This document shows, in pieces, positions 1 to 47,394 of a stretch of DNA of 47,394 nt. The stretch is from Clostridia bacterium (GTDB taxonomy: Bacteria > Bacillota > Clostridia > UBA1381). The position numbers and the translations under genes were made by a program. How positions within the stretch are numbered: the first letter of the stretch is position 1; each line of letters begins with the position of its first letter. The stretch covers positions 1-47,394 of the forward strand of contig JAZNQG010000200.1 of NCBI GenBank assembly GCA_045590035.1, in the 5' to 3' direction. The notes beneath the pieces are model-generated. The model saw only the letters and a program-made list of their open reading frames with translations, searched no databases and was not told the origin of the DNA.

Positions 1-71
1 TTTGTTAAAATCATATCGCTTAAAACGATAGCGTTTTCGCCAGGTTTTACCTTTTCTAAAAATAATTTCAT
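1..71 (-). CDS. 5' end of an unidentified CDS that runs off the window
   Basis: ATG at 71-69 follows a GGGGGA ribosome-binding site, 19 nt after the gatC stop. Translation is MKLFLEKVKPGENAIVLSDMILT, too short to identify. Confidence 0.35.
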   Translation of the reverse strand, partial: MKLFLEKVKPGENAIVLSDMILT

Positions 72-90
72 ATCAAATATCCCCCTTTCA

Positions 91-375
91 TCAATCTACC
101 GTACGGGGTACCTGCCAGTAGCCGTCAGTCGCTTCGGGTGCGGCTTTCTGGAGTTCATCTCTTGTAAAGAGCTTGATTTCCTTGTCTTCTCTTAAAACGT
201 TGTATAATGGTATTACATGTACCATTCTTTCAACATTTTCTGTGTCCTTTGTATTAAGGATTTCCAAGTCCTTTTCGGCTTTTTTAAAAAAGTCCAAAAG
301 GCAGGCTTCTTCCTTTTCAGTCAATTTTAACTGATTTAATTTCTGGAGTCTTGACAGAGTTTTAATATCCATCAT
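91..375 (-). CDS. gatC: Asp/Glu-tRNA(Asn/Gln) amidotransferase subunit C
   Basis: The ORF-track protein has the typical GatC size and C-terminal pattern (HVIPLYNVLREDK...PEATDGYWQVP). The start among the three N-terminal Met codons (384/375/372) is uncertain. Confidence 0.85.
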   Translation of the reverse strand: MMDIKTLSRLQKLNQLKLTEKEEACLLDFFKKAEKDLEILNTKDTENVERMVHVIPLYNVLREDKEIKLFTRDELQKAAPEATDGYWQVPRTVD

Positions 376-395
376 AAATCCCATCGCCTTTCTTT

Positions 396-2126
396 TTAGT
401 CTCTGATTTTAATATTTGCTTCCTTTAATTGAAGCTCGCTTACTTCACCCGGAGCGCCCATCATAAGGTCCTGAGCATTTCCGTTTAATGGGAATGCGAT
501 AACATCTCTTATGGTGTCTTCTTCGGCGATAAGCATTACCATTCTGTCAACACCAGGCGCCATACCTGCATGGGGCGGAGCACCGAATGAGAATGCTGTA
601 TAGAGTGCACCGAACTTTTCCTTTAGAACATCTTCGCCGTAGCCTGCAATCTCGAATGCCTTTCTCATGATGTGCGGATTGTGGTTTCTTACAGCACCTG
701 ATGAAAGCTCAACACCGTTACATACGATATCATACTGATAAGCAAAAATCTCTAAAGGATCCTTTGTGTTAAGAGCCTCTAAACCGCCCTGAGGCATTGA
801 GAACGGGTTATGTGTAAAGTCGATTTTACCTGTTTCCTGATTTAATTCATACATCGGGAAATCAACGATAAAGCAGAACTCAAATTTATCCTTGTTAATA
901 ATATCAAGTGTTTCACCAAGCCATGTTCTGATTTCGCCTGCTTCTCTGTCAACCTGTGTTAAAGCATCACAGATAAAGAATACAGTTTCGCCTTCCTTAA
1001 TGCCGACTAAGTTAGTTAATTCTTCTCTTTTTTCTTCTGTTAAGAATTTTGCGATAGGTCCTTTATATTCGCCGTCCGATAATGTAAGGTATCCAAGACC
1101 TTTCATGCCGATACTTGTAGCAAATTTTAATGAATCTTCAAAGAATTTCTTTGATTTTTCCGAACAGTCAGCTACGATACCACGAACAGGTTTTCCTTTG
1201 AAGATGGGGAAATCAACAGTACTAAAGAAGTCTGTTAAGTCTTCTATAATGAGCGGGTTACGAAGGTCGGGCTTATCTGTTCCGTATTTTGTCATAGCGT
1301 CTTTAAAGGTAATTCTCTTAAACGGCGGTTTTGAAACTTCCTTAGTGGAGAACTCTTTAAATGTATTATAAACCACTTCTTCTGCAACGGCGAATACATC
1401 TTCCTGAGTTGCAAAAGACATCTCAAAGTCAAGCTGATAGAATTCACCGGGTGAGCGGTCCTGTCTTGCATCTTCGTCTCTGAAGCACGGTGCAATCTGG
1501 AAATACTTATCAAATCCCGATGTCATCAAAAGCTGTTTAAACTGCTGCGGAGCCTGGGGAAGTGCATAGAACTTGCCCTTGTGCTTTCTTGACGGAACTA
1601 AATAGTCTCTCGCACCTTCGGGGGAAGATGCTGTAAGAATCGGTGTCTGGATTTCCATAAAGCCGAGATTTTCCATCTGGCGTCTTAAATAGCTTATAAT
1701 CTTTGAACGAAGAACAATATTATTGTGAATCTTCGGGTTTCTTAAGTCTAAGTAACGGTACTTTAGTCTTACATCTTCTCTTGTGTTTGTAGACTGAGAA
1801 ATTTCAAACGGTAAATTGCTCTCACATGGACCTAAAACTTCTACCTTGTCGCACTTTACTTCTATTGTGCCCGTTTCCAACTTTTTATTTACAGTTTCTT
1901 CGTCTCTTTTTGTAACAACGCCTTCAACCTTGATGACCGTTTCCTTGCCGATACCAGAAAGTAAAGAGTCGTCAGACAAAACTATCTGTGTAACTCCGAA
2001 ATGGTCTCGAAGATCAACGAAAAGTACGCCGCCGTGGTCTCTTATTGTGTCAACCCAACCTGACAAAGTTACTCTTTCTCCGATATTGCTTTCACGAAGC
2101 TCGTTTAAATTGTGTGTTCTAAGCAT
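396..2126 (-). CDS. aspS: aspartate--tRNA ligase (bacterial type)
   Basis: The 576 aa protein has class IIb motifs (FYALPQAPQQFKQLLM, FRDED, GGLEALN...GVDR). It sits behind a T-box leader. Confidence 0.97.
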   Translation of the reverse strand: MLRTHNLNELRESNIGERVTLSGWVDTIRDHGGVLFVDLRDHFGVTQIVLSDDSLLSGIGKETVIKVEGVVTKRDEETVNKKLETGTIEVKCDKVEVLGPCESNLPFEISQSTNTREDVRLKYRYLDLRNPKIHNNIVLRSKIISYLRRQMENLGFMEIQTPILTASSPEGARDYLVPSRKHKGKFYALPQAPQQFKQLLMTSGFDKYFQIAPCFRDEDARQDRSPGEFYQLDFEMSFATQEDVFAVAEEVVYNTFKEFSTKEVSKPPFKRITFKDAMTKYGTDKPDLRNPLIIEDLTDFFSTVDFPIFKGKPVRGIVADCSEKSKKFFEDSLKFATSIGMKGLGYLTLSDGEYKGPIAKFLTEEKREELTNLVGIKEGETVFFICDALTQVDREAGEIRTWLGETLDIINKDKFEFCFIVDFPMYELNQETGKIDFTHNPFSMPQGGLEALNTKDPLEIFAYQYDIVCNGVELSSGAVRNHNPHIMRKAFEIAGYGEDVLKEKFGALYTAFSFGAPPHAGMAPGVDRMVMLIAEEDTIRDVIAFPLNGNAQDLMMGAPGEVSELQLKEANIKIRD

Positions 2127-2164
2127 AATTTAATACTCCTTCCAAAATTCCTTTTTTAAAATTT

Positions 2165-2423
2165 AAAAAAGCTATCATTTGTCCCCTGATTGGGACGAAA
2201 GATAGCTTCCGTGGTACCACCCAAATTGGCTTAAAAATTTTTAAGCCCACTCTTTTTATCGACTTAACGCGTCTTATTACGTGCGGTTCTAATAACACCT
2301 TTATATGTGCGTTCTTCCGCAAGCTCCGGAGTGTTCTTCATTAGAAATCCGTTTACCGCCTTTTCAGCTGCCGGCAGCTCTCTTATAAAACAGAATTTTC
2401 CAACTACTCTCTCCATCATAGCC
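2165..2423 (-). promoter_or_regulatory. T-box leader (tRNA-sensing riboswitch) with intrinsic terminator
   Basis: The minus-strand sequence AATTTGGGTGGTACCACGG (2210-2227) matches the conserved T-box. AGAGAGTA and AGAGAG stem-I motifs are present. The terminator hairpin GATAGCTTTCGTC...GACAAATGATAGC is followed by a T run (2165-2210). Confidence 0.9.
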
Positions 2424-2443
2424 TTTTTATATTTAACACACTT

Positions 2444-2471
2444 ATTATATCACTATTTTTTGATATGTCAA
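2444..2471 (-). promoter_or_regulatory. sigma-A-type promoter for the T-box/aspS operon
   Basis: Minus strand reads TTGACA (2471-2466), a 16 nt spacer, then TATAAT (2449-2444). Confidence 0.7.
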
Positions 2472-2495
2472 GAGTTTTTATGACAAGAAAATAAT

Positions 2496-2652
2496 GTAAA
2501 AGGCTAATGCTTTTTGCGCACATCGCCTAAAGGCTACAAGCGAAACGAACCGCTCGGAGTACTATATGTACGCCGTCGGGCAAGGTAAAATGTAGCACAG
2601 CCACATTTTACTTCGTTTCGCTTGTTCTGCATCAAAAATCATTAAGCCTTAC
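2496..2652. other. rod-like structured intergenic element (closing helix, asymmetric loop, 13-bp helix, apical three-way junction)
   Basis: 2496-2516 pairs with 2633-2652. The 13-mer CAAGCGAAACGAA (2537-2549) pairs perfectly with 2612-2624. Internal hairpins lie at 2555-2575 and 2585-2611. Confidence 0.5.
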
Positions 2653-2681
2653 GATGTATTTAATTATACTGAAAATCAAAC

Positions 2682-2713
2682 AAAAAAAGAGATTGCTTTT
2701 TAGCAATCTCTTT
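2682..2713 (-). terminator. rho-independent terminator after ftsZ
   Basis: Hairpin AGAGATTGC/GCAATCTCT is followed by a T run on the minus strand (A run 2682-2688 on plus). Confidence 0.85.
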
Positions 2714-2721
2714 AAAATTTC

Positions 2722-3867
2722 TTATCTGTCCTTTAAAAAGCTCGGAACATTGATGTTGTCAATGTCATTTCCACGGCTTCTTGAGAAGATTGAAGGCTCG
2801 CTTGATGAAGGTGCCTGGAAAACAGGACCGCGAGATTCTGAATCAGAAGATGAAACTGAGAAAGGTGTTGCGGGCTTAGGACCACGTTTAACTGTTGTGT
2901 TAAGACCTGTAGCAACGATTGTAACCTTGATTTCATCTTTAAGATTTTCATCTGTTGCAGTACCGATGATAATCTGTGCATCATCTGAAACCATTTCGCT
3001 GACAATTGCAGAAGCTTCACTCATTTCAACCAATGACATTTCAGTTCCGCCAGTTACGTTAAGGAGAATGCCCTTAGCACCTGCGATGCTTGTTTCAAGA
3101 ATCGGAGATTCAATTGCCTGTCTTACAGCATCAGCGGCAGCATTTTCGCCCTTGCCGAAACCGATACCCATATGTGCTACACCTGAGTCACGCATTACTG
3201 CACATACATCGGCAAAGTCACAGTTAATGATACCGTCCTGAGCGATAATGTCGATAATGCCTTCTACACCCTGACGAAGAACTTCGTTTGCAAGCTTAAA
3301 TGACTCTGCAATGCTTGTTCTCGGGTCAGCGATTTTAAGTACTAAGTCGTTGGGGATAGTTACGATAGAGTCAACATTTGCGGCCAACTCCTCGATACCT
3401 GCAACTGCGTGCTGCATTCTTGACTTTCCTTCATAGAAGAAAGGCTTAGTTACAACAGCGATTGTAAGGATACCCATTTCTTTTGCAATTCTTGCGATGA
3501 TGGGAGCAGCCCCGGTACCTGTACCGCCGCCCATACCTGCGGTTATAAATACCATTTCGGTATTTTCGAGCATCTTTCTTATCTGCTCTTCGCTTTCTTC
3601 TGCAGCTTTTTTACCGATTTCAGGCTTTGCACCTGCGCCTAAACCGTTTGTGAGTTTAACACCGATCTGCAATGCAGTCGGAGACTTAACATGCTTAAGC
3701 TGCTGTGAGTCTGTATTTACTGAGATGAATTCAGCATTCTTAACGCCTGCCTCAATCATTCTGTCAACAGCATTGTTTCCGCCGCCGCCTACACCGATAA
3801 CCTTAATTCTTGCGCCGTCAATAGGTGCAGACTGAGTCTGATCGAGTGCGAATTCTATGTTAGCCAT
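2722..3867 (-). CDS. ftsZ: cell division GTPase FtsZ
   Basis: [10 protein letters not shown] and [10 protein letters not shown] tubulin signature. I prefer the ATG at 3867 (AAGGAGG 10 nt upstream) over the TTG at 3873. Confidence 0.98.
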
Positions 3868-3987
3868 AATCAAAAATCCTCCTTAGCATACTATACATAA
3901 TATCATTTTACTACGAATTTTTAATTTATTCAATAGTTTTTGTAATTTATTTGCAAAAAAATTTTTATTTTTTGTGTTTTCGGCATT

Positions 3988-4767
3988 TTACGGTGTATAA
4001 ACCGCCTTTCCTGTTTTTGTAAGGTCGATTGTACCGCGGGAATTTTCGGTAAGCTTGTTGGAAGTAATAGCTTCCCTGAATAAACTTAATTTTCTTCCGA
4101 AATCCACATAAGGCCCGCAGATGCCATCAATTCTGTTTTCGTAGTTAAAGGTTATGTTATCAATGTCATCAAAGCTGATTTTGGTAATGCCCGATAAAAG
4201 TCCTGATTTCTTAAAGTCGGATAAAATGTCTAAAACTGTCTCTCTTTTTGCATTATCATCTAAAGAAATTATCTCACCGGGATTTGCAGATGTAAGCTTA
4301 AGTCCTGAAATTTCCGCCACTTCGGGTTTATCGGCTCCTGTTTCAAGAATCTTTCCCGATGCATCTATTATAACAATGGACGAATTGTGAACCAGAACAC
4401 CTGACGGGATACATTCGGTGATTTCTACCGTAACCGACGGCGGAAAGAGCTTTTTGTCAACCGAAATACTGTCAATATAAGCAAAACCTGACAATTCCTT
4501 TTTTACATCCTTTTTGCCTGTTAGAAGCAGGTTTCTGCCTTTTAAGGACTCTACTATCGGCTCTAAGCTACTTGTTTCAATTTTATTATTTCCTGTAATC
4601 TCGACACCTCTTACATCAAGCAACGGTGTCAGGAAGACTATAATACAAATAACAATTAAAGAAAGGGTAGTTAAAGTGATTGTACGGCGTATAAGCTGTT
4701 GCCGTCTTCTTTTTAACTGCCTTTTTGAATGACGCTTTTTGATGTCATTTGTCTTTGTATTTTGCAT
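3988..4767 (-). CDS. ftsQ: cell division protein FtsQ/DivIB-like (basic N-terminus, one TM, POTRA-like region)
   Basis: It sits between murA and ftsZ. It has a single TM followed by the VRGVEITGN POTRA-type start. I prefer the ATG at 4767 (AAAGGAG RBS) over the upstream start that overlaps murA. Confidence 0.75.
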   Translation of the reverse strand: MQNTKTNDIKKRHSKRQLKRRRQQLIRRTITLTTLSLIVICIIVFLTPLLDVRGVEITGNNKIETSSLEPIVESLKGRNLLLTGKKDVKKELSGFAYIDSISVDKKLFPPSVTVEITECIPSGVLVHNSSIVIIDASGKILETGADKPEVAEISGLKLTSANPGEIISLDDNAKRETVLDILSDFKKSGLLSGITKISFDDIDNITFNYENRIDGICGPYVDFGRKLSLFREAITSNKLTENSRGTIDLTKTGKAVYTP

Positions 4768-4772
4768 TATAA

Positions 4773-6026
4773 TCACTCCTTTCTTCTGATATCCGCTCCA
4801 CACATGGAAAGATATTTTTCTATATTTTCATATCCTCTGTCGATATATTTTATATTCTCAATCTCTGTTTTTCCTACTGCAGAAAGTGCCGCAATAATGA
4901 GTGCCGCACCGCCTCGTAATTCCTTTGCAACCACCTTTGCACCTGTAAGATGGGGAGTGCCTACCACTACTGCACATCTTCCGTCAATCCTTATGTCTGC
5001 GCCCATTCTTTTAAGCTCATCGACGTGTTGGAAACGGTTTTCAAATATATTTTCCACAAAAACCGTTGTTCCGTCTGCCACAGATGAAAGCGCCATAAAC
5101 GGCGACTGGATGTCGGTCGGAAACCCGGGATAGGGCATTGTCTTTATTGACGGAATGGAAAGCGGCCTTTTATTCATCTTTATTCCGATTTTGTTTTTCT
5201 CTGAGTAAATTTTAGCACCCATATCAGAAAGCGAATTTAAAATCGCACCCATATGAGTAGAATCTGCGTTTGTTAAAAGCATCTCGCCTTTTGTTATTGC
5301 CGCACTCAAAAGATATGTTCCTGCTGCAATTCTGTCAGGCATAATTGTATGCTCAGCACCAAAAAGTTCTTTTACTCCGTCAATCCTTATCGTGCTTCCG
5401 CCCGCACCTTGAATTTTTGCGCCCATTCGGTTTAGGAAATTCTGTAAATCCAGTATCTCGGGTTCTCTTGCAGCATTTTCAATTATTGTCGTGCCTTCTG
5501 CCATAGCTCCGGCAAGCATAATATTTTCGGTTGCGCCGACAGACGGGAAATCAAGATGTATTTTTGCGCCTTTTATTTTGTCAGCTGTGCAGTTTATGTA
5601 CCCGTGTTCTTCAGAAATTTTAATTCCGAGACTTTTAAGTGCCTTAAGATGTAAATCGATAGGACGAAGCCCTATTTCACATCCGCCCGGCATGCTTACC
5701 GATGCTTTTTTGTGCCGTGCTACAATCGCACCTAAAAATATGATGGAAGACCGCATCTTCCGCATAAGATGCTCAGGTATAGTGTAGCTTTCCACATCGG
5801 ATGGGTCAATTTCAATTCTGTCGTGATTTCGTTTGACCCTGCATCCTAAATTCTCTAAAACTTCTATGGTATTTTTGACATCAGAAAGGTCGGGACAGTT
5901 GGAAATTATACTTTTCCCACTTGTTAAAACAGTTGCGGCAAGCACAGGCAAAACTGCGTTTTTTGCGCCCTGAATCGGAAATTCGCCCGAAAGTTTTCTC
6001 CCGCCTTCTATAATAAAGCTGCTCAA
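4773..6026 (-). CDS. murA: UDP-N-acetylglucosamine 1-carboxyvinyltransferase
   Basis: The 417 aa protein shows typical MurA sequence (GAKNAVLP, PGGCEIGLRPIDLH, RIAAGTY, DRGYE). Confidence 0.97.
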   Translation of the reverse strand: MSSFIIEGGRKLSGEFPIQGAKNAVLPVLAATVLTSGKSIISNCPDLSDVKNTIEVLENLGCRVKRNHDRIEIDPSDVESYTIPEHLMRKMRSSIIFLGAIVARHKKASVSMPGGCEIGLRPIDLHLKALKSLGIKISEEHGYINCTADKIKGAKIHLDFPSVGATENIMLAGAMAEGTTIIENAAREPEILDLQNFLNRMGAKIQGAGGSTIRIDGVKELFGAEHTIMPDRIAAGTYLLSAAITKGEMLLTNADSTHMGAILNSLSDMGAKIYSEKNKIGIKMNKRPLSIPSIKTMPYPGFPTDIQSPFMALSSVADGTTVFVENIFENRFQHVDELKRMGADIRIDGRCAVVVGTPHLTGAKVVAKELRGGAALIIAALSAVGKTEIENIKYIDRGYENIEKYLSMCGADIRRKE

Positions 6027-6271
6027 AACTACTTAACACCTCCCGGGATTTTTTTAAAGAAAATCCCTTATATAATAACCACAAACGTGTTTATTACATA
6101 ATATGAAGTGGGGTGTAAAGTGTTACTTTGCCAAAAACAAGACAAAAATTACACATCTTATTATAAGAGTATATTTTATTATAACAGATAATAAATCCAA
6201 AATCAACATATTTTATAAGTAAAAAATAAAAAATATATTGGAATATGTGGAATTTTAAGGTGAAAAAAGTA

Positions 6272-6301
6272 TTGACATATAGGGAAATAGTGTGTTATAA
6301 T
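6272..6301 (+). promoter_or_regulatory. promoter for tRNA-Leu
   Basis: TTGACA (6272-6277), an 18 nt spacer, then TATAAT (6296-6301). Confidence 0.7.
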
Positions 6302-6326
6302 GTATCTCGTGCTAAAGATTAAATAT

Positions 6327-6415
6327 GCTCGAGTGGCGGAATAGGCAGACGCCCGGGACTTAAAATCCCGTGGGTAGCGATACCCGTGCCGGTTCGACCC
6401 CGGCCTCGAGCACCA
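6327..6415 (+). tRNA. tRNA-Leu (anticodon TAA), class II, CCA encoded
   Basis: Hand-folded cloverleaf: acceptor GCTCGAG/CTCGAGC, anticodon loop CTTAAAA, long variable arm, T loop TTCGACC. Confidence 0.93.
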
Positions 6416-6416
6416 G

Positions 6417-6449
6417 AAAAACAACACTCATATAGAGTGTTGTTTTTTT
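6417..6449 (+). terminator. rho-independent terminator after tRNA-Leu
   Basis: Hairpin AACAACACTC-atatag-AGTGTTGTT is followed by T7. Confidence 0.85.
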
Positions 6450-6453
6450 GTGT

Positions 6454-6630
6454 TTGTGTCCGTAATGGACACAACATCATTACGAGTGTAGCGAGTACAT
6501 CATTTGACCACTTGTGGTCAACATCATTCTTATTTTACGGACACAAAATGATGTTATCCCAGATAAATGATGTGACACTTCGTATCAATGATGTTACACC
6601 TTCAGTGTAAACGATGTTGCACTTCGTACA
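6454..6630. repeat. hairpin/8-mer array A (word ACATCATT x3, then its reverse complement AATGATGT x3 plus one 1-mismatch copy)
   Basis: Exact 8-mers start at 6474, 6497 and 6521. Reverse complements start at 6547, 6566 and 6587, with AACGATGT at 6610. Perfect mini-hairpins lie at 6456-6472, 6505-6520, 6555-6565 and 6595-6609. Confidence 0.8.
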
Positions 6631-6645
6631 AATGCGTGATATACT
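6617..6645 (+). promoter_or_regulatory. promoter for the four-helix-bundle/hydrolase genes
   Basis: TTGCAC (6617-6622), a 17 nt spacer, then TGa-TATACT (6640-6645) as an extended -10. It overlaps the last unit of array A. Confidence 0.6.
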
Positions 6646-6664
6646 AAGTCTAGAGGTGAACTTT

Positions 6665-7021
6665 ATGCAAGAAGATAAACTTGGTACACTTTCGATGGAA
6701 TTATCTGTTGAAGTTTTAAATTTAGTCAAAGATTTGCGTAATAAAAAAGAAACTATCATATCCAACCAAATAGGAAGAAGCGCAACAAGTATTTGTGCAA
6801 ATATTGCAGAAAGCAAATATGGTCATAGCAGAGCGGACTTTATTGCAAAACTGGAATTCGCCTTAAAGGAAGCCAGCGAAACTGGAAAATGGCTTGAAAT
6901 GTTATATAAATCAAATTATATTGACGAAACAAAATATAAAAGCATTGATAAAATCTGCTCGACAATTCGTATTTTGTTGATTGCGTCAATAAAAACGGCA
7001 AAGAAAAATGCAAATAAGTAA
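6665..7021 (+). CDS. four-helix-bundle protein (23S rRNA intervening-sequence protein / Avd-like family)
   Basis: The protein is about 118 aa. The motifs NQIGRSATSICANIAE and ...LKEASETGKWLEML are typical of this family as I recall it. The ATG at 6665 follows a GAGGTG RBS. Confidence 0.75.
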   Translation: MQEDKLGTLSMELSVEVLNLVKDLRNKKETIISNQIGRSATSICANIAESKYGHSRADFIAKLEFALKEASETGKWLEMLYKSNYIDETKYKSIDKICSTIRILLIASIKTAKKNANK

Positions 7022-7069
7022 TTCATTATGAATTTATCTTTTATAAGAAAAGCAATTAGGAGACAAAAT

Positions 7070-8167
7070 ATGAGATTACTTAATAAGGAAAAATTAAAAG
7101 ACAATATTGAAAAGATAGCAAGATACGATTTAGATAATAATAATCTGTTTGGCTCAGCATATTATGTATGGCAAAACGGAGATGTTGTATATAAAAATAA
7201 TTTCGGGGATGCCAAGATTGATACAATCTACAGACTGGCATCAATGACAAAGCCTGTAACAGCGATTGCGATTTTAATTTTGGTTGAGAGAAATCTTGTT
7301 TCACTGAATGACCCTGTAAGTAAGTTTTTGCCCCGGTTTCGCAATATACATATTGTGACTTTGGAGGGAGTTGACTTAGGGAAAACCGAAACAGAAGTAA
7401 CAATTCTTCATTGTCTTACACATACATCGGGTTTTGGCTCTGAAAGACAGATAAATCTTTCGGATAATGAAAGAGCAACAAAAGAAAACACTTTAAAAAG
7501 ATATATTGATGAAGGGCTTGAATTTGAACCTTTTACAAAGCAGGCTTACAGCGGATGCGCTGCATTTGATGTTCTTGCGGCAATTGTGGAAAAGGTAACG
7601 GGTATGAGTTATGATGAATTTCTTAAAAAAGAAATCTTTGAGCCCTGCGGAATGAAAGATACAACTTTTTCGCCGAGCGAAGAACAGTGGGAAAGATTTA
7701 TTACTCTCCATGATAAAAAGGACGGCAGAAGTATCGTTGGAGAATCGACAGAGGGATGCGTTTTTATAAATTTTCCGTGCGGACACAAACCGGCAGGTGC
7801 AGGACTTGCGTCGACACTTGATGATTATGCCAAATTTTCAAAAATGCTTTTAAATAAAGGGAAGACACCAAACGGAAGAATTTTATCGGAAGACATGTTT
7901 AACAAAATTTCTGTTCCGTATGTACCTGAAAGTATAATGCCGGGAAATGAAAGCTGGGGGTTGGGTGTTCGTGTTATAAGGGATGAATCTTATAAAGTAC
8001 TTCCTGAAGGTGCTTTTGGCTGGAGCGGTTATTACGGCTCACACTTCTGGATTGACCCTGAAAACAAAATATGCGCAGTGTTTATGAAAAACTCTTTAGT
8101 TGATGGCGGTGCAGAAAATAATTCGGCAGTAAGATTTGAAAATGCGGTGTTTGAGGCACTGGAGTAA
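7070..8167 (+). CDS. serine hydrolase, beta-lactamase/family-VIII esterase-like
   Basis: S-x-x-K motif (ASMTKPV), YSG motif and the C-terminal FGWSGYYGSHFWIDP pattern. The ATG at 7070 follows an AGGAGA RBS. Confidence 0.85.
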   Translation: MRLLNKEKLKDNIEKIARYDLDNNNLFGSAYYVWQNGDVVYKNNFGDAKIDTIYRLASMTKPVTAIAILILVERNLVSLNDPVSKFLPRFRNIHIVTLEGVDLGKTETEVTILHCLTHTSGFGSERQINLSDNERATKENTLKRYIDEGLEFEPFTKQAYSGCAAFDVLAAIVEKVTGMSYDEFLKKEIFEPCGMKDTTFSPSEEQWERFITLHDKKDGRSIVGESTEGCVFINFPCGHKPAGAGLASTLDDYAKFSKMLLNKGKTPNGRILSEDMFNKISVPYVPESIMPGNESWGLGVRVIRDESYKVLPEGAFGWSGYYGSHFWIDPENKICAVFMKNSLVDGGAENNSAVRFENAVFEALE

Positions 8168-8237
8168 ATAAAGAAAGTCTATTGAGACAGTCTCTTTTTC
8201 TTGGAAAGCAGAACCATAAAGAGATTTTTATTTTTTT

Positions 8238-8407
8238 ACGATATGCAAACTTCGTTTGCTCGATATTTTTGTTTTCACAAAATCGATATGTTTTTCGTTT
8301 CACTCAAAACTCGATATGCTGTAAATCTCGTTGCCACAGGCAACATATCGAGTGTGTCAGCACATATCGAGTCATTTATGACATATCGAAAATCTCGACA
8401 GAGATTT
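8238..8407. repeat. hairpin/8-mer array B (word TCGATATG, then its reverse complement CATATCGA x3)
   Basis: Forward copies start at 8238 (ACGATATG), 8260 (TCGATATT), 8283 and 8311 (both exact). Exact reverse copies start at 8344, 8363 and 8382. Mini-hairpins lie at 8245-8259, 8267-8282, 8331-8343, 8371-8382 and 8390-8407. Confidence 0.8.
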
Positions 8408-8416
8408 ATAACGATG

Positions 8417-8455
8417 AAAAAAGACAGATTTCGTGTTCGAAATCTGTCTTTTTTC
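8417..8455. terminator. bidirectional rho-independent terminator (serves tRNA-Arg on the minus strand)
   Basis: A 13-bp stem AAGACAGATTTCG/CGAAATCTGTCTT is flanked by an A run and a T run. Confidence 0.85.
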
Positions 8456-8532
8456 TGGTACACCTGATGCGATTCGAACGCACGGCCTTCAGAGTCGGAG
8501 TCTGACACTCTATCCAACTGAGCTACAGGTGC
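8456..8532 (-). tRNA. tRNA-Arg (anticodon CCG), CCA encoded
   Basis: Hand-folded cloverleaf: anticodon stem TCAGA/TCTGA, loop CTCCGAC, T loop TTCGAAT. The 1-72 pair is a G-U wobble. Confidence 0.85.
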
Positions 8533-8543
8533 ATAATACGATA

Positions 8544-8572
8544 ATTATAACCATTTTATGCCTTTTTGTCAA
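8544..8572 (-). promoter_or_regulatory. promoter for tRNA-Arg
   Basis: Minus strand reads TTGACA (8572-8567), a 17 nt spacer, then TATAAT (8549-8544). Confidence 0.75.
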
Positions 8573-8608
8573 GAATATGCGGTTTTAAGCTTCATCCCGA
8601 AAAATGAG

Positions 8609-8637
8609 TTGCAATCGGCATATAAATATGATATAAT
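8609..8637 (+). promoter_or_regulatory. near-consensus promoter firing into array C, divergent from the tRNA-Arg promoter
   Basis: TTGCAA (8609-8614), a 17 nt spacer, then TATAAT (8632-8637). Confidence 0.7.
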
Positions 8638-8822
8638 GAGTTTGCAAAGCAAACTCAATGAATTGCCTGAAGGCACGAATTGAAATCAAAGATTTCATGA
8701 AATGAGCCTGGTGGCTCATGAATAGCACCTATCGGTGCTATTTACGGCAATTCAATTCATGGAGCGTTAGCGAGAATTCATGGCGATAGCCAATTCATGA
8801 CAACGAAGTTGTCAATTCATGA
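8638..8822. repeat. hairpin/8-mer array C (four 1-mismatch variants of CATGAATT, then AATTCATG x4 exact)
   Basis: Forward variants lie at 8657-8664, 8674-8681, 8696-8703 and 8717-8724. Exact AATTCATG starts at 8754, 8775, 8792 and 8814. Hairpins lie at 8638-8656, 8665-8674, 8682-8696, 8704-8717, 8724-8739 and 8800-8812. Confidence 0.8.
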
Positions 8823-8892
8823 AAATTGTTTGACATCTAAATCGTTCACCAATTCTATAATCTAAAAAACTGCCACCGGGTAGTAGATGCTG

Positions 8893-8954
8893 AAGCATTC
8901 GTTTGCATATCGTTAGGTCTTAGAAGATATGCAAGAACGGATGCTTGTTTTTTT
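8893..8954 (+). terminator. strong intrinsic terminator/attenuator immediately upstream of the pnuC RBS
   Basis: An interrupted hairpin of about 19 bp (8893-8911 pairs with 8926-8946) is followed by G plus T7 (8947-8954). The GGAGG RBS is at 8955-8959. Confidence 0.75.
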
Positions 8955-8964
8955 GGAGGTAATT

Positions 8965-9651
8965 ATGAAAACTAAAAATCCGTTTTCTGACCTTAGCCGT
9001 TTTGAACTTATTTTATGGCTTTCGTCGGTCATTATAACCTTAATATCATATATAATATCGGGTACGGGCGATGTACTTACCGTAATTGCATCGTTGATTG
9101 GAGTAACTGCACTTATATTTGTTGCAAAAGGCTATGTTTTAGGGCAGGTGCTTACTGTTGTATTTGCAGTATTCTACGGGATTATATCCTTTTTCTTTAA
9201 ATACTACGGAGAAATGATAACCTATCTTTTTATGACCGCACCGATTGCTGTTATGTCTGTTATATCATGGATTCGTCATCCGTATAAAGGAACAAAAGAG
9301 GTGGAAGTAAGCTCACTTAATAAAAACCAGATTGTATGGGGAATTATATTTGCTGTATTAACAACAGTTATTTTCTATTTTATTCTTTTTGCGATAGGAA
9401 ATAAGAATCTCTTTTTCAGCACAATCTCAATTACAACAAGCTTTCTTGCCTGTTACCTTACATTTTTAAGAAGTCCGTATTATGCAATTATGTATGCATT
9501 AAACGACATAGTTTTAATTGTTCTCTGGGTTATGGCAACTATTGAAAACATATCCTATTTTCCGATGGTTATCTGCTTTGTAATGTTCTTGGTAAATGAT
9601 ATATACGGGTATTATAACTGGAACAAAATAAAGAAAAGACAAGCTGGCTGA
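8965..9651 (+). CDS. pnuC: PnuC-family nicotinamide riboside (or related vitamin) transporter
   Basis: A polytopic membrane protein of about 228 aa with PnuC-like length and C-terminal W...NDIYGYYNW pattern. The ATG at 8965 follows a GGAGG RBS. Confidence 0.75.
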   Translation: MKTKNPFSDLSRFELILWLSSVIITLISYIISGTGDVLTVIASLIGVTALIFVAKGYVLGQVLTVVFAVFYGIISFFFKYYGEMITYLFMTAPIAVMSVISWIRHPYKGTKEVEVSSLNKNQIVWGIIFAVLTTVIFYFILFAIGNKNLFFSTISITTSFLACYLTFLRSPYYAIMYALNDIVLIVLWVMATIENISYFPMVICFVMFLVNDIYGYYNWNKIKKRQAG

Positions 9652-9656
9652 TTATA

Positions 9657-9693
9657 CAAAAAAAGACTGTTGGTTTTTCCAACAGTCTTTTAA
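9657..9693. terminator. bidirectional terminator between pnuC and tsf
   Basis: Hairpin AAGACTGTTGG-ttttt-CCAACAGTCTT is flanked by an A run and a T run. Confidence 0.85.
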
Positions 9694-9703
9694 AATGCTT
9701 TGA

Positions 9704-10606
9704 TTATTTCATCATTGAAGCAACTTCATCAGCGAAGTTTTCTTCCTTCTTCTCAAGACCTTCGCCTGTTTCAAAACGAGCGAAAGATTTAAGAGTGATG
9801 TTTCCAACGCTTGCAACATACTTTGCAACGCTTTCCTTGTTTTCAGCCTTAACATATTCCTGTTCAAGAAGACAAACTTCTTTAAACTGTTTAGCTAATC
9901 TTCCGCCAATCATCTTTTCGATGATGTCAGCAGGCTTGTTAGCATTCTTCGGATCGTTCTGGAGCTGAGCGATAAGGATAGCCTTTTCGTGCTCTTTGTA
10001 ATCTTCAGGAATATCATCGCTTGAAAGGTACTGGGGATTTAAAGCTGCAACCTGCATTGCAACGTTTCTTAAGCACTCTTTTGTAGCGTCTGAAGATTCA
10101 GCGTCTGCTTCAACCAAAACACCGATTTTACCTGCAGCGTGGATGTAATCTACAACGACGCCTTCAGTTTCGATTCTTTCAAATCTTCTGATGTTCATAT
10201 TTTCGCCGATCTTAGCAATCTTAGCTGTCAATACTTCGCCAACAGTAGCGTCAGAGCCTACCATTGTCATTTCCTTAAGAGCCTCAACGTCAGCGGGGTT
10301 CTTTTCGGCAACTGTCTTTGCGATATCTGAAACGAACTCTAAGAATTCGTCATTTTTAGCAACGAAGTCTGTTTCTGAGTTAACTTCAACCAAAACACCA
10401 ACATTGCCGTCGATGTATGACTTAACAATACCTTCTGATGCAATTCTGCCAGCTTTCTTAGCAGCTGTAGCGAGTCCCTTTTCTCTTAAGAACTCAACTG
10501 CTTTATCCATATCACCGTTTGTTTCGGTAAGAGCCTTTTTACAGTCCATCATACCGCAACCGGTCATTTCTCTTAATGTTTTTACGTCCTGTGCTGTAAA
10601 TGCCAT
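9704..10606 (-). CDS. tsf: translation elongation factor Ts
   Basis: N-terminal UBA-like motif VKTLREMTGCGMMDCKKAL and overall EF-Ts sequence. Confidence 0.97.
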   Translation of the reverse strand: MAFTAQDVKTLREMTGCGMMDCKKALTETNGDMDKAVEFLREKGLATAAKKAGRIASEGIVKSYIDGNVGVLVEVNSETDFVAKNDEFLEFVSDIAKTVAEKNPADVEALKEMTMVGSDATVGEVLTAKIAKIGENMNIRRFERIETEGVVVDYIHAAGKIGVLVEADAESSDATKECLRNVAMQVAALNPQYLSSDDIPEDYKEHEKAILIAQLQNDPKNANKPADIIEKMIGGRLAKQFKEVCLLEQEYVKAENKESVAKYVASVGNITLKSFARFETGEGLEKKEENFADEVASMMK

Positions 10607-10626
10607 TTTGAAAATCCTCCTTAATA

Positions 10627-11364
10627 TTAGTCTTCTGCTACTTCCGGAGCTTCTTCTGTTTCTGCTGCTACAGCGTCTTCGCCCTGTCTGCCTTCGATAA
10701 TAGCGTTAGCCATTGTTGAAGCGATGAGCTTAACTGCACGGATAGCGTCGTCGTTACCGGGGATTACGTAATCAACTTCATCAGGATCACAGTTTGTATC
10801 AACGATAGCAACAACGGGGATACCGAGCTTCTTAGCTTCAGCGATAGCGATCTTTTCTTTTCTCGGGTCAACTACGAAAAGTGCGCCCGGGAGTTCCTTC
10901 ATCTCTTTGATACCGCCAAGGTACTTTTCAAGCTTGTCTCTTTCAGCCTTAAGCTTGATAACTTCCTTCTTGGGGAGAAGGTCGAATGTGCCTTCTTCTT
11001 CCATCTTGTTGATCTGAGCCAAACGGTCAATTCTCTTCTGAATTGTCTTGAAGTTTGTCATCATACCGCCGAGCCATCTTGCATTTACATAATGCATTCC
11101 AACTCTTTCAGCTTCCTCTTTGATAGAGTCCTGAGCCTGCTTCTTTGTACCAACGAAAAGGATTGTCTTGCCAGCTTCTGCAACATCCTTAACGAAGTAG
11201 TAAGCTTCCTCTACCTTCTTAACGGTCTTCTGCAAGTCGATGATGTAGATACCGTTTCTCTCTGTGAAAATGTACTCAGCCATTTTCGGGTTCCATCTTC
11301 TTGTCTGATGTCCGAAATGAACACCTGCTTCAAGAAGCTGTTTCATAGAAATTACATTTGACAT
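10627..11364 (-). CDS. rpsB: 30S ribosomal protein S2
   Basis: [22 protein letters not shown] signature. I prefer the ATG at 11364 (MSNVISMKQ...), which follows a GGAGGA RBS. Confidence 0.97.
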
Positions 11365-11518
11365 TATTTTTTCCTCCTTGTTTTTTTCCTCCAATTGAAT
11401 CATCTTGCAAGCGGACCATTATGGCAACCCCGTATGCAATCTTCAATTGTGTGTAATGCCATGCCGATATATTATAGCATAGTAGGTTTTAAATAGCAAG
11501 AGTTTTTTGAAAAAAACT

Positions 11519-12394
11519 TTAAAAATTTTCTTCTTCTGTATTTTCTTCTTTTTCGGGCTCAGATGTTTCTTTAAATTCCACATCATAAACCGCGTCTTTT
11601 TTCTTTCCTGTAAGCTCTAAATAAAGCTCTGTCTGTGTCTGATAGATGTAGGGTGTGACAAAAATCATTCCAAGACCGCAGCAGCATATTAAACCAAGAA
11701 ACGCCCAGCCGATAAATGAAAGGTCAAGCTTAAATGTAAAGAATCGGTGTCCCTTCATTAAAGCCTTACTTCTTTTTAAAACTTCCTTGCCTGTAAGGTC
11801 TGTTTCTTCTGCCAAAATAAAGCCTGCTAAGTAATAGTCGTAGGATTTAATAAGTGCAGGAATCATACCTATAAACATAAAGAGTATGCCGGACAAAGAC
11901 ACAATAAAAGCCTGTAAATCATATATCATTCCTATTTCAAAGTAAGTTATAATATAAGTCGGAAGCCATAATCCAAATACTGCCGCTGCAGAAGCGATAA
12001 GTGAAAGCAAGAATACTATCACAAAATATCTTATATATGTAGAAATAGTGTTTCCGAAATTATTTTTATAACCCCAGATTATATCCTTGATTTCACTTGA
12101 TTCGCCATTTGACATTTTTATAAGACTTCTGAAAAATCCTACATTCAAAGGCATAAGGAAAAGTGAAACCACCATTGAGAATATAGATGAAATAACAGAA
12201 ATCACGTCATTTACAGGGGTATAGTGATAACCTGACAGTGATGCAAAAAGCATTGTCGGGAAGGTAAGAGCAAATATTCCGAGCGCCAATACCATTTCGG
12301 CTAAATAAATAAGTGCAACCAATGCAAGTGCAGTCCAGTAGTTTTTCTTTAAAACATCCTTTGCTCTTTGCTTTAAATCATTTCTTGTAAACAT
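11519..12394 (-). CDS. DUF975-like integral membrane protein
   Basis: The N-terminus (RNDLKQRAKDVLKKNYW) and the multi-TM layout resemble the DUF975 family as I recall it. The C-terminal tail is acidic. Confidence 0.65.
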   Translation of the reverse strand: MFTRNDLKQRAKDVLKKNYWTALALVALIYLAEMVLALGIFALTFPTMLFASLSGYHYTPVNDVISVISSIFSMVVSLFLMPLNVGFFRSLIKMSNGESSEIKDIIWGYKNNFGNTISTYIRYFVIVFLLSLIASAAAVFGLWLPTYIITYFEIGMIYDLQAFIVSLSGILFMFIGMIPALIKSYDYYLAGFILAEETDLTGKEVLKRSKALMKGHRFFTFKLDLSFIGWAFLGLICCCGLGMIFVTPYIYQTQTELYLELTGKKKDAVYDVEFKETSEPEKEENTEEENF

Positions 12395-12563
12395 AAACAT
12401 CCGTCCTTTCGGAATTTATTTGATAATATAAATATAACATATAACAAAAGGAAAATCAAGACAAGTAAAATTAACAAAAGATTCATAAATTCGTATTGCA
12501 TTTATTCTAAAAAAGTGATATTATATTAAAATAAATGTGAAATTCCAAAGGAGGGAATTATAT

Positions 12564-13211
12564 ATGAGCGAAAGAAAGGCGAAAAAAGGCAGAAAAGAAC
12601 AGGTAGCAGCTAATACACCGAAGAAAAAGTCGAATGTGCTTTTTAATGTAATAGTTACATTGGTAGTTCTTGCGGTTGTAGCTTTAGGTGTCTGGGCAGT
12701 TTATCCGACACTGAATTTTGGTGGAGAAGTAATTGAAGATTCTCTCGAAAACCAGACCTTAGGCGCAGTAGCAAAGGAAAGAGGCACTACTGCAGAAGAA
12801 ATTATCGAAACCTATCAGCTTGGCGAATACGAATTTAATGAAGACAGTGATATTATCTCGGTTACAAGCAAGATGACGGTTGAAAACTATGCAAAGTTTG
12901 AAGGCGTTACAGTTGACGAGCTTAAAGCACAGTTTAAATACACGGATGATGTAACTTCTGATATGACAATGGAACAGGCTCAGGATTATATGCCTGTTGA
13001 AAATATTGCAATGGGTTCAGGTATGGACTATGCCACATTGATTTCGGCATATGGTCTTACAGTAGAAGATCTTCCTGCCGATACTCTTTATAAGGACGCA
13101 CTTCCCATCTTGCAGGCCGCACAGGAAAAGCTTATGGAAGAACAGATGAAAAATCAGGCCGCTGGAGATGGTGTCGAAGTCGGCAACGTTGATGTAAGCG
13201 TAGGAGAATAA
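12564..13211 (+). CDS. single-pass membrane protein with basic N-terminal tail; paralog of 13889-14770
   Basis: AAAGGAGGG RBS, Lys/Arg-rich tail, one TM. The ectodomain carries repeated G-x-T-x-[ED]-[ED]...YGL...D[VL] modules that are shared with the downstream paralog. Confidence 0.65.
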   Translation: MSERKAKKGRKEQVAANTPKKKSNVLFNVIVTLVVLAVVALGVWAVYPTLNFGGEVIEDSLENQTLGAVAKERGTTAEEIIETYQLGEYEFNEDSDIISVTSKMTVENYAKFEGVTVDELKAQFKYTDDVTSDMTMEQAQDYMPVENIAMGSGMDYATLISAYGLTVEDLPADTLYKDALPILQAAQEKLMEEQMKNQAAGDGVEVGNVDVSVGE

Positions 13212-13216
13212 TTTAG

Positions 13217-13870
13217 ATGAAAACGGAAAAGAAAAGTGTAATCTACACGGTCGGAGAAGAGATTTTTAATTCTGTTTCCCATGGTGTAGGTGTATTGCTG
13301 TCGGTTGCGGCATTGGTGCTTTTGGTTTTATTCGCCGTGATATATTCTGACGGTTTGGGACTTTTCGGAGCGCTTATGTACGGTATTTCATTGATATTAC
13401 TCTATACAATGTCTATGACATATCATATTGTAAGAAACGAAACGGCAAAGAGAATACTTCGCATCTTTGACCATTGTTCGATATTTATCTTGATTGCAGG
13501 AACATATACCCCATATCTTATGGGTCCATTAAGAAGCACACTCGGTTGGACGATATTCGGGATTATCTGGGGAGTTACCATTTTTGGAATAATCCTAAAT
13601 GCAATTAACCTTGAAAAATTCCGCATACTCTCACTTATATGCTATGTGCTTATGGGTTGGGGGATTGTCCTTTCGATTAAGCCTTTAGCCGAGTATCTGG
13701 CACCAGGCGGACTCTGGTTATTGGTCGCAGGCGGAATAGTTTATACGGTTGGTATAATATTCTATGTAATGAAAAAATACAGATATATGCATTCGGTATG
13801 GCACCTGTTTGTTCTGGCAGGCAGCATTCTTCATTATCTGTCAATATTATTATATGTATTAAAAAATTAA
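13217..13870 (+). CDS. hemolysin-III / PAQR family channel protein
   Basis: The 217 aa protein has 7 TM segments. Conserved features are N-terminal EEIFNSVSHGVG, the HxxxH-like motif MHSVWH, and DH...I. Confidence 0.85.
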   Translation: MKTEKKSVIYTVGEEIFNSVSHGVGVLLSVAALVLLVLFAVIYSDGLGLFGALMYGISLILLYTMSMTYHIVRNETAKRILRIFDHCSIFILIAGTYTPYLMGPLRSTLGWTIFGIIWGVTIFGIILNAINLEKFRILSLICYVLMGWGIVLSIKPLAEYLAPGGLWLLVAGGIVYTVGIIFYVMKKYRYMHSVWHLFVLAGSILHYLSILLYVLKN

Positions 13871-13888
13871 AAAAGGAGAGGTAAAAAA

Positions 13889-14770
13889 ATGAACGAAGAT
13901 ATTTTTGAAAAAGTAGAAGGCGAAGAAGAGACGGTAGCCGAAACAGTTGAAGAAGTAACAGAAGAAGTTATTGAAGAGGCAGCTGAAGAAGCAGCAGAAG
14001 AAATCGTGGAAGATGCTCTAGAAACTGAAGAAATCGTGGACGAAGCTATCGAAGAAGCTTTTGACGAGACCGATGACAACGTTATAGAAGAAGTGTTTGA
14101 AGACGATGAAGAGCTTTTTGAAGAAGAGCTTGTGTTGGATGAAGTTATCGATGCGCCTAAAAAGAATACAGGTGCTAAAGTAGTAATTTCAATTCTTATC
14201 GTACTTGCGTTGGCGGTTGCAGGCTTTGTCATTTATAAGTTTGTTACAAGAAACCCCTACAATGCTATGGGTTATGTAAATATCAGCGGAAGAACAGTTG
14301 CTGATATCGCAGCAGATTCAGGGATGACAGTTGAGGAATTTTTGGTTGAGTATTCACTTCCTGCAGATATGCCTGCTGATACAGAAGAAGCTGCTGCATA
14401 CTACAATATCCCGACACAGAAGATTGCCGAGATGTACGGTATGACAACAGACCAGATTAAAGAAATGTTAGGTCTTGGTGATGACGTTACAGCTATGACA
14501 CCCTGGGGTGAAGCTGAAGGCAAGGCAAGCGTTGGTAAGTATGTAGGCGAAGAGAATTTTGAAGATTTTAAGGCTGAATACGGTCTCGGTGATGATGTTA
14601 CTGTTGACACTCTCTGGGGCGAAATCAGAAGAGAAGTTGACTTAAAGACATTGGAAATGCAAAAAGCTCAGGAATCACAGGAAACAGAGACAGATGTGGC
14701 AACAGACGTTGAAACAGATGTTGAAGCCGGTGATGTAGTTGAAGATTCACTTGAAGAATCAGCAGAATAA
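13889..14770 (+). CDS. single-pass membrane protein with an acidic N-terminal tail of about 90 aa; paralog of 12564-13211
   Basis: GGAGAGG RBS, Glu/Asp-rich tail, one TM. The repeated modules (GMTVEEFLVEYSLPADMPADT, GMTTDQIKEMLGLGDDVT, YGLGDDVTVDTLWGE) match the upstream paralog. Confidence 0.65.
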   Translation: MNEDIFEKVEGEEETVAETVEEVTEEVIEEAAEEAAEEIVEDALETEEIVDEAIEEAFDETDDNVIEEVFEDDEELFEEELVLDEVIDAPKKNTGAKVVISILIVLALAVAGFVIYKFVTRNPYNAMGYVNISGRTVADIAADSGMTVEEFLVEYSLPADMPADTEEAAAYYNIPTQKIAEMYGMTTDQIKEMLGLGDDVTAMTPWGEAEGKASVGKYVGEENFEDFKAEYGLGDDVTVDTLWGEIRREVDLKTLEMQKAQESQETETDVATDVETDVEAGDVVEDSLEESAE

Positions 14771-14786
14771 AACACAGAATTTTAAA

Positions 14787-14817
14787 AAAGGAGTGTTGCG
14801 AAATGTGACACTCCTTT
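14787..14817 (+). terminator. probable terminator hairpin (short T run)
   Basis: A 10-bp stem AAAGGAGTGT/ACACTCCTTT is followed by only three T. Confidence 0.5.
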
Positions 14818-14834
14818 AAAGTAGGAGAAGGTAT

Positions 14835-15449
14835 ATGATTGCGATTATAGACTACGGTGCGGGAAATCTCCATAGTGTCAAAAATGCTCTGGATTTTTTG
14901 GGCGCCGAAAGTGTGATAACGGGAGATAAGGATGTAATTCTTTCGGCAGACAAGGTAATTTTACCGGGTGTCGGAGCATTTGGCGATGCCATGAAAATGC
15001 TGGAAGAAAAAGGCCTTGTGGACGTTGTAAGACAGGTTAAAGAAAGTAAAAAACCGCTACTTGGAATTTGCTTAGGACTTCATCTTATGTTCGAAGAAAG
15101 CGAAGAAAGTCCGGGTGTTAAGGGTATAGGTCTTTTTAGCGGCAAGGTTAAAAAAATTCCCGACTGTGCCCTTAAAATTCCCCATATCGGCTGGAATAAC
15201 ATTGAAACAAAGGACACTTCGTGGCTATTTTCAGGACTTGGTACGGAGCCGTATGTTTATTTTGTTCATTCATACTATGCCGTGCCCGAAGACGAAAGTA
15301 TCATAAGCGCATACACAGAGTATGGCGAAAGACTTTCTATCGCAATTGAAAAGGATAATGTAGCAGCAGTTCAGTTTCATCCTGAAAAAAGCAGTGACAT
15401 TGGTATGAAGATACTTAAAAACTTTATCTTAAAGGAGGGGGATAAATAA
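14835..15449 (+). CDS. hisH: imidazole glycerol phosphate synthase, glutamine amidotransferase subunit
   Basis: Class-I GATase motifs ([26 protein letters not shown]). The stop overlaps the hisF start (TAATG). Confidence 0.93.
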
Positions 15450-16210
15450 TGCACGCAAAAAGAATAATCCCCTGCCTTGATGTAAAGGACGGAAGAGTTG
15501 TAAAGGGCGTAAATTTTGTAAATTTAATTGATGCAGGCGACCCTGTGGAATGTGCAAAGGTCTATGACAGAGCGGGAGCCGATGAGCTTGTATTTTTGGA
15601 TATTACCGCATCATCCGATAACCGCCATACCGTATGCGATATGGTTAAAAAGGTGGCAAAGGAAGTGTTTATTCCCTTTACAGTCGGCGGCGGAATAAGA
15701 ACTGTAGAAGATTTTCGCGAAATTTTAAATGCGGGTGCAGATAAGGTTTCGGTAAACTCTGCGGCAATTCGCCGTCCTGAGCTTATATTTGAGGCGGCTC
15801 AAAAATTCGGAAGCCAGTGTGTTGTTTTAGCCGTTGATGCAAAAAGGCGCGAAAACGGAAACGGCTGGGAGATATATCTAAACGGCGGAAGAGTAAATAC
15901 GGGCATCGATGCATTGGAATGGATTAAAAAAGCCGAAAAGCTGGGTGCCGGAGAAATACTTTTAACAAGTATGGATAAAGACGGCACAAAGTCGGGGTAT
16001 GATAATGAGCTAAACCGTGCCGTATCCGAAATGGTAAATATTCCCGTAATTGCATCGGGCGGAGCAGGGAATATGGAGCATTTTTATGATGCTTTTAATG
16101 AAGGCAAAGCTGATGCGGTTTTGGCGGCAAGCCTTTTCCATTTTAAAGAAATCGAGATAATTGACTTAAAAAAATATTTAAAAGAAAAAAATATCAGTGT
16201 GAGAATATAA
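15449..16210 (+). CDS. hisF: imidazole glycerol phosphate synthase, cyclase subunit
   Basis: Canonical HisF sequence ([50 protein letters not shown]). Confidence 0.97.
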
Positions 16211-16303
16211 TTTTTGAATATTTTTTGGGACAGGTGGAATAATTAAAAATGTAGCGGAAATCCGCTATCTGATACCCTTTTATCATATATACCACCACCC
16301 GAG

Positions 16304-16342
16304 GAGAAACGGCTTATTTATATAGGTCGTTTCTCTTTTTTT
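16304..16342 (+). terminator. rho-independent terminator after hisF
   Basis: Stem GAGAAACG/CGTTTCTC is followed by T7. Confidence 0.8.
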
Positions 16343-16463
16343 ATAGAAATTAAAAAAATTTTAAAAAAAAGCTTTACTTTATCACTTTAGTGTGTTACAA
16401 TAGCAGAGTATTAAGGGGATACGGCATATTGCCGTGCATTTTAGAAAGGAAAGGTAAAAGAAA

Positions 16464-17258
16464 ATGAAAAAGATTTTATCAGTACTTATGGTAGCTATGT
16501 TGGTGGTTTTAGCACTTGCAGGCTGCGGAGAGACAAATGGTGACAATGTTCTTACTTGTGGTGTAACAATTTTTGAGAACATGAACGAACAGAATGAAGA
16601 CGGTACATGGACAGGATTTGAAACAGAATTTGCCCAGGCTGTAGCAGAAAAACTCGGTATGACTGCAGAATTCCAGATTATCGACTGGGGACAGAAGTAC
16701 AACGAACTTAACTCAGGCGCAATCGACTGCGTATGGAACGGCTTTACTGCAAACTCATCAGACGACGGCATCAAGAGATCTGACCTTGTTGATTTCTCAT
16801 ACGGATATATGTTAAATCAGCAGTGTGTTGTAACAAAGGCAGAAAATGTTGATTTGTTCAAGACAGAAGAAGACTTAAAGGGTAAGTCAGCTTGTGTTGA
16901 AGGCGGAAGTGCAGGTGCTGCATACGCAGAATCTGTTACAGATGCAGACAAGATTTTCTCAACAACAGCACAGATCAATGCATTTACAGAAGTTAAGTCA
17001 GGTGCAGTTGATTTTGCAGTAGTTGATATTCTTTTGGCTCAGAACATCTGCGGAAACGGCGACTACGAAGACCTTGCTATAGTAGAAGCAATCGAGCTTG
17101 ATTCTGAAATCTATGCTATCGGCTTTAAGAAGGGTTCAGACCTTACAGCTAAGGTAAACGAAGCTATCAAAGAACTTGAAGCTGACGGCACACTTATGGA
17201 ATTGGCTAAGAAATACGGATTTGAAAACGTTCTTAAGATAACAGAAACTATTGAATAA
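16464..17258 (+). CDS. amino-acid ABC transporter substrate-binding lipoprotein (family 3 SBP)
   Basis: Signal peptide with lipobox LALAGC, and SBP_bac_3-like sequence (DWGQKYNELNSGAIDCVWNG). Confidence 0.85.
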   Translation: MKKILSVLMVAMLVVLALAGCGETNGDNVLTCGVTIFENMNEQNEDGTWTGFETEFAQAVAEKLGMTAEFQIIDWGQKYNELNSGAIDCVWNGFTANSSDDGIKRSDLVDFSYGYMLNQQCVVTKAENVDLFKTEEDLKGKSACVEGGSAGAAYAESVTDADKIFSTTAQINAFTEVKSGAVDFAVVDILLAQNICGNGDYEDLAIVEAIELDSEIYAIGFKKGSDLTAKVNEAIKELEADGTLMELAKKYGFENVLKITETIE

Positions 17259-17273
17259 TAAAGGAAAATAATA

Positions 17274-17918
17274 ATGGGATTTTGGGAAGTAACTTTAAGC
17301 CTGATAGGCGGACTTAAATACACATGCCTGATATTTGCGCTAACACTTTTGTTAGCGCTTCCTTTAGGTTTGATAATATCATTTGGCTCAATGTCAAAGT
17401 TCAAGCCTCTTTCATATCTGGTAAAAACATTCGTGTGGATTATCCGCGGAGTGCCTTTGATGCTTCAGGTAATCATATTCTTTTATGTTCCGGGCTTTAT
17501 ATTCGGAACACCCGTGCTTACACGTTTTGCATCGGTAATAGCAGCATTTGTAATAAACTATGCTTGCTATTTTGCTGAAATATACCGTGGCGGTATAGAA
17601 AGCATAGCAAAAGGTCAGTATGAAGCAGGACAAGTGCTTGGTATGACCAAAACACAGATTTTCTTTAAAATCATACTAATGCAGGTTGTAAAAAGAATTT
17701 TAGCACCTATGTCCAACGAGGTAATAACCCTTGTTAAAGATACGGCTTTAGCACGTGTTATAATGATAGTCGAAGTAATTCAGGCGGCACAGAATTTTGC
17801 AGGATATGGTCTTATGTGGCCATTATTCTACACGGCGGTATTCTACCTTGCCTTTGTGGGAATCCTGACACTTATTTTCGGATATTTCGAGAAGAAGTTG
17901 TCTTATTATAAGGTGTAA
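17274..17918 (+). CDS. amino-acid ABC transporter permease (His/Glu/Gln/Arg/opine family)
   Basis: A 214 aa polytopic protein with an EAA-type loop (YEAGQVLGMTKTQIFFKIILMQ). Confidence 0.9.
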   Translation: MGFWEVTLSLIGGLKYTCLIFALTLLLALPLGLIISFGSMSKFKPLSYLVKTFVWIIRGVPLMLQVIIFFYVPGFIFGTPVLTRFASVIAAFVINYACYFAEIYRGGIESIAKGQYEAGQVLGMTKTQIFFKIILMQVVKRILAPMSNEVITLVKDTALARVIMIVEVIQAAQNFAGYGLMWPLFYTAVFYLAFVGILTLIFGYFEKKLSYYKV

Positions 17919-17930
17919 GGAGAGAAAAAA

Positions 17931-18683
17931 ATGCCTATATTAGAAGTAAAAAATTTAGTAAAAAACTTTGGTAAAACCGAAGTTTTAAAAGGAATAGACT
18001 TTTCTATTGAAAAGGGCGATGTGCTTTCTATAATCGGCTCATCAGGAAGCGGTAAAACAACACTTTTAAGATGCCTTAATTTTCTTGAGTTTGCGGAAAA
18101 CGGCACAATTGCCATAAATGACAAGGTAATTTATGACGGCTCGGAGAAAGCAAAAATGAGCGACGAGTACATAAGAGAAATGAGACTTCATTTTGGACTT
18201 GTTTTCCAGTCATTTAACCTTTTTCCGCAGTATAATGTTTTAAAGAATATTACACTTGCGCCGACACTTCTTAAAACCGATACACCTGAAAATATTGAGA
18301 AAAAGGCATTAGAGCTTTTGGATAAGGTTGGACTTTCTGATAAAATTAACAGTTATCCCTGCCAGCTTTCGGGCGGTCAGCAGCAGAGAGTTGCGATTGC
18401 AAGAGCGTTAGCGCTTTCGCCCGATATTCTTTGCTTTGACGAGCCTACATCGGCACTTGACCCCGAGCTTACAGGAGAAGTTTTAAAGGTTATAAAACAG
18501 CTTGCCGAGCACGATACCACCATGATTATAGTAACTCACGAAATGAACTTTGCAAGAGAAGTTTCTGATAAGGTTATCTTTATGGATGAAGGTGTTATTG
18601 CAGAACAGGGAACGGCAAAGGAATTATTTGAAAACCCGAAAAACGAAAGAACGGCAGCATTTATAAATACAATAACAAAATAA
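17931..18683 (+). CDS. amino-acid ABC transporter ATP-binding protein
   Basis: Walker [10 protein letters not shown], signature LSGGQQQR, Walker [13 protein letters not shown]. Confidence 0.95.
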
Positions 18684-18685
18684 AG

Positions 18686-18712
18686 AAAAGACGCTTAGAA
18701 AAGCGTCTTTTT
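18686..18712 (+). terminator. rho-independent terminator after the ABC operon
   Basis: Stem AAAGACGCT/AGCGTCTTT is followed by a T run. Confidence 0.85.
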
Positions 18713-18735
18713 TAACTAGTTTCTTTAAAATAATC

Positions 18736-18764
18736 TTGACAAACATCTGTCTTTGCATTATAAT
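18736..18764 (+). promoter_or_regulatory. consensus promoter for tRNA-Thr
   Basis: TTGACA (18736-18741), a 17 nt spacer, then TATAAT (18759-18764). Confidence 0.8.
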
Positions 18765-18779
18765 ATTAAATGTTGTTTC

Positions 18780-18855
18780 GCTGTTGTAGCTCAGCTGGTA
18801 GAGTAACGCCTTGGTAAGGCGTAGGTCGGCGGTTCAAGTCCGCTCAACAGCTCCA
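18780..18855 (+). tRNA. tRNA-Thr (anticodon GGT), CCA encoded
   Basis: Acceptor GCTGTTG/CAACAGC, anticodon loop TTGGTAA, T loop TTCAAGT. Confidence 0.92.
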
Positions 18856-18887
18856 AAAAAAGCACTTCTTATGAAGTGCTTTTTTTA
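18856..18887. terminator. bidirectional terminator (tRNA-Thr and dapB)
   Basis: Stem AGCACTTC/GAAGTGCT is flanked by A7 and T6. Confidence 0.85.
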
Positions 18888-18888
18888 T

Positions 18889-19650
18889 TTACATTACATC
18901 ACCGATTAAATCGGTCATTGAATAAAGTCCATTTGGCTTTCCATTCATAAATATTGCCGCCTTAACAGAACCTACTGCAAACACTTCTTTTGATGTCGCT
19001 TCGTGCTTTAAGGTAATAACCTCGTCGCACCCAGCAAAGATAACATCGTGCTTTCCGACGATTGTGCCGCCGCGGATAGCGTGGATACCGATTTCCTTTT
19101 TATCCCTTTGCTTTCTGTATGCGTGTCGGTCATACACAAACTCGAATGTATTTCCCATCTCTTCATTTATGCCGTCTGCGATTGCAAGGGCGGTACCTGA
19201 TGGTGCATCAATTTTAAGATTATGATGCTGTTCTACGATTTCAATATCAAAGCCTGATTCTAAAACCCTTGCCGCCTTTTTAGCTAAAGCAATTAAAAGA
19301 TTTATCCCAAGACTCATATTAGCCGAGAAAAATACAGGGATACTTTCGCTGTAAGCTTTAAGCTTTTCTCTTTGTTCAGGACTTAAACCCGTTGTTGCTA
19401 CAACTATCGGAAGATTTTTTTGTCTAGCAAACTCCATCAGCTTATCAAATGCCGACGGATGCGAAAAATCCACGATTACATCTGCATCTACGTTACAGTC
19501 TTCCAGACAAGTAAAAACGGGATATGTGTTCTTTAAGCAGTCGTTTATATCAATTCCGCCGACGATTTTTACATCGTCTCTCTCGGATACAAGGCGGGTT
19601 ATAACCTGCCCCATTTTGCCGTTACATCCGCTTAAGATTATATTTGTCAT
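18889..19650 (-). CDS. dapB: 4-hydroxy-tetrahydrodipicolinate reductase
   Basis: N-terminal GCNGKMG Rossmann motif and EQHHNLKIDAPSGTA signature. Confidence 0.93.
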   Translation of the reverse strand: MTNIILSGCNGKMGQVITRLVSERDDVKIVGGIDINDCLKNTYPVFTCLEDCNVDADVIVDFSHPSAFDKLMEFARQKNLPIVVATTGLSPEQREKLKAYSESIPVFFSANMSLGINLLIALAKKAARVLESGFDIEIVEQHHNLKIDAPSGTALAIADGINEEMGNTFEFVYDRHAYRKQRDKKEIGIHAIRGGTIVGKHDVIFAGCDEVITLKHEATSKEVFAVGSVKAAIFMNGKPNGLYSMTDLIGDVM

Positions 19651-19668
19651 AAGTTATTCACTCCAAAA

Positions 19669-20556
19669 TCAAAGCTTTTTAACGCCGTATGCCTTCATAC
19701 TGTCTTCAAGCTTCTTTCTGTTTTCGTCCGCCATTGGAGCTAAGGGAAGTCTTAAGTTTCCAACCTTGTAGCCAAGGATTTCCATAGCAGTCTTAACGGG
19801 TACGGGGTTAACTTCTATAAAGAGATTGTTGATAACATCAAGCATATCAAGCTGAAGCTTTAGGGACTCATCAACCTTGCCGTCTAAGTAATACTGGCAG
19901 ATATTATGTGTTTCTTCAGGCAAAATGTTTGCAACTACCGAGATAACACCCTTGCCGCCCAAAGACATAACGGGAACAATCATATCGTCATTTCCTGAAT
20001 AGATGTAAAGCTCAGGAACATGTCTTGCGATTTCTGCAACATAGCTTATGTTTCCGCTTGCCTCCTTAATTGCGACAACATTGTCGATTTTTGCAAGCTC
20101 TTTTAGAATTGATACAGGGATTGTCATACCTGTTCTTGACGGAACATTATAGAGAATTATCGGCAAATCGCAACATTCTGCAATCGCCTTAAAATGCTCA
20201 TAAAGACCACGGGGGTTAGCTTTATTGTAGTAGGGAGTAACAGTTAAAATTGCATCAGCACCTGCATCGGCAGCAGCCTTTGTAAGATAGATAGCGTGTG
20301 CTGTATCATTTGAGCCTGTGCCTGCGATAACAGGGATTCTGCCTGCTACCTTTTTAACACAATATTCAATTACCTCGATATGCTCTTCGTTAGGCATTGT
20401 TGATGCTTCGCCTGATGTTCCGCAGATAACGATAGCATCAGTTTTATTGTTTATGTGCATTTCAATAATTTCGCCGAGTGAATCATAGTCAACCTGGAGT
20501 CCGTTAAATGGAGTCACGATTGCAACGGCTGAACCTGTAAACGGTAAAGTCTTCAT
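19669..20556 (-). CDS. dapA: 4-hydroxy-tetrahydrodipicolinate synthase
   Basis: GSAVAIVTPF, GTSGEAST and the active-site Lys context AIKEASG. I prefer the ATG at 20556 (or 20574). The longer ORF-track start would overlap asd. Confidence 0.94.
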   Translation of the reverse strand: MKTLPFTGSAVAIVTPFNGLQVDYDSLGEIIEMHINNKTDAIVICGTSGEASTMPNEEHIEVIEYCVKKVAGRIPVIAGTGSNDTAHAIYLTKAAADAGADAILTVTPYYNKANPRGLYEHFKAIAECCDLPIILYNVPSRTGMTIPVSILKELAKIDNVVAIKEASGNISYVAEIARHVPELYIYSGNDDMIVPVMSLGGKGVISVVANILPEETHNICQYYLDGKVDESLKLQLDMLDVINNLFIEVNPVPVKTAMEILGYKVGNLRLPLAPMADENRKKLEDSMKAYGVKKL

Positions 20557-20603
20557 ATAAATCTGTCCTTTCATTATTTCCTGATATAAAATATTTAAAA
20601 AAG

Positions 20604-21686
20604 TTAGTCCATATAACCCTTTGCAGTCAAAAGCTCTGCCATAAGTACAGCACCGCCTGCAGCACCTCTTAGAGTATTGTGTGAAAGACATACGAACTTA
20701 TAGTCATACTGTGTGTCAGGACGGAGACGGCCTATTGATACTGCCATACCGCCTTCTAAATTACGGTCGAGCTTTGTCTGAGGACGGTTGTCTTCTTCAA
20801 AGTAGTTTAAGAACTGCTTCGGAGCGTGGGGGAGATTTAAATCCTGCGGCTCACCCTTAAATTCCTTCCATGCCTTTTTGATTTCATCAATCTCGGGCTT
20901 ATTTTCAAAGCTTACAAATACTGCCGCCATATGACCGTTTGATACGGGAACACGGAGACACTGTGTTGTAATTGAAGGACCTTCGGCGTCAACAATCTTG
21001 TCGCCATCAATTTTACCCCAGATTTTAAGCGGTTCGATTTCTGATTTTTCTTCTTCGCCGCCGATATAGGGAATCATATTGTCAACCATTTCGGGCCATG
21101 TCTCAAAAGTCTTACCTGCACCTGAGATTGCCTGATATGTAGTAGCGAGTACGTTCTTTATGCCGTATTTCATAAGCGGATGAAGAGCGGGCACATAGCT
21201 CTGGAGTGAGCAGTTTGATTTAACCGAGATAAAGCCTCTCTTTGTGCCGAGTCTCTTTTTCTGCATAGCTATAATTTCTGCGTGGTCTGCGTTAATTTCA
21301 GGAATAATCATCGGAACATCGGGAGTGTGGCGGTGTGCTGAGTTATTTGATACAACAGGGCACTCTGCTTTTGCATATGCTTCTTCCAATGCTCTTATTT
21401 CATCCTTTTTCATATCAACTGCACAGAACACAAAGTCAACCATTGATGCGATTTTTTCGACATCAGCTGTTGCATCCATAACAATCATATCTTTAACCGA
21501 TTCGGGAATTTCTTCTTCCATAGCCCATTTTGCGCCGACAGCATCAATATATTTTTTGCCTGCGCTTCTCGGAGATGCTGCAAGCACCTCAATTGTGTAC
21601 CAGGGGTGGTCCTTTAATAAAGAGATAAATCTCTGACCTACCATACCTGTAGCACCGATAATACCAATCTTGTAGTTTTCTTTCAT
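20604..21686 (-). CDS. asd: aspartate-semialdehyde dehydrogenase
   Basis: GATGMVGQR Rossmann motif, active-site SNCSLQ, and C-terminal RGAAGGAVL. Confidence 0.95.
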   Translation of the reverse strand: MKENYKIGIIGATGMVGQRFISLLKDHPWYTIEVLAASPRSAGKKYIDAVGAKWAMEEEIPESVKDMIVMDATADVEKIASMVDFVFCAVDMKKDEIRALEEAYAKAECPVVSNNSAHRHTPDVPMIIPEINADHAEIIAMQKKRLGTKRGFISVKSNCSLQSYVPALHPLMKYGIKNVLATTYQAISGAGKTFETWPEMVDNMIPYIGGEEEKSEIEPLKIWGKIDGDKIVDAEGPSITTQCLRVPVSNGHMAAVFVSFENKPEIDEIKKAWKEFKGEPQDLNLPHAPKQFLNYFEEDNRPQTKLDRNLEGGMAVSIGRLRPDTQYDYKFVCLSHNTLRGAAGGAVLMAELLTAKGYMD

Positions 21687-21713
21687 TTTTAATTCCTCGC
21701 TTTCTTTTTATAC

Positions 21714-21942
21714 AAATAAAAATGCAATAGCTAATGCTATTGCCAAAAAACACCAAAATAAAATGCGTGTTCGGCAGTAGCACTCCATCCTAAGATGACA
21801 GTCGCAATGCTTTTAACATTACGCCCAGCCCAAAGGGATTTTTCGGCATATCCCAAAAGACTTCGGCGGTTCATCCTTTCGCAACTGTCAAGTACCGATA
21901 AAACACAGCTGTTACTTATAATCACCGCGCCTCTACTTCCAA
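21714..21942 (-). promoter_or_regulatory. lysine riboswitch (L-box) with terminator, controlling asd-dapA-dapB
   Basis: Minus-strand motifs AGAGGCGC, GAAAGG, CCGCCGAAG, CTGTCA and GGAGTGCTAC. The terminator GCAATAGC-atta-GCTATTGC (21724-21743) is followed by a T run. Confidence 0.88.
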
Positions 21943-22111
21943 TATATGAAATAATATCATTATTTTCAAGCTCTGTCAAGTGATTTTTGCTTTTTTTACT
22001 CATTTTATTGCGGTCTGAAATGAAATATGATATAATTAACATATATAACTGAATATCTCACATCATAAATAACAAAAATATAAAATATACTTAATAAGAA
22101 AGGATGATTAT

Positions 22112-22699
22112 ATGAATATTTGTGTATTTGGAGCGGCGAGCGACTATATTGATGATATTTATAAGGAAAATGGGGAAGAGTTAGGAAAGCTTCTCTCCCA
22201 AAAAGGACACACCTTAATATTCGGCGGCGGTGCGGGCGGTCTTATGGGCGCAGTTGCAAGGGGAGTGTATGCCGAAGGCGGTAAAATCATAGGCGTTGCA
22301 CCGGGATTTTTCAATGTTGACGGCGTATTATTTGAAAACTGCACAGAGTTTATAACTACCGAGTCTATGCGCGAGAGAAAATATATTATGGAAGAAAAGG
22401 CGGACGCATTTATTGTTGCACCGGGCGGAATCGGTACATTTGAAGAATTTTTTGAAGTGCTTACTCTAAAACAGTTAGGCAGGCACGAAAAAGCTATTGT
22501 AATTATCAACACAAACGGGTATTATGATAAAATGATAGAGCTTTTAGATCACACCAAAGATAAGCATTTTATGACAGACAAATGCTTAGAACTTTTTAAG
22601 GTTGTCGATACGGCTGAGGAGGCTTTTTCGTACATTGAAAGCTACAAACCTAAAAAGTATAATATAGTTACAATGCGCGGTATAAAAACATCTGAATAA
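22112..22699 (+). CDS. LOG-family (TIGR00730-type) nucleotide phosphoribohydrolase
   Basis: GGGAGGLMG and PGGIGTFEEFFE motifs. Confidence 0.85.
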   Translation: MNICVFGAASDYIDDIYKENGEELGKLLSQKGHTLIFGGGAGGLMGAVARGVYAEGGKIIGVAPGFFNVDGVLFENCTEFITTESMRERKYIMEEKADAFIVAPGGIGTFEEFFEVLTLKQLGRHEKAIVIINTNGYYDKMIELLDHTKDKHFMTDKCLELFKVVDTAEEAFSYIESYKPKKYNIVTMRGIKTSE

Positions 22700-22784
22700 A
22701 AGACACATTTCTGAAACAAGGAGCATAAATTGTTATCAAAGAGCATAATGCTCCTAAAGTAGTTTTCAGAAAGGATGTATGAAC

Positions 22785-23621
22785 ATGAGTTGTTCTAACG
22801 AAAACGGATTCAAAGAATCGGTGTGCATACATACAGACAAAATCTATGATAGCTGCAGGGATAAAGACTGCCTTCAGGATTTAAGAGTATATTTAACCCG
22901 TGAAGGTCAGTGTGCAGTTGACAATGCTGTATCGGTAAGATGCCAGAGTGCAGAAATAATTTGGGTATTTTCCGATATTGAAGCAGTTCCCTTTAACAGA
23001 GGCTACTACTCGATAGATTTAAAGTACTTCTTTAAGATTAAGCTTTCGGTTTCAAAGGGAATGGAAAGACCGTGCGAGGTTGAAGGTCTTGCAACATTCG
23101 ATAAAAGAGTAATTCTCTTTGGTTCGGAAGGTAATGCGAAGGTATTTTCTTCAAAGTATAAGGAAGATGCCTTTGACCCGCAGATGTGGAAAAAGACAAA
23201 TATGCCGAAAGCGGTTGTTGAAGTTGTTGACCCGATTGTTTTGGACTGCAAGTTGGTAGACAGCAAAGAAAATAATGATGACAACTGTTGTAATTGCTGC
23301 TGCTCGTGTGACTGCGAAACAGACATCAATAGCGTCCCCGAGTCTGTGTGCCGTGTATTTGGCGACAGCTTAACACTCGGCGGAGAACAGAAGAGAGTCT
23401 ATGTATCATTGGGAATATTCTCAATAGTGCGCTTAGAGCGACGGGTAATGCTATTGATTCCTGCATACGACTTCTGTGTGCCCGATAAGGAATGTAACTG
23501 CGGAACAAATGAGGATAACCCCTGCGAACTCTTTGACAGAATTTCTTTCCCGGTGGATGAATTTTTCCCGCCCGAGAGAAACACATTAAATGACGACGAT
23601 TCATGTGGCTGCGGCTGCTGA
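22785..23621 (+). CDS. cysteine-rich hypothetical protein (possible spore-coat/exosporium-type structural protein)
   Basis: The ORF has an AAAGGA RBS. Cysteine clusters are CIHTDKIYDSCRDKDC, NCCNCCCSCDC and the C-terminal SCGCGC. I recognise no family. Confidence 0.6.
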   Translation: MSCSNENGFKESVCIHTDKIYDSCRDKDCLQDLRVYLTREGQCAVDNAVSVRCQSAEIIWVFSDIEAVPFNRGYYSIDLKYFFKIKLSVSKGMERPCEVEGLATFDKRVILFGSEGNAKVFSSKYKEDAFDPQMWKKTNMPKAVVEVVDPIVLDCKLVDSKENNDDNCCNCCCSCDCETDINSVPESVCRVFGDSLTLGGEQKRVYVSLGIFSIVRLERRVMLLIPAYDFCVPDKECNCGTNEDNPCELFDRISFPVDEFFPPERNTLNDDDSCGCGC

Positions 23622-23633
23622 AAATAAGTAATA

Positions 23634-23666
23634 AAAAAGGATGAACTTTGGTTCATCCTTTTTTGT
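23634..23666. terminator. bidirectional terminator between the Cys-rich gene and the GH20 gene
   Basis: Stem AAGGATGAAC/GTTCATCCTT is flanked by an A run and a T run. Confidence 0.85.
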
Positions 23667-23670
23667 GTTA

Positions 23671-25362
23671 TTAAAGAGCTATAGCCCATTTAATTACATC
23701 TTCAATATTCTTAAGTTCACTTTCCTTACATTCCGAAAGCCAGTCTTTGCGGTAGCGTTTAAGCCAAGCATTGATATCCAAAGAATAATCTTGACTCTCA
23801 CCCGAAAGCTTTAAGAAAGCTTCACAGATTATCAATATTCCTTCTGTTGCTAAAATTAGCGAAGACTTTATCTTTTCATTTCCCCATTTGTCTTCTTTAA
23901 GGCTTTCTAAAATAGCTAAAAGTTCCTTTTGAGTATTTTTAAGCTCTTCTTTATCGGGGATATATTCCGATGCATCTTTTCCGTTTAAAAGGTGATATTT
24001 GCAATCTACAAACTTATTCCAGTGTGCTAAATTGGCGTGCTTTTCGATATCTTTTATAAGTTCCGAGGCACCCTCTTTTTTGTAAAGGAGAGTGTCTATT
24101 CTCTTGTCCAATTCTTCGCCGTCTAAATTCCAGGATTTTTCCGCACCGACTAAGAATCCGTGCATTGCCATGTCCAAGTTACATGGATTTCCCCAGTCGC
24201 CCCAGTTTGTGTTTAACACACCCTTGGCACCGTACTTTTTGCCGTATTCTGCCATTTTAGTTATGTTAGATTCTCCTGTTACTGCCTTCTCTATAAAGCC
24301 TTCCCACGAGTCTGTACCCGGGCACACATACTGACATTTTCCTTTTTCGGAGAATGTCTTTATTTTGTCTTTGGAAGGCTCAGCTGCATAGTCCCAGTTT
24401 AAAAATACTACAGAATCGGGTATCTCGTCTATCACTTCGGGGTGATTTAAAAGAATATCTCCCCACATCATAACAGTTTTACCCTTTGATTCTACATAAG
24501 AAATAATCTTCTTTACAAACTCAACATAAAGCTTTCCTGTATCTTCGCCTTTATACTTGCCGTTTGTAAGGTCAAAGGTTTCGTCGCAGCAGATATTGAA
24601 ATACTTTGATGTAAAGTTTTCTGCATACTGGTCTATAAGACTTTTAATAACATTGAAGCTTTCTTCGTTTTTCGGGTCAATGGTATGATGCCGCATTCTT
24701 TTGTTCCAAAGGTGTGTATCCTTAGTCTCAACTGCACATCTTAAATGCTTGTAAGCTTCTCTTTCCATAAGCTCATAAAGGTGTCCGAAGGTAGAAAGCG
24801 ACGGGATAAAGTCGATAAAGTTTTCCTTCGCATAGGAGTCAAGCTCTTTTAATTCAGCAGAAGATAAAGCATTATCCTCTTTTGCAAAGCCCAAAAGCTC
24901 TTTAAACATATATGTATGCTCAACATAAAGCTGTAAAGCATTCATTTTATAGTATGCCATATCATCGATAAGCTTTTTTAAAGTTTTTACTGTCTGCACT
25001 CTTCCGCGTGTTACATCGTGATAAAATCCACGGGATTCAAACTCGGGCTCGTCAAAAATCTCAAGGCACGGAATTTCATTTGCTTTAAATAACTGACGAA
25101 GTGTCTGGATTGCATAAAATGCACCACGAACACCGTCTGCCGACACCTTGATTTCATTTTCTAAAACCAAAAGCTCATAGCTTTCCTTGTCGCCATCACC
25201 TATTTTAAATGATAGTTTCGCTCCGTCTTTAGATACAGGAAGTTTATTTGCTGCCTTTATAAGTCTTTCGTCAGAAAGTCCTTCAGCATGAACAGTCCCA
25301 AACCCAAAAACACCATCTTTTACTGTGATTTTTTTAGGTGCAGGAATTAAATTTATATTCAT
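23671..25362 (-). CDS. glycoside hydrolase family 20-like beta-N-acetylhexosaminidase
   Basis: GH20-type motifs: FESRGFYHDVTRGRV (the R-G-x-x-x-D-x-x-R pattern), LYVEH and a catalytic-region D-E (CCDET). No signal peptide is evident. Confidence 0.78.
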   Translation of the reverse strand: MNINLIPAPKKITVKDGVFGFGTVHAEGLSDERLIKAANKLPVSKDGAKLSFKIGDGDKESYELLVLENEIKVSADGVRGAFYAIQTLRQLFKANEIPCLEIFDEPEFESRGFYHDVTRGRVQTVKTLKKLIDDMAYYKMNALQLYVEHTYMFKELLGFAKEDNALSSAELKELDSYAKENFIDFIPSLSTFGHLYELMEREAYKHLRCAVETKDTHLWNKRMRHHTIDPKNEESFNVIKSLIDQYAENFTSKYFNICCDETFDLTNGKYKGEDTGKLYVEFVKKIISYVESKGKTVMMWGDILLNHPEVIDEIPDSVVFLNWDYAAEPSKDKIKTFSEKGKCQYVCPGTDSWEGFIEKAVTGESNITKMAEYGKKYGAKGVLNTNWGDWGNPCNLDMAMHGFLVGAEKSWNLDGEELDKRIDTLLYKKEGASELIKDIEKHANLAHWNKFVDCKYHLLNGKDASEYIPDKEELKNTQKELLAILESLKEDKWGNEKIKSSLILATEGILIICEAFLKLSGESQDYSLDINAWLKRYRKDWLSECKESELKNIEDVIKWAIAL

Positions 25363-25440
25363 ATTTTCAGCTCCTTGGATATTTTTTCTTTACCACAAAA
25401 ATATTGTATCATATAATAATAGAAATTCAAGGTTAAAATG

Positions 25441-25474
25441 AAAAAAGTCGGAACAAGCGAAACTTGTTCCGACA
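25441..25474 (-). terminator. terminator of the tRNA operon
   Basis: The minus-strand hairpin GTCGGAACAAG-tttcg-CTTGTTCCGAC is followed by T6. Confidence 0.85.
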
Positions 25475-25548
25475 TGGAGGCGCCACCCAGAATCGAACTG
25501 GGGATAAAGGTGTTGCAGACCTCTGCCTTACCGCTTGGCTATGGCGCC
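25475..25548 (-). tRNA. tRNA-Cys (anticodon GCA)
   Basis: Acceptor GGCGCCA, anticodon loop CTGCAAC, discriminator U, CCA encoded. Confidence 0.9.
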
Positions 25549-25595
25549 AGTTATTAAAAGACGCAAAATCAGGTTTTGCGTCTTTTGTGATAAAA

Positions 25596-25670
25596 TGGAG
25601 CGGAAGACGAGATTCGAACTCGCGACGTTCACCTTGGCAAGGTGACGCTCTACCACTGAGCCACTCCCGC
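25596..25670 (-). tRNA. tRNA-Gly (anticodon GCC)
   Basis: Acceptor GCGGGAG, anticodon loop TTGCCAA, T loop TTCGAAT, CCA encoded. Confidence 0.92.
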
Positions 25671-25673
25671 AAA

Positions 25674-25749
25674 TGGTGCCTCCGGGTGGAATCGAACCGC
25701 CGACACAGGGATTTTCAGTCCCTTGCTCTACCGACTGAGCTACAGAGGC
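25674..25749 (-). tRNA. tRNA-Phe (anticodon GAA)
   Basis: Acceptor GCCTCTG, anticodon loop CTGAAAA, T loop TTCGATT, CCA encoded. Confidence 0.92.
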
Positions 25750-25775
25750 ATATCATCACTTCTAAGAAAAAAGAT

Positions 25776-25852
25776 TGGCGACCCGGATGGGGCTCGAACC
25801 CACGACCTCCAGCGTGACAGGCTGGCGTTCTAACCAACTGAACTACCGGGCC
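25776..25852 (-). tRNA. tRNA-Asp (anticodon GTC)
   Basis: Acceptor GGCCCGG, anticodon loop CTGTCAC, discriminator G, CCA encoded. Confidence 0.92.
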
Positions 25853-25855
25853 ATA

Positions 25856-25931
25856 TGGTGGGAGTTACAGGGCTCGAACCTGTGACATCCTGCTTGTAAG
25901 GCAGACGCTCTCCCAGCTGAGCTAAACTCCC
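25856..25931 (-). tRNA. tRNA-Val (anticodon TAC)
   Basis: Acceptor GGGAGTT, anticodon loop CTTACAA, T loop TTCGAGC, CCA encoded. Confidence 0.92.
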
Positions 25932-25975
25932 AAAGACCATTATCTTTTCGCTTAATTGAAGCGACAACATCAATT

Positions 25976-26004
25976 ATTATAGCAGTAGTTCGTCGGTTTG
26001 TCAA
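25976..26004 (-). promoter_or_regulatory. consensus promoter of the Val-Asp-Phe-Gly-Cys tRNA operon
   Basis: Minus strand reads TTGACA (26004-25999), a 17 nt spacer, then TATAAT (25981-25976). Confidence 0.8.
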
Positions 26005-26127
26005 TACTTTTTTATAAAAAAAATGAAAAAATTGCTTTTTTTCTGATGCTTGGTTCAGATTGACTTTTTTCCCCGCCTTTGATATAATTTCCTTAATATA
26101 ATATGCAAAAGAAACGGGGTAAATTCT

Positions 26128-26556
26128 GTGTTTCAAAAAATTCGTGAAATATTAAAAAATAAACTGAGCCGTGAGCTTATAGTCTATATAATTGCAGGAG
26201 TGCTTACAACTATGATTGATTGGGTTGTTACATTCCTGCTCGATATTTGGCTTACACCTACAGTAAGCAACGTGATTGCAATAACGGTATCTGTCATTTT
26301 CGCATATGCAGTAAACAGCAGGTGGGTATTTGAAACAAAGCCCGACAGTATAATGTCAGAAATTAAAATGTTCACTGAATTTGTCGGTGCAAGGGTAGTG
26401 TCGAGTGTAATTCAGATTTTAAGTATATTTGTATTTGTTGAAAAGCTTGGATTCAGCCATTTTATAATTAAGGTGCTGACCAGTGTGTTTGTGATAGTTT
26501 TTAATTATGTTGTAAGCAAGCTCTGGATATTTAAAAATAAGGGGGACAGGGAATGA
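26128..26556 (+). CDS. gtrA: GtrA-family membrane protein (polyprenyl-phosphate-sugar flippase-like)
   Basis: The 142 aa protein has 4 TM segments and typical GtrA motifs (YIIAGVLTTMIDW, NSRWVF, FNYVVSKLWIF). It uses a GTG start. Confidence 0.8.
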   Translation: MFQKIREILKNKLSRELIVYIIAGVLTTMIDWVVTFLLDIWLTPTVSNVIAITVSVIFAYAVNSRWVFETKPDSIMSEIKMFTEFVGARVVSSVIQILSIFVFVEKLGFSHFIIKVLTSVFVIVFNYVVSKLWIFKNKGDRE

Positions 26557-28001
26557 AAACAGAATCAAAGAATAATATCTCTTATATATTTCTGTTTATC
26601 CTGGTGTTTTTTGCGACATTTATGGTGAACATGAATGTATCGCTCTTCGGCGATGATTTCTACTATGCAACCTTTGGGGACCTTGGATTTATAAAAACAC
26701 ATATTGAGCACTATGAGATAGTAAACGGAAGAGCGATAGTACATCTTTTGGCGACCGCATTTTTAATGCTTCCAATGTGGGTTTGGAGTATAGTAAACTC
26801 TCTGATGTTAGCGGGGATTGGCACAATGTCTTTAAAGATTGCAGTTCCCGGGAAATGTCAGGCGAATGTATGGATGCTGGCACTTTCATCACTTTTTCTT
26901 TTAAACATTGATATAACACGGGAGAGCGTATATTGGCTTACTGGCTCTTTTAACTATGTATATCCCTTTTTGCTTCTTTTGGTGTTCTGGTATTTCCTTA
27001 TAAAAAGCGAAAAAAGACATTATAAGCTTCTTTATATTTTCGCATTTTTATCATCTGCCACAACCGAGCAAAACGGTATGATGACTCTTGGAGTACTGGT
27101 TTTATATATTCTGGATTCGCTTTTTATAAAAAGAAGAAATCCGGGGAAGAAGATATGGTTTCTTTTATTGCCTGTAATTTTGGGATTTTTAAGTGTTTAC
27201 CTTTCGCCTGCCACCTTTGTAAGATTTGGGTTGGAGACCGAAAAGGGAATGCTCCAGATTATGAAAGAAACATTCCCGAGACTTTCCTATGACTTTTTTG
27301 CGAAGAAATATATGAGAATCTTTGCATTTATAAACTTTGCGTCAATGGGACTCTATATTATGAGATTTTCGAGAAGCATTGTGGGAAGATTTTTAGGGTT
27401 ATTAAATATAATCGCCATAATGTCTGTGTACTTTATATCAAAAACGCCATTTGACTTAAAAGGTCAGCATGAAACATTGGCACTTTATGTAATAGGAATT
27501 ATCCTGTTTTTTGATATTTTGTTTATCTTTATAAACCTTATAAAAAGAAAGCCTTATGGCTACCTTACACCGATTGTGGCGGTAATTTTAGCATTCGGCT
27601 CGCAGATTATGATGACGGCATCTCCTGTATCGGGACCCAGAACAATGCTCTGCGCCGTACTTAATCTTATAATATTCGACCTTTTCCTTTTAAAAGCGGT
27701 TTCGGACAAAAACTCGTATAAGGTGTTAGCATATATTCTTGCATCTGTTTCTTTAATACTTGGAATTTCCAATCAGATATCTGTTATTGACGGATACAGA
27801 CAGAATGTGCCCGTATACAAAGAAAACGAAGCTATAATAGAAAAATATAAACAAAACCCGACAGGTGAGCTGGAATTATATACACCGAAAAATCCTGACC
27901 ATTGCTGGTCGATGCCCAATGTCAGCATTTATCACGAAGGGAAGTATAAAATATACCACGGCATTGATTTAAATGATAAAATAAACTGGACAAATCCTTA
28001 A
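26553..28001 (+). CDS. large polytopic membrane protein, GT-C-like glycosyltransferase candidate (GtrII/ArnT-like role)
   Basis: The 482 aa protein has at least 10 predicted TM segments and an acidic DD motif (FGDDFYYA) after TM1. Its ATGA start overlaps the gtrA stop. Confidence 0.5.
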   Translation: MKTESKNNISYIFLFILVFFATFMVNMNVSLFGDDFYYATFGDLGFIKTHIEHYEIVNGRAIVHLLATAFLMLPMWVWSIVNSLMLAGIGTMSLKIAVPGKCQANVWMLALSSLFLLNIDITRESVYWLTGSFNYVYPFLLLLVFWYFLIKSEKRHYKLLYIFAFLSSATTEQNGMMTLGVLVLYILDSLFIKRRNPGKKIWFLLLPVILGFLSVYLSPATFVRFGLETEKGMLQIMKETFPRLSYDFFAKKYMRIFAFINFASMGLYIMRFSRSIVGRFLGLLNIIAIMSVYFISKTPFDLKGQHETLALYVIGIILFFDILFIFINLIKRKPYGYLTPIVAVILAFGSQIMMTASPVSGPRTMLCAVLNLIIFDLFLLKAVSDKNSYKVLAYILASVSLILGISNQISVIDGYRQNVPVYKENEAIIEKYKQNPTGELELYTPKNPDHCWSMPNVSIYHEGKYKIYHGIDLNDKINWTNP

Positions 28002-28008
28002 AAAGCTA

Positions 28009-28037
28009 TTGAAATTAAGCCCAAAAAGGTATACAAT
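28009..28037 (+). promoter_or_regulatory. promoter for the dehydrogenase/isomerase pair
   Basis: TTGAAA (28009-28014), a 17 nt spacer, then TACAAT (28032-28037). Confidence 0.6.
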
Positions 28038-28069
28038 TAACACAACTATGATATTTGGAGGGAAAACAT

Positions 28070-29077
28070 ATGAAAAAACTTTATGTAGAAATGCCGGCAG
28101 GTGAACTAAGAGAGAGCTTTATCCCTAAGCATATAAGAGAATATGCCGAGAAGTATTTCGATGTTACTTATAATGAGGCCGAGACTCATCCTGAAAAGGC
28201 TGAGCTTAATAAGATATTAAAAGACTATGATGCAGTAATTACAGGTTGGGGCACAAAAACTCTTGATGAAGAAGTGCTCTCGGGTAATGACAGATTAAAG
28301 CTTATGCTTCATACAGGCGGAACTGTAGGTAACTATGTAGATGATTATACATATGAGCACGGAGTAAAGGTTTTGAGCGGTAACATTATGTATGCAGAAT
28401 CTGTTGCAGAAGGTACTGTTGCATATATGATGGTTGGTCTTCGCAGAATTCCTACATATGTGCAGATGGTAAGAGAAGGCAGCTGGCCGAGTCAGACTGC
28501 GGTAAGTGAAGGTCTTCTTGACAGAACTGTAGGCATCATAAGCCTTGGCACAATTTCAAGAAAGGTTATTGAAATGCTCCAGTGCTTCAGAGTTAAAATA
28601 AAAATTTATTCAAACTATAAGCCTGAAGACGAGTTTATGGAGAAAAACAACTGCGAAATGGCATCGTTGGATGAAATCTTTGAAACCTGTGATATTATCT
28701 CTGTTCACTCTGCTTTAAATGACAAGACAAGAGGTATGATTAAAGGTGAGCACTTCCAAAAGATTAAAGACGGTGCACTCTTTATAAATACTGCAAGAGG
28801 CGGGGTTATTGACGAAGAAGCTTTGATAGAAGAGCTTAAGAAAAACCGTTTCAATGCACTTTTGGATGTTTACTATCAGGAGCCTTTGGCGGAAGACAGT
28901 CCATTGAGAACTCTCCCGAATGTAATCCCGATGCCTCATATGGCAGGACCTACTGTTGACAGAAGAGAATGGATTACAAAGGCACTTATTGATGAAGCAG
29001 TTAAGTTCTTTAACGGCGAAACAGAGTCAGACTTTGAAATCACTCACGAGGTTTCAAAGAGAATGACAAAAATGTAA
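28070..29077 (+). CDS. D-isomer-specific 2-hydroxyacid dehydrogenase family protein
   Basis: NAD-binding GIISLGTISRKV, catalytic-region NTARGGVIDEEAL, and MPHMAG. The ATG at 28070 follows a GGAGGG RBS. Confidence 0.85.
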   Translation: MKKLYVEMPAGELRESFIPKHIREYAEKYFDVTYNEAETHPEKAELNKILKDYDAVITGWGTKTLDEEVLSGNDRLKLMLHTGGTVGNYVDDYTYEHGVKVLSGNIMYAESVAEGTVAYMMVGLRRIPTYVQMVREGSWPSQTAVSEGLLDRTVGIISLGTISRKVIEMLQCFRVKIKIYSNYKPEDEFMEKNNCEMASLDEIFETCDIISVHSALNDKTRGMIKGEHFQKIKDGALFINTARGGVIDEEALIEELKKNRFNALLDVYYQEPLAEDSPLRTLPNVIPMPHMAGPTVDRREWITKALIDEAVKFFNGETESDFEITHEVSKRMTKM

Positions 29078-29099
29078 TTAAAAGGAGTATCTTTCTTTG

Positions 29100-29909
29100 A
29101 TGAAAAGAGCATTCAGCACGGTGGCGTGCATGGGAAAGACCTATAAAGAAATTGCTGAATATGCGTGCGACGCTAATCTTGCTGTTGAGATAAGACTCGA
29201 TAATGACGGCGGAGTTTTAGGACTTCACGGGGACGATTTAAAGGAACTTTCTGATTATTTCAATAAAAACGGCGTTGTAGTTTCAAATATCGGAACAAGC
29301 GTTGCACTTTTTGACTATGAACCCCAAAAAATTGAATCTGCAAAGAAGGCAATAATGTCGGCAAAGGCTGTCGGAGCTTCTTCGATAAGAGTTTTTTTGG
29401 GAAGATTTATAAAAAGATTTTCTTTAGAGAACGAGTGTTCTTATGACGGAATTGTAAAGGCTTTAAAGGAGCTTTGCGAGTTTGCTAAAGAAAATGAAGC
29501 CGAGATTTGGGTTGAAACCCATAATAACTTCTCGACGGGAAAGGTTTTAAAAAAGCTCTGCGATGATGTCGGATATGAAAATTTAAAGATTATCTGGGAT
29601 ATAATTCATCCGTATGAGTTAGGCGAAAGCCCTAAAGAGACATTGGATTATCTTGGCGACAAAATCGCACACGTTCATATAAAGGACGGAGTACGTCATG
29701 AAGATCCCGATATGATAGATTATGTATATACCGTGCTTGGCGAAGGTGAGCTTCCGATTGCTGAAATTGTCGGACTTTTAAAGGATTTTGGATTTGACGG
29801 TTATCTGTCGCTCGAATGGGAAAACGAATGGAGAGAAGAAATCAAGGGTAAATATACCGATATTAAAAAACTTCTTTCCGATTACAATGCTTTTATGGAC
29901 AACATATGA
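29100..29909 (+). CDS. sugar phosphate isomerase/epimerase (xylose-isomerase-like TIM barrel)
   Basis: Typical pattern SSIRVF, WVETH, WDIIHP, HVHIKD, LSLEWE. Confidence 0.75.
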   Translation: MKRAFSTVACMGKTYKEIAEYACDANLAVEIRLDNDGGVLGLHGDDLKELSDYFNKNGVVVSNIGTSVALFDYEPQKIESAKKAIMSAKAVGASSIRVFLGRFIKRFSLENECSYDGIVKALKELCEFAKENEAEIWVETHNNFSTGKVLKKLCDDVGYENLKIIWDIIHPYELGESPKETLDYLGDKIAHVHIKDGVRHEDPDMIDYVYTVLGEGELPIAEIVGLLKDFGFDGYLSLEWENEWREEIKGKYTDIKKLLSDYNAFMDNI

Positions 29910-29913
29910 TAAA

Positions 29914-29942
29914 CAAAAAACCACCCAAACGGGTGGTTTTTT
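29914..29942. terminator. bidirectional terminator (end of the polysaccharide operon and of the isomerase gene)
   Basis: Stem CCACCC/GGGTGG is flanked by A6 and T6. Confidence 0.85.
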
Positions 29943-29954
29943 CAATTCTATAAT

Positions 29955-31046
29955 TTATTTTTCTAAAATGTCTGCGATTCTCTTGGAGGCAAAACCATCC
30001 CCATAAGGATTAGATGCTTTTGACATTTTGTCGTAAGCCTCCTTGTTTTCCAAAAGAAGCTTGAAGTTATCGTAAATAACCTTTTCCGTTGTTCCCACAA
30101 GCTTAAGTGTTCCTGCCTCTATACCTTCAGGACGTTCTGTCGTGTCTCGCATTACAAGGACAGGCTTACCAAGAGATGGAGCCTCCTCCTGAATTCCACC
30201 ACTATCGGTAAGAATCATATAGCTATGAGCAAGGAAATTATGAAAATCAAGAACTTCAAGCGGTTCTATAATATGTATGCGGTCTAAACCGCTAAGCTCT
30301 TCATCTGCCGCCTGACGAACAATAGGATTCATATGTATTGGATAAATAGCTTTTACGTCGGGATGTTCATCCATTACCTTACGGATTGCCCTGAACATAT
30401 TGTGCATCGGCTCGCCAAGATTTTCTCTTCTGTGCGCAGTAATCATAATAAGTCTGCTGCCTTTTGCCCACTCAAGTTCAGGGTGAGTATATTCTTCTTT
30501 CACAGTCGTTTTAAGCGCATCAATAGCAGTGTTGCCTGTGACATATATACTTTCTGGATCTTTTCCCTCATTTAACAGATTCTGTTTTGACAGCTCGGTA
30601 GGGGAGAAGTTATACTTTGCGATGATGCCCACAGCCTGGCGGTTAAATTCCTCGGGATAGGGACTAAAGATGTTATATGTGCGAAGCCCTGCCTCAACGT
30701 GACCTACAGGAATCTGCTTATAGAAGCATGCAAGCGATGTTACAAAGGTAGTTGAAGTATCGCCGTGCACGAGCACAACATCTGGTTTTGCATCATCAAG
30801 CACATCGCCGATACCATTTAAAATATTTGTTGTTATATCAAAAAGTGTCTGCTTGTCCTTCATTATAGAAAGATCATAGTCGGGCTGAACATTGAATGCA
30901 CTAAGCACCTGGTCAAGCATCTGTCTGTGCTGACCTGTTACGCACACAACTGTTTTTATATTCTTTCTTGATTTAAGCTCGTTTATAAGTGGACACATTT
31001 TAATTGCTTCAGGACGTGTTCCGAATACCAGCATTATTGTTTTCAT
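29955..31046 (-). CDS. wecB: UDP-N-acetylglucosamine 2-epimerase (non-hydrolysing; WecB/MnaA/Cap5P-like)
   Basis: FGTRPEAIKM, HVEAGLRT, HRREN, DSGGIQEEAPSLGKPVLV. Confidence 0.93.
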   Translation of the reverse strand: MKTIMLVFGTRPEAIKMCPLINELKSRKNIKTVVCVTGQHRQMLDQVLSAFNVQPDYDLSIMKDKQTLFDITTNILNGIGDVLDDAKPDVVLVHGDTSTTFVTSLACFYKQIPVGHVEAGLRTYNIFSPYPEEFNRQAVGIIAKYNFSPTELSKQNLLNEGKDPESIYVTGNTAIDALKTTVKEEYTHPELEWAKGSRLIMITAHRRENLGEPMHNMFRAIRKVMDEHPDVKAIYPIHMNPIVRQAADEELSGLDRIHIIEPLEVLDFHNFLAHSYMILTDSGGIQEEAPSLGKPVLVMRDTTERPEGIEAGTLKLVGTTEKVIYDNFKLLLENKEAYDKMSKASNPYGDGFASKRIADILEK

Positions 31047-31058
31047 GTGATAACTCCT

Positions 31059-32216
31059 TTAATCAAGCCCTAATGTTGAGTTAATCTTTTTAATGTTGTC
31101 AACTTCATTTTCGGACATATTATTGGCATAGGAAAATTCAGAAGCCATACGCTTTGTTTTTCCTACCTGCACCGCTTTTATCCATCTTACAATCCAGTAA
31201 AACGGTAACAAATAAGGTGCTTTTTTTAAAACGGGATATGATACTGTCATAGCTTTGTAGGGCAGGAAAAGTGTTTTTATGATATAGCCTAGAGAACTGT
31301 CTGTTCTGGATTTTTTAACAGCAATTTTATTTTCCTGGCTTCCATATACCCCGCCTTTGAAAATATAATCAAGAACCAAATCTGAAAATTCGTCCTTGTC
31401 CATGCCACTAAAGCACATATCAGCGATATTGCTCATTTGTTCGGCGAACTTATAAAGCCTGGCCTTTTTTAGAAGTTTTTCTGCACAAGTATATGGGGCA
31501 TCCATTTTATTCTGGAGCACCCATATATCCATAAGGCTCTTAATTCCGCACCCGCCTGTAATAAAATGATGTGCCATATGGGAGAAAATCTGAAAGACAA
31601 AAAACTCTTTCTTTAAAGAGAATTTTGAGCCTTCCGAAGAATCTACATAATCCCACACATCCGCTAAAACTGAGTCGAGGTTCTCCATGTTCTCTTTAAT
31701 GCTGAAATGAAGCTCTAAATGGACGTTTTTAGGCGAAAACAGGGATATGTCATGAAAGTGCCTGTCTTCTGCGCGATAGCCTATATTTTGGAGCTTACTG
31801 ACCGCTAAATCAAGGTCTGTTTCATGAATAAGAATGTCAATATCACAACTTGTACGCATACTTTCATATGGATAATAGGGTCTTATTACAGGACCTTTTA
31901 AAGGAATATATGAAATCTTTGCTTCATCAAAAGCTTTACATATTTCAGAAAGGGTATATTTTTGCTGCTCATATCGCATTACCGACAAAATTTCTTCCTT
32001 TTGGAGCTTTGCCCAAAGCTCGGGAGCAACTTCTATATTGTTTTCATAAATAAACTTTGCAATAATATGTGCAAGGTCATGTTCTTTTGCAAGTCGGCAT
32101 ACCGACATAAGCACCTGGGGAGTAAGCTTTTCTTTAAGTGATAAAGGAGCCTTGTCCTCATGAAGTGCTAAGGAGAGAATTTCTATCAGTATGTCTTGTG
32201 CTTCTTTTTGGTTCAT
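31059..32216 (-). CDS. uncharacterised nucleotidyltransferase-fold protein (PF14907-like)
   Basis: GP...SCDIDILIH resembles the polymerase-beta-type NTase motif. The size and the capsule-locus context fit the family as I recall it. Confidence 0.55.
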   Translation of the reverse strand: MNQKEAQDILIEILSLALHEDKAPLSLKEKLTPQVLMSVCRLAKEHDLAHIIAKFIYENNIEVAPELWAKLQKEEILSVMRYEQQKYTLSEICKAFDEAKISYIPLKGPVIRPYYPYESMRTSCDIDILIHETDLDLAVSKLQNIGYRAEDRHFHDISLFSPKNVHLELHFSIKENMENLDSVLADVWDYVDSSEGSKFSLKKEFFVFQIFSHMAHHFITGGCGIKSLMDIWVLQNKMDAPYTCAEKLLKKARLYKFAEQMSNIADMCFSGMDKDEFSDLVLDYIFKGGVYGSQENKIAVKKSRTDSSLGYIIKTLFLPYKAMTVSYPVLKKAPYLLPFYWIVRWIKAVQVGKTKRMASEFSYANNMSENEVDNIKKINSTLGLD

Positions 32217-32236
32217 ATATCTTCAACCTTCTGGGA

Positions 32237-33418
32237 TTATTTTCTCCAAACCATCTTGTTTACGACATTGGTATATGACTGGATTATTTTTACAACCTTT
32301 GTTGATACATTTTCTTCAACATAAGTGGGAACAGGTATGCCGTGGTCGCCGTTTTCTGTCATAGAAACTGCAGTTTCTACCGCCTGAACAAGACTGTTCT
32401 TGTCAATACCTGCGAGAATAAAGCAAGCCTTATCAAGCGCTTCAGGACGCTCTGTTGAGGTTCTTATACATACTGCAGGGAATGGATTTCCTATACTTGT
32501 AAAGAAGCTTGATTCTTCCGGGAGCGTTCCGCTGTCAGATATAACTGCAAAAGCATTCATCTGGAGATTGTTGTAGTCATGAAAACCTAAAGGCTCATGC
32601 TGAATAACTCGTTTGTCAAGCTTAAATCCGCTTTCCTGAAGTCTTTTTTTGCTTCTCGGATGGCATGAATAGAGAATGGGTAAATCGTACTTTTCTGCAA
32701 TTTTGTTTATTGCGGTGAAAAGTGACAGGAAGTTTTCTTCTGTGTCAATATTTTCTTCTCTGTGTGCAGAAAGAAGGATATATTTTTTCTTTTGAAGTCC
32801 AAGCTTTGATAGAATGTCGCTTGCTTTAATATCATCAAGATTCTCATGCAGAACTTCTGCCATAGGCGAGCCTGTTACATAGGTTCGCTCTTTAGGAAGA
32901 CCGCACTCGTGGAGATATCTTCTTGCATGCTCGCTGTATGCAAGGTTTACATCGGATATAATATCGACAATTCTTCTGTTTGTTTCTTCAGGAAGACATT
33001 CGTCTTTACATCTGTTACCTGCTTCCATATGGAAAATAGGAATATGGAGTCTTTTTGCCGAAATTGCAGAAAGGCAGGAATTCGTATCACCAAGGACTAA
33101 AAGTGCATCGGGCTTTATTTGATTCATAAGCTTATATGAGCAGTTAATGATATTGCCGACTGTAGCACCTAAGTCATCTCCTACAGCGTCCATATATACC
33201 TCAGGGTTCTCAAGCTTTAAGTCTTTAAAGAATACTCCGTTTAAGTTATAGTCATAGTTTTGACCTGTATGTGCTAAAACTGTATCAAAATACTTTCTGC
33301 ACTTATTTATAACTGCCGCAAGTCTTATTATTTCAGGTCTTGTTCCTACGATAATAAGAAGCTTGAGTCTGCCGTCATTTTTAAAACTTACATCTGAATA
33401 ATTTAATTTAATATCCAT
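32237..33418 (-). CDS. capG: UDP-2-acetamido-2,6-dideoxy-L-talose 2-epimerase (Cap5G/FnlC-like)
   Basis: Long colinear similarity to S. aureus Cap5G (IVGTRPEIIRL, HTGQNYDY, LGDTNSCLSA, HMEAGNRC, SAHREENID, SDSGTL.EESS, RTSTERPE, STKVVKIIQSY). Confidence 0.92.
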   Translation of the reverse strand: MDIKLNYSDVSFKNDGRLKLLIIVGTRPEIIRLAAVINKCRKYFDTVLAHTGQNYDYNLNGVFFKDLKLENPEVYMDAVGDDLGATVGNIINCSYKLMNQIKPDALLVLGDTNSCLSAISAKRLHIPIFHMEAGNRCKDECLPEETNRRIVDIISDVNLAYSEHARRYLHECGLPKERTYVTGSPMAEVLHENLDDIKASDILSKLGLQKKKYILLSAHREENIDTEENFLSLFTAINKIAEKYDLPILYSCHPRSKKRLQESGFKLDKRVIQHEPLGFHDYNNLQMNAFAVISDSGTLPEESSFFTSIGNPFPAVCIRTSTERPEALDKACFILAGIDKNSLVQAVETAVSMTENGDHGIPVPTYVEENVSTKVVKIIQSYTNVVNKMVWRK

Positions 33419-33943
33419 TTATTTATCTCCATTCAATGCGTATTTTCTGTTTTCTATAACCTGTCCTGATTCAACCTTCATAAGAGCGGGAATTCTGTTT
33501 TCGGCTTTAACAATTGCGCCGGGGGATACATGAACACCCTTTTCTATAATACAGCCGTGGTCAACTAATGCGCCTATATTTATTATACAGCCTTTTTCTA
33601 CGGTTGTGTCTGTATTCACTACGGCTTTCGGGAAAACAACACATCCCAAACCGATTGTTGCTCTCGGACTTATATAGGCATCGGGATGAATGATTGTCAT
33701 AATTTTTGCCCCTTCTTGTTCTAGCTTTTCGATAAAGTCAAGCCTTAGTGTATTATTTCCGAAAGCGGGGTAAAACTCTGTGTTTTCGTCGATATAATCG
33801 GCAAAGCTGTTACATTTGCCGATTATGTTTTCGGCAGATGAATTATCGTCTAAAAATACTATTTCGTTGTATTTTCCTGACTGTAGAGCAACATCGGAAA
33901 CAGTTTGTCCGTAGCCACCTGCACCAAGTATTATAAGTCTCAT
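33419..33943 (-). CDS. NeuD/PglD-type hexapeptide-repeat sugar acyltransferase
   Basis: N-terminal ILGAGGYG Rossmann-like lobe and C-terminal left-handed beta-helix repeats (IGLGCVV, GCIINIGALVDHGCII). The start overlaps the capF stop. Confidence 0.8.
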   Translation of the reverse strand: MRLIILGAGGYGQTVSDVALQSGKYNEIVFLDDNSSAENIIGKCNSFADYIDENTEFYPAFGNNTLRLDFIEKLEQEGAKIMTIIHPDAYISPRATIGLGCVVFPKAVVNTDTTVEKGCIINIGALVDHGCIIEKGVHVSPGAIVKAENRIPALMKVESGQVIENRKYALNGDK

Positions 33944-35139
33944 TCTACCACCTCGAAAAATGTATCAGGCTTATTCGGGTCAAAGCATTCGTTAGCCCAC
34001 ATAACAGTTACCAAATCTTCTGTTTCGGAAAGATTGATTATATTGTGTGTATAACCGGGGAGCATATGAATAGCTTCAATTTTGTCGCCGCTTACTTCAA
34101 AATTCAAAACCTCGTCTGTGCCGATTTTTCGCTCCTGTATAAGACCGTGTCCGCTAACTACAATGAAAAACTCCCATTTTGTGTTATGCCAGTGCTGACC
34201 TTTTGTAATACCCGGTTTTGAAATGTTTACAGAAAACTGTCCACATTTTTCGGTCTTAAGAAGCTCGGTAAAACTGCCTCTTTGGTCAACATTCATCTTA
34301 AGCGGGAAGGAAGCCTTTTCTTTTGGAAGATATGAAAGATATGTACTGTATAGCTTCTTTGCAAAAGAGTTATTAGGAATCTCTGGCATCATAAGTGTTT
34401 TGGGCACATTTTTAAAGCTTTCTAAAAGCTCTACGATTTCGCCTAAGGTTACCTTGTGTGTTACGGGAGCCGCGTAAAACTTGCCGTCTTCAGAAAGGAC
34501 AGTATTTATGCCGTCAAATGTACATTTATGTGCTTTTCCTTCAAGCGCCAAGAACATTTCATCAACAAGGTCGTCAATGTATAAAAGCTCAAGCTCTACC
34601 AAAGGGTCATTTACTGTGATTTCAAGGTCGTTTGCAATATTGTTGCAAAAAGTTGCAACCGCACTGTTATAATTAGGTCTTGACCACTTACCGAAAAGAT
34701 TAGGAAAACGATAAACAAGTACGGGAGCACCTGTTTGTTTCTCATATTCAAAGAACAAATCTTCTCCTGCCTTTTTGCTTCTTCCGTAGTCAGAGTCATA
34801 TCGACCTATAAGAGTTGCCTGAATTGAAGAAGAAAGGACTATGGGGCATTTGTTATTATACTTTTTTAAGGTTTCTAAAAGTGTAGATGCAAACCCGAAA
34901 TTACCCTGCATAAATTCTTCGGGATTTTTCGGTCTGTTTACACCAGCAAGATTAAATACAAAATCCGACTTTTCGCAAGCTTCTTCTAAAAGATCTTTTG
35001 GAGAATCAATATCGTAAAGATATATTTCTTCTATCTGGAGAGAGGGATGGGTTTTATCCTTGCCGTCTTTTACATTCTGAAGTGCTGCTGCAAGGTTTTG
35101 CCCCACGAATCCTTTAGCGCCTGTAATAAGTATATTCAT
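33940..35139 (-). CDS. capF: UDP-4-keto-6-deoxy sugar 3-epimerase/reductase (Cap5F/FnlB-like, SDR plus cupin)
   Basis: Colinear similarity to S. aureus Cap5F (ITGAKGFVG, LAGVNRP, LSSSIQAT, PNLFGKW.RPNYNS, ATFC, YLSYLP, GSFTE, VNISKPGITKG.HWH, MW.NE.FDPN.PDT). Confidence 0.92.
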   Translation of the reverse strand: MNILITGAKGFVGQNLAAALQNVKDGKDKTHPSLQIEEIYLYDIDSPKDLLEEACEKSDFVFNLAGVNRPKNPEEFMQGNFGFASTLLETLKKYNNKCPIVLSSSIQATLIGRYDSDYGRSKKAGEDLFFEYEKQTGAPVLVYRFPNLFGKWSRPNYNSAVATFCNNIANDLEITVNDPLVELELLYIDDLVDEMFLALEGKAHKCTFDGINTVLSEDGKFYAAPVTHKVTLGEIVELLESFKNVPKTLMMPEIPNNSFAKKLYSTYLSYLPKEKASFPLKMNVDQRGSFTELLKTEKCGQFSVNISKPGITKGQHWHNTKWEFFIVVSGHGLIQERKIGTDEVLNFEVSGDKIEAIHMLPGYTHNIINLSETEDLVTVMWANECFDPNKPDTFFEVVE

Positions 35140-35155
35140 AAAATCACCTTATAAA

Positions 35156-36205
35156 TTATTTATTGTCCATTGATGCGAGCTCGTCTTTAATGTACTGGAG
35201 AGTGAGAAGCTTTTCCTTTACTCCTTCAACATCTAAAAGCTCTGTATTATGCGAATTAAATTCTGTAAGCGGATTTCTTTCGGTATCACCGTCGTTAAAA
35301 TACTTATCATAATTAAGTCCGCGCTTGTCTGACGGTACACGGTAGAAATCACCCATATCGATAGCATTTGCACATTCTTCGTTGGTAAGAAGTGTTTCAT
35401 ACATCTTTTCGCCGTGTCTTATACCAATTACCTTAATCTTGTCCTTATCTCCGCCAAAGAGCTCACAAACAGCTTCTGCCTGAGTCTGAATTGTGCATGC
35501 AGGAGCTTTCTGAACAAGGATGTCGCCTGTTGTTCCGTGTTCGAAAGCGAAAAGCACAAGGTCAACAGCTTCGTCAAGACTCATAATAAATCTTGTCATT
35601 GTACCGTCGGTGATCGTAATGGGATTACCTGATTTTATTTGCTCAATCCAAAGCGGTATTACAGAACCTCTTGAGCACATTACGTTTCCGTATCTTGTAC
35701 AGCAAATCTTGGTTTTTTCTTCTGAAACTGTTCTTGACTTTGCAACAATCACCTTTTCCATCATTGCCTTACTTGTACCCATAGCATTTACGGGGTATGC
35801 AGCTTTGTCGGTAGATAGACAAACAACATTTTTAACACCTGCTTCAATAGCGGCTGTAAGTACATTTTCAGTTCCCAATACATTTGTCTTTACTGCTTCG
35901 ATAGGGAAGAATTCGCAAGACGGTACCTGCTTAAGTGCTGCTGCGTGGAATATGTAATCAACACCGTGCATTGCATTTTTTACAGATGCTATGTCTCTTA
36001 CGTCTCCGATATAGAACTTAATCTTGTCAGCAACATCTGGCATTTTAGCCTGAAATTCGTGACGCATATCGTCCTGTTTCTTTTCATCTCTTGAGAAAAT
36101 TCTGATTTCTCCGATATCTGTTCTTAAAAAACGGTTAAGTACCGCATTTCCGAACGAACCTGTGCCTCCTGTAATAAGTAAGGTTTTTCCTGTAAATACG
36201 CCCAT
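35156..36205 (-). CDS. capE: UDP-GlcNAc 4,6-dehydratase/5-epimerase (Cap5E/FnlA-like)
   Basis: Strong colinear similarity to S. aureus Cap5E (LITGGTGSFGNAV, IRIFSRDEKKQDD, HAAALKQVPSCEFFP.EAVKTN, LSTDKAAYP.NAMG.SKAMMEK, TRYGNVM.SRGSVIPL). Confidence 0.95.
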   Translation of the reverse strand: MGVFTGKTLLITGGTGSFGNAVLNRFLRTDIGEIRIFSRDEKKQDDMRHEFQAKMPDVADKIKFYIGDVRDIASVKNAMHGVDYIFHAAALKQVPSCEFFPIEAVKTNVLGTENVLTAAIEAGVKNVVCLSTDKAAYPVNAMGTSKAMMEKVIVAKSRTVSEEKTKICCTRYGNVMCSRGSVIPLWIEQIKSGNPITITDGTMTRFIMSLDEAVDLVLFAFEHGTTGDILVQKAPACTIQTQAEAVCELFGGDKDKIKVIGIRHGEKMYETLLTNEECANAIDMGDFYRVPSDKRGLNYDKYFNDGDTERNPLTEFNSHNTELLDVEGVKEKLLTLQYIKDELASMDNK

Positions 36206-36207
36206 GA

Positions 36208-37593
36208 TTAGTTCTCCTTTTCATCGATGATTTTTTCTTTTTTATTAAGTGATTTTATATGTTTGTGTATAACGAGTGGCTGAACAATTGTAAGCGGCAT
36301 CTGCGCTATAACGGTTGCAAGCATTACTGCCTGCCATGAACCGACAAGCTTCGCTGCAAAAATTGCTGCAGGGAATTTTATAATAGCACCCAAAATAGTG
36401 AATATAGTCTGAGTTTTAAGCTTTCCAAAACCGTTTGCGAAGCAGTTCGCTGTATTGATTACAGTGCTTTGGGTATTATATGATGCAAAAAGTACAAGCG
36501 ACAGAATATCGACTGTCAAAACTCCTTTACCGAGCCATATGTCCGAAATGGGCTGATAAAGAATAGCAAGAAGTATATTTCCGAAAGTACATAATAGAAC
36601 AATACCCCACATAATTTTCCATACATTTTTTATCCACAAATAACGCTTTTCATAGTACGCTTTTGTAATTGCCGACCAGATTGGTTGCTGGATAAGTGTA
36701 ATGAAAACAATTATGATATAAAACAGTTTGTGATAATAATTATACTGAACCACATCTTCTGCTGCAAAAAGCATATTTATGTATATCTCGTTTGATGAGC
36801 CGAGTGCAACGAGGGATAGCTGAATAAGGAAAAATTTTCCGCCAAGACTCATTATATCCTTTGCACAAGCTTTGTTAAAGCCGAATATAGTCGGACGCAT
36901 CTCTTTTAGCTTTCCTAAAAAGAGGATAAGAGTCAAAATAAGTATCGGAAGATTGTATGCTACCGAATAAACCCATGAAAGTCTTAAAATTTTTTCTTCA
37001 AGACCTGCCATACCCTGTGGAAGTGAGATAAATACAAGAAGCATTATCTGTGTAAGCAAGGTTATAAGGCTTGGAAGGAATGTTCTCTGAATCGCGTAAC
37101 AGATAGAAGAGATAAGCAGGAAGAAAAAGTGAATTACAACTCCTGCAAAAACTATCTGTATATACGTTTTAAAAACTGAAAGACTTACAATGTCCGCGGG
37201 GACCTTTAAAAATGTATTCCAGTCTACTAAAGCGATAAGTATAGCACCTGCTACCCAGATAAGAAGAGAAATAACACCAACCGAAATGTATGCAGATGAT
37301 ATATATTTTTTTGAGCCTTCGCTATCGCCATGTGCTATGGTTTTTACAAGGTTATTCCGAAGTCCGTTTCCGATTCCAAAGTCGAACATTGTAATCCATG
37401 TAAATACCATAGATACCGTAACCCATGCACCGTATGCCGTGTCGTTTGAAAAGTACCTTACATATGCAGGTACAATAAGGATTGATACAAGCATTGCAAA
37501 CCCTTTTATAATAAGGGAATATAGTACATTCGATGAAAGCTCACGGTTATTTTTGTTTCCTAAAAGGGAGAGAATCTTATTTATAATATTCAT
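36208..37593 (-). CDS. wzx: Wzx-type oligosaccharide flippase (MOP superfamily)
   Basis: A 461 aa protein with about 12-14 TM segments, placed next to wzy and the GTs. Confidence 0.8.
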   Translation of the reverse strand: MNIINKILSLLGNKNNRELSSNVLYSLIIKGFAMLVSILIVPAYVRYFSNDTAYGAWVTVSMVFTWITMFDFGIGNGLRNNLVKTIAHGDSEGSKKYISSAYISVGVISLLIWVAGAILIALVDWNTFLKVPADIVSLSVFKTYIQIVFAGVVIHFFFLLISSICYAIQRTFLPSLITLLTQIMLLVFISLPQGMAGLEEKILRLSWVYSVAYNLPILILTLILFLGKLKEMRPTIFGFNKACAKDIMSLGGKFFLIQLSLVALGSSNEIYINMLFAAEDVVQYNYYHKLFYIIIVFITLIQQPIWSAITKAYYEKRYLWIKNVWKIMWGIVLLCTFGNILLAILYQPISDIWLGKGVLTVDILSLVLFASYNTQSTVINTANCFANGFGKLKTQTIFTILGAIIKFPAAIFAAKLVGSWQAVMLATVIAQMPLTIVQPLVIHKHIKSLNKKEKIIDEKEN

Positions 37594-38864
37594 AAGCTTT
37601 CCTCCAAATCTCTACCTTTGCCTGCTATCGCATGGTTTATAGCATGTAAAAAAGTCTTTTTACTATTATCAAAATCATGTTTTTGATATGCAAGCTTTAT
37701 CGCTCTTTCCGATACTTTTTCTTTGTCTGGAGCGGAAATGCTCTCATGAAGGGCGCTGTATAGTTCTTCCGAATTTGAAGCAACATATGCAGCTTGATTT
37801 TTTCTTAAGTATTCATTAACAAAAATATCATAAGGCGCATACAATAGAATTGTTTTTCCTGTAGCAAGATATTCTGAAATTTTAGTTGACAGAGAATATT
37901 TAATGAAACTTCTATGTTCTTCATCAAAAGTTTCTATATGAACAAGGATATCACACTCATCATAAATTTTAATGATTTCGTTATGATTTACATAAGGGAA
38001 AATAACAACACTTTTTATGTCATCAAAATTTTTGGAATATGCCAAGATGCTTTTTTCGTCTGTATAAATTTTTAAAATAATGTCTGTATTGTTTTCTTTA
38101 TTATATTTATCTACGTTTCTTGCAAGTTCCAAGAGAGATTTATATCTGTTTAAGTGTAGTCCGCCTGCATATGTTAAAACTTTTACGGGTTTCGAGTAGT
38201 CACTATTTAAGCGGTAATCATCAACCTTAACGGTATTCATAAGGGAATAATGCGGTATATTCCAACGATTACTATACTCTTCCGCCATTTTCTCACTTAT
38301 TGTAATAGCACAATTAGAGCGGGAATAAAGACGTTTTAACCATTTCTGTGTTTCTTTAAGATGGACGGGGAAGACGTCTTCACCAAATCTGTGAGAAGCG
38401 GACCAGTTGTCCATAAAATGCGGAAGTATGGGTATGTTTAATTTTTTTGATAACTTGTATGCTAATTTCATACAATCAATAGCATTTCCAAGTGTATAAA
38501 TGCATTGCGGAGAAAAATCTTTGATTTCTCTAAGAAGCTTTGGCGTTATAAAAATCGGTTCAAAGTCAAGCATCATAGCTGCTCTTGATTTTGATACAAT
38601 CCCGGGTTTATTTGGTGGTTTTACGGTAGTTGATGGTGTATCATTCCCGGTTTTTCCGAGTAGCTTATTTGCTACATATCTCACAGGACAAACATTTGTC
38701 AAATATTTTGATTTTATTTTAAGAACATCTTTGGCGCTGTAACACGGCTGCATATATAATTCAAATAGTTCGTTACTGTTAAAATCCTGAAAAATACTCC
38801 GTAGCGTAATGCCGGTGGCATTATTATGATTTATCGATTGAGTGTTTACAATTAATATTCTCAT
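37590..38864 (-). CDS. putative GT-B-fold glycosyltransferase (weak family signal)
   Basis: The MRILIVN start and a C-terminal E-x7-E-like region (EEHRSFIKYSLSTKISEYLATGK). The context is a capsule locus. Confidence 0.5.
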   Translation of the reverse strand: MRILIVNTQSINHNNATGITLRSIFQDFNSNELFELYMQPCYSAKDVLKIKSKYLTNVCPVRYVANKLLGKTGNDTPSTTVKPPNKPGIVSKSRAAMMLDFEPIFITPKLLREIKDFSPQCIYTLGNAIDCMKLAYKLSKKLNIPILPHFMDNWSASHRFGEDVFPVHLKETQKWLKRLYSRSNCAITISEKMAEEYSNRWNIPHYSLMNTVKVDDYRLNSDYSKPVKVLTYAGGLHLNRYKSLLELARNVDKYNKENNTDIILKIYTDEKSILAYSKNFDDIKSVVIFPYVNHNEIIKIYDECDILVHIETFDEEHRSFIKYSLSTKISEYLATGKTILLYAPYDIFVNEYLRKNQAAYVASNSEELYSALHESISAPDKEKVSERAIKLAYQKHDFDNSKKTFLHAINHAIAGKGRDLEESL

Positions 38865-38907
38865 AACTTTAATAGTTACTCCTTGTTTTTAAAGATATAA
38901 CATTTTT

Positions 38908-40137
38908 TTATTCTTCCAAGTTATTTTTGTATTCAAAATGGTTCGTGGTACTATTTATATAGAAAAGTATCATCCATGTAGTAACAATAAATAGGTGAGG
39001 TTCTTTATTTACGATAAAGAGAAAACATGCAGCTATTATGGTCTTTATTTCAATTCCGAGATGCGGAAGTTTTTTGTTTGAAAAAATTGGTAATATAAAT
39101 CCAAGTGAATAGAAAGCGCCAAGAAAACCAATAGCTGCCATTATCTGTGTACTTGTAGATGTCTGGCCAAGCACCTTAGCATCGCCCTTCATTGGCATTC
39201 TTGAAAGAATCTCAGATGAAGAATCGGTAAAGCCCCAGCCGAAAAGCGGTTTTTCAGTGAATACACCAAAGTTTATTAAAGGTGCGTTAATTCTGGTAGA
39301 AGTTGTTCCTGATTCCGTTTCAACAAGCTTACCAAAAAGCTCGGGGCTTACATTTACAAGAGCATTGACTATTGCATCATAGAATATTACTATACATAAA
39401 ACCGCAATTATAAAGAGTGCTGTATAAAGCGGGTTTTTTTGCTTGTTGCTGAGCTTTGTCCATAAAAGACCGAAAATGACAAGAAGTAAAATCACGAGAC
39501 CTGCAGTTGACCTTGTTGCAAGAAGCCCTGAAAGATAAATTATAAATCCAAGTGGAGTAACACGGTTATCATCTATAAAATACTCGCATAGCATCGAAAT
39601 AATAATCATAGAAGCAAAAACTCCCGGTTCCCAGAAAATTCCATGTGCTCTGCCACCGGCAAATTTTTCTGTTACAATAAATAAATCCACATATCCATTA
39701 ACCATAGGGAAACTGCCAAATCCCAACATTCTCGCAAATGAAAAAAGCAAAGAGATGATTATAAGTACCTTTATTGCTTTAGTGAAGATGCGTGAAAATG
39801 TGTGGAATGGTAAATAACAGGTCAGCATATAAGCACATAGCATTGTAGCTAAAACTCTTATACCAGAGAGCATATTGCCCATATTAAAGTTGAAAATTGT
39901 AGAAAACAGTATTGCAAACATTAAAATAGCAGGAACCGAAAATACTTTCATATCAAGAAAGTTGATTCTGGTTGTTAAAAAACACATTCCTGCAAATGCA
40001 ATAAGCAATATAAGCGGAACATATGAATCGGTGGTTGTTGATCTGTAATATCCGGAATTTATCAGAATTATAACAACCGATAAGAACAAGAAAAACGATT
40101 TTGATAAACCCTTGTTTTGCTTAGATAGGGAATTCAA
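38908..40137 (-). CDS. wzy: Wzy-type polymerase / O-antigen-ligase-like membrane protein
   Basis: A 409 aa polytopic protein with a large loop containing R..HGIFWEPG. AT-rich codon usage. Confidence 0.6.
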   Translation of the reverse strand: MNSLSKQNKGLSKSFFLFLSVVIILINSGYYRSTTTDSYVPLILLIAFAGMCFLTTRINFLDMKVFSVPAILMFAILFSTIFNFNMGNMLSGIRVLATMLCAYMLTCYLPFHTFSRIFTKAIKVLIIISLLFSFARMLGFGSFPMVNGYVDLFIVTEKFAGGRAHGIFWEPGVFASMIIISMLCEYFIDDNRVTPLGFIIYLSGLLATRSTAGLVILLLVIFGLLWTKLSNKQKNPLYTALFIIAVLCIVIFYDAIVNALVNVSPELFGKLVETESGTTSTRINAPLINFGVFTEKPLFGWGFTDSSSEILSRMPMKGDAKVLGQTSTSTQIMAAIGFLGAFYSLGFILPIFSNKKLPHLGIEIKTIIAACFLFIVNKEPHLFIVTTWMILFYINSTTNHFEYKNNLEE

Positions 40138-41252
40138 TATATATTCAGTCCTTTCAAAAATGCGTATACATTTTCACTGTAATTACGATAATCAAAGATG
40201 TCTTTTTCAACTTTGATATTTTCTCTGTTGACTACTGCGTTTCTGATTTCGTCGGCAAGGTTATCAATTGATATAATATATCCATTTCTGCCATCACCTA
40301 CAAAGTCGCTGACATTACTGATTGCTGTCGTAAGAACCGCGGTGCCTGAGCTTATACATTCTACAAGCTTTGAGGGGAATCCGGCGTTGTTTTTTCTGTT
40401 ACTTTCTCTTATTACAAGTGAATAATCAGCGTTTTTTACAGCCTTAAGAGCTTCCTTGTGAGCAACTCTTCCGTAAAAAGTGATGTTGTCGGGGATTTTT
40501 ATATCTTCTGTCTGATAAATCTTGCGGTACTCGGCTTCATTTACGCCGTAAATATCAAGTTTTACAGTAATATGTTCTGATAAACGGTTAACAGCATCTA
40601 AGACCTTGTCAAGTCTTTCCTTTGTTCTGCTTGGCCAGCCAACATAGGCAAGATGGCAAAAATTATCCGTTTTTTCTTCGGGAATATCCCATTTTGAGTC
40701 GTGAATATCAACGAGCGGCGGAACAAGTACTGTGTTTTGTTTGGAATAATAATTCTCAAGATATTTACTTATAACTATCAAGCCGTCCATCTTTTTGTGG
40801 AGCACACGCATTCTTTTATGAGAATCATATGCTCGTACAATACGAAACAACGGATTTTTGTTTTTGTTTGTGTACCATTCGGAAACATCGCCAATGCATT
40901 TTATAGCATGTTTTTTACAGTATTTCATAAGCTTCCCGAGTGCCACTGCAGGGAAATCATAAGCAATAAGTACATCGGGTTTAAGTTCTTTTAATAGTTT
41001 AAGCTCAGGCGTTGCATCGGAAAACATACTGTATTTTTCCAAAGATGTTTTTGCTTTGTGTTTTTCATAGCTTTCAAAACCGTAGCATTCAACTTTCATC
41101 CAACCATCTGACACTTTGACATTGTCAGACCAGCCTGCTAAAATAACCTCGTGCCCTAAATCTCTTAAGAGCTTTGCATTAGCAACAACACGATTTGCCG
41201 TTGCCTCTTTATCGGGCAGCTCAAATCTGCCTATATATAAAATCTTAGCCAT
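40134..41252 (-). CDS. glycosyltransferase, GT-B fold (GT1/GT4-like)
   Basis: A 372 aa protein with a C-terminal EsnrkNNAGFPSKLVECISSG motif region. The stop overlaps the wzy start. Confidence 0.7.
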   Translation of the reverse strand: MAKILYIGRFELPDKEATANRVVANAKLLRDLGHEVILAGWSDNVKVSDGWMKVECYGFESYEKHKAKTSLEKYSMFSDATPELKLLKELKPDVLIAYDFPAVALGKLMKYCKKHAIKCIGDVSEWYTNKNKNPLFRIVRAYDSHKRMRVLHKKMDGLIVISKYLENYYSKQNTVLVPPLVDIHDSKWDIPEEKTDNFCHLAYVGWPSRTKERLDKVLDAVNRLSEHITVKLDIYGVNEAEYRKIYQTEDIKIPDNITFYGRVAHKEALKAVKNADYSLVIRESNRKNNAGFPSKLVECISSGTAVLTTAISNVSDFVGDGRNGYIISIDNLADEIRNAVVNRENIKVEKDIFDYRNYSENVYAFLKGLNIY

Positions 41253-41270
41253 ATATAACTCCTAAAGCTA

Positions 41271-42542
41271 TTATAAAGTAAGTCCGTAAATCATCGGAAC
41301 TGCGACAACAATTACAAGATAAGATATAATTTCAAAAGCGAAGCTATACTTAAAGTAGTCGTTAAACCTATATCCAACACACATTGACATACCGAGTGTT
41401 GAGCTTGCTAAAGGACAACAGAGCGGTACACCCGCTGCGATTGTTGCACCCATTGCGAAAGCATACGGATTAAGACCGTAATCGGGAGCTATAGCAAGCA
41501 CTATCGGAAGAACGATTAAAAGTGCTGTAGAGTTTGAGATAAATTCGCTCGTAAACAGAGCAAGGAAAACTATAATGCAGAAAAGTACGAAAGGACTTAA
41601 ATTTGTGCCGATAACACCCTTAAACATTTCTGCAATTAAAGCTGTACCTCCTGAAATTTCAAGAGCTTTCGCAATACCTAAGCATCCTGCAAGTCTGCCT
41701 ACAATATTCCAGTTTACAGCAGAAATTGCTTTTTTCTGTGTGATACAACCTGTAATGATGCAAAGTAAAGCTGCAGTTGTACTTGTAACTGCTAAAGGCA
41801 ACCATTCTGTAATATAAAGAACAACAGTTGCCAAAAAGATTAGCCCTACAATTATCATTTTAGGCTTGCTGTATGAGTCGCTGTTGCTGTTTAATACATA
41901 ATCTACTTCGTCATCTTCTCTTGAACCCCATATTTTTTCGCCTCTGGGTCTTCCGATAAACAAGCAGTATAAAAGACCGAGAACAAGGATGATAGAAACA
42001 ACGGGAGTAAAAGAAAATGTTTTGAAGGTCTGAGCGCCTGCTTCTTCTAAAAGTCCCTGAGCTGTCATCTGCTGAGTTGAGCCTACAAGAGTTGAAGCTC
42101 CGCCGATAACACAACCAAAAGCAATCGGCATAATAAGGTTCTTTGCCTTTAGAGAAGCATTTGATACTGAAAGCCCTAATATGATAGGAATAAAAATAGC
42201 AAGCACTGCTGAGTTTGTAAGGAAAGCTGACATAATCGCTGATGCAAGATATGTACCAATAATAAGCTTTACTTCAGAGCCTTTTGAAATTTTTACAATT
42301 GCTGCGCCAATTGTTGCTGCAAGACCTGTTTCGGAAATGGCAGCGCCGATAATCATAACGCCGATTGTCAAAATAACGGTGCTTGAAGCGAAAGGACCGA
42401 AGGCATCTTTAAACTGACATGCGCCAAAAATAACCATAGTTACACAACCTAAAATTGCGGTTGTGGCCATAGGGAGCTTGTCCCATACAAAAAGCACTAT
42501 ACATGCTATGAAAATAATTAGTGAAATTACATCAATACCCAT
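41271..42542 (-). CDS. SLC13/DASS or CitMHS/ArsB-like anion permease (IT superfamily)
   Basis: A 423 aa polytopic protein with two-fold internal symmetry. Hairpin-type motifs (SAFLTNSAV, SEFISNSTAL) are typical of the IT superfamily. Confidence 0.72.
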   Translation of the reverse strand: MGIDVISLIIFIACIVLFVWDKLPMATTAILGCVTMVIFGACQFKDAFGPFASSTVILTIGVMIIGAAISETGLAATIGAAIVKISKGSEVKLIIGTYLASAIMSAFLTNSAVLAIFIPIILGLSVSNASLKAKNLIMPIAFGCVIGGASTLVGSTQQMTAQGLLEEAGAQTFKTFSFTPVVSIILVLGLLYCLFIGRPRGEKIWGSREDDEVDYVLNSNSDSYSKPKMIIVGLIFLATVVLYITEWLPLAVTSTTAALLCIITGCITQKKAISAVNWNIVGRLAGCLGIAKALEISGGTALIAEMFKGVIGTNLSPFVLFCIIVFLALFTSEFISNSTALLIVLPIVLAIAPDYGLNPYAFAMGATIAAGVPLCCPLASSTLGMSMCVGYRFNDYFKYSFAFEIISYLVIVVAVPMIYGLTL

Positions 42543-42571
42543 TTTAAGTTTTCTCCTTTTAATATATTATG

Positions 42572-43474
42572 CTATATACGAAACATATCATCTTCAACAT
42601 TTTTATTTAAAATTGCATCTGCTTGCTCTCTTGTAATATACTTTCTTTTTACATTTATCGAAAGCCAGTTACGAAGAGCGGGGGGGATTAAAAGCTGATA
42701 TACAAATCTTATTGCAAGCTCCTTTACAAATTGCGGTAATGTTGCAATTTTGTTTTTCAAAAGATATTTTCTTATATCATACTCTGCCATGAAATATTTA
42801 AGCCCACCATGGCGACGCGCCTGGTCTTCGCCCAAACGAACATATACAAGATGCTCGGGGATGTTTCTGAACTTGCAACCCGCTTTTGCCATTCTTGCCC
42901 AGAGATAATAATCTTCGTGGTTATATGAGTGCATATAATTTCCTGCCTTAAGAACTGCATCTTTTCTCATAAGTACAGTAACATGGCTCATAGGACTTTT
43001 TTTAGGAAGAACCTTTATGATTTCTTCGTGAGTTAATTTGCGGTTTGCAGCAGAAACTTTATCGGTAGTATAAAGGTCGCCAACAAATCCTACGGTGCTT
43101 CCTCCAAGAACGTCGCAGGGCTCTTCCATATAAGCTTCAATTTGCTTTTTAAATCTGCCGGGAGCCGAAATGTCATCGCTGTCCATACGAACTATAAGGT
43201 CATATTTGCAGTTTTCGACTGCTAAGCGAAGAACATTTCCAAGGCCTATATTTTTTTCAAGTCTGTTTACTGTAAAAAAGTCATATTTTTCTTCATACTC
43301 ACTAATTATCTCATTCAACTTATCAGGCACCGGTCCGTCTACGACAAGATAAACTTCATCAGGAAGAAGAGATTGAAGACAAACACTGTCAAGAGCAACA
43401 CGGAAATGGTCGGGGTTGTCATTTTTGTAAACAGACATCGCAACCGAAAATTTTGGGCGGTTTTCTGAATTCAT
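42572..43474 (-). CDS. family 2 glycosyltransferase
   Basis: FSVAMSVYKND, VDGPV and the RMDSDD (DxD) motif. Confidence 0.85.
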   Translation of the reverse strand: MNSENRPKFSVAMSVYKNDNPDHFRVALDSVCLQSLLPDEVYLVVDGPVPDKLNEIISEYEEKYDFFTVNRLEKNIGLGNVLRLAVENCKYDLIVRMDSDDISAPGRFKKQIEAYMEEPCDVLGGSTVGFVGDLYTTDKVSAANRKLTHEEIIKVLPKKSPMSHVTVLMRKDAVLKAGNYMHSYNHEDYYLWARMAKAGCKFRNIPEHLVYVRLGEDQARRHGGLKYFMAEYDIRKYLLKNKIATLPQFVKELAIRFVYQLLIPPALRNWLSINVKRKYITREQADAILNKNVEDDMFRI

Positions 43475-43483
43475 ATTATATAT

Positions 43484-44644
43484 TTACCTTTCACGCTTTT
43501 TCATCTCAGATTTATATTTCTGGAAACACTGAATAGAGTATCCGATATAAGGCATCGGGTCTTTCCATGTAAATACAACATCTCTTTTTTTGCGGTTTCC
43601 GTTGGAGGTGGGTTCTTTTCTGAATCTGTCCTTTGATTTTAAGAACCACAAAACAGATGACTGGGAATGAACAACTCTTATTCCGTATTCGAGTTTTTCG
43701 GGCATTGGAGTCACATCCCAACCCATAGCAAATTCTATAATCTGTCTTACAAGGGGAAGACCTGCTTCTATACCTGTCTTTAAGCTTGCAGAAATTCTTC
43801 CGTTAATTTCCATAACCTTGGGGATTCCGTCCTTTTCACTTTCAATAAAGCATACTGAAGCGTATCCTCTCCAACCCATAAGCTGAAGCAGTTTTTCTGC
43901 CTGATGGGCGATTTCGGGCATCTCTACACCTTCAAAACGGCTGTTTGTTCCGATAACCAAAGGATACGGACGAGTGGATTTTGAAATCATTGAAGATTTA
44001 ACATTGCCGTCGTGGTCGATAAATGTGTATGATACTCTATGTACCTCAGCAGATTCAATAAATTCCTGAATTACATATTCTTCAACAACAACATTGCCAC
44101 TGTCTATAAGACTCATAAGATGCTCTTTGCTGTCAGCACGATAGAAGCCTCTTGAACCTGAACCTTTACGGGGCTTAAGTGCGAGCGGAAAAGTAACTTT
44201 GGATAAAAACTCGTCAAGACTTTCTGAATCTGTTTTTGTAAGAGGGCAGTTTATTCCGTTTTCCATACAGATTGTCATTGTAAGCTGTTTGTCATAGGCT
44301 TTATAAAAGCCTTCCTTATCTGCACAAGCGAGTTTTACATATTTTTCATACTCGTCGCTGTTATCTAAAAGTAATTCTGTTGCAGGCTCAAGCATAGGGA
44401 AGACCACATCATATTTTCCTGAGAAAATTTCCCTGTCAAGAACCTTTTTGAGCTCTGCCATATTACCTTTTGTTTGCGGCTCATACAGTTTTGTTTTGGG
44501 ATAGCGTGATGTGTATCCTATATCGAGCTTCGATTGATTGATTGTTGTGATTTCACAACCCAGTTTATGTAAGTCTCTTAATACTACGGCAACTTGTCTG
44601 CCATATCCGTCGAGAACAAGTACTCTCAAACCTTTAAAATTCAT
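43484..44644 (-). CDS. ATP-grasp domain ligase (unknown substrate)
   Basis: N-terminal pre-ATP-grasp Rossmann-like LVLDGYGRQ, then a central KPR.GSGSRGF and E.I...EV..V / EINGR pattern typical of ATP-grasp enzymes. Confidence 0.7.
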   Translation of the reverse strand: MNFKGLRVLVLDGYGRQVAVVLRDLHKLGCEITTINQSKLDIGYTSRYPKTKLYEPQTKGNMAELKKVLDREIFSGKYDVVFPMLEPATELLLDNSDEYEKYVKLACADKEGFYKAYDKQLTMTICMENGINCPLTKTDSESLDEFLSKVTFPLALKPRKGSGSRGFYRADSKEHLMSLIDSGNVVVEEYVIQEFIESAEVHRVSYTFIDHDGNVKSSMISKSTRPYPLVIGTNSRFEGVEMPEIAHQAEKLLQLMGWRGYASVCFIESEKDGIPKVMEINGRISASLKTGIEAGLPLVRQIIEFAMGWDVTPMPEKLEYGIRVVHSQSSVLWFLKSKDRFRKEPTSNGNRKKRDVVFTWKDPMPYIGYSIQCFQKYKSEMKKRER

Positions 44645-44673
44645 AGTATTTCCCTCTTTTCTATTTTGGTATA

Positions 44674-45546
44674 TTACTTTGTTTTAAGTGGATTTACTGC
44701 CTTGTTAAGTAAAAAAGTATATTTGTTTTTACCGGTTAGTGCTTTTATCAAAGCAAAACCTGTATTCACAGCCCATCGGGGGAAGTGGAGAACGATATTT
44801 GCTCTTCCTTCATTTTTTTCTTTCTCTATACACATAAGTGTATTCACACGGTCAGCATCTTTTATATTACATATGCTGCTTTCCGGCATACTTTCTATCC
44901 AGTCGGTTACATTTCTTACTGCGTTTTCGATAGAAAGAAATTCGTATTCTGTACCGTTTCCGACAATATATGCGATTTTGGGATATTTTAAATAATATCT
45001 TTTCTGTATATCACGTTTAATTGTCTCGGTGTAAACGGGTGCAAAACGAAAAATTGTGTATTTAAGTCCTGTATTTGCTGCAATTTTTTCAAGCTCTTTT
45101 TCTGCAAGGTATTTTGTCTTACCGTATGACGTTACAGGCTCGGGTATAGTGTCAGCTGTTGCAATACCTTTTACAAAACCATACACATCTGCAGTACTTG
45201 AAAAAAGAACAGGAACATTGTATGTGGCTGCGAGTTCAAAGATATGAGCTGCACACTCTACATTTATGTGGTAATACCTTTCATAAGACAGGTCGGACTC
45301 TCCTGCGGTGTGTGCCAATGCGGCAAGGTGGATAACCCTGTCTATATTGTTTTTGTTAAATATATCAGAGAGTACATCTTTATCAGAAAGTTCACATATT
45401 ACCTGTGTGAAATTCTGGTCGGAAAAATCGTTTTCCCTTCGGTCAACGCCAATAACTTTGTGACCTTTTTCCAACAGGCCTTTTATTACATTACTGCCTA
45501 TCATGCCGGCACTGCCGGTGACGAGAACTGTTTTTATGTCAGACAT
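44674..45546 (-). CDS. NAD-dependent epimerase/dehydratase-family SDR (Cap5N-like size)
   Basis: VTGSAGMIGS glycine motif and the YGKTK catalytic Y-x3-K. Confidence 0.85.
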   Translation of the reverse strand: MSDIKTVLVTGSAGMIGSNVIKGLLEKGHKVIGVDRRENDFSDQNFTQVICELSDKDVLSDIFNKNNIDRVIHLAALAHTAGESDLSYERYYHINVECAAHIFELAATYNVPVLFSSTADVYGFVKGIATADTIPEPVTSYGKTKYLAEKELEKIAANTGLKYTIFRFAPVYTETIKRDIQKRYYLKYPKIAYIVGNGTEYEFLSIENAVRNVTDWIESMPESSICNIKDADRVNTLMCIEKEKNEGRANIVLHFPRWAVNTGFALIKALTGKNKYTFLLNKAVNPLKTK

Positions 45547-46432
45547 TTGAGCCCTCCTTTATAATAATGGCTTTTTCAGAAGAAAATTTGTCCGCAAGCT
45601 CGCCGAAAGTTGCAAATTCAAAATCTCTGTCTCTTAGCATGCCGATAAGCTCTTCTATTCTGGGCTCCTGCTTTCCAAGTCCACGGCGGGCGCGAAGATT
45701 TGTTAAAAATCCTGTTCCCGGTACATCAGGCATAGGAACTTTAGATAACTCAAACGGATGTATGTAAAGTGTATAGGTTTCGGCATCCTTTAAATATGTA
45801 TTTAAAAGTGGTTTCATAAGTGGTTTCCAGGGGAGAAGTCTTATCCAGCCTCCGCCTGACACTGCAATGTTTTTGCCTAAAAATTTTTGTGTGCTTAGCG
45901 CGAATTCAACCATTCCGTCTTTTGTGTATATGCCTTGCATAGGATTTGAAAACTCTTCAAGATTAAGCTCGCCGTAAAGCGGATGGCCCTTTACGTCCAT
46001 TTTGCTTGAGCTATATTTAAATCCGACCTTTTTGACAATTTCGTATCTTTCGTTATCAATGCCGTAGCAAGGTGCGCGGTATCCGATAACCGGTGTGCCC
46101 GAGATATCTTCAAGACGCGCTTTTGCTTCAATAAGTTCATTTTCAAAATCTTCCAATGAAAGCTCAATCGGACGAGTGTGATTTTTTCCGTGACAGGCAA
46201 TTTCGTGCCCGCAGGAAACTGCATACTTAATTGTGCTCTTTACCTGTTCTGCTACACTGCTCAAAATAAAGAATGTTGTTTTTACTCCTGCTCTGTTTAA
46301 AAGCTCGACATAATTTTCAAATCCGTCAAGCATTGAGTAAGATGTATCTGCTTTGCCAAGGAAGTAGTAAAGCTGATGCCAGTCTTCAACATCCATAGAG
46401 AGAATGGCATATTTCTTTTTTAATTCTGTCAT
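45539..46432 (-). CDS. polysaccharide deacetylase family protein (DUF3473-type)
   Basis: MDVEDWHQ N-terminal metal-binding motif, HGKNH, and RAPCYG. It overlaps both neighbouring genes. Confidence 0.8.
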   Translation of the reverse strand: MTELKKKYAILSMDVEDWHQLYYFLGKADTSYSMLDGFENYVELLNRAGVKTTFFILSSVAEQVKSTIKYAVSCGHEIACHGKNHTRPIELSLEDFENELIEAKARLEDISGTPVIGYRAPCYGIDNERYEIVKKVGFKYSSSKMDVKGHPLYGELNLEEFSNPMQGIYTKDGMVEFALSTQKFLGKNIAVSGGGWIRLLPWKPLMKPLLNTYLKDAETYTLYIHPFELSKVPMPDVPGTGFLTNLRARRGLGKQEPRIEELIGMLRDRDFEFATFGELADKFSSEKAIIIKEGSNV

Positions 46433-47085
46433 AGTTCTACCGTTTCTTCCTTTCTTTCTTCGTGTTCTTTGTTAAGCTCGCCTGTTCCGCCTTCTACGAC
46501 GCCGTCTGATTTAAGAACAGACAATATTGTTCCGAAGAAACATTTTATATCCATTAAAAAGCCTTTGAAATTTCCTGAATTTAAAATCTCGGTATAATCG
46601 CCGTCAAGCTTTGCTTTAACGGAAATTTCCAACTCATCTCGTCCGTTTATCTGTGCCCAGCCTGTAAGCCCGGGCTTGATATCATTTGCACCGTATTTGT
46701 CGCGTTCTAAGATAAGGTCTTCCTGATTCCACAAAGCAGGTCTCGGGCCGATGATAGTCATATCGCCTTTCCAGATATTAAAAAGCTGGGGGAGTTCATC
46801 AAGACTGGTTTTTCTGAGAAGTTTGCCTATGCTTGTTATGTACTGGTCGGGATTCTCAAGAAGATGTGTCGGGCAATCTTTCGGAGTGCTCATTTTCATA
46901 CTTCTGAATTTATAAAGGTCAAAATAACTTTTATGTATTCCTATTCTTTTCTGTTTAAAAAATACGGGGCCCGGGTCGGTGATTTTAATAGTTAAAGCAA
47001 CTATCGCCATAGGGATTGCCAAAACAATAATTCCGATAGTGGACAACACAAAATCAATCAATCTTTTAAAAAACTTATTATACAT
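46429..47085 (-). CDS. small monotopic phosphoglycosyl transferase (PglC/EpsL/Cap5M-like initiating sugar transferase)
   Basis: KRLIDF, GPVFFKQKRIG, FRSM, DELPQLFN, GDM.IIGPRP. The ATG at 47085 follows a GAGGT RBS. Confidence 0.92.
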   Translation of the reverse strand: MYNKFFKRLIDFVLSTIGIIVLAIPMAIVALTIKITDPGPVFFKQKRIGIHKSYFDLYKFRSMKMSTPKDCPTHLLENPDQYITSIGKLLRKTSLDELPQLFNIWKGDMTIIGPRPALWNQEDLILERDKYGANDIKPGLTGWAQINGRDELEISVKAKLDGDYTEILNSGNFKGFLMDIKCFFGTILSVLKSDGVVEGGTGELNKEHEERKEETVEL

Positions 47086-47155
47086 AAAAATCAACCTCGC
47101 ACAAAATTATTACATAAAAATACATCAACAAAGCACAAAAATTCTATCTTATTAT

Positions 47156-47184
47156 ATAGTAGCATAAATAATGGGTAATGTCAA
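47156..47184 (-). promoter_or_regulatory. candidate promoter of the polysaccharide operon
   Basis: Minus strand reads TTGACA (47184-47179), a 17 nt spacer, then TACTAT (47161-47156). Confidence 0.6.
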
Positions 47185-47241
47185 TGATTTAGAGCGGAGA
47201 TATATTTTGGTTTTAAGGGTGTATAAATTCATAAATTTGGA

Positions 47242-47270
47242 TTGACTAAACGGCTTTCTTATGATAAAAT
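47242..47270 (+). promoter_or_regulatory. candidate divergent promoter for the rightward gene
   Basis: TTGACT (47242-47247), a 17 nt spacer, then TGa-TAAAAT (47265-47270). Confidence 0.6.
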
Positions 47271-47380
47271 AGACGGGATTTAGAATGGACCGAAGTTATG
47301 ACAAAAAAACAAAAAAGCGAGTTCTGAAAAAACTTTGTAAAGTTTTAAAAACTGCTTAAGTATAAAGGAGAAAATAAATT

Positions 47381-47394
47381 ATGAAACTTGGTAT
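47381..47394 (+). CDS. start of an unidentified CDS that runs off the window
   Basis: An AAAGGAG RBS precedes ATGAAACTTGGTAT. Only 4 codons are visible. Confidence 0.4.

Follow-up and report, generated by a model that had tools for sequence, protein, structure and literature searches.

The window, a 47,394-nucleotide (47 kb) stretch of DNA that makes up all that was covered of its source genome, contains three neighboring arrays in which short repeated words alternate with small hairpins. Array A (6453-6632, read as words plus hairpins and assigned to neither strand) begins 3 nt past the T-run of the intrinsic terminator (6414-6450) of a tRNA-Leu gene (6327-6415, plus strand), and downstream of it lies a gene for a 23S_rRNA_IVP four-helix-bundle protein (6665-7021, plus strand). 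Array B (8238-8407) is found in the 3' region of a beta-lactamase-family serine hydrolase gene (7070-8167, plus strand), 71 nt past the stop codon, and its end is the foot of the terminator of a tRNA-Arg gene (bidirectional terminator, about 8409-8452; tRNA, 8456-8532, minus strand). Array C (8638-8821) has immediately 5' of it a promoter-like consensus match (8609-8637, plus strand; TTGCAA, 17 nt, TG-TATAAT), and if this site is active the array would be transcribed as a 5' leader. Beyond array C lie a conserved pnuC leader that is a candidate riboswitch (8870-8960, plus strand) and the PnuC-family transporter gene itself (8965-9651, plus strand); a PnuC-family gene is also located downstream of the array of a relative (L027). 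GC skew in the window tracks gene orientation, and an origin or terminus signal was not seen.

The words differ in how faithfully they are kept. In array A, exact plus-strand copies of ACATCATT at 6474, 6497 and 6521 are followed, beyond a center at 6529-6546, by exact copies of the reverse complement, AATGATGT, at 6547, 6566 and 6587 and by a degenerate fourth reverse copy, AACGATGT, at 6610; hairpins lie at 6456-6472, at 6505-6520, near 6554-6566 and near 6594-6610. The first half of array B (8238-8318, plus strand), with hairpins between its words, has TCGATATG exactly at 8283 and 8311 only and near copies at 8238 (ACGATATG) and 8260 (TCGATATT). Its center (8319-8343, neither strand) contains the hairpin gttgccacaggcaac, and its second half (8344-8407, minus strand) combines hairpins with exact copies of CATATCGA at 8344, 8363 and 8382. 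The final hairpin of array B (8390-8407, aaatctcgacagagattt) corresponds to the opening hairpin in the arrays of L026, L027, L262 and L191. In array C, the second half (8754-8821, minus strand) carries hairpins and exact copies of AATTCATG at 8754, 8775, 8792 and 8814. The first half and center (8638-8753, plus strand) comprise a hairpin at 8638-8656, four hairpins and degenerate words; the exact reverse complement of AATTCATG is absent from this first half, which has only four copies with one mismatch each (AATGAATT at 8657, ACGAATTG at about 8674-8675, CATGAAAT at 8696 and CATGAATA at 8717). An exact word followed by its exact reverse complement, as given for all three arrays in the preliminary description, therefore holds in full for array A (3+3), holds for array B with two forward and three reverse copies, and fails in the first half of array C.

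The shared design itself is real and non-random. These are the only three sites in the window with at least four copies of an 8-mer within 250 bp, and a strict forward-then-reverse 7-mer scan of block-shuffles of about 860 kb returned 0, 0, 0, 0 and 1 matches. The spacer hairpins also withstood comparison with shuffled spacers (best perfect stem 4.7 bp on average vs 2.6 bp), being significant in 4/8 spacers of array A, 4 to 7 of 7 in array B and 6 to 7 of 8 in array C. Word spacing is irregular and unphased (16-28 bp), so it does not amount to a fixed two turns of the helix. Adjacency to tRNA genes applies to array A (after the tRNA-Leu terminator) and array B (before the tRNA-Arg terminator), but only loosely to array C, which lies beyond the tRNA-Arg promoter, and it is not general among related arrays. 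The motif TTTACGG is present at the orientation switch of arrays A and C (6534 and 8741), as had been noted; because it occurs 11 times across the window and is missing from the centers of all related arrays, its position is probably a coincidence.

Half-array anatomy and the Gut-1 motif

A half-array consists of three to five hairpins, all of them short, perfect, C-G-closed and free in sequence, with a constant linker word of 7-8 nt between them. The core of the word is an invariant GA (TC on the opposite strand), and its variants include GTGAAAT, GTGATAT, GCGATAT, TCGATAT, ATGAATT and ATGATGT. Most elements are made of two half-arrays on opposite strands, so that the word appears to flip midway.

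Judged by its sequence design, and with matches below threshold, one half-array corresponds to the Gut-1 RNA motif of Rfam (RF01706). An Rfam entry since 2010, Gut-1 is an orphan "from human gut only", without organism, context or function, and is rated an RNA from covariation (Weinberg et al. 2010; PMC2864571). Its covariance model gave one match in the window, at 8656-8728 (plus strand, 22.8 bits, E 0.24), and none to arrays A and B; the gathering score of 50 bits was reached neither there nor in phage relatives (31.5 and 25.3 bits), and these sub-threshold matches fall on opposite strands. The arrays nevertheless have the Gut-1 architecture, namely at least three tandem hairpins of free sequence, a short repeated purine-rich word and word ends that extend the stems. 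Gut-1 resembles them in its three tandem variable hairpins, repeated GUGAAAU or GUGAUAU, covarying stems and gut origin, whereas the window arrays have other words and Rfam models one half only. With their flanks included, Gut-1 seeds display the same inverted double array, with a center and then reverse-complement words, 3' of terminators, and one seed array follows a tRNA. The design is thus not wholly undescribed. In the accessible part of the Gut-1 description, however, opposite-strand pairing, a site in phage late operons, indel behavior and a DNA-type loop rule are absent, and the literature yielded nothing further on hairpin or iteron arrays, on follow-ups of Gut-1 or on Faecalibacterium phage repeats.

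The hairpin loops are strongly strand-asymmetric. In one orientation, 46 of the 92 loops are T..C and 1/92 is G..A (p = 7e-13), and the closing pair is C-G in 77/92 hairpins, with units such as gccGAAggc, ccccGCAgggg and aaatcccGCAAgggattt. Read on the strand that runs against the Gut-1 orientation, the loops obey a c(GNA)g / c(GNNA)g rule, and stable DNA mini-hairpins follow the rule GCGNAGC / GCGNNAGC (PMC13037366). Unlike GNRA, the tetraloops have a pyrimidine as their third base in 11/18 cases. Stems are almost all perfect Watson-Crick, G.U pairs are not enriched on either strand, wobble-type mismatches are divided 4 vs 5 between the strands, and folding energies of the word-orientation strand and its complement do not differ significantly (Wilcoxon p = 0.19). 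Fold z-scores range from -3.9 to -7.3. Internal hairpins have no T-runs, which sets them apart from intrinsic terminators; only the flanking tRNA terminators fit that pattern.

Homologs in gut Clostridia and their phages

The same design is present in related genomes, in Clostridia MAGs (L026 and L027) and in phage contigs (L191, L262, L353, L548 and L561; GC 56-61% vs 38% in the window). Profiles built from other genomes only, with the window excluded, match array B (E 8.8e-13) and array C (E 6.4e-16) from end to end, and single-sequence nhmmer searches paired B with L548 and C with L394 and L353; for array A, two viral scans and nhmmer over 5.6 Mb found no relatives. The words had been taken to be locus-specific, but those of B (TCGATAT/GCGATAT) and C ((C/G)ATGAATTG) recur with homologous hairpins in other bacteria and in phages. 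Hairpins of homologous arrays correspond position for position, compensatory changes in 20 pairs preserve their pairing, and the words remain strictly conserved between spacers that turn over. An approximate-word scan of 166 loci (8-mers, one mismatch, at least six copies) was overwhelmed by coding and A/T-rich repeats. With confidence about evenly divided, arrays A, B and C can be regarded as copies of a family of small repeat elements (about 150-190 bp) of gut Clostridia and their phages.

Phage genomes carry several copies each. These start 0-25 nt past the stop codons of terL, portal and capsid genes, and one array lies between terS and terL; the resulting inserts of 150-190 bp interrupt otherwise tightly packed structural operons and are thus relevant for the annotation of gut phage genomes. 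In L262, two copies are identical over one half (about 80 nt). Half-arrays also occur alone, in L093, L262 (twice), L029, L042 and L291, and the two halves may be split by 70-110 nt (L353 array 3 and L561) or stand in either order. Lone halves of L262 and L093 are in mRNA sense and Gut-1 orientation, and those of L029 and L042 are antisense to the flanking genes. Words recur near pnuC in several genomes, but most of 46 inspected pnuC upstream regions have no array, so the link to this gene is not general. Gut-1 thereby gains a context, as half of an inverted double element with several word families, gain and loss as a unit and a DNA-like loop signature, whose sites lie immediately behind stop codons and terminators, both in gut Clostridia and in phage late operons.

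Comparison between relatives indicates that the elements behave as discrete indels. The closest relative, L161, represented by one 3.3 kb contig with a 96%-identical neighboring protein, lacks both array A and the four-helix-bundle gene (indel block 6457-7059, plus strand); a 44-bp promoter stretch stands there in place of 603 bp, which is a replacement, not a clean insertion. Exact look-ups with four proteins of the window gave no match, so this contig is the basis of the strain comparison. At the site of the L027 array, close relatives (L172, L173 and L029) have no array, and the terminator directly abuts the promoter. No target-site duplication was visible at array copies, and no copy had a transposase or other partner gene beside it. 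The 14 scanned proteins near arrays are housekeeping proteins, transporters or hydrolases, and a RAYT or IS200-like gene was not seen among them.

Comparison with known repeat and hairpin systems

The arrays resemble the REP, BIME and REPIN repeats of Proteobacteria, which are short extragenic hairpin repeats 3' of genes and terminators, often in inverted doublets, multi-copy and variable between strains, acting as single strands and with side effects on mRNA ends. The arrays share the extragenic placement behind genes and terminators, the inverted doublets and the variability between relatives. They lack a constant palindrome, however: REPs have one, recognized by RAYT, whereas array hairpins differ within and between arrays and the linker word alone is constant. 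REPIN halves moreover pair with each other, whereas the hairpins of the arrays are each local. BOX, RUP and Correia-type MITEs of Firmicutes and Neisseria are likewise small modular intergenic elements with variable module number, co-transcribed with their neighbors, but they are conserved throughout, have pairing terminal inverted repeats and show no variable-hairpin, constant-linker design. Mini-hairpin DNA signals (the G4 origin, ssiA of RSF1010 and N4 promoters; PMC13037366) have the same C-G-closed GNA and GNNA loops on short stems in single-stranded DNA; they are single hairpins in defined origins or promoters, not linker-word arrays or mobile intergenic modules.

Other identities were rejected. 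A CRISPR array, a plain iteron array and a classical REP had already been discounted in the preliminary description, and this judgment stands. The constant part has 7-8 nt (vs about 23-50 nt in CRISPR), its orientation flips, the spacers are palindromic and no cas genes lie nearby; iterons and partition centromeres do not agree with the unphased spacing and with tRNAs, a hydrolase and pnuC as neighbors in place of rep or par. Type III toxin-antitoxin (ToxI-like) repeats have near-identical tandem units of about 34-45 nt, with a terminator and a toxin gene behind them; here the units have 17-28 nt, spacers are unrelated, orientation is flipped and the features downstream are 23S_rRNA_IVP, a tRNA and pnuC. 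Integron attC sites were considered and rejected. The lack of target-site duplications, together with words that are too short and differ between neighboring arrays, is unlike Tn7- or Mu-type transposon ends. Integrase arm sites are contradicted by the lack of an integrase and by spacers that are hairpins, and transposon-excision footprints by the conservation of words and hairpins between species. In Beggiatoaceae, the TAACTGA repeats (PMC4679880) are heptamers in contiguous tandem and have no relation to the arrays.

Proposed single-stranded action and its alternatives

Homology across genomes, hairpin conservation, indel behavior and the strand asymmetry of the loops are observed, and the reading that accounts best for them, to which we give about even credence, is that of REP/BIME (REPIN)-like repeats, resident in gut Clostridia and their phages and acting as single strands. 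The unphased word spacing and the agreement of the loops with the DNA mini-hairpin rule also speak for the single strand. Gain and loss would affect each element as a whole, either right behind a stop codon or at the 3' foot of a terminator hairpin, and the elements may be copied within genomes and exchanged between phages and bacteria. Selection would act at the level of the single strand, where the hairpins fold and absorb the variable spacer length; folding would thereby display the linker words in a row to a putative trans-acting factor. The reader of the words may be a protein, possibly an HUH-type enzyme on single-stranded DNA, and the elements are presumably mobile. Where they are co-transcribed, arrays probably form structured barriers at transcript ends or between cistrons. 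Counted against REP/BIME-like repeats are the rating of Gut-1 as an RNA, the absent partner gene and target-site duplication, the replacement seen between array A and L161, the lack of relatives of array A and the lone halves of L262, whose mRNA sense would suit an RNA function beneficial to host or phage just as well. If the arrays are ordinary selfish repeats with incidental RNA effects, the striking pattern would still be explained and the reading as a "locus-specific code" would be removed.

A more daring proposal, tentative and in our judgment rather doubtful, is that of a new class of elements acting as single-stranded DNA, in which rows of exceptionally stable c(GNA)g / c(GNNA)g mini-hairpins would keep SSB off and display a conserved 7-8 nt word on each strand to a putative enzyme of gut Clostridia or their phages. 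Candidate readers would then be a primase, a loader or an HUH transposase, the last of which would make the system the REPIN-RAYT equivalent of Firmicutes, and the orphan Gut-1 "RNA" would be a DNA motif. Either way, a vague motif is turned into testable questions, whether it is DNA or RNA, what reads the GA/TC word and whether it is mobile.

Unlikely, at about one step further down, is a beneficial structured RNA, with the half-array as a Gut-1-type module (an sRNA or a cis element of 3' UTRs and intercistronic regions) that would stabilize, process or terminate transcripts, and with opposed halves letting the element serve transcription from either side. The classification of Gut-1 by Rfam and Weinberg et al. 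as a covariation-supported RNA and the low fold z-scores are consistent with this, but the stems have neither G.U enrichment nor a significant energy difference between strands, and the loops, with their pyrimidine-rich third tetraloop position, conform to the DNA mini-hairpin rule when read against the Gut-1 orientation. Placement is similarly divided. Arrays stand right behind terminators and stop codons and, in phages, separate late genes that are co-transcribed, and a promoter-like site lies directly 5' of array C; several, however, follow efficient-looking terminators, so that little transcription is expected there. Whereas the lone halves of L262 and L093 are mRNA-sense in Gut-1 orientation, those of L029 and L042 are antisense.

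The nested ladder of the preliminary description, in which forward and reverse words of one molecule (RNA or extruded DNA) pair into stacked four-way junctions with hairpins projecting from them, is improbable. It can be drawn, and the two halves carry complementary words; given six homologous arrays, RNAalifold selects exactly this fold, and single-sequence minimum-energy folds contain some word-word helices. Nevertheless, every nested rung of array C and the F2:R3 rung of array B contain an uncompensated mismatch, the word-flank pair is broken in 2/6 arrays, and in L027 the eighth word position varies while its nested partner is unchanged. These mismatches, with the lone halves, the split halves and both half orders, argue for the half-array as the unit, with complementary words as a by-product of the two opposed halves.

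Even less probable is a protein-binding array in duplex DNA, of the iteron, operator, centromere or pac-site type, in which a protein on the words would build a symmetric nucleoprotein complex over the inverted halves. Strict word conservation amid changing spacers, recurrence near pnuC in several genomes and the array between terS and terL, a common place for pac sites, would suit it, but the irregular spacing puts words on different helix faces, compensatory changes that keep spacer palindromes and loop asymmetry are not sensible for a duplex, rep, par or regulator genes are not alongside, and arrays lie inside operons behind stop codons. Least probable of all is an ssi-like or SSB-excluding initiation role, in which mini-hairpins would mark priming or loading sites on phage and host DNA, one set per strand: its basis is loop chemistry, the loop type being that of the G4 origin and ssiA of RSF1010 (PMC13037366), and halves on opposite strands and several copies per phage genome agree with it, but the copies lie in late structural operons and beside tRNAs with no link to a replication module, and presence/absence polymorphism among close relatives makes an essential replication role unlikely.

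The genome of L026 has an extra 78-aa ORF. PeSL cassettes of T4-type phages, repeated intergenic stem-loops tied to gain and loss of small ORFs, may be compared with this ORF and with array A and its four-helix-bundle gene; unlike the arrays, they combine a promoter with a single stem-loop of conserved sequence.

Arrays A, B and C and their relatives

The window is a low-GC (38%) Clostridia chromosome segment with housekeeping genes, in which the array region separates aspS, ftsZ, ftsQ and murA from tsf and rpsB. Its first part comprises tRNA-Leu and a terminator, array A (6453-6632), a four-helix-bundle (4HB) gene of the 23S_rRNA_IVP family, a beta-lactamase-family hydrolase gene and array B (8238-8407); a bidirectional terminator with tRNA-Arg, a promoter-like site, array C (8638-8821), a conserved leader and a PnuC-family transporter gene follow. 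In array A, the word ACATCATT is exact at 6474, 6497 and 6521; reverse-complement copies follow at 6547, 6566, 6587 and, in degenerate form, 6610. The word of array B, TCGATATG, has just two exact copies (8283, 8311) besides two near copies (8238, 8260), and its three reverse complements (8344, 8363, 8382) are all exact. The second half of array C holds four exact copies of AATTCATG; the reverse complements in its first half (8657, 8674, 8696, 8717) each carry one mismatch. Across the 47-kb window, only these arrays contain at least four copies of any 8-mer within 250 bp, and a strict forward-then-reverse 7-mer scan of the block-shuffle control (about 860 kb) gave 0, 0, 0, 0 and 1 hits. Perfect hairpins are enriched in the spacers (mean best stem 4.7 bp vs 2.6 bp in shuffled spacers). 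The shared design proposed in the preliminary description is therefore confirmed for clustering and hairpins, but the first half of C is degenerate, and word-to-word spacing, thought to approximate two helical turns, is irregular (16-28 bp).

The words were also thought to be locus-specific, which is refuted by the recurrence of the B and C families in other genomes, both metagenome-assembled (MAG) and phage. Contigs of two related Clostridia MAGs (L026 and L027) have the same design, GCGATATA four times and then TATATCGC four times, located between the terminator of a transporter gene and the promoter of pnuC. Three-word pattern scans of viral contigs, followed by the forward/reverse scan, detected it in phage contigs of 56-61% GC, with two arrays in L191, three each in L262 and L353, and further array-bearing contigs L394, L548 and L561. 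Phage arrays are located after terL, a portal or scaffold-like gene, or the major capsid gene (Pfam), and start 0-25 nt past the stop codon, behind a G+C-rich hairpin. With nhmmer profiles built from other genomes only, full-length matches were obtained between the CGATAT family and array B (E 8.8e-13) and between the ATGAATTG family and array C (E 6.4e-16), in agreement with single-sequence searches; array A had no relative in any data searched. In alignments, hairpins of related arrays match position by position. For example, as counterpart of the last hairpin of array B, aaatcTc-gaca-gAgattt, L026 and L262 have aaatccc-gcaa-gggattt and L191 has aaatTcc-gtca-ggAattt. Twenty pairs are changed on both sides (RNAalifold), and L026 vs L027 gives the same pattern.

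Half-arrays, Gut-1, and gain and loss

The basic unit is the half-array, not the whole array. A half can stand alone, as in L093, L262 (twice), L029, L042 and L291, or be separated from its partner by 70-110 nt (L353 array 3, L561); in L191 array 1, and probably in array A, the two halves come in the opposite order. The Rfam motif Gut-1 (RF01706; gathering score 50 bits) matched the first half of C at 22.8 bits and both halves of one phage array, on opposite strands, at 31.5 and 25.3 bits, all sub-threshold. Its consensus has three hairpins with GUGAAAU joins, whose word ends lengthen the stems so that a GAA linker remains. With flanks, the seed consists of GUGAUAUUG words and hairpins, a centre, and AUAUCAC words and hairpins (Weinberg et al. 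2010, PMC2864571, supplement). Because the flanks run on into the centre and reverse words, Gut-1 is one half of the inverted double element seen in the window. Seed arrays lie directly 3' of a terminator, one of them after a tRNA and its terminator (PMC2864571, supplement). The original paper says nothing more than that the motif was found in human gut sequences (PMC2864571), and a literature search found no follow-up work. Across families the word pattern is [G/A/T][T/C]GA[T/A][T/A/G]T, in which GA never varies. As Rfam already has one half as an orphan motif, the design is not new in kind; new within the literature and databases searched are the paired layout, the phage late-operon location, the gain and loss of whole units, the DNA-type loop rule, and more word families, including the window's three, all below the Gut-1 threshold.

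The elements behave as discrete indels. In L161, the closest relative available (hydrolase 96% identical), tRNA-Leu, the terminator, a 44-bp promoter (2086-2129) and the hydrolase gene follow one another in this order, and array A and the 4HB gene are absent. The 4HB gene (PF05635) and array A form one 603-bp block (6457-7059), replaced in L161 by the 44-bp promoter stretch. In the L027 clade, the transporter terminator of L172, L173 and L029 directly adjoins the TTGACA of the pnuC promoter, and exactly at this junction L027 has an array of about 190 bp. At the same site L026 and L169 hold an array plus a 78-aa ORF, which suggests that small genes are gained cassette-like beside arrays. This ORF (L026 4074-4309; L169 2098-2334) lies between array and pnuC promoter, has no Pfam hit and is absent in L027. 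Two L262 copies are identical over one half (about 80 nt), implying recent copying within one phage genome.

The acting molecule and the nature of the elements

With words set in Gut-1 orientation, 46 of 92 hairpin loops are T..C and one is G..A (binomial p = 7e-13), and a C-G pair closes 77 of the 92 hairpins. This strand asymmetry is incompatible with selection acting on duplex DNA alone and is indicative of a single-stranded acting form. On the opposite strand, the c(GNA)g triloops (GAA 14, GCA 10, GGA 3, GTA 1) and c(GNNA)g tetraloops (GTCA 5, GCAA 3, GTTA 3, GAAA 2, GATA 2, GTAA 2, GACA 1) fit the GCGNAGC / GCGNNAGC 'mini-hairpin DNA' rule. RNA versions of such hairpins are much less stable, and natural DNA examples include the G4 origin, ssiA of RSF1010 and phage N4 promoters (PMC13037366). 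Unlike RNA GNRA loops, the tetraloops have a pyrimidine as third base in 11 of 18 cases. Stems are nearly all perfect Watson-Crick, with no G.U bias towards either strand. The loop asymmetry leans towards DNA rather than RNA as the single-stranded form, without proving it.

The arrays show homology between genomes, conserved structure, behaviour as indels and an asymmetry between strands, and are best regarded as a REP/BIME-like family of repeat elements. In such a family, hairpins would provide structural spacing, recognition would fall on the constant linker word, two opposed halves would present the same element on both strands, and insertion would target safe sites such as terminator feet and positions after stop codons; mobility, a partner protein and an effect on transcripts are inferred. 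The arrays could instead be a beneficial Gut-1-type RNA module, and an RNA form fits both Weinberg's covariation argument (PMC2864571) and the mRNA sense of the lone L262 halves; the loops lean the other way. They could also be ssi-like replication signals. Nested forward:reverse word pairing as the functional form, the four-way-junction ladder of the preliminary description, can be drawn and is preferred by RNAalifold, but the evidence does not establish it as the selected form: array C has an uncompensated mismatch in every nested rung, array B in one, and the word-flank pair is broken in two of six aligned arrays. Duplex protein-binding arrays are disfavoured by unphased spacing and loop asymmetry.

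The pnuC leader and other observations

A strongly conserved leader precedes PnuC-family genes in the window (8870-8960, plus strand) and at 57 loci (e.g. L027 4394-4475; L172 1745-1820). It consists of a CUGCCACCGGGUAG hairpin followed by an outer stem, which covaries, serves also as terminator and encloses an ACAUC-GUUAGGUCUUAGAA-GAUGU hairpin with an almost invariant loop. Represented by 49 distinct sequences and unmatched in Rfam 15 at E<=10, it looks like an uncatalogued riboswitch candidate. In the relative L167 (2487-2503), 2 nt separate the transporter stop from the pnuC start, without terminator, array, promoter or conserved leader. Upstream of pnuC in L105 (2598-2668), five copies of a plain 16-nt tandem repeat, CCGATATGCTGTTCTA, share the CGATATG word with array B, without hairpins, and adjoin the end of a putative regulator gene (AraC-type by eye). 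At the array A position in L042 (2280-2375), after tRNA-Leu and terminator and before a 4HB gene, a long polypyrimidine/polypurine inverted repeat instead flanks two copies of AAATTGTCGTTTC. In L098 (about 2812-2840), TTCACT occurs four times with period 7 immediately after a tRNA gene and terminator. A T-box leader upstream of aspS (2188-2428, minus strand) and a lysine riboswitch (21770-21943, minus strand) score above their Rfam gathering scores and are ordinary.

Follow-up and report, generated by a model that had tools for sequence, protein, structure and literature searches.

The DNA upstream of pnuC in this Clostridia bacterium raises the question of whether a long, hairpin-rich stretch between a promoter and a terminator is one regulatory RNA or a patchwork of elements with different histories. 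Within the 47,394-nt stretch of DNA analyzed here (the window), the initial annotation described back-to-back consensus promoters followed by an untranslated RNA of roughly 310 nt that forms a ladder of hairpins and ends in a strong terminator just before pnuC. Comparison with the corresponding loci of relatives points instead, with a probability of about 0.75, to a composite region made up of old divergent promoters, a conserved attenuating leader, and an inserted hairpin array (array C).

The first layer of this composite is the pair of old, conserved divergent promoters. On the minus strand, a tRNA-Arg(CCG) gene (8456 to 8532; detected by ARAGORN and, with 65.4 bits, by the Rfam tRNA model) is preceded by the promoter TTGACA-17-TATAAT (8572 to 8544), which matches the consensus at 12 of 12 positions and whose -35 and -10 boxes are kept in the relatives L325, L326, L328, and L329. 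On the plus strand, TTGCAA-17-TGaTATAAT (8609 to 8637; 10 of 12 positions plus a TG extension) is conserved in the same four relatives. Promoter-like matches in the 1 kb containing them were not more frequent than expected by chance (three versus 3.9), and both promoters were recovered by the scan as initially annotated. Further downstream, a ribosome binding site (GGAGG, 8955 to 8959) precedes pnuC, which runs on the plus strand from the ATG at 8965 to the stop at 9651. The gene product is, by homology, a PnuC-type nicotinamide riboside transporter (Pfam NMN_transporter, 108.5 bits; TIGR01528, 76.9 bits) and resembles the PnuC nicotinamide riboside transporter of PDB entry 4QTN (E = 4e-20); exact-protein look-ups with the window PnuC gave no match. 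In the relatives pnuC is essentially monocistronic, and a search for co-transcribed genes 3' of it, which could have served as a clue to a ligand, revealed none that was consistent.

The relation between the plus-strand promoter and pnuC is clarified by the same four relatives (L325 and L326, from two samples, with a PnuC identity of 93%; L328 and L329, with 77%). In these loci the promoter sequence ending in TGATATAAT runs directly, without a gap, into CTAAAAAACTGCC, the start of the leader, and since the same promoter abuts the leader in all four, 8609 to 8637 can be regarded as the ancestral pnuC promoter. The window contains 224 extra nucleotides at this junction (8638 to 8861). They consist of a 218-nt element (8638 to 8855), composed of an end hairpin (8640 to 8654), array C, and a tail with the hexamer TTGACA (8830 to 8835), and of a second TATAAT (8856 to 8861, plus strand), which is a 6-bp direct duplication of 8632 to 8637; the relatives have a single TATAAT and lack the element, as documented by alignment A2 and blastn. 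None of the 80 genome loci has array C in front of pnuC, and a homologous copy is located beside a different gene on another metagenome contig (L318). Judged from this precise presence and absence, array C is a strain-specific 224-nt insertion that is unrelated to the leader. Parsimony across the four relatives and about 70 distant loci favors an insertion in the window over a deletion between the TATAAT copies in the relatives.

The earlier view that the promoter at 8609 to 8637 fires straight into array C is thus correct for the window as it stands, but the relatives assign to it an ancestral role as pnuC promoter directly abutting the leader. Array C sits precisely at the junction of the -10 box and the leader, where TATAAT is now present twice, and RNA started at the old promoter would contain about 224 nt of unrelated hairpins ahead of the putative riboswitch. 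The right end of the element contributes a TTGACA that precedes the duplicated TATAAT by 20 nt; this TATAAT might represent a regenerated -10 box and, together with the TTGACA, a replacement promoter. The spacer of this proximal TTGACA-N20-TATAAT is poor, so that array C may be transcribed within the pnuC 5' untranslated region (UTR) of the source strain. A transcript of about 310 nt from 8609 to 8637 is possible there as a by-product of the insertion. A transcription start only near 8865, which had been named as an argument against the long leader, agrees with the ancestral arrangement: the conservation among relatives begins at about 8863 to 8869 and about 8 nt separate the end of the -10 box from the first hairpin (P1), which places the ancestral leader start there.

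Array C itself is described here on the plus strand. Its first block (8657 to 8724) contains four CATGAATT words (8657, 8674, 8696, and 8717), which are inverted copies of the array word with one mismatch, and the hairpins gcc-tgaa-ggc, gaaatc-aaa-gatttc, and gagcc-tggt-ggctc. The center (8725 to 8753) is formed by the hairpin agcacc-tatc-ggtgct and GGCAATTC, and the second block (8754 to 8821) by four exact AATTCATG words joined by gagcgttagcgag, ggc-gata-gcc, and gacaac-gaa-gttgtc. The exact word occurs at 8754, 8775, 8792, and 8814 and nowhere else in the 47-kb window; with the one-mismatch inverted copies counted as well, there are 9 matches in 165 nt versus about 1.2 per kb window-wide. 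Between and around the words, seven small hairpins were identified, one of them weak, in agreement with the local hairpins of the initial annotation. The proposed nested pairing of the two sets of words fared differently: the words are present, but the ladder fold reaches only -44.8 kcal/mol versus -69.3 kcal/mol for the minimum free energy fold with its local hairpins, in which GGCAATTC pairs with GAATTGCC (8660 to 8668). This difference of 24.5 kcal/mol, ladder pair probabilities of about 0, and the existence of arrays with words in a single orientation led to the rejection of the ladder, which can be drawn but is predicted to be disfavored.

It is accordingly very improbable that the whole segment from 8640 to 8954 evolved as a single leader or small RNA (sRNA) of about 310 nt, with nested word helices taking part in the sensing or attenuation of pnuC. 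Such a reading could draw on the promoter that points into the array, on the terminator at 8895 to 8954 being the next one downstream, and on the folding of 8640 to 8960 far below that of shuffled sequences (z = -5.8). The minus strand, however, folds almost equally well (z = -5.4), the four closer relatives keep the promoter and the leader without the array, and conservation and covariation are restricted to 8866 to 8953.

This remaining part, the conserved leader of about 88 nt (8866 to 8953, plus strand), is an orphan riboswitch candidate with its own distribution. According to blastn-short, the window sequence from 8863 to 8960 is kept at the equivalent position in about 70 of 80 pnuC loci, in which the PnuC proteins share only 61 to 71% identity. 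Model R1, which was built from relatives and recognizes the leader of the window with 98.6 bits, gave a single match at each of 74 loci (43 to 100 bits) out of 81 from Clostridia, 60 of these 74 being sequences that had been used for building the model. The matches are always located on the plus (coding) strand directly upstream of pnuC, usually 0 to 40 nt before the start codon; minus-strand scores did not exceed 26 bits, and no match outside the leader position was detected in 664 kb. All 81 loci were picked through pnuC, so the association with this gene is biased by sampling. The leader occurs in many gut Clostridia, and one version of it is found in the cultured Porcipelethomonas ammoniilytica (L038, 3897 to 3986).

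The alignment of the upstream regions of relatives revealed the covariation that the initial annotation had proposed to look for, confined to the last 88 nt or so. RNAalifold predicted 21 pairs for the 60-sequence alignment A1 (consensus CUGCCACCGGGUAG...GUUAGGUCUUAGAAG), 14 of them with compensatory changes. Twelve pairs change on both sides, a value reached by none of 500 shuffles, and for the helices P1, P2, and P3 plus a loop-loop contact, 98.1% of the cells pair versus 24 to 38% with the partners slid. In P1 a G.U pair is conserved, and the base of the terminator contains U.G pairs; both point to an RNA that is read from the plus strand. Structure supported by covariation across distant species and a consistent coding-strand position in the 5' UTR of genes with a common function (here pnuC) are general hallmarks of riboswitches, and the leader shows both.

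The consensus structure consists of P1 and the terminator, with the ribosome binding site outside. P1 (CUGCC-ACCG-GGUAG, 8870 to 8883) is nearly invariant in loop and stem, shows compensatory changes in four of six pairs, and has the G.U pair in 57 of 60 sequences. The terminator (8895 to 8954) is built from a base helix (GCAUUCG/CGGAUGC), the upper helix P3, which covaries in six of seven pairs, and a 14-nt loop, GUUAGGUCUUAGAA (8912 to 8925), of which 10 positions are identical across all 60 aligned sequences. Its stem (8895 to 8944) is followed by the U-tract UUGUUUUUUU (8945 to 8954), and GGAGG and then the ATG come thereafter, which bears out the strong intrinsic terminator initially seen just before the ribosome binding site; it was missing from the list of a simple scan because its loop is longer than 8 nt. 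The hairpin P2 (GAUGC-UGAA-GCAUU, 8886 to 8899) includes the competing hairpin AUGC-UGAA-GCAU (8887 to 8898) of the initial annotation, which is indeed present; the 3' arm of P2 doubles as the 5' arm of the terminator base. In folding predictions, a truncated leader adopts P1, P2, and P3 and the full leader P1 and the terminator. A putative loop-loop contact, ACC:GGU, is consistent with the data, but it is nearly invariant and hence shows no covariation. The terminator and U-tract are present in every member, whereas P2, which shares GCAUU with the terminator, is missing in about eight relatives; competition between P2 and the terminator can therefore not be the whole mechanism. The arrangement of pnuC behind a structured terminator leader with a competing hairpin corresponds to the layout of a riboswitch or attenuator, as had been suggested.

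Among known families, no counterpart of the leader emerged. Scans against Rfam 15 (the window and 17 relatives at the gathering threshold, the window also permissively with E up to 10) returned nothing credible for leader and arrays alike, and no NAD+-II match at all, so that NAD+-II, TPP, and FMN identities can be discarded in line with the initial annotation; weak matches in the window, e.g., to STnc420 and mir-553, are attributable to chance. Nothing relevant on a pnuC riboswitch of Clostridia, on NAD+-III, or on repeats made of hairpin arrays emerged from the literature search. Genes for Pnu-type transporters are classically controlled by TPP, FMN, and NAD+-II riboswitches (PMC7749635). 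The NAD+-II riboswitch (pnuC motif) of Streptococcus is likewise situated in the pnuC 5' UTR, but its structure combines an internal bulge with a pseudoknot in which the ribosome binding site is concealed (PMC7749635, PMC8632094), whereas the Clostridia leader has two hairpins with an intrinsic terminator and the binding site lies outside its structure. The shared gene context makes nicotinamide riboside, nicotinamide mononucleotide (NMN), or NAD+ the first ligand candidate. In its layout, the leader is reminiscent of the HMP-PP riboswitch (thiS motif), which is also small, occurs in Firmicutes as well, places a short conserved hairpin before a terminator with an abnormally conserved loop, and offers alternative pairings with the 5' arm of the terminator (PMC6478431). 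The likeness ends with the layout, since there is no sequence or model match and the thiS motif belongs to thiamin biosynthesis genes rather than pnuC, and an identity of the two was rejected.

On the basis of its architecture and gene association, the leader is most likely a riboswitch whose sensing part lies inside the terminator and which would control pnuC through transcription attenuation. The P1 loop and the terminator loop could together form a binding pocket for a relative of the transporter substrate (nicotinamide riboside, NMN, or NAD+), and binding would favor one side of the competition between P2 and the full terminator for the strand GCAUU. The ligand is probably related to nicotinamide riboside or NAD, and, to judge from other vitamin-transporter riboswitches, pnuC would probably be OFF when it is plentiful. 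An attenuator that is operated by a protein or another RNA binding the invariant P1 and terminator loops, without any small molecule, appears unlikely. Two invariant loops on simple hairpins do look like protein-binding sites, the consensus fold lacks the multi-helix junction typical of large aptamers, and P2 is dispensable in some members. Against this, the surroundings of pnuC in the relatives contain no linked gene for a candidate regulator, the classical control of Pnu-type transporter genes is exerted by riboswitches (PMC7749635), and the small HMP-PP riboswitch provides a precedent for a terminator-embedded layout (PMC6478431). If the leader is a riboswitch that binds a metabolite, it would represent a new class with a very small aptamer embedded in the terminator; the ligand would define the substrate of the PnuC clade carrying it and give a handle on the sensing and import of NAD precursors in abundant, mostly uncultured gut and rumen Clostridia.

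Array C, the inserted part, belongs by its word structure to a dispersed family in which short perfect hairpins are joined by constant words of 7 to 9 nt. Two similar elements are present in the window, i.e., array B (8238 to 8410), with four CGATATG words followed by three CATATCGA words, and array A (6456 to 6630), with three ACATCATT words followed by four AATGATGT-like words. Over 49 nt, array B matches L085 and L086 in inverted orientation with 96% identity. The word of array C recurs in about 23 arrays detected in metagenome contigs with a GC content of 0.40 to 0.66. Neither inside an array nor from one array to another are the hairpins related in sequence, and the joints alone are constant; the junction CAATTC-AATTCATG is conserved in L221, L279, and L318, and the spacer GAGCG..AGCGAG of the second block recurs in other arrays.

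The closest known family, with scores below the threshold, is the orphan Gut-1 RNA motif (RF01706). Array C (8656 to 8728) reaches 22.8 bits (E = 0.083) versus a gathering threshold of 50 bits, and related arrays in L279 (37.8 bits) and L069 (29.2 bits) also remain below it; only L293 (13257 to 13565) passes, with 51.7 to 54 bits, adjoining a tRNA gene on a contig that also carries AATTCATG arrays. Array C and Gut-1 share tandem short hairpins with a constant, purine-rich joint (AUGAAUU and GUGAAAU, respectively) and an origin in gut-type Clostridia and metagenome DNA. The Gut-1 layout of at least three hairpins with a constant joint and an unpaired GAA core is recognizable in array C with its CAUGAAUUG joints, and the Gut-1 consensus aligned to L279 shows the same hairpin-UGAAU-hairpin succession. 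In contrast to Gut-1, the joint word differs, the arrays described here have two inverted blocks with a defined center and ends, and array C is an insertion with a 6-bp duplication. We know of no report of such an insertion for Gut-1.

This kinship is one reason to consider array C a functional sRNA gene of the Gut-1 kind that is transcribed from 8609 to 8637, e.g., as a sponge for a protein or RNase or as a stabilizer, and whose adjacency to pnuC is incidental; the discoverers of Gut-1 assigned it to the sRNAs (Weinberg et al. 2010; PMC2864571). Compensatory changes maintain the hairpins in the homologous arrays L016 and L162, the loops of one strand are mostly GNA or GNRA-like, and a strong promoter reads into the array. 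That promoter, however, is the pre-existing pnuC promoter outside the element, and a consistent promoter is lacking in the other arrays; the arrays are found in both orientations and take varied positions relative to genes. Counts of G.U and A.C pairs among 537 stem pairs (10 versus 7) revealed no asymmetry that would indicate a strand, unlike in typical RNA genes. An sRNA function is considered rather unlikely.

A selfish or structural DNA repeat of the MITE or REP/BIME kind, without a dedicated role at this locus and with neutral or mildly disruptive effects, comes close to an even chance. It would explain the precise presence or absence at pnuC with the 6-bp duplication, the same element in another context (L318), several arrays on one contig (L293), and the block from 6456 to 7058, which begins with array A and is absent from L081 together with a four-helix-bundle gene. 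The genes next to the arrays are ordinary chromosomal genes, and the stems are near-perfect Watson-Crick helices; C-GNA-G loops are very stable in DNA. Like REP/BIME elements and bacterial MITEs, the arrays are small, noncoding, intergenic repeats rich in hairpins, in many cases located behind stop codons or terminators, that are present or absent between strains, and array C is flanked by a short direct duplication. REPs keep the sequence of their palindrome and vary in the linkers, whereas here the hairpins are unrelated and the joints are conserved, the opposite of the REP/BIME pattern. Terminal inverted repeats, as in MITEs, are not clearly developed: the words are all that the two blocks have in common (71% complementarity over 31 nt). 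No transposase, integrase, or RAYT-like gene was found among the array neighbors. By eye, both ends of the element carry pieces resembling GTTTG..AAAC.

Two further regularities did not hold. A tRNA gene adjoins the arrays of the window, L016, L069, and L293, whereas most metagenome arrays have no such neighbor. A targeting of complementary window sites by the array words was limited to 13 nt of array B that match the leader and to the palindrome at 7020 to 7034, without a general pattern.

Taken together, we tentatively propose, at somewhat worse than even odds, both that the leader is an undescribed, minimal, terminator-embedded riboswitch class, which is widespread in gut and rumen Clostridia, controls PnuC-type transporters, and represents either a third, structurally unrelated sensor of nicotinamide riboside, NMN, or NAD+ or a sensor of another substrate, and that Gut-1-type arrays are a new kind of non-autonomous mobile DNA landing inside promoters. 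The array result already alters the view of the orphan Rfam family Gut-1, in that at least some of its members behave as inserted, dispersed DNA elements that are able to split a promoter from its leader. For genome annotation, such hairpin arrays carry the risk of being mistaken for long structured leaders.

In a scan of viral contigs for three copies of ATGTAAT, mostly tandem repeats of giant viruses were retrieved, and L162 was the sole true array. Next to some array positions, contigs and scaffolds of the relatives end, and the arrays may hinder assembly.

Upstream of pnuC, a consensus scan placed two divergent promoters, one per strand: TTGACA-17-TATAAT (minus; 8572-8544), separated by 5 nt from the region of the mature tRNA-Arg(CCG) 5' end (gene at 8456-8532), and TTGCAA-17-TATAAT (plus; 8609-8637), whose -10 box has a TG extension. 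Closer to the gene, an interrupted terminator stem (8895-8944) is followed by UUGUUUUUUU, GGAGG, and the pnuC ATG at 8965, and an AUGC-UGAA-GCAU hairpin (8887-8898) rivals this stem for its 5' arm. The initial annotation, which had described these promoters and had combined the hairpins, the terminator, and the repeated words of array C into one structured leader or small RNA of about 310 nt, was correct in that all of them are present in the sequence. In a short-word blastn search with three intergenic regions against 80 loci with PnuC relatives (61 to 71% identity) from Clostridia genomes (Acutalibacteraceae, Oscillospiraceae, Lachnospiraceae, Ruminococcus, and one isolate, Porcipelethomonas ammoniilytica), window positions 8863-8960 were found directly before pnuC in about 70 loci, and no part of array C was conserved at these pnuC loci. 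The proposal that pnuC stands behind a riboswitch-type attenuator was upheld, but its length is 88 nt (8866-8953, plus strand) rather than 310 nt, since only the last approximately 88 nt are conserved.

The comparative data for this leader are strong, and it appears to be a candidate for an undescribed riboswitch. The consensus fold of 60 distinct leaders (alignment A1) consists of helix P1 (CUGCC-ACCG-GGUAG) and a long terminator hairpin, and 14 of its 21 pairs still pair after changes on both sides. When pairs were counted in a specified structure with helices P1 and P2, P3 as the upper helix of the terminator, and ACC:GGU as a possible contact between loops, 98.1% of cells could pair, compared with 24 to 38% with partners slid; 12 pairs showed compensatory changes, and no shuffle reached the observed values. 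A G.U pair in P1 (57/60 sequences) and frequent U.G pairs in the terminator base identify the RNA as that of the plus strand. Almost no variation is seen in the 14-nt terminator loop GUUAGGUCUUAGAA, 10 positions of which are the same in all 60 leaders. Two loci (L018, 3885-3989; L048, 3887-3988) carry an extra hairpin within this loop, between GGUC and AGAAG, which suggests that it is really an internal loop with a variable cap. A covariance model built from the alignment (R1) found exactly one match in 74 of 81 loci, always on the coding strand and with 43 to 100 bits, including 14 loci outside the model-building set; the best minus-strand score was 26 bits, and there were no further matches in 664 kb. 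All leader examples were gathered via pnuC, so the gene association was sampled for pnuC only, and no consistent downstream partner gene of pnuC was found among the relatives.

Rfam 15 contains no family for the leader, neither at the gathering threshold in the window and 17 relatives nor at E values of up to 10 in the 1-kb region. An NAD+-II (pnuC) motif, a TPP, an FMN, and a thiS/HMP-PP element were therefore excluded in the absence of an Rfam 15 match, in agreement with the initial annotation, in which the first three had not been recognized. Full-text literature searches returned the Streptococcus pnuC motif alone for this gene family and none for Clostridia. The same window harbors two ordinary known elements on the minus strand, a T-box leader (2188-2428, 130.6 bits) and a lysine riboswitch (21770-21943, 94.6 bits). 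The pnuC product is a transporter of the PnuC type (Pfam NMN_transporter; TIGR01528, 76.9 bits versus a cutoff of 42.45), whose closest solved structure is the nicotinamide riboside transporter 4QTN. The specificities of the Pnu family for nicotinamide riboside, thiamin, riboflavin, or deoxynucleosides track the riboswitch in front of the gene (PMC7749635), which makes the ligand of the candidate leader an informative question.

The terminator and its U-tract are present in every leader. A truncated RNA ending at position 8936 is predicted to fold into P1, P2, and P3, and the complete leader RNA into P1 and the full terminator, a gain in stability of 9.5 kcal/mol; GCAUU is both the 3' arm of P2 and the first part of the terminator base helix. 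The recognition site would be formed by the invariant P1 loop and the terminator loop, possibly via the ACC:GGU contact, which is pairable in all leaders (with two G.U variants and one U.G variant) and never covaries, and whether this site is occupied would determine the choice between P2 and the complete terminator. About eight members have no P2 at all, so the terminator must have an opponent other than P2. The nearest layout is probably that of the terminator-embedded HMP-PP riboswitch (PMC6478431), and by analogy with TPP/PnuT, FMN/PnuX, and NAD+-II/PnuC, the ligand would be expected to repress. Conceivably, the attenuator could instead be operated by a protein.

The remainder of the supposed 310-nt RNA is array C, a Gut-1-like repeat element that was inserted between promoter and leader. 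PnuC relatives with 93% (P0121) and 77% (P0123) identity were found in a large protein collection, and their contigs (L325 and L326 from two different samples; L328 and L329) all retain the order of tRNA-Arg, divergent promoters, and leader. In all four, the pnuC promoter joins the leader directly (...TTGCAATCGGCATATAAATATGATATAAT|CTAAAAAACTGCCACCGGG; alignment A2), whereas the window has 224 extra nt (8638-8861) composed of a 218-nt element and a second TATAAT, so that TATAAT at 8632-8637 is directly repeated at 8856-8861. Accordingly, the plus-strand promoter, described as divergent in the initial annotation, represents the ancestral promoter of pnuC; the leader proper begins about 8 nt past the -10 box near 8866-8869; and the 310-nt RNA is a chimera made by insertion. 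As the array is missing from the 93% and 77% relatives and from essentially all distant loci, parsimony favors insertion in the window over loss elsewhere. At its right end, the element contains TTGACA (8830-8835), followed after 20 nt by the duplicated TATAAT, with which it may form a poorly spaced replacement promoter. The motif TTTG(N2-3)TCTAAA (8829-8841), which overlaps this TTGACA, is rare, with 10 copies in 664 kb; contig L085 has it four times (3385, 3760, 3800, and 3935) around its array-B-like element. It may be an element end sequence or an operator.

Exact AATTCATG words occur only four times in 47 kb, all within 8754-8821, with one-mismatch inverted copies at 8657, 8674, 8696, and 8717 and small hairpins occupying the spaces between them. 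The words are real, but their postulated nested pairing is predicted to be unfavorable: forcing the four word-to-word helices yields -44.8 kcal/mol, compared with -69.3 kcal/mol for the unconstrained fold, and the ladder pairs have an ensemble probability of essentially zero. The favored fold comprises the local hairpins and one closing helix (GAAUUGCC:GGCAAUUC). Given these values and the single-orientation arrays seen elsewhere, the ladder was dropped as a required feature.

When metagenomes were scanned for three spaced AATTCATG words, many unrelated tandem repeats came up along with about 23 true arrays, which have unrelated small hairpins as spacers and lie on contigs with a GC content of 0.40 to 0.66. 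Both block orders and single-orientation arrays were seen, several contigs carry multiple arrays (L293 has three AATTCATG arrays of 12 to 21 words each), and the neighbors, none of which is a transposase gene, are ordinary chromosomal genes, e.g., for glycoside hydrolases and cell-wall enzymes. On L318, a copy homologous to the array C element, with the hairpins in the same order and a left half and center about 90% identical by eye, directly precedes the RBS of an unrelated gene. Three other contigs (L016, L069, and L162) share the word ATGTAAT, and between L016 and L162 the hairpin stems and a flank-to-center helix are preserved via compensatory substitutions. Among described families, the Gut-1 RNA motif comes closest; it consists of three hairpins with GUGAAAU joints, has been reported from the human gut only, and has no known function (PMC2864571). 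Its model scores 22.8 bits for array C and 37.8 bits for L279, against a threshold of 50, and has three matches at or above threshold on L293 (13257-13565; plus, minus, plus; word AUGAUAUA), just upstream of a tRNA-Lys gene promoter and on the same contig as the AATTCATG arrays. Read on one strand, the joints of array C, its related arrays, and the L293 matches are variants of NNGAWWU. In 103 distinct hairpins, 510 pairs are Watson-Crick, 10 are G.T, and 7 are A.C mismatches; this lack of G.U enrichment does not favor a classical RNA gene. On the AATTCATG strand, most loops have G as the first and A as the last nucleotide (GAA, GCA, GCAA, and GTAA), and C-GNA-G loops are unusually stable in DNA. 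On both grounds, a DNA-level repeat of the REP/MITE type seems to us, tentatively, somewhat likelier than a small RNA.

Arrays A (6456-6630; words ACATCATT/AATGATGT) and B (8238-8410; words CGATATG/CATATCGA), detected by scanning the window, have the same design as array C with different words. Arrays with different words share a spacer, GAGCG(W)(W)AGCGAG (in array A, GAGTGTAGCGAG), which is found at 8762-8774 and 6484-6495 and on L221, L272, L293, and L318; it includes TAGCGA and is not an ordinary hairpin, with only a 2-bp GC stem. Contig L081 (89 to 96% identical) lacks 6456-7058, i.e., array A and a 23S-rRNA-IVS-type four-helix-bundle gene (6665-7021; 118 amino acids; 23S_rRNA_IVP/TIGR02436). 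This 603-nt block stands in place of 44 nt of L081, including the beta-lactamase gene promoter, and no direct duplication was seen at its ends. From array B, 49 nt recur at 96% identity and in inverted orientation on L085 and L086, where a homologue of the beta-lactamase-family gene lies downstream. The first array B unit and the 5' arm of leader P3 are connected by an exact 13-nt reverse complement (ACGATATGCAAAC/GTTTGCATATCGT; 8238-8250 and 8901-8913), for which a rough chance expectation, calculated after the fact, is 0.0005 to 0.01. A perfect 18-bp hairpin between an A-run and a T-run (8416-8455) is a bidirectional terminator common to tRNA-Arg (minus strand) and any plus-strand read-through of array B. 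On L328, a partial duplicate of the first approximately 28 nt of the tRNA-Leu region (taaatatgctcgagtggcggaat) lies about 120 nt upstream of the full gene (2960-3000 and 3085-3190). At the place of array B, exactly downstream of the tRNA-Arg or beta-lactamase gene, L325 (932-941) and L328 (4583-4681) contain runs of N and L081 ends (3255), which suggests that such arrays may break assemblies.
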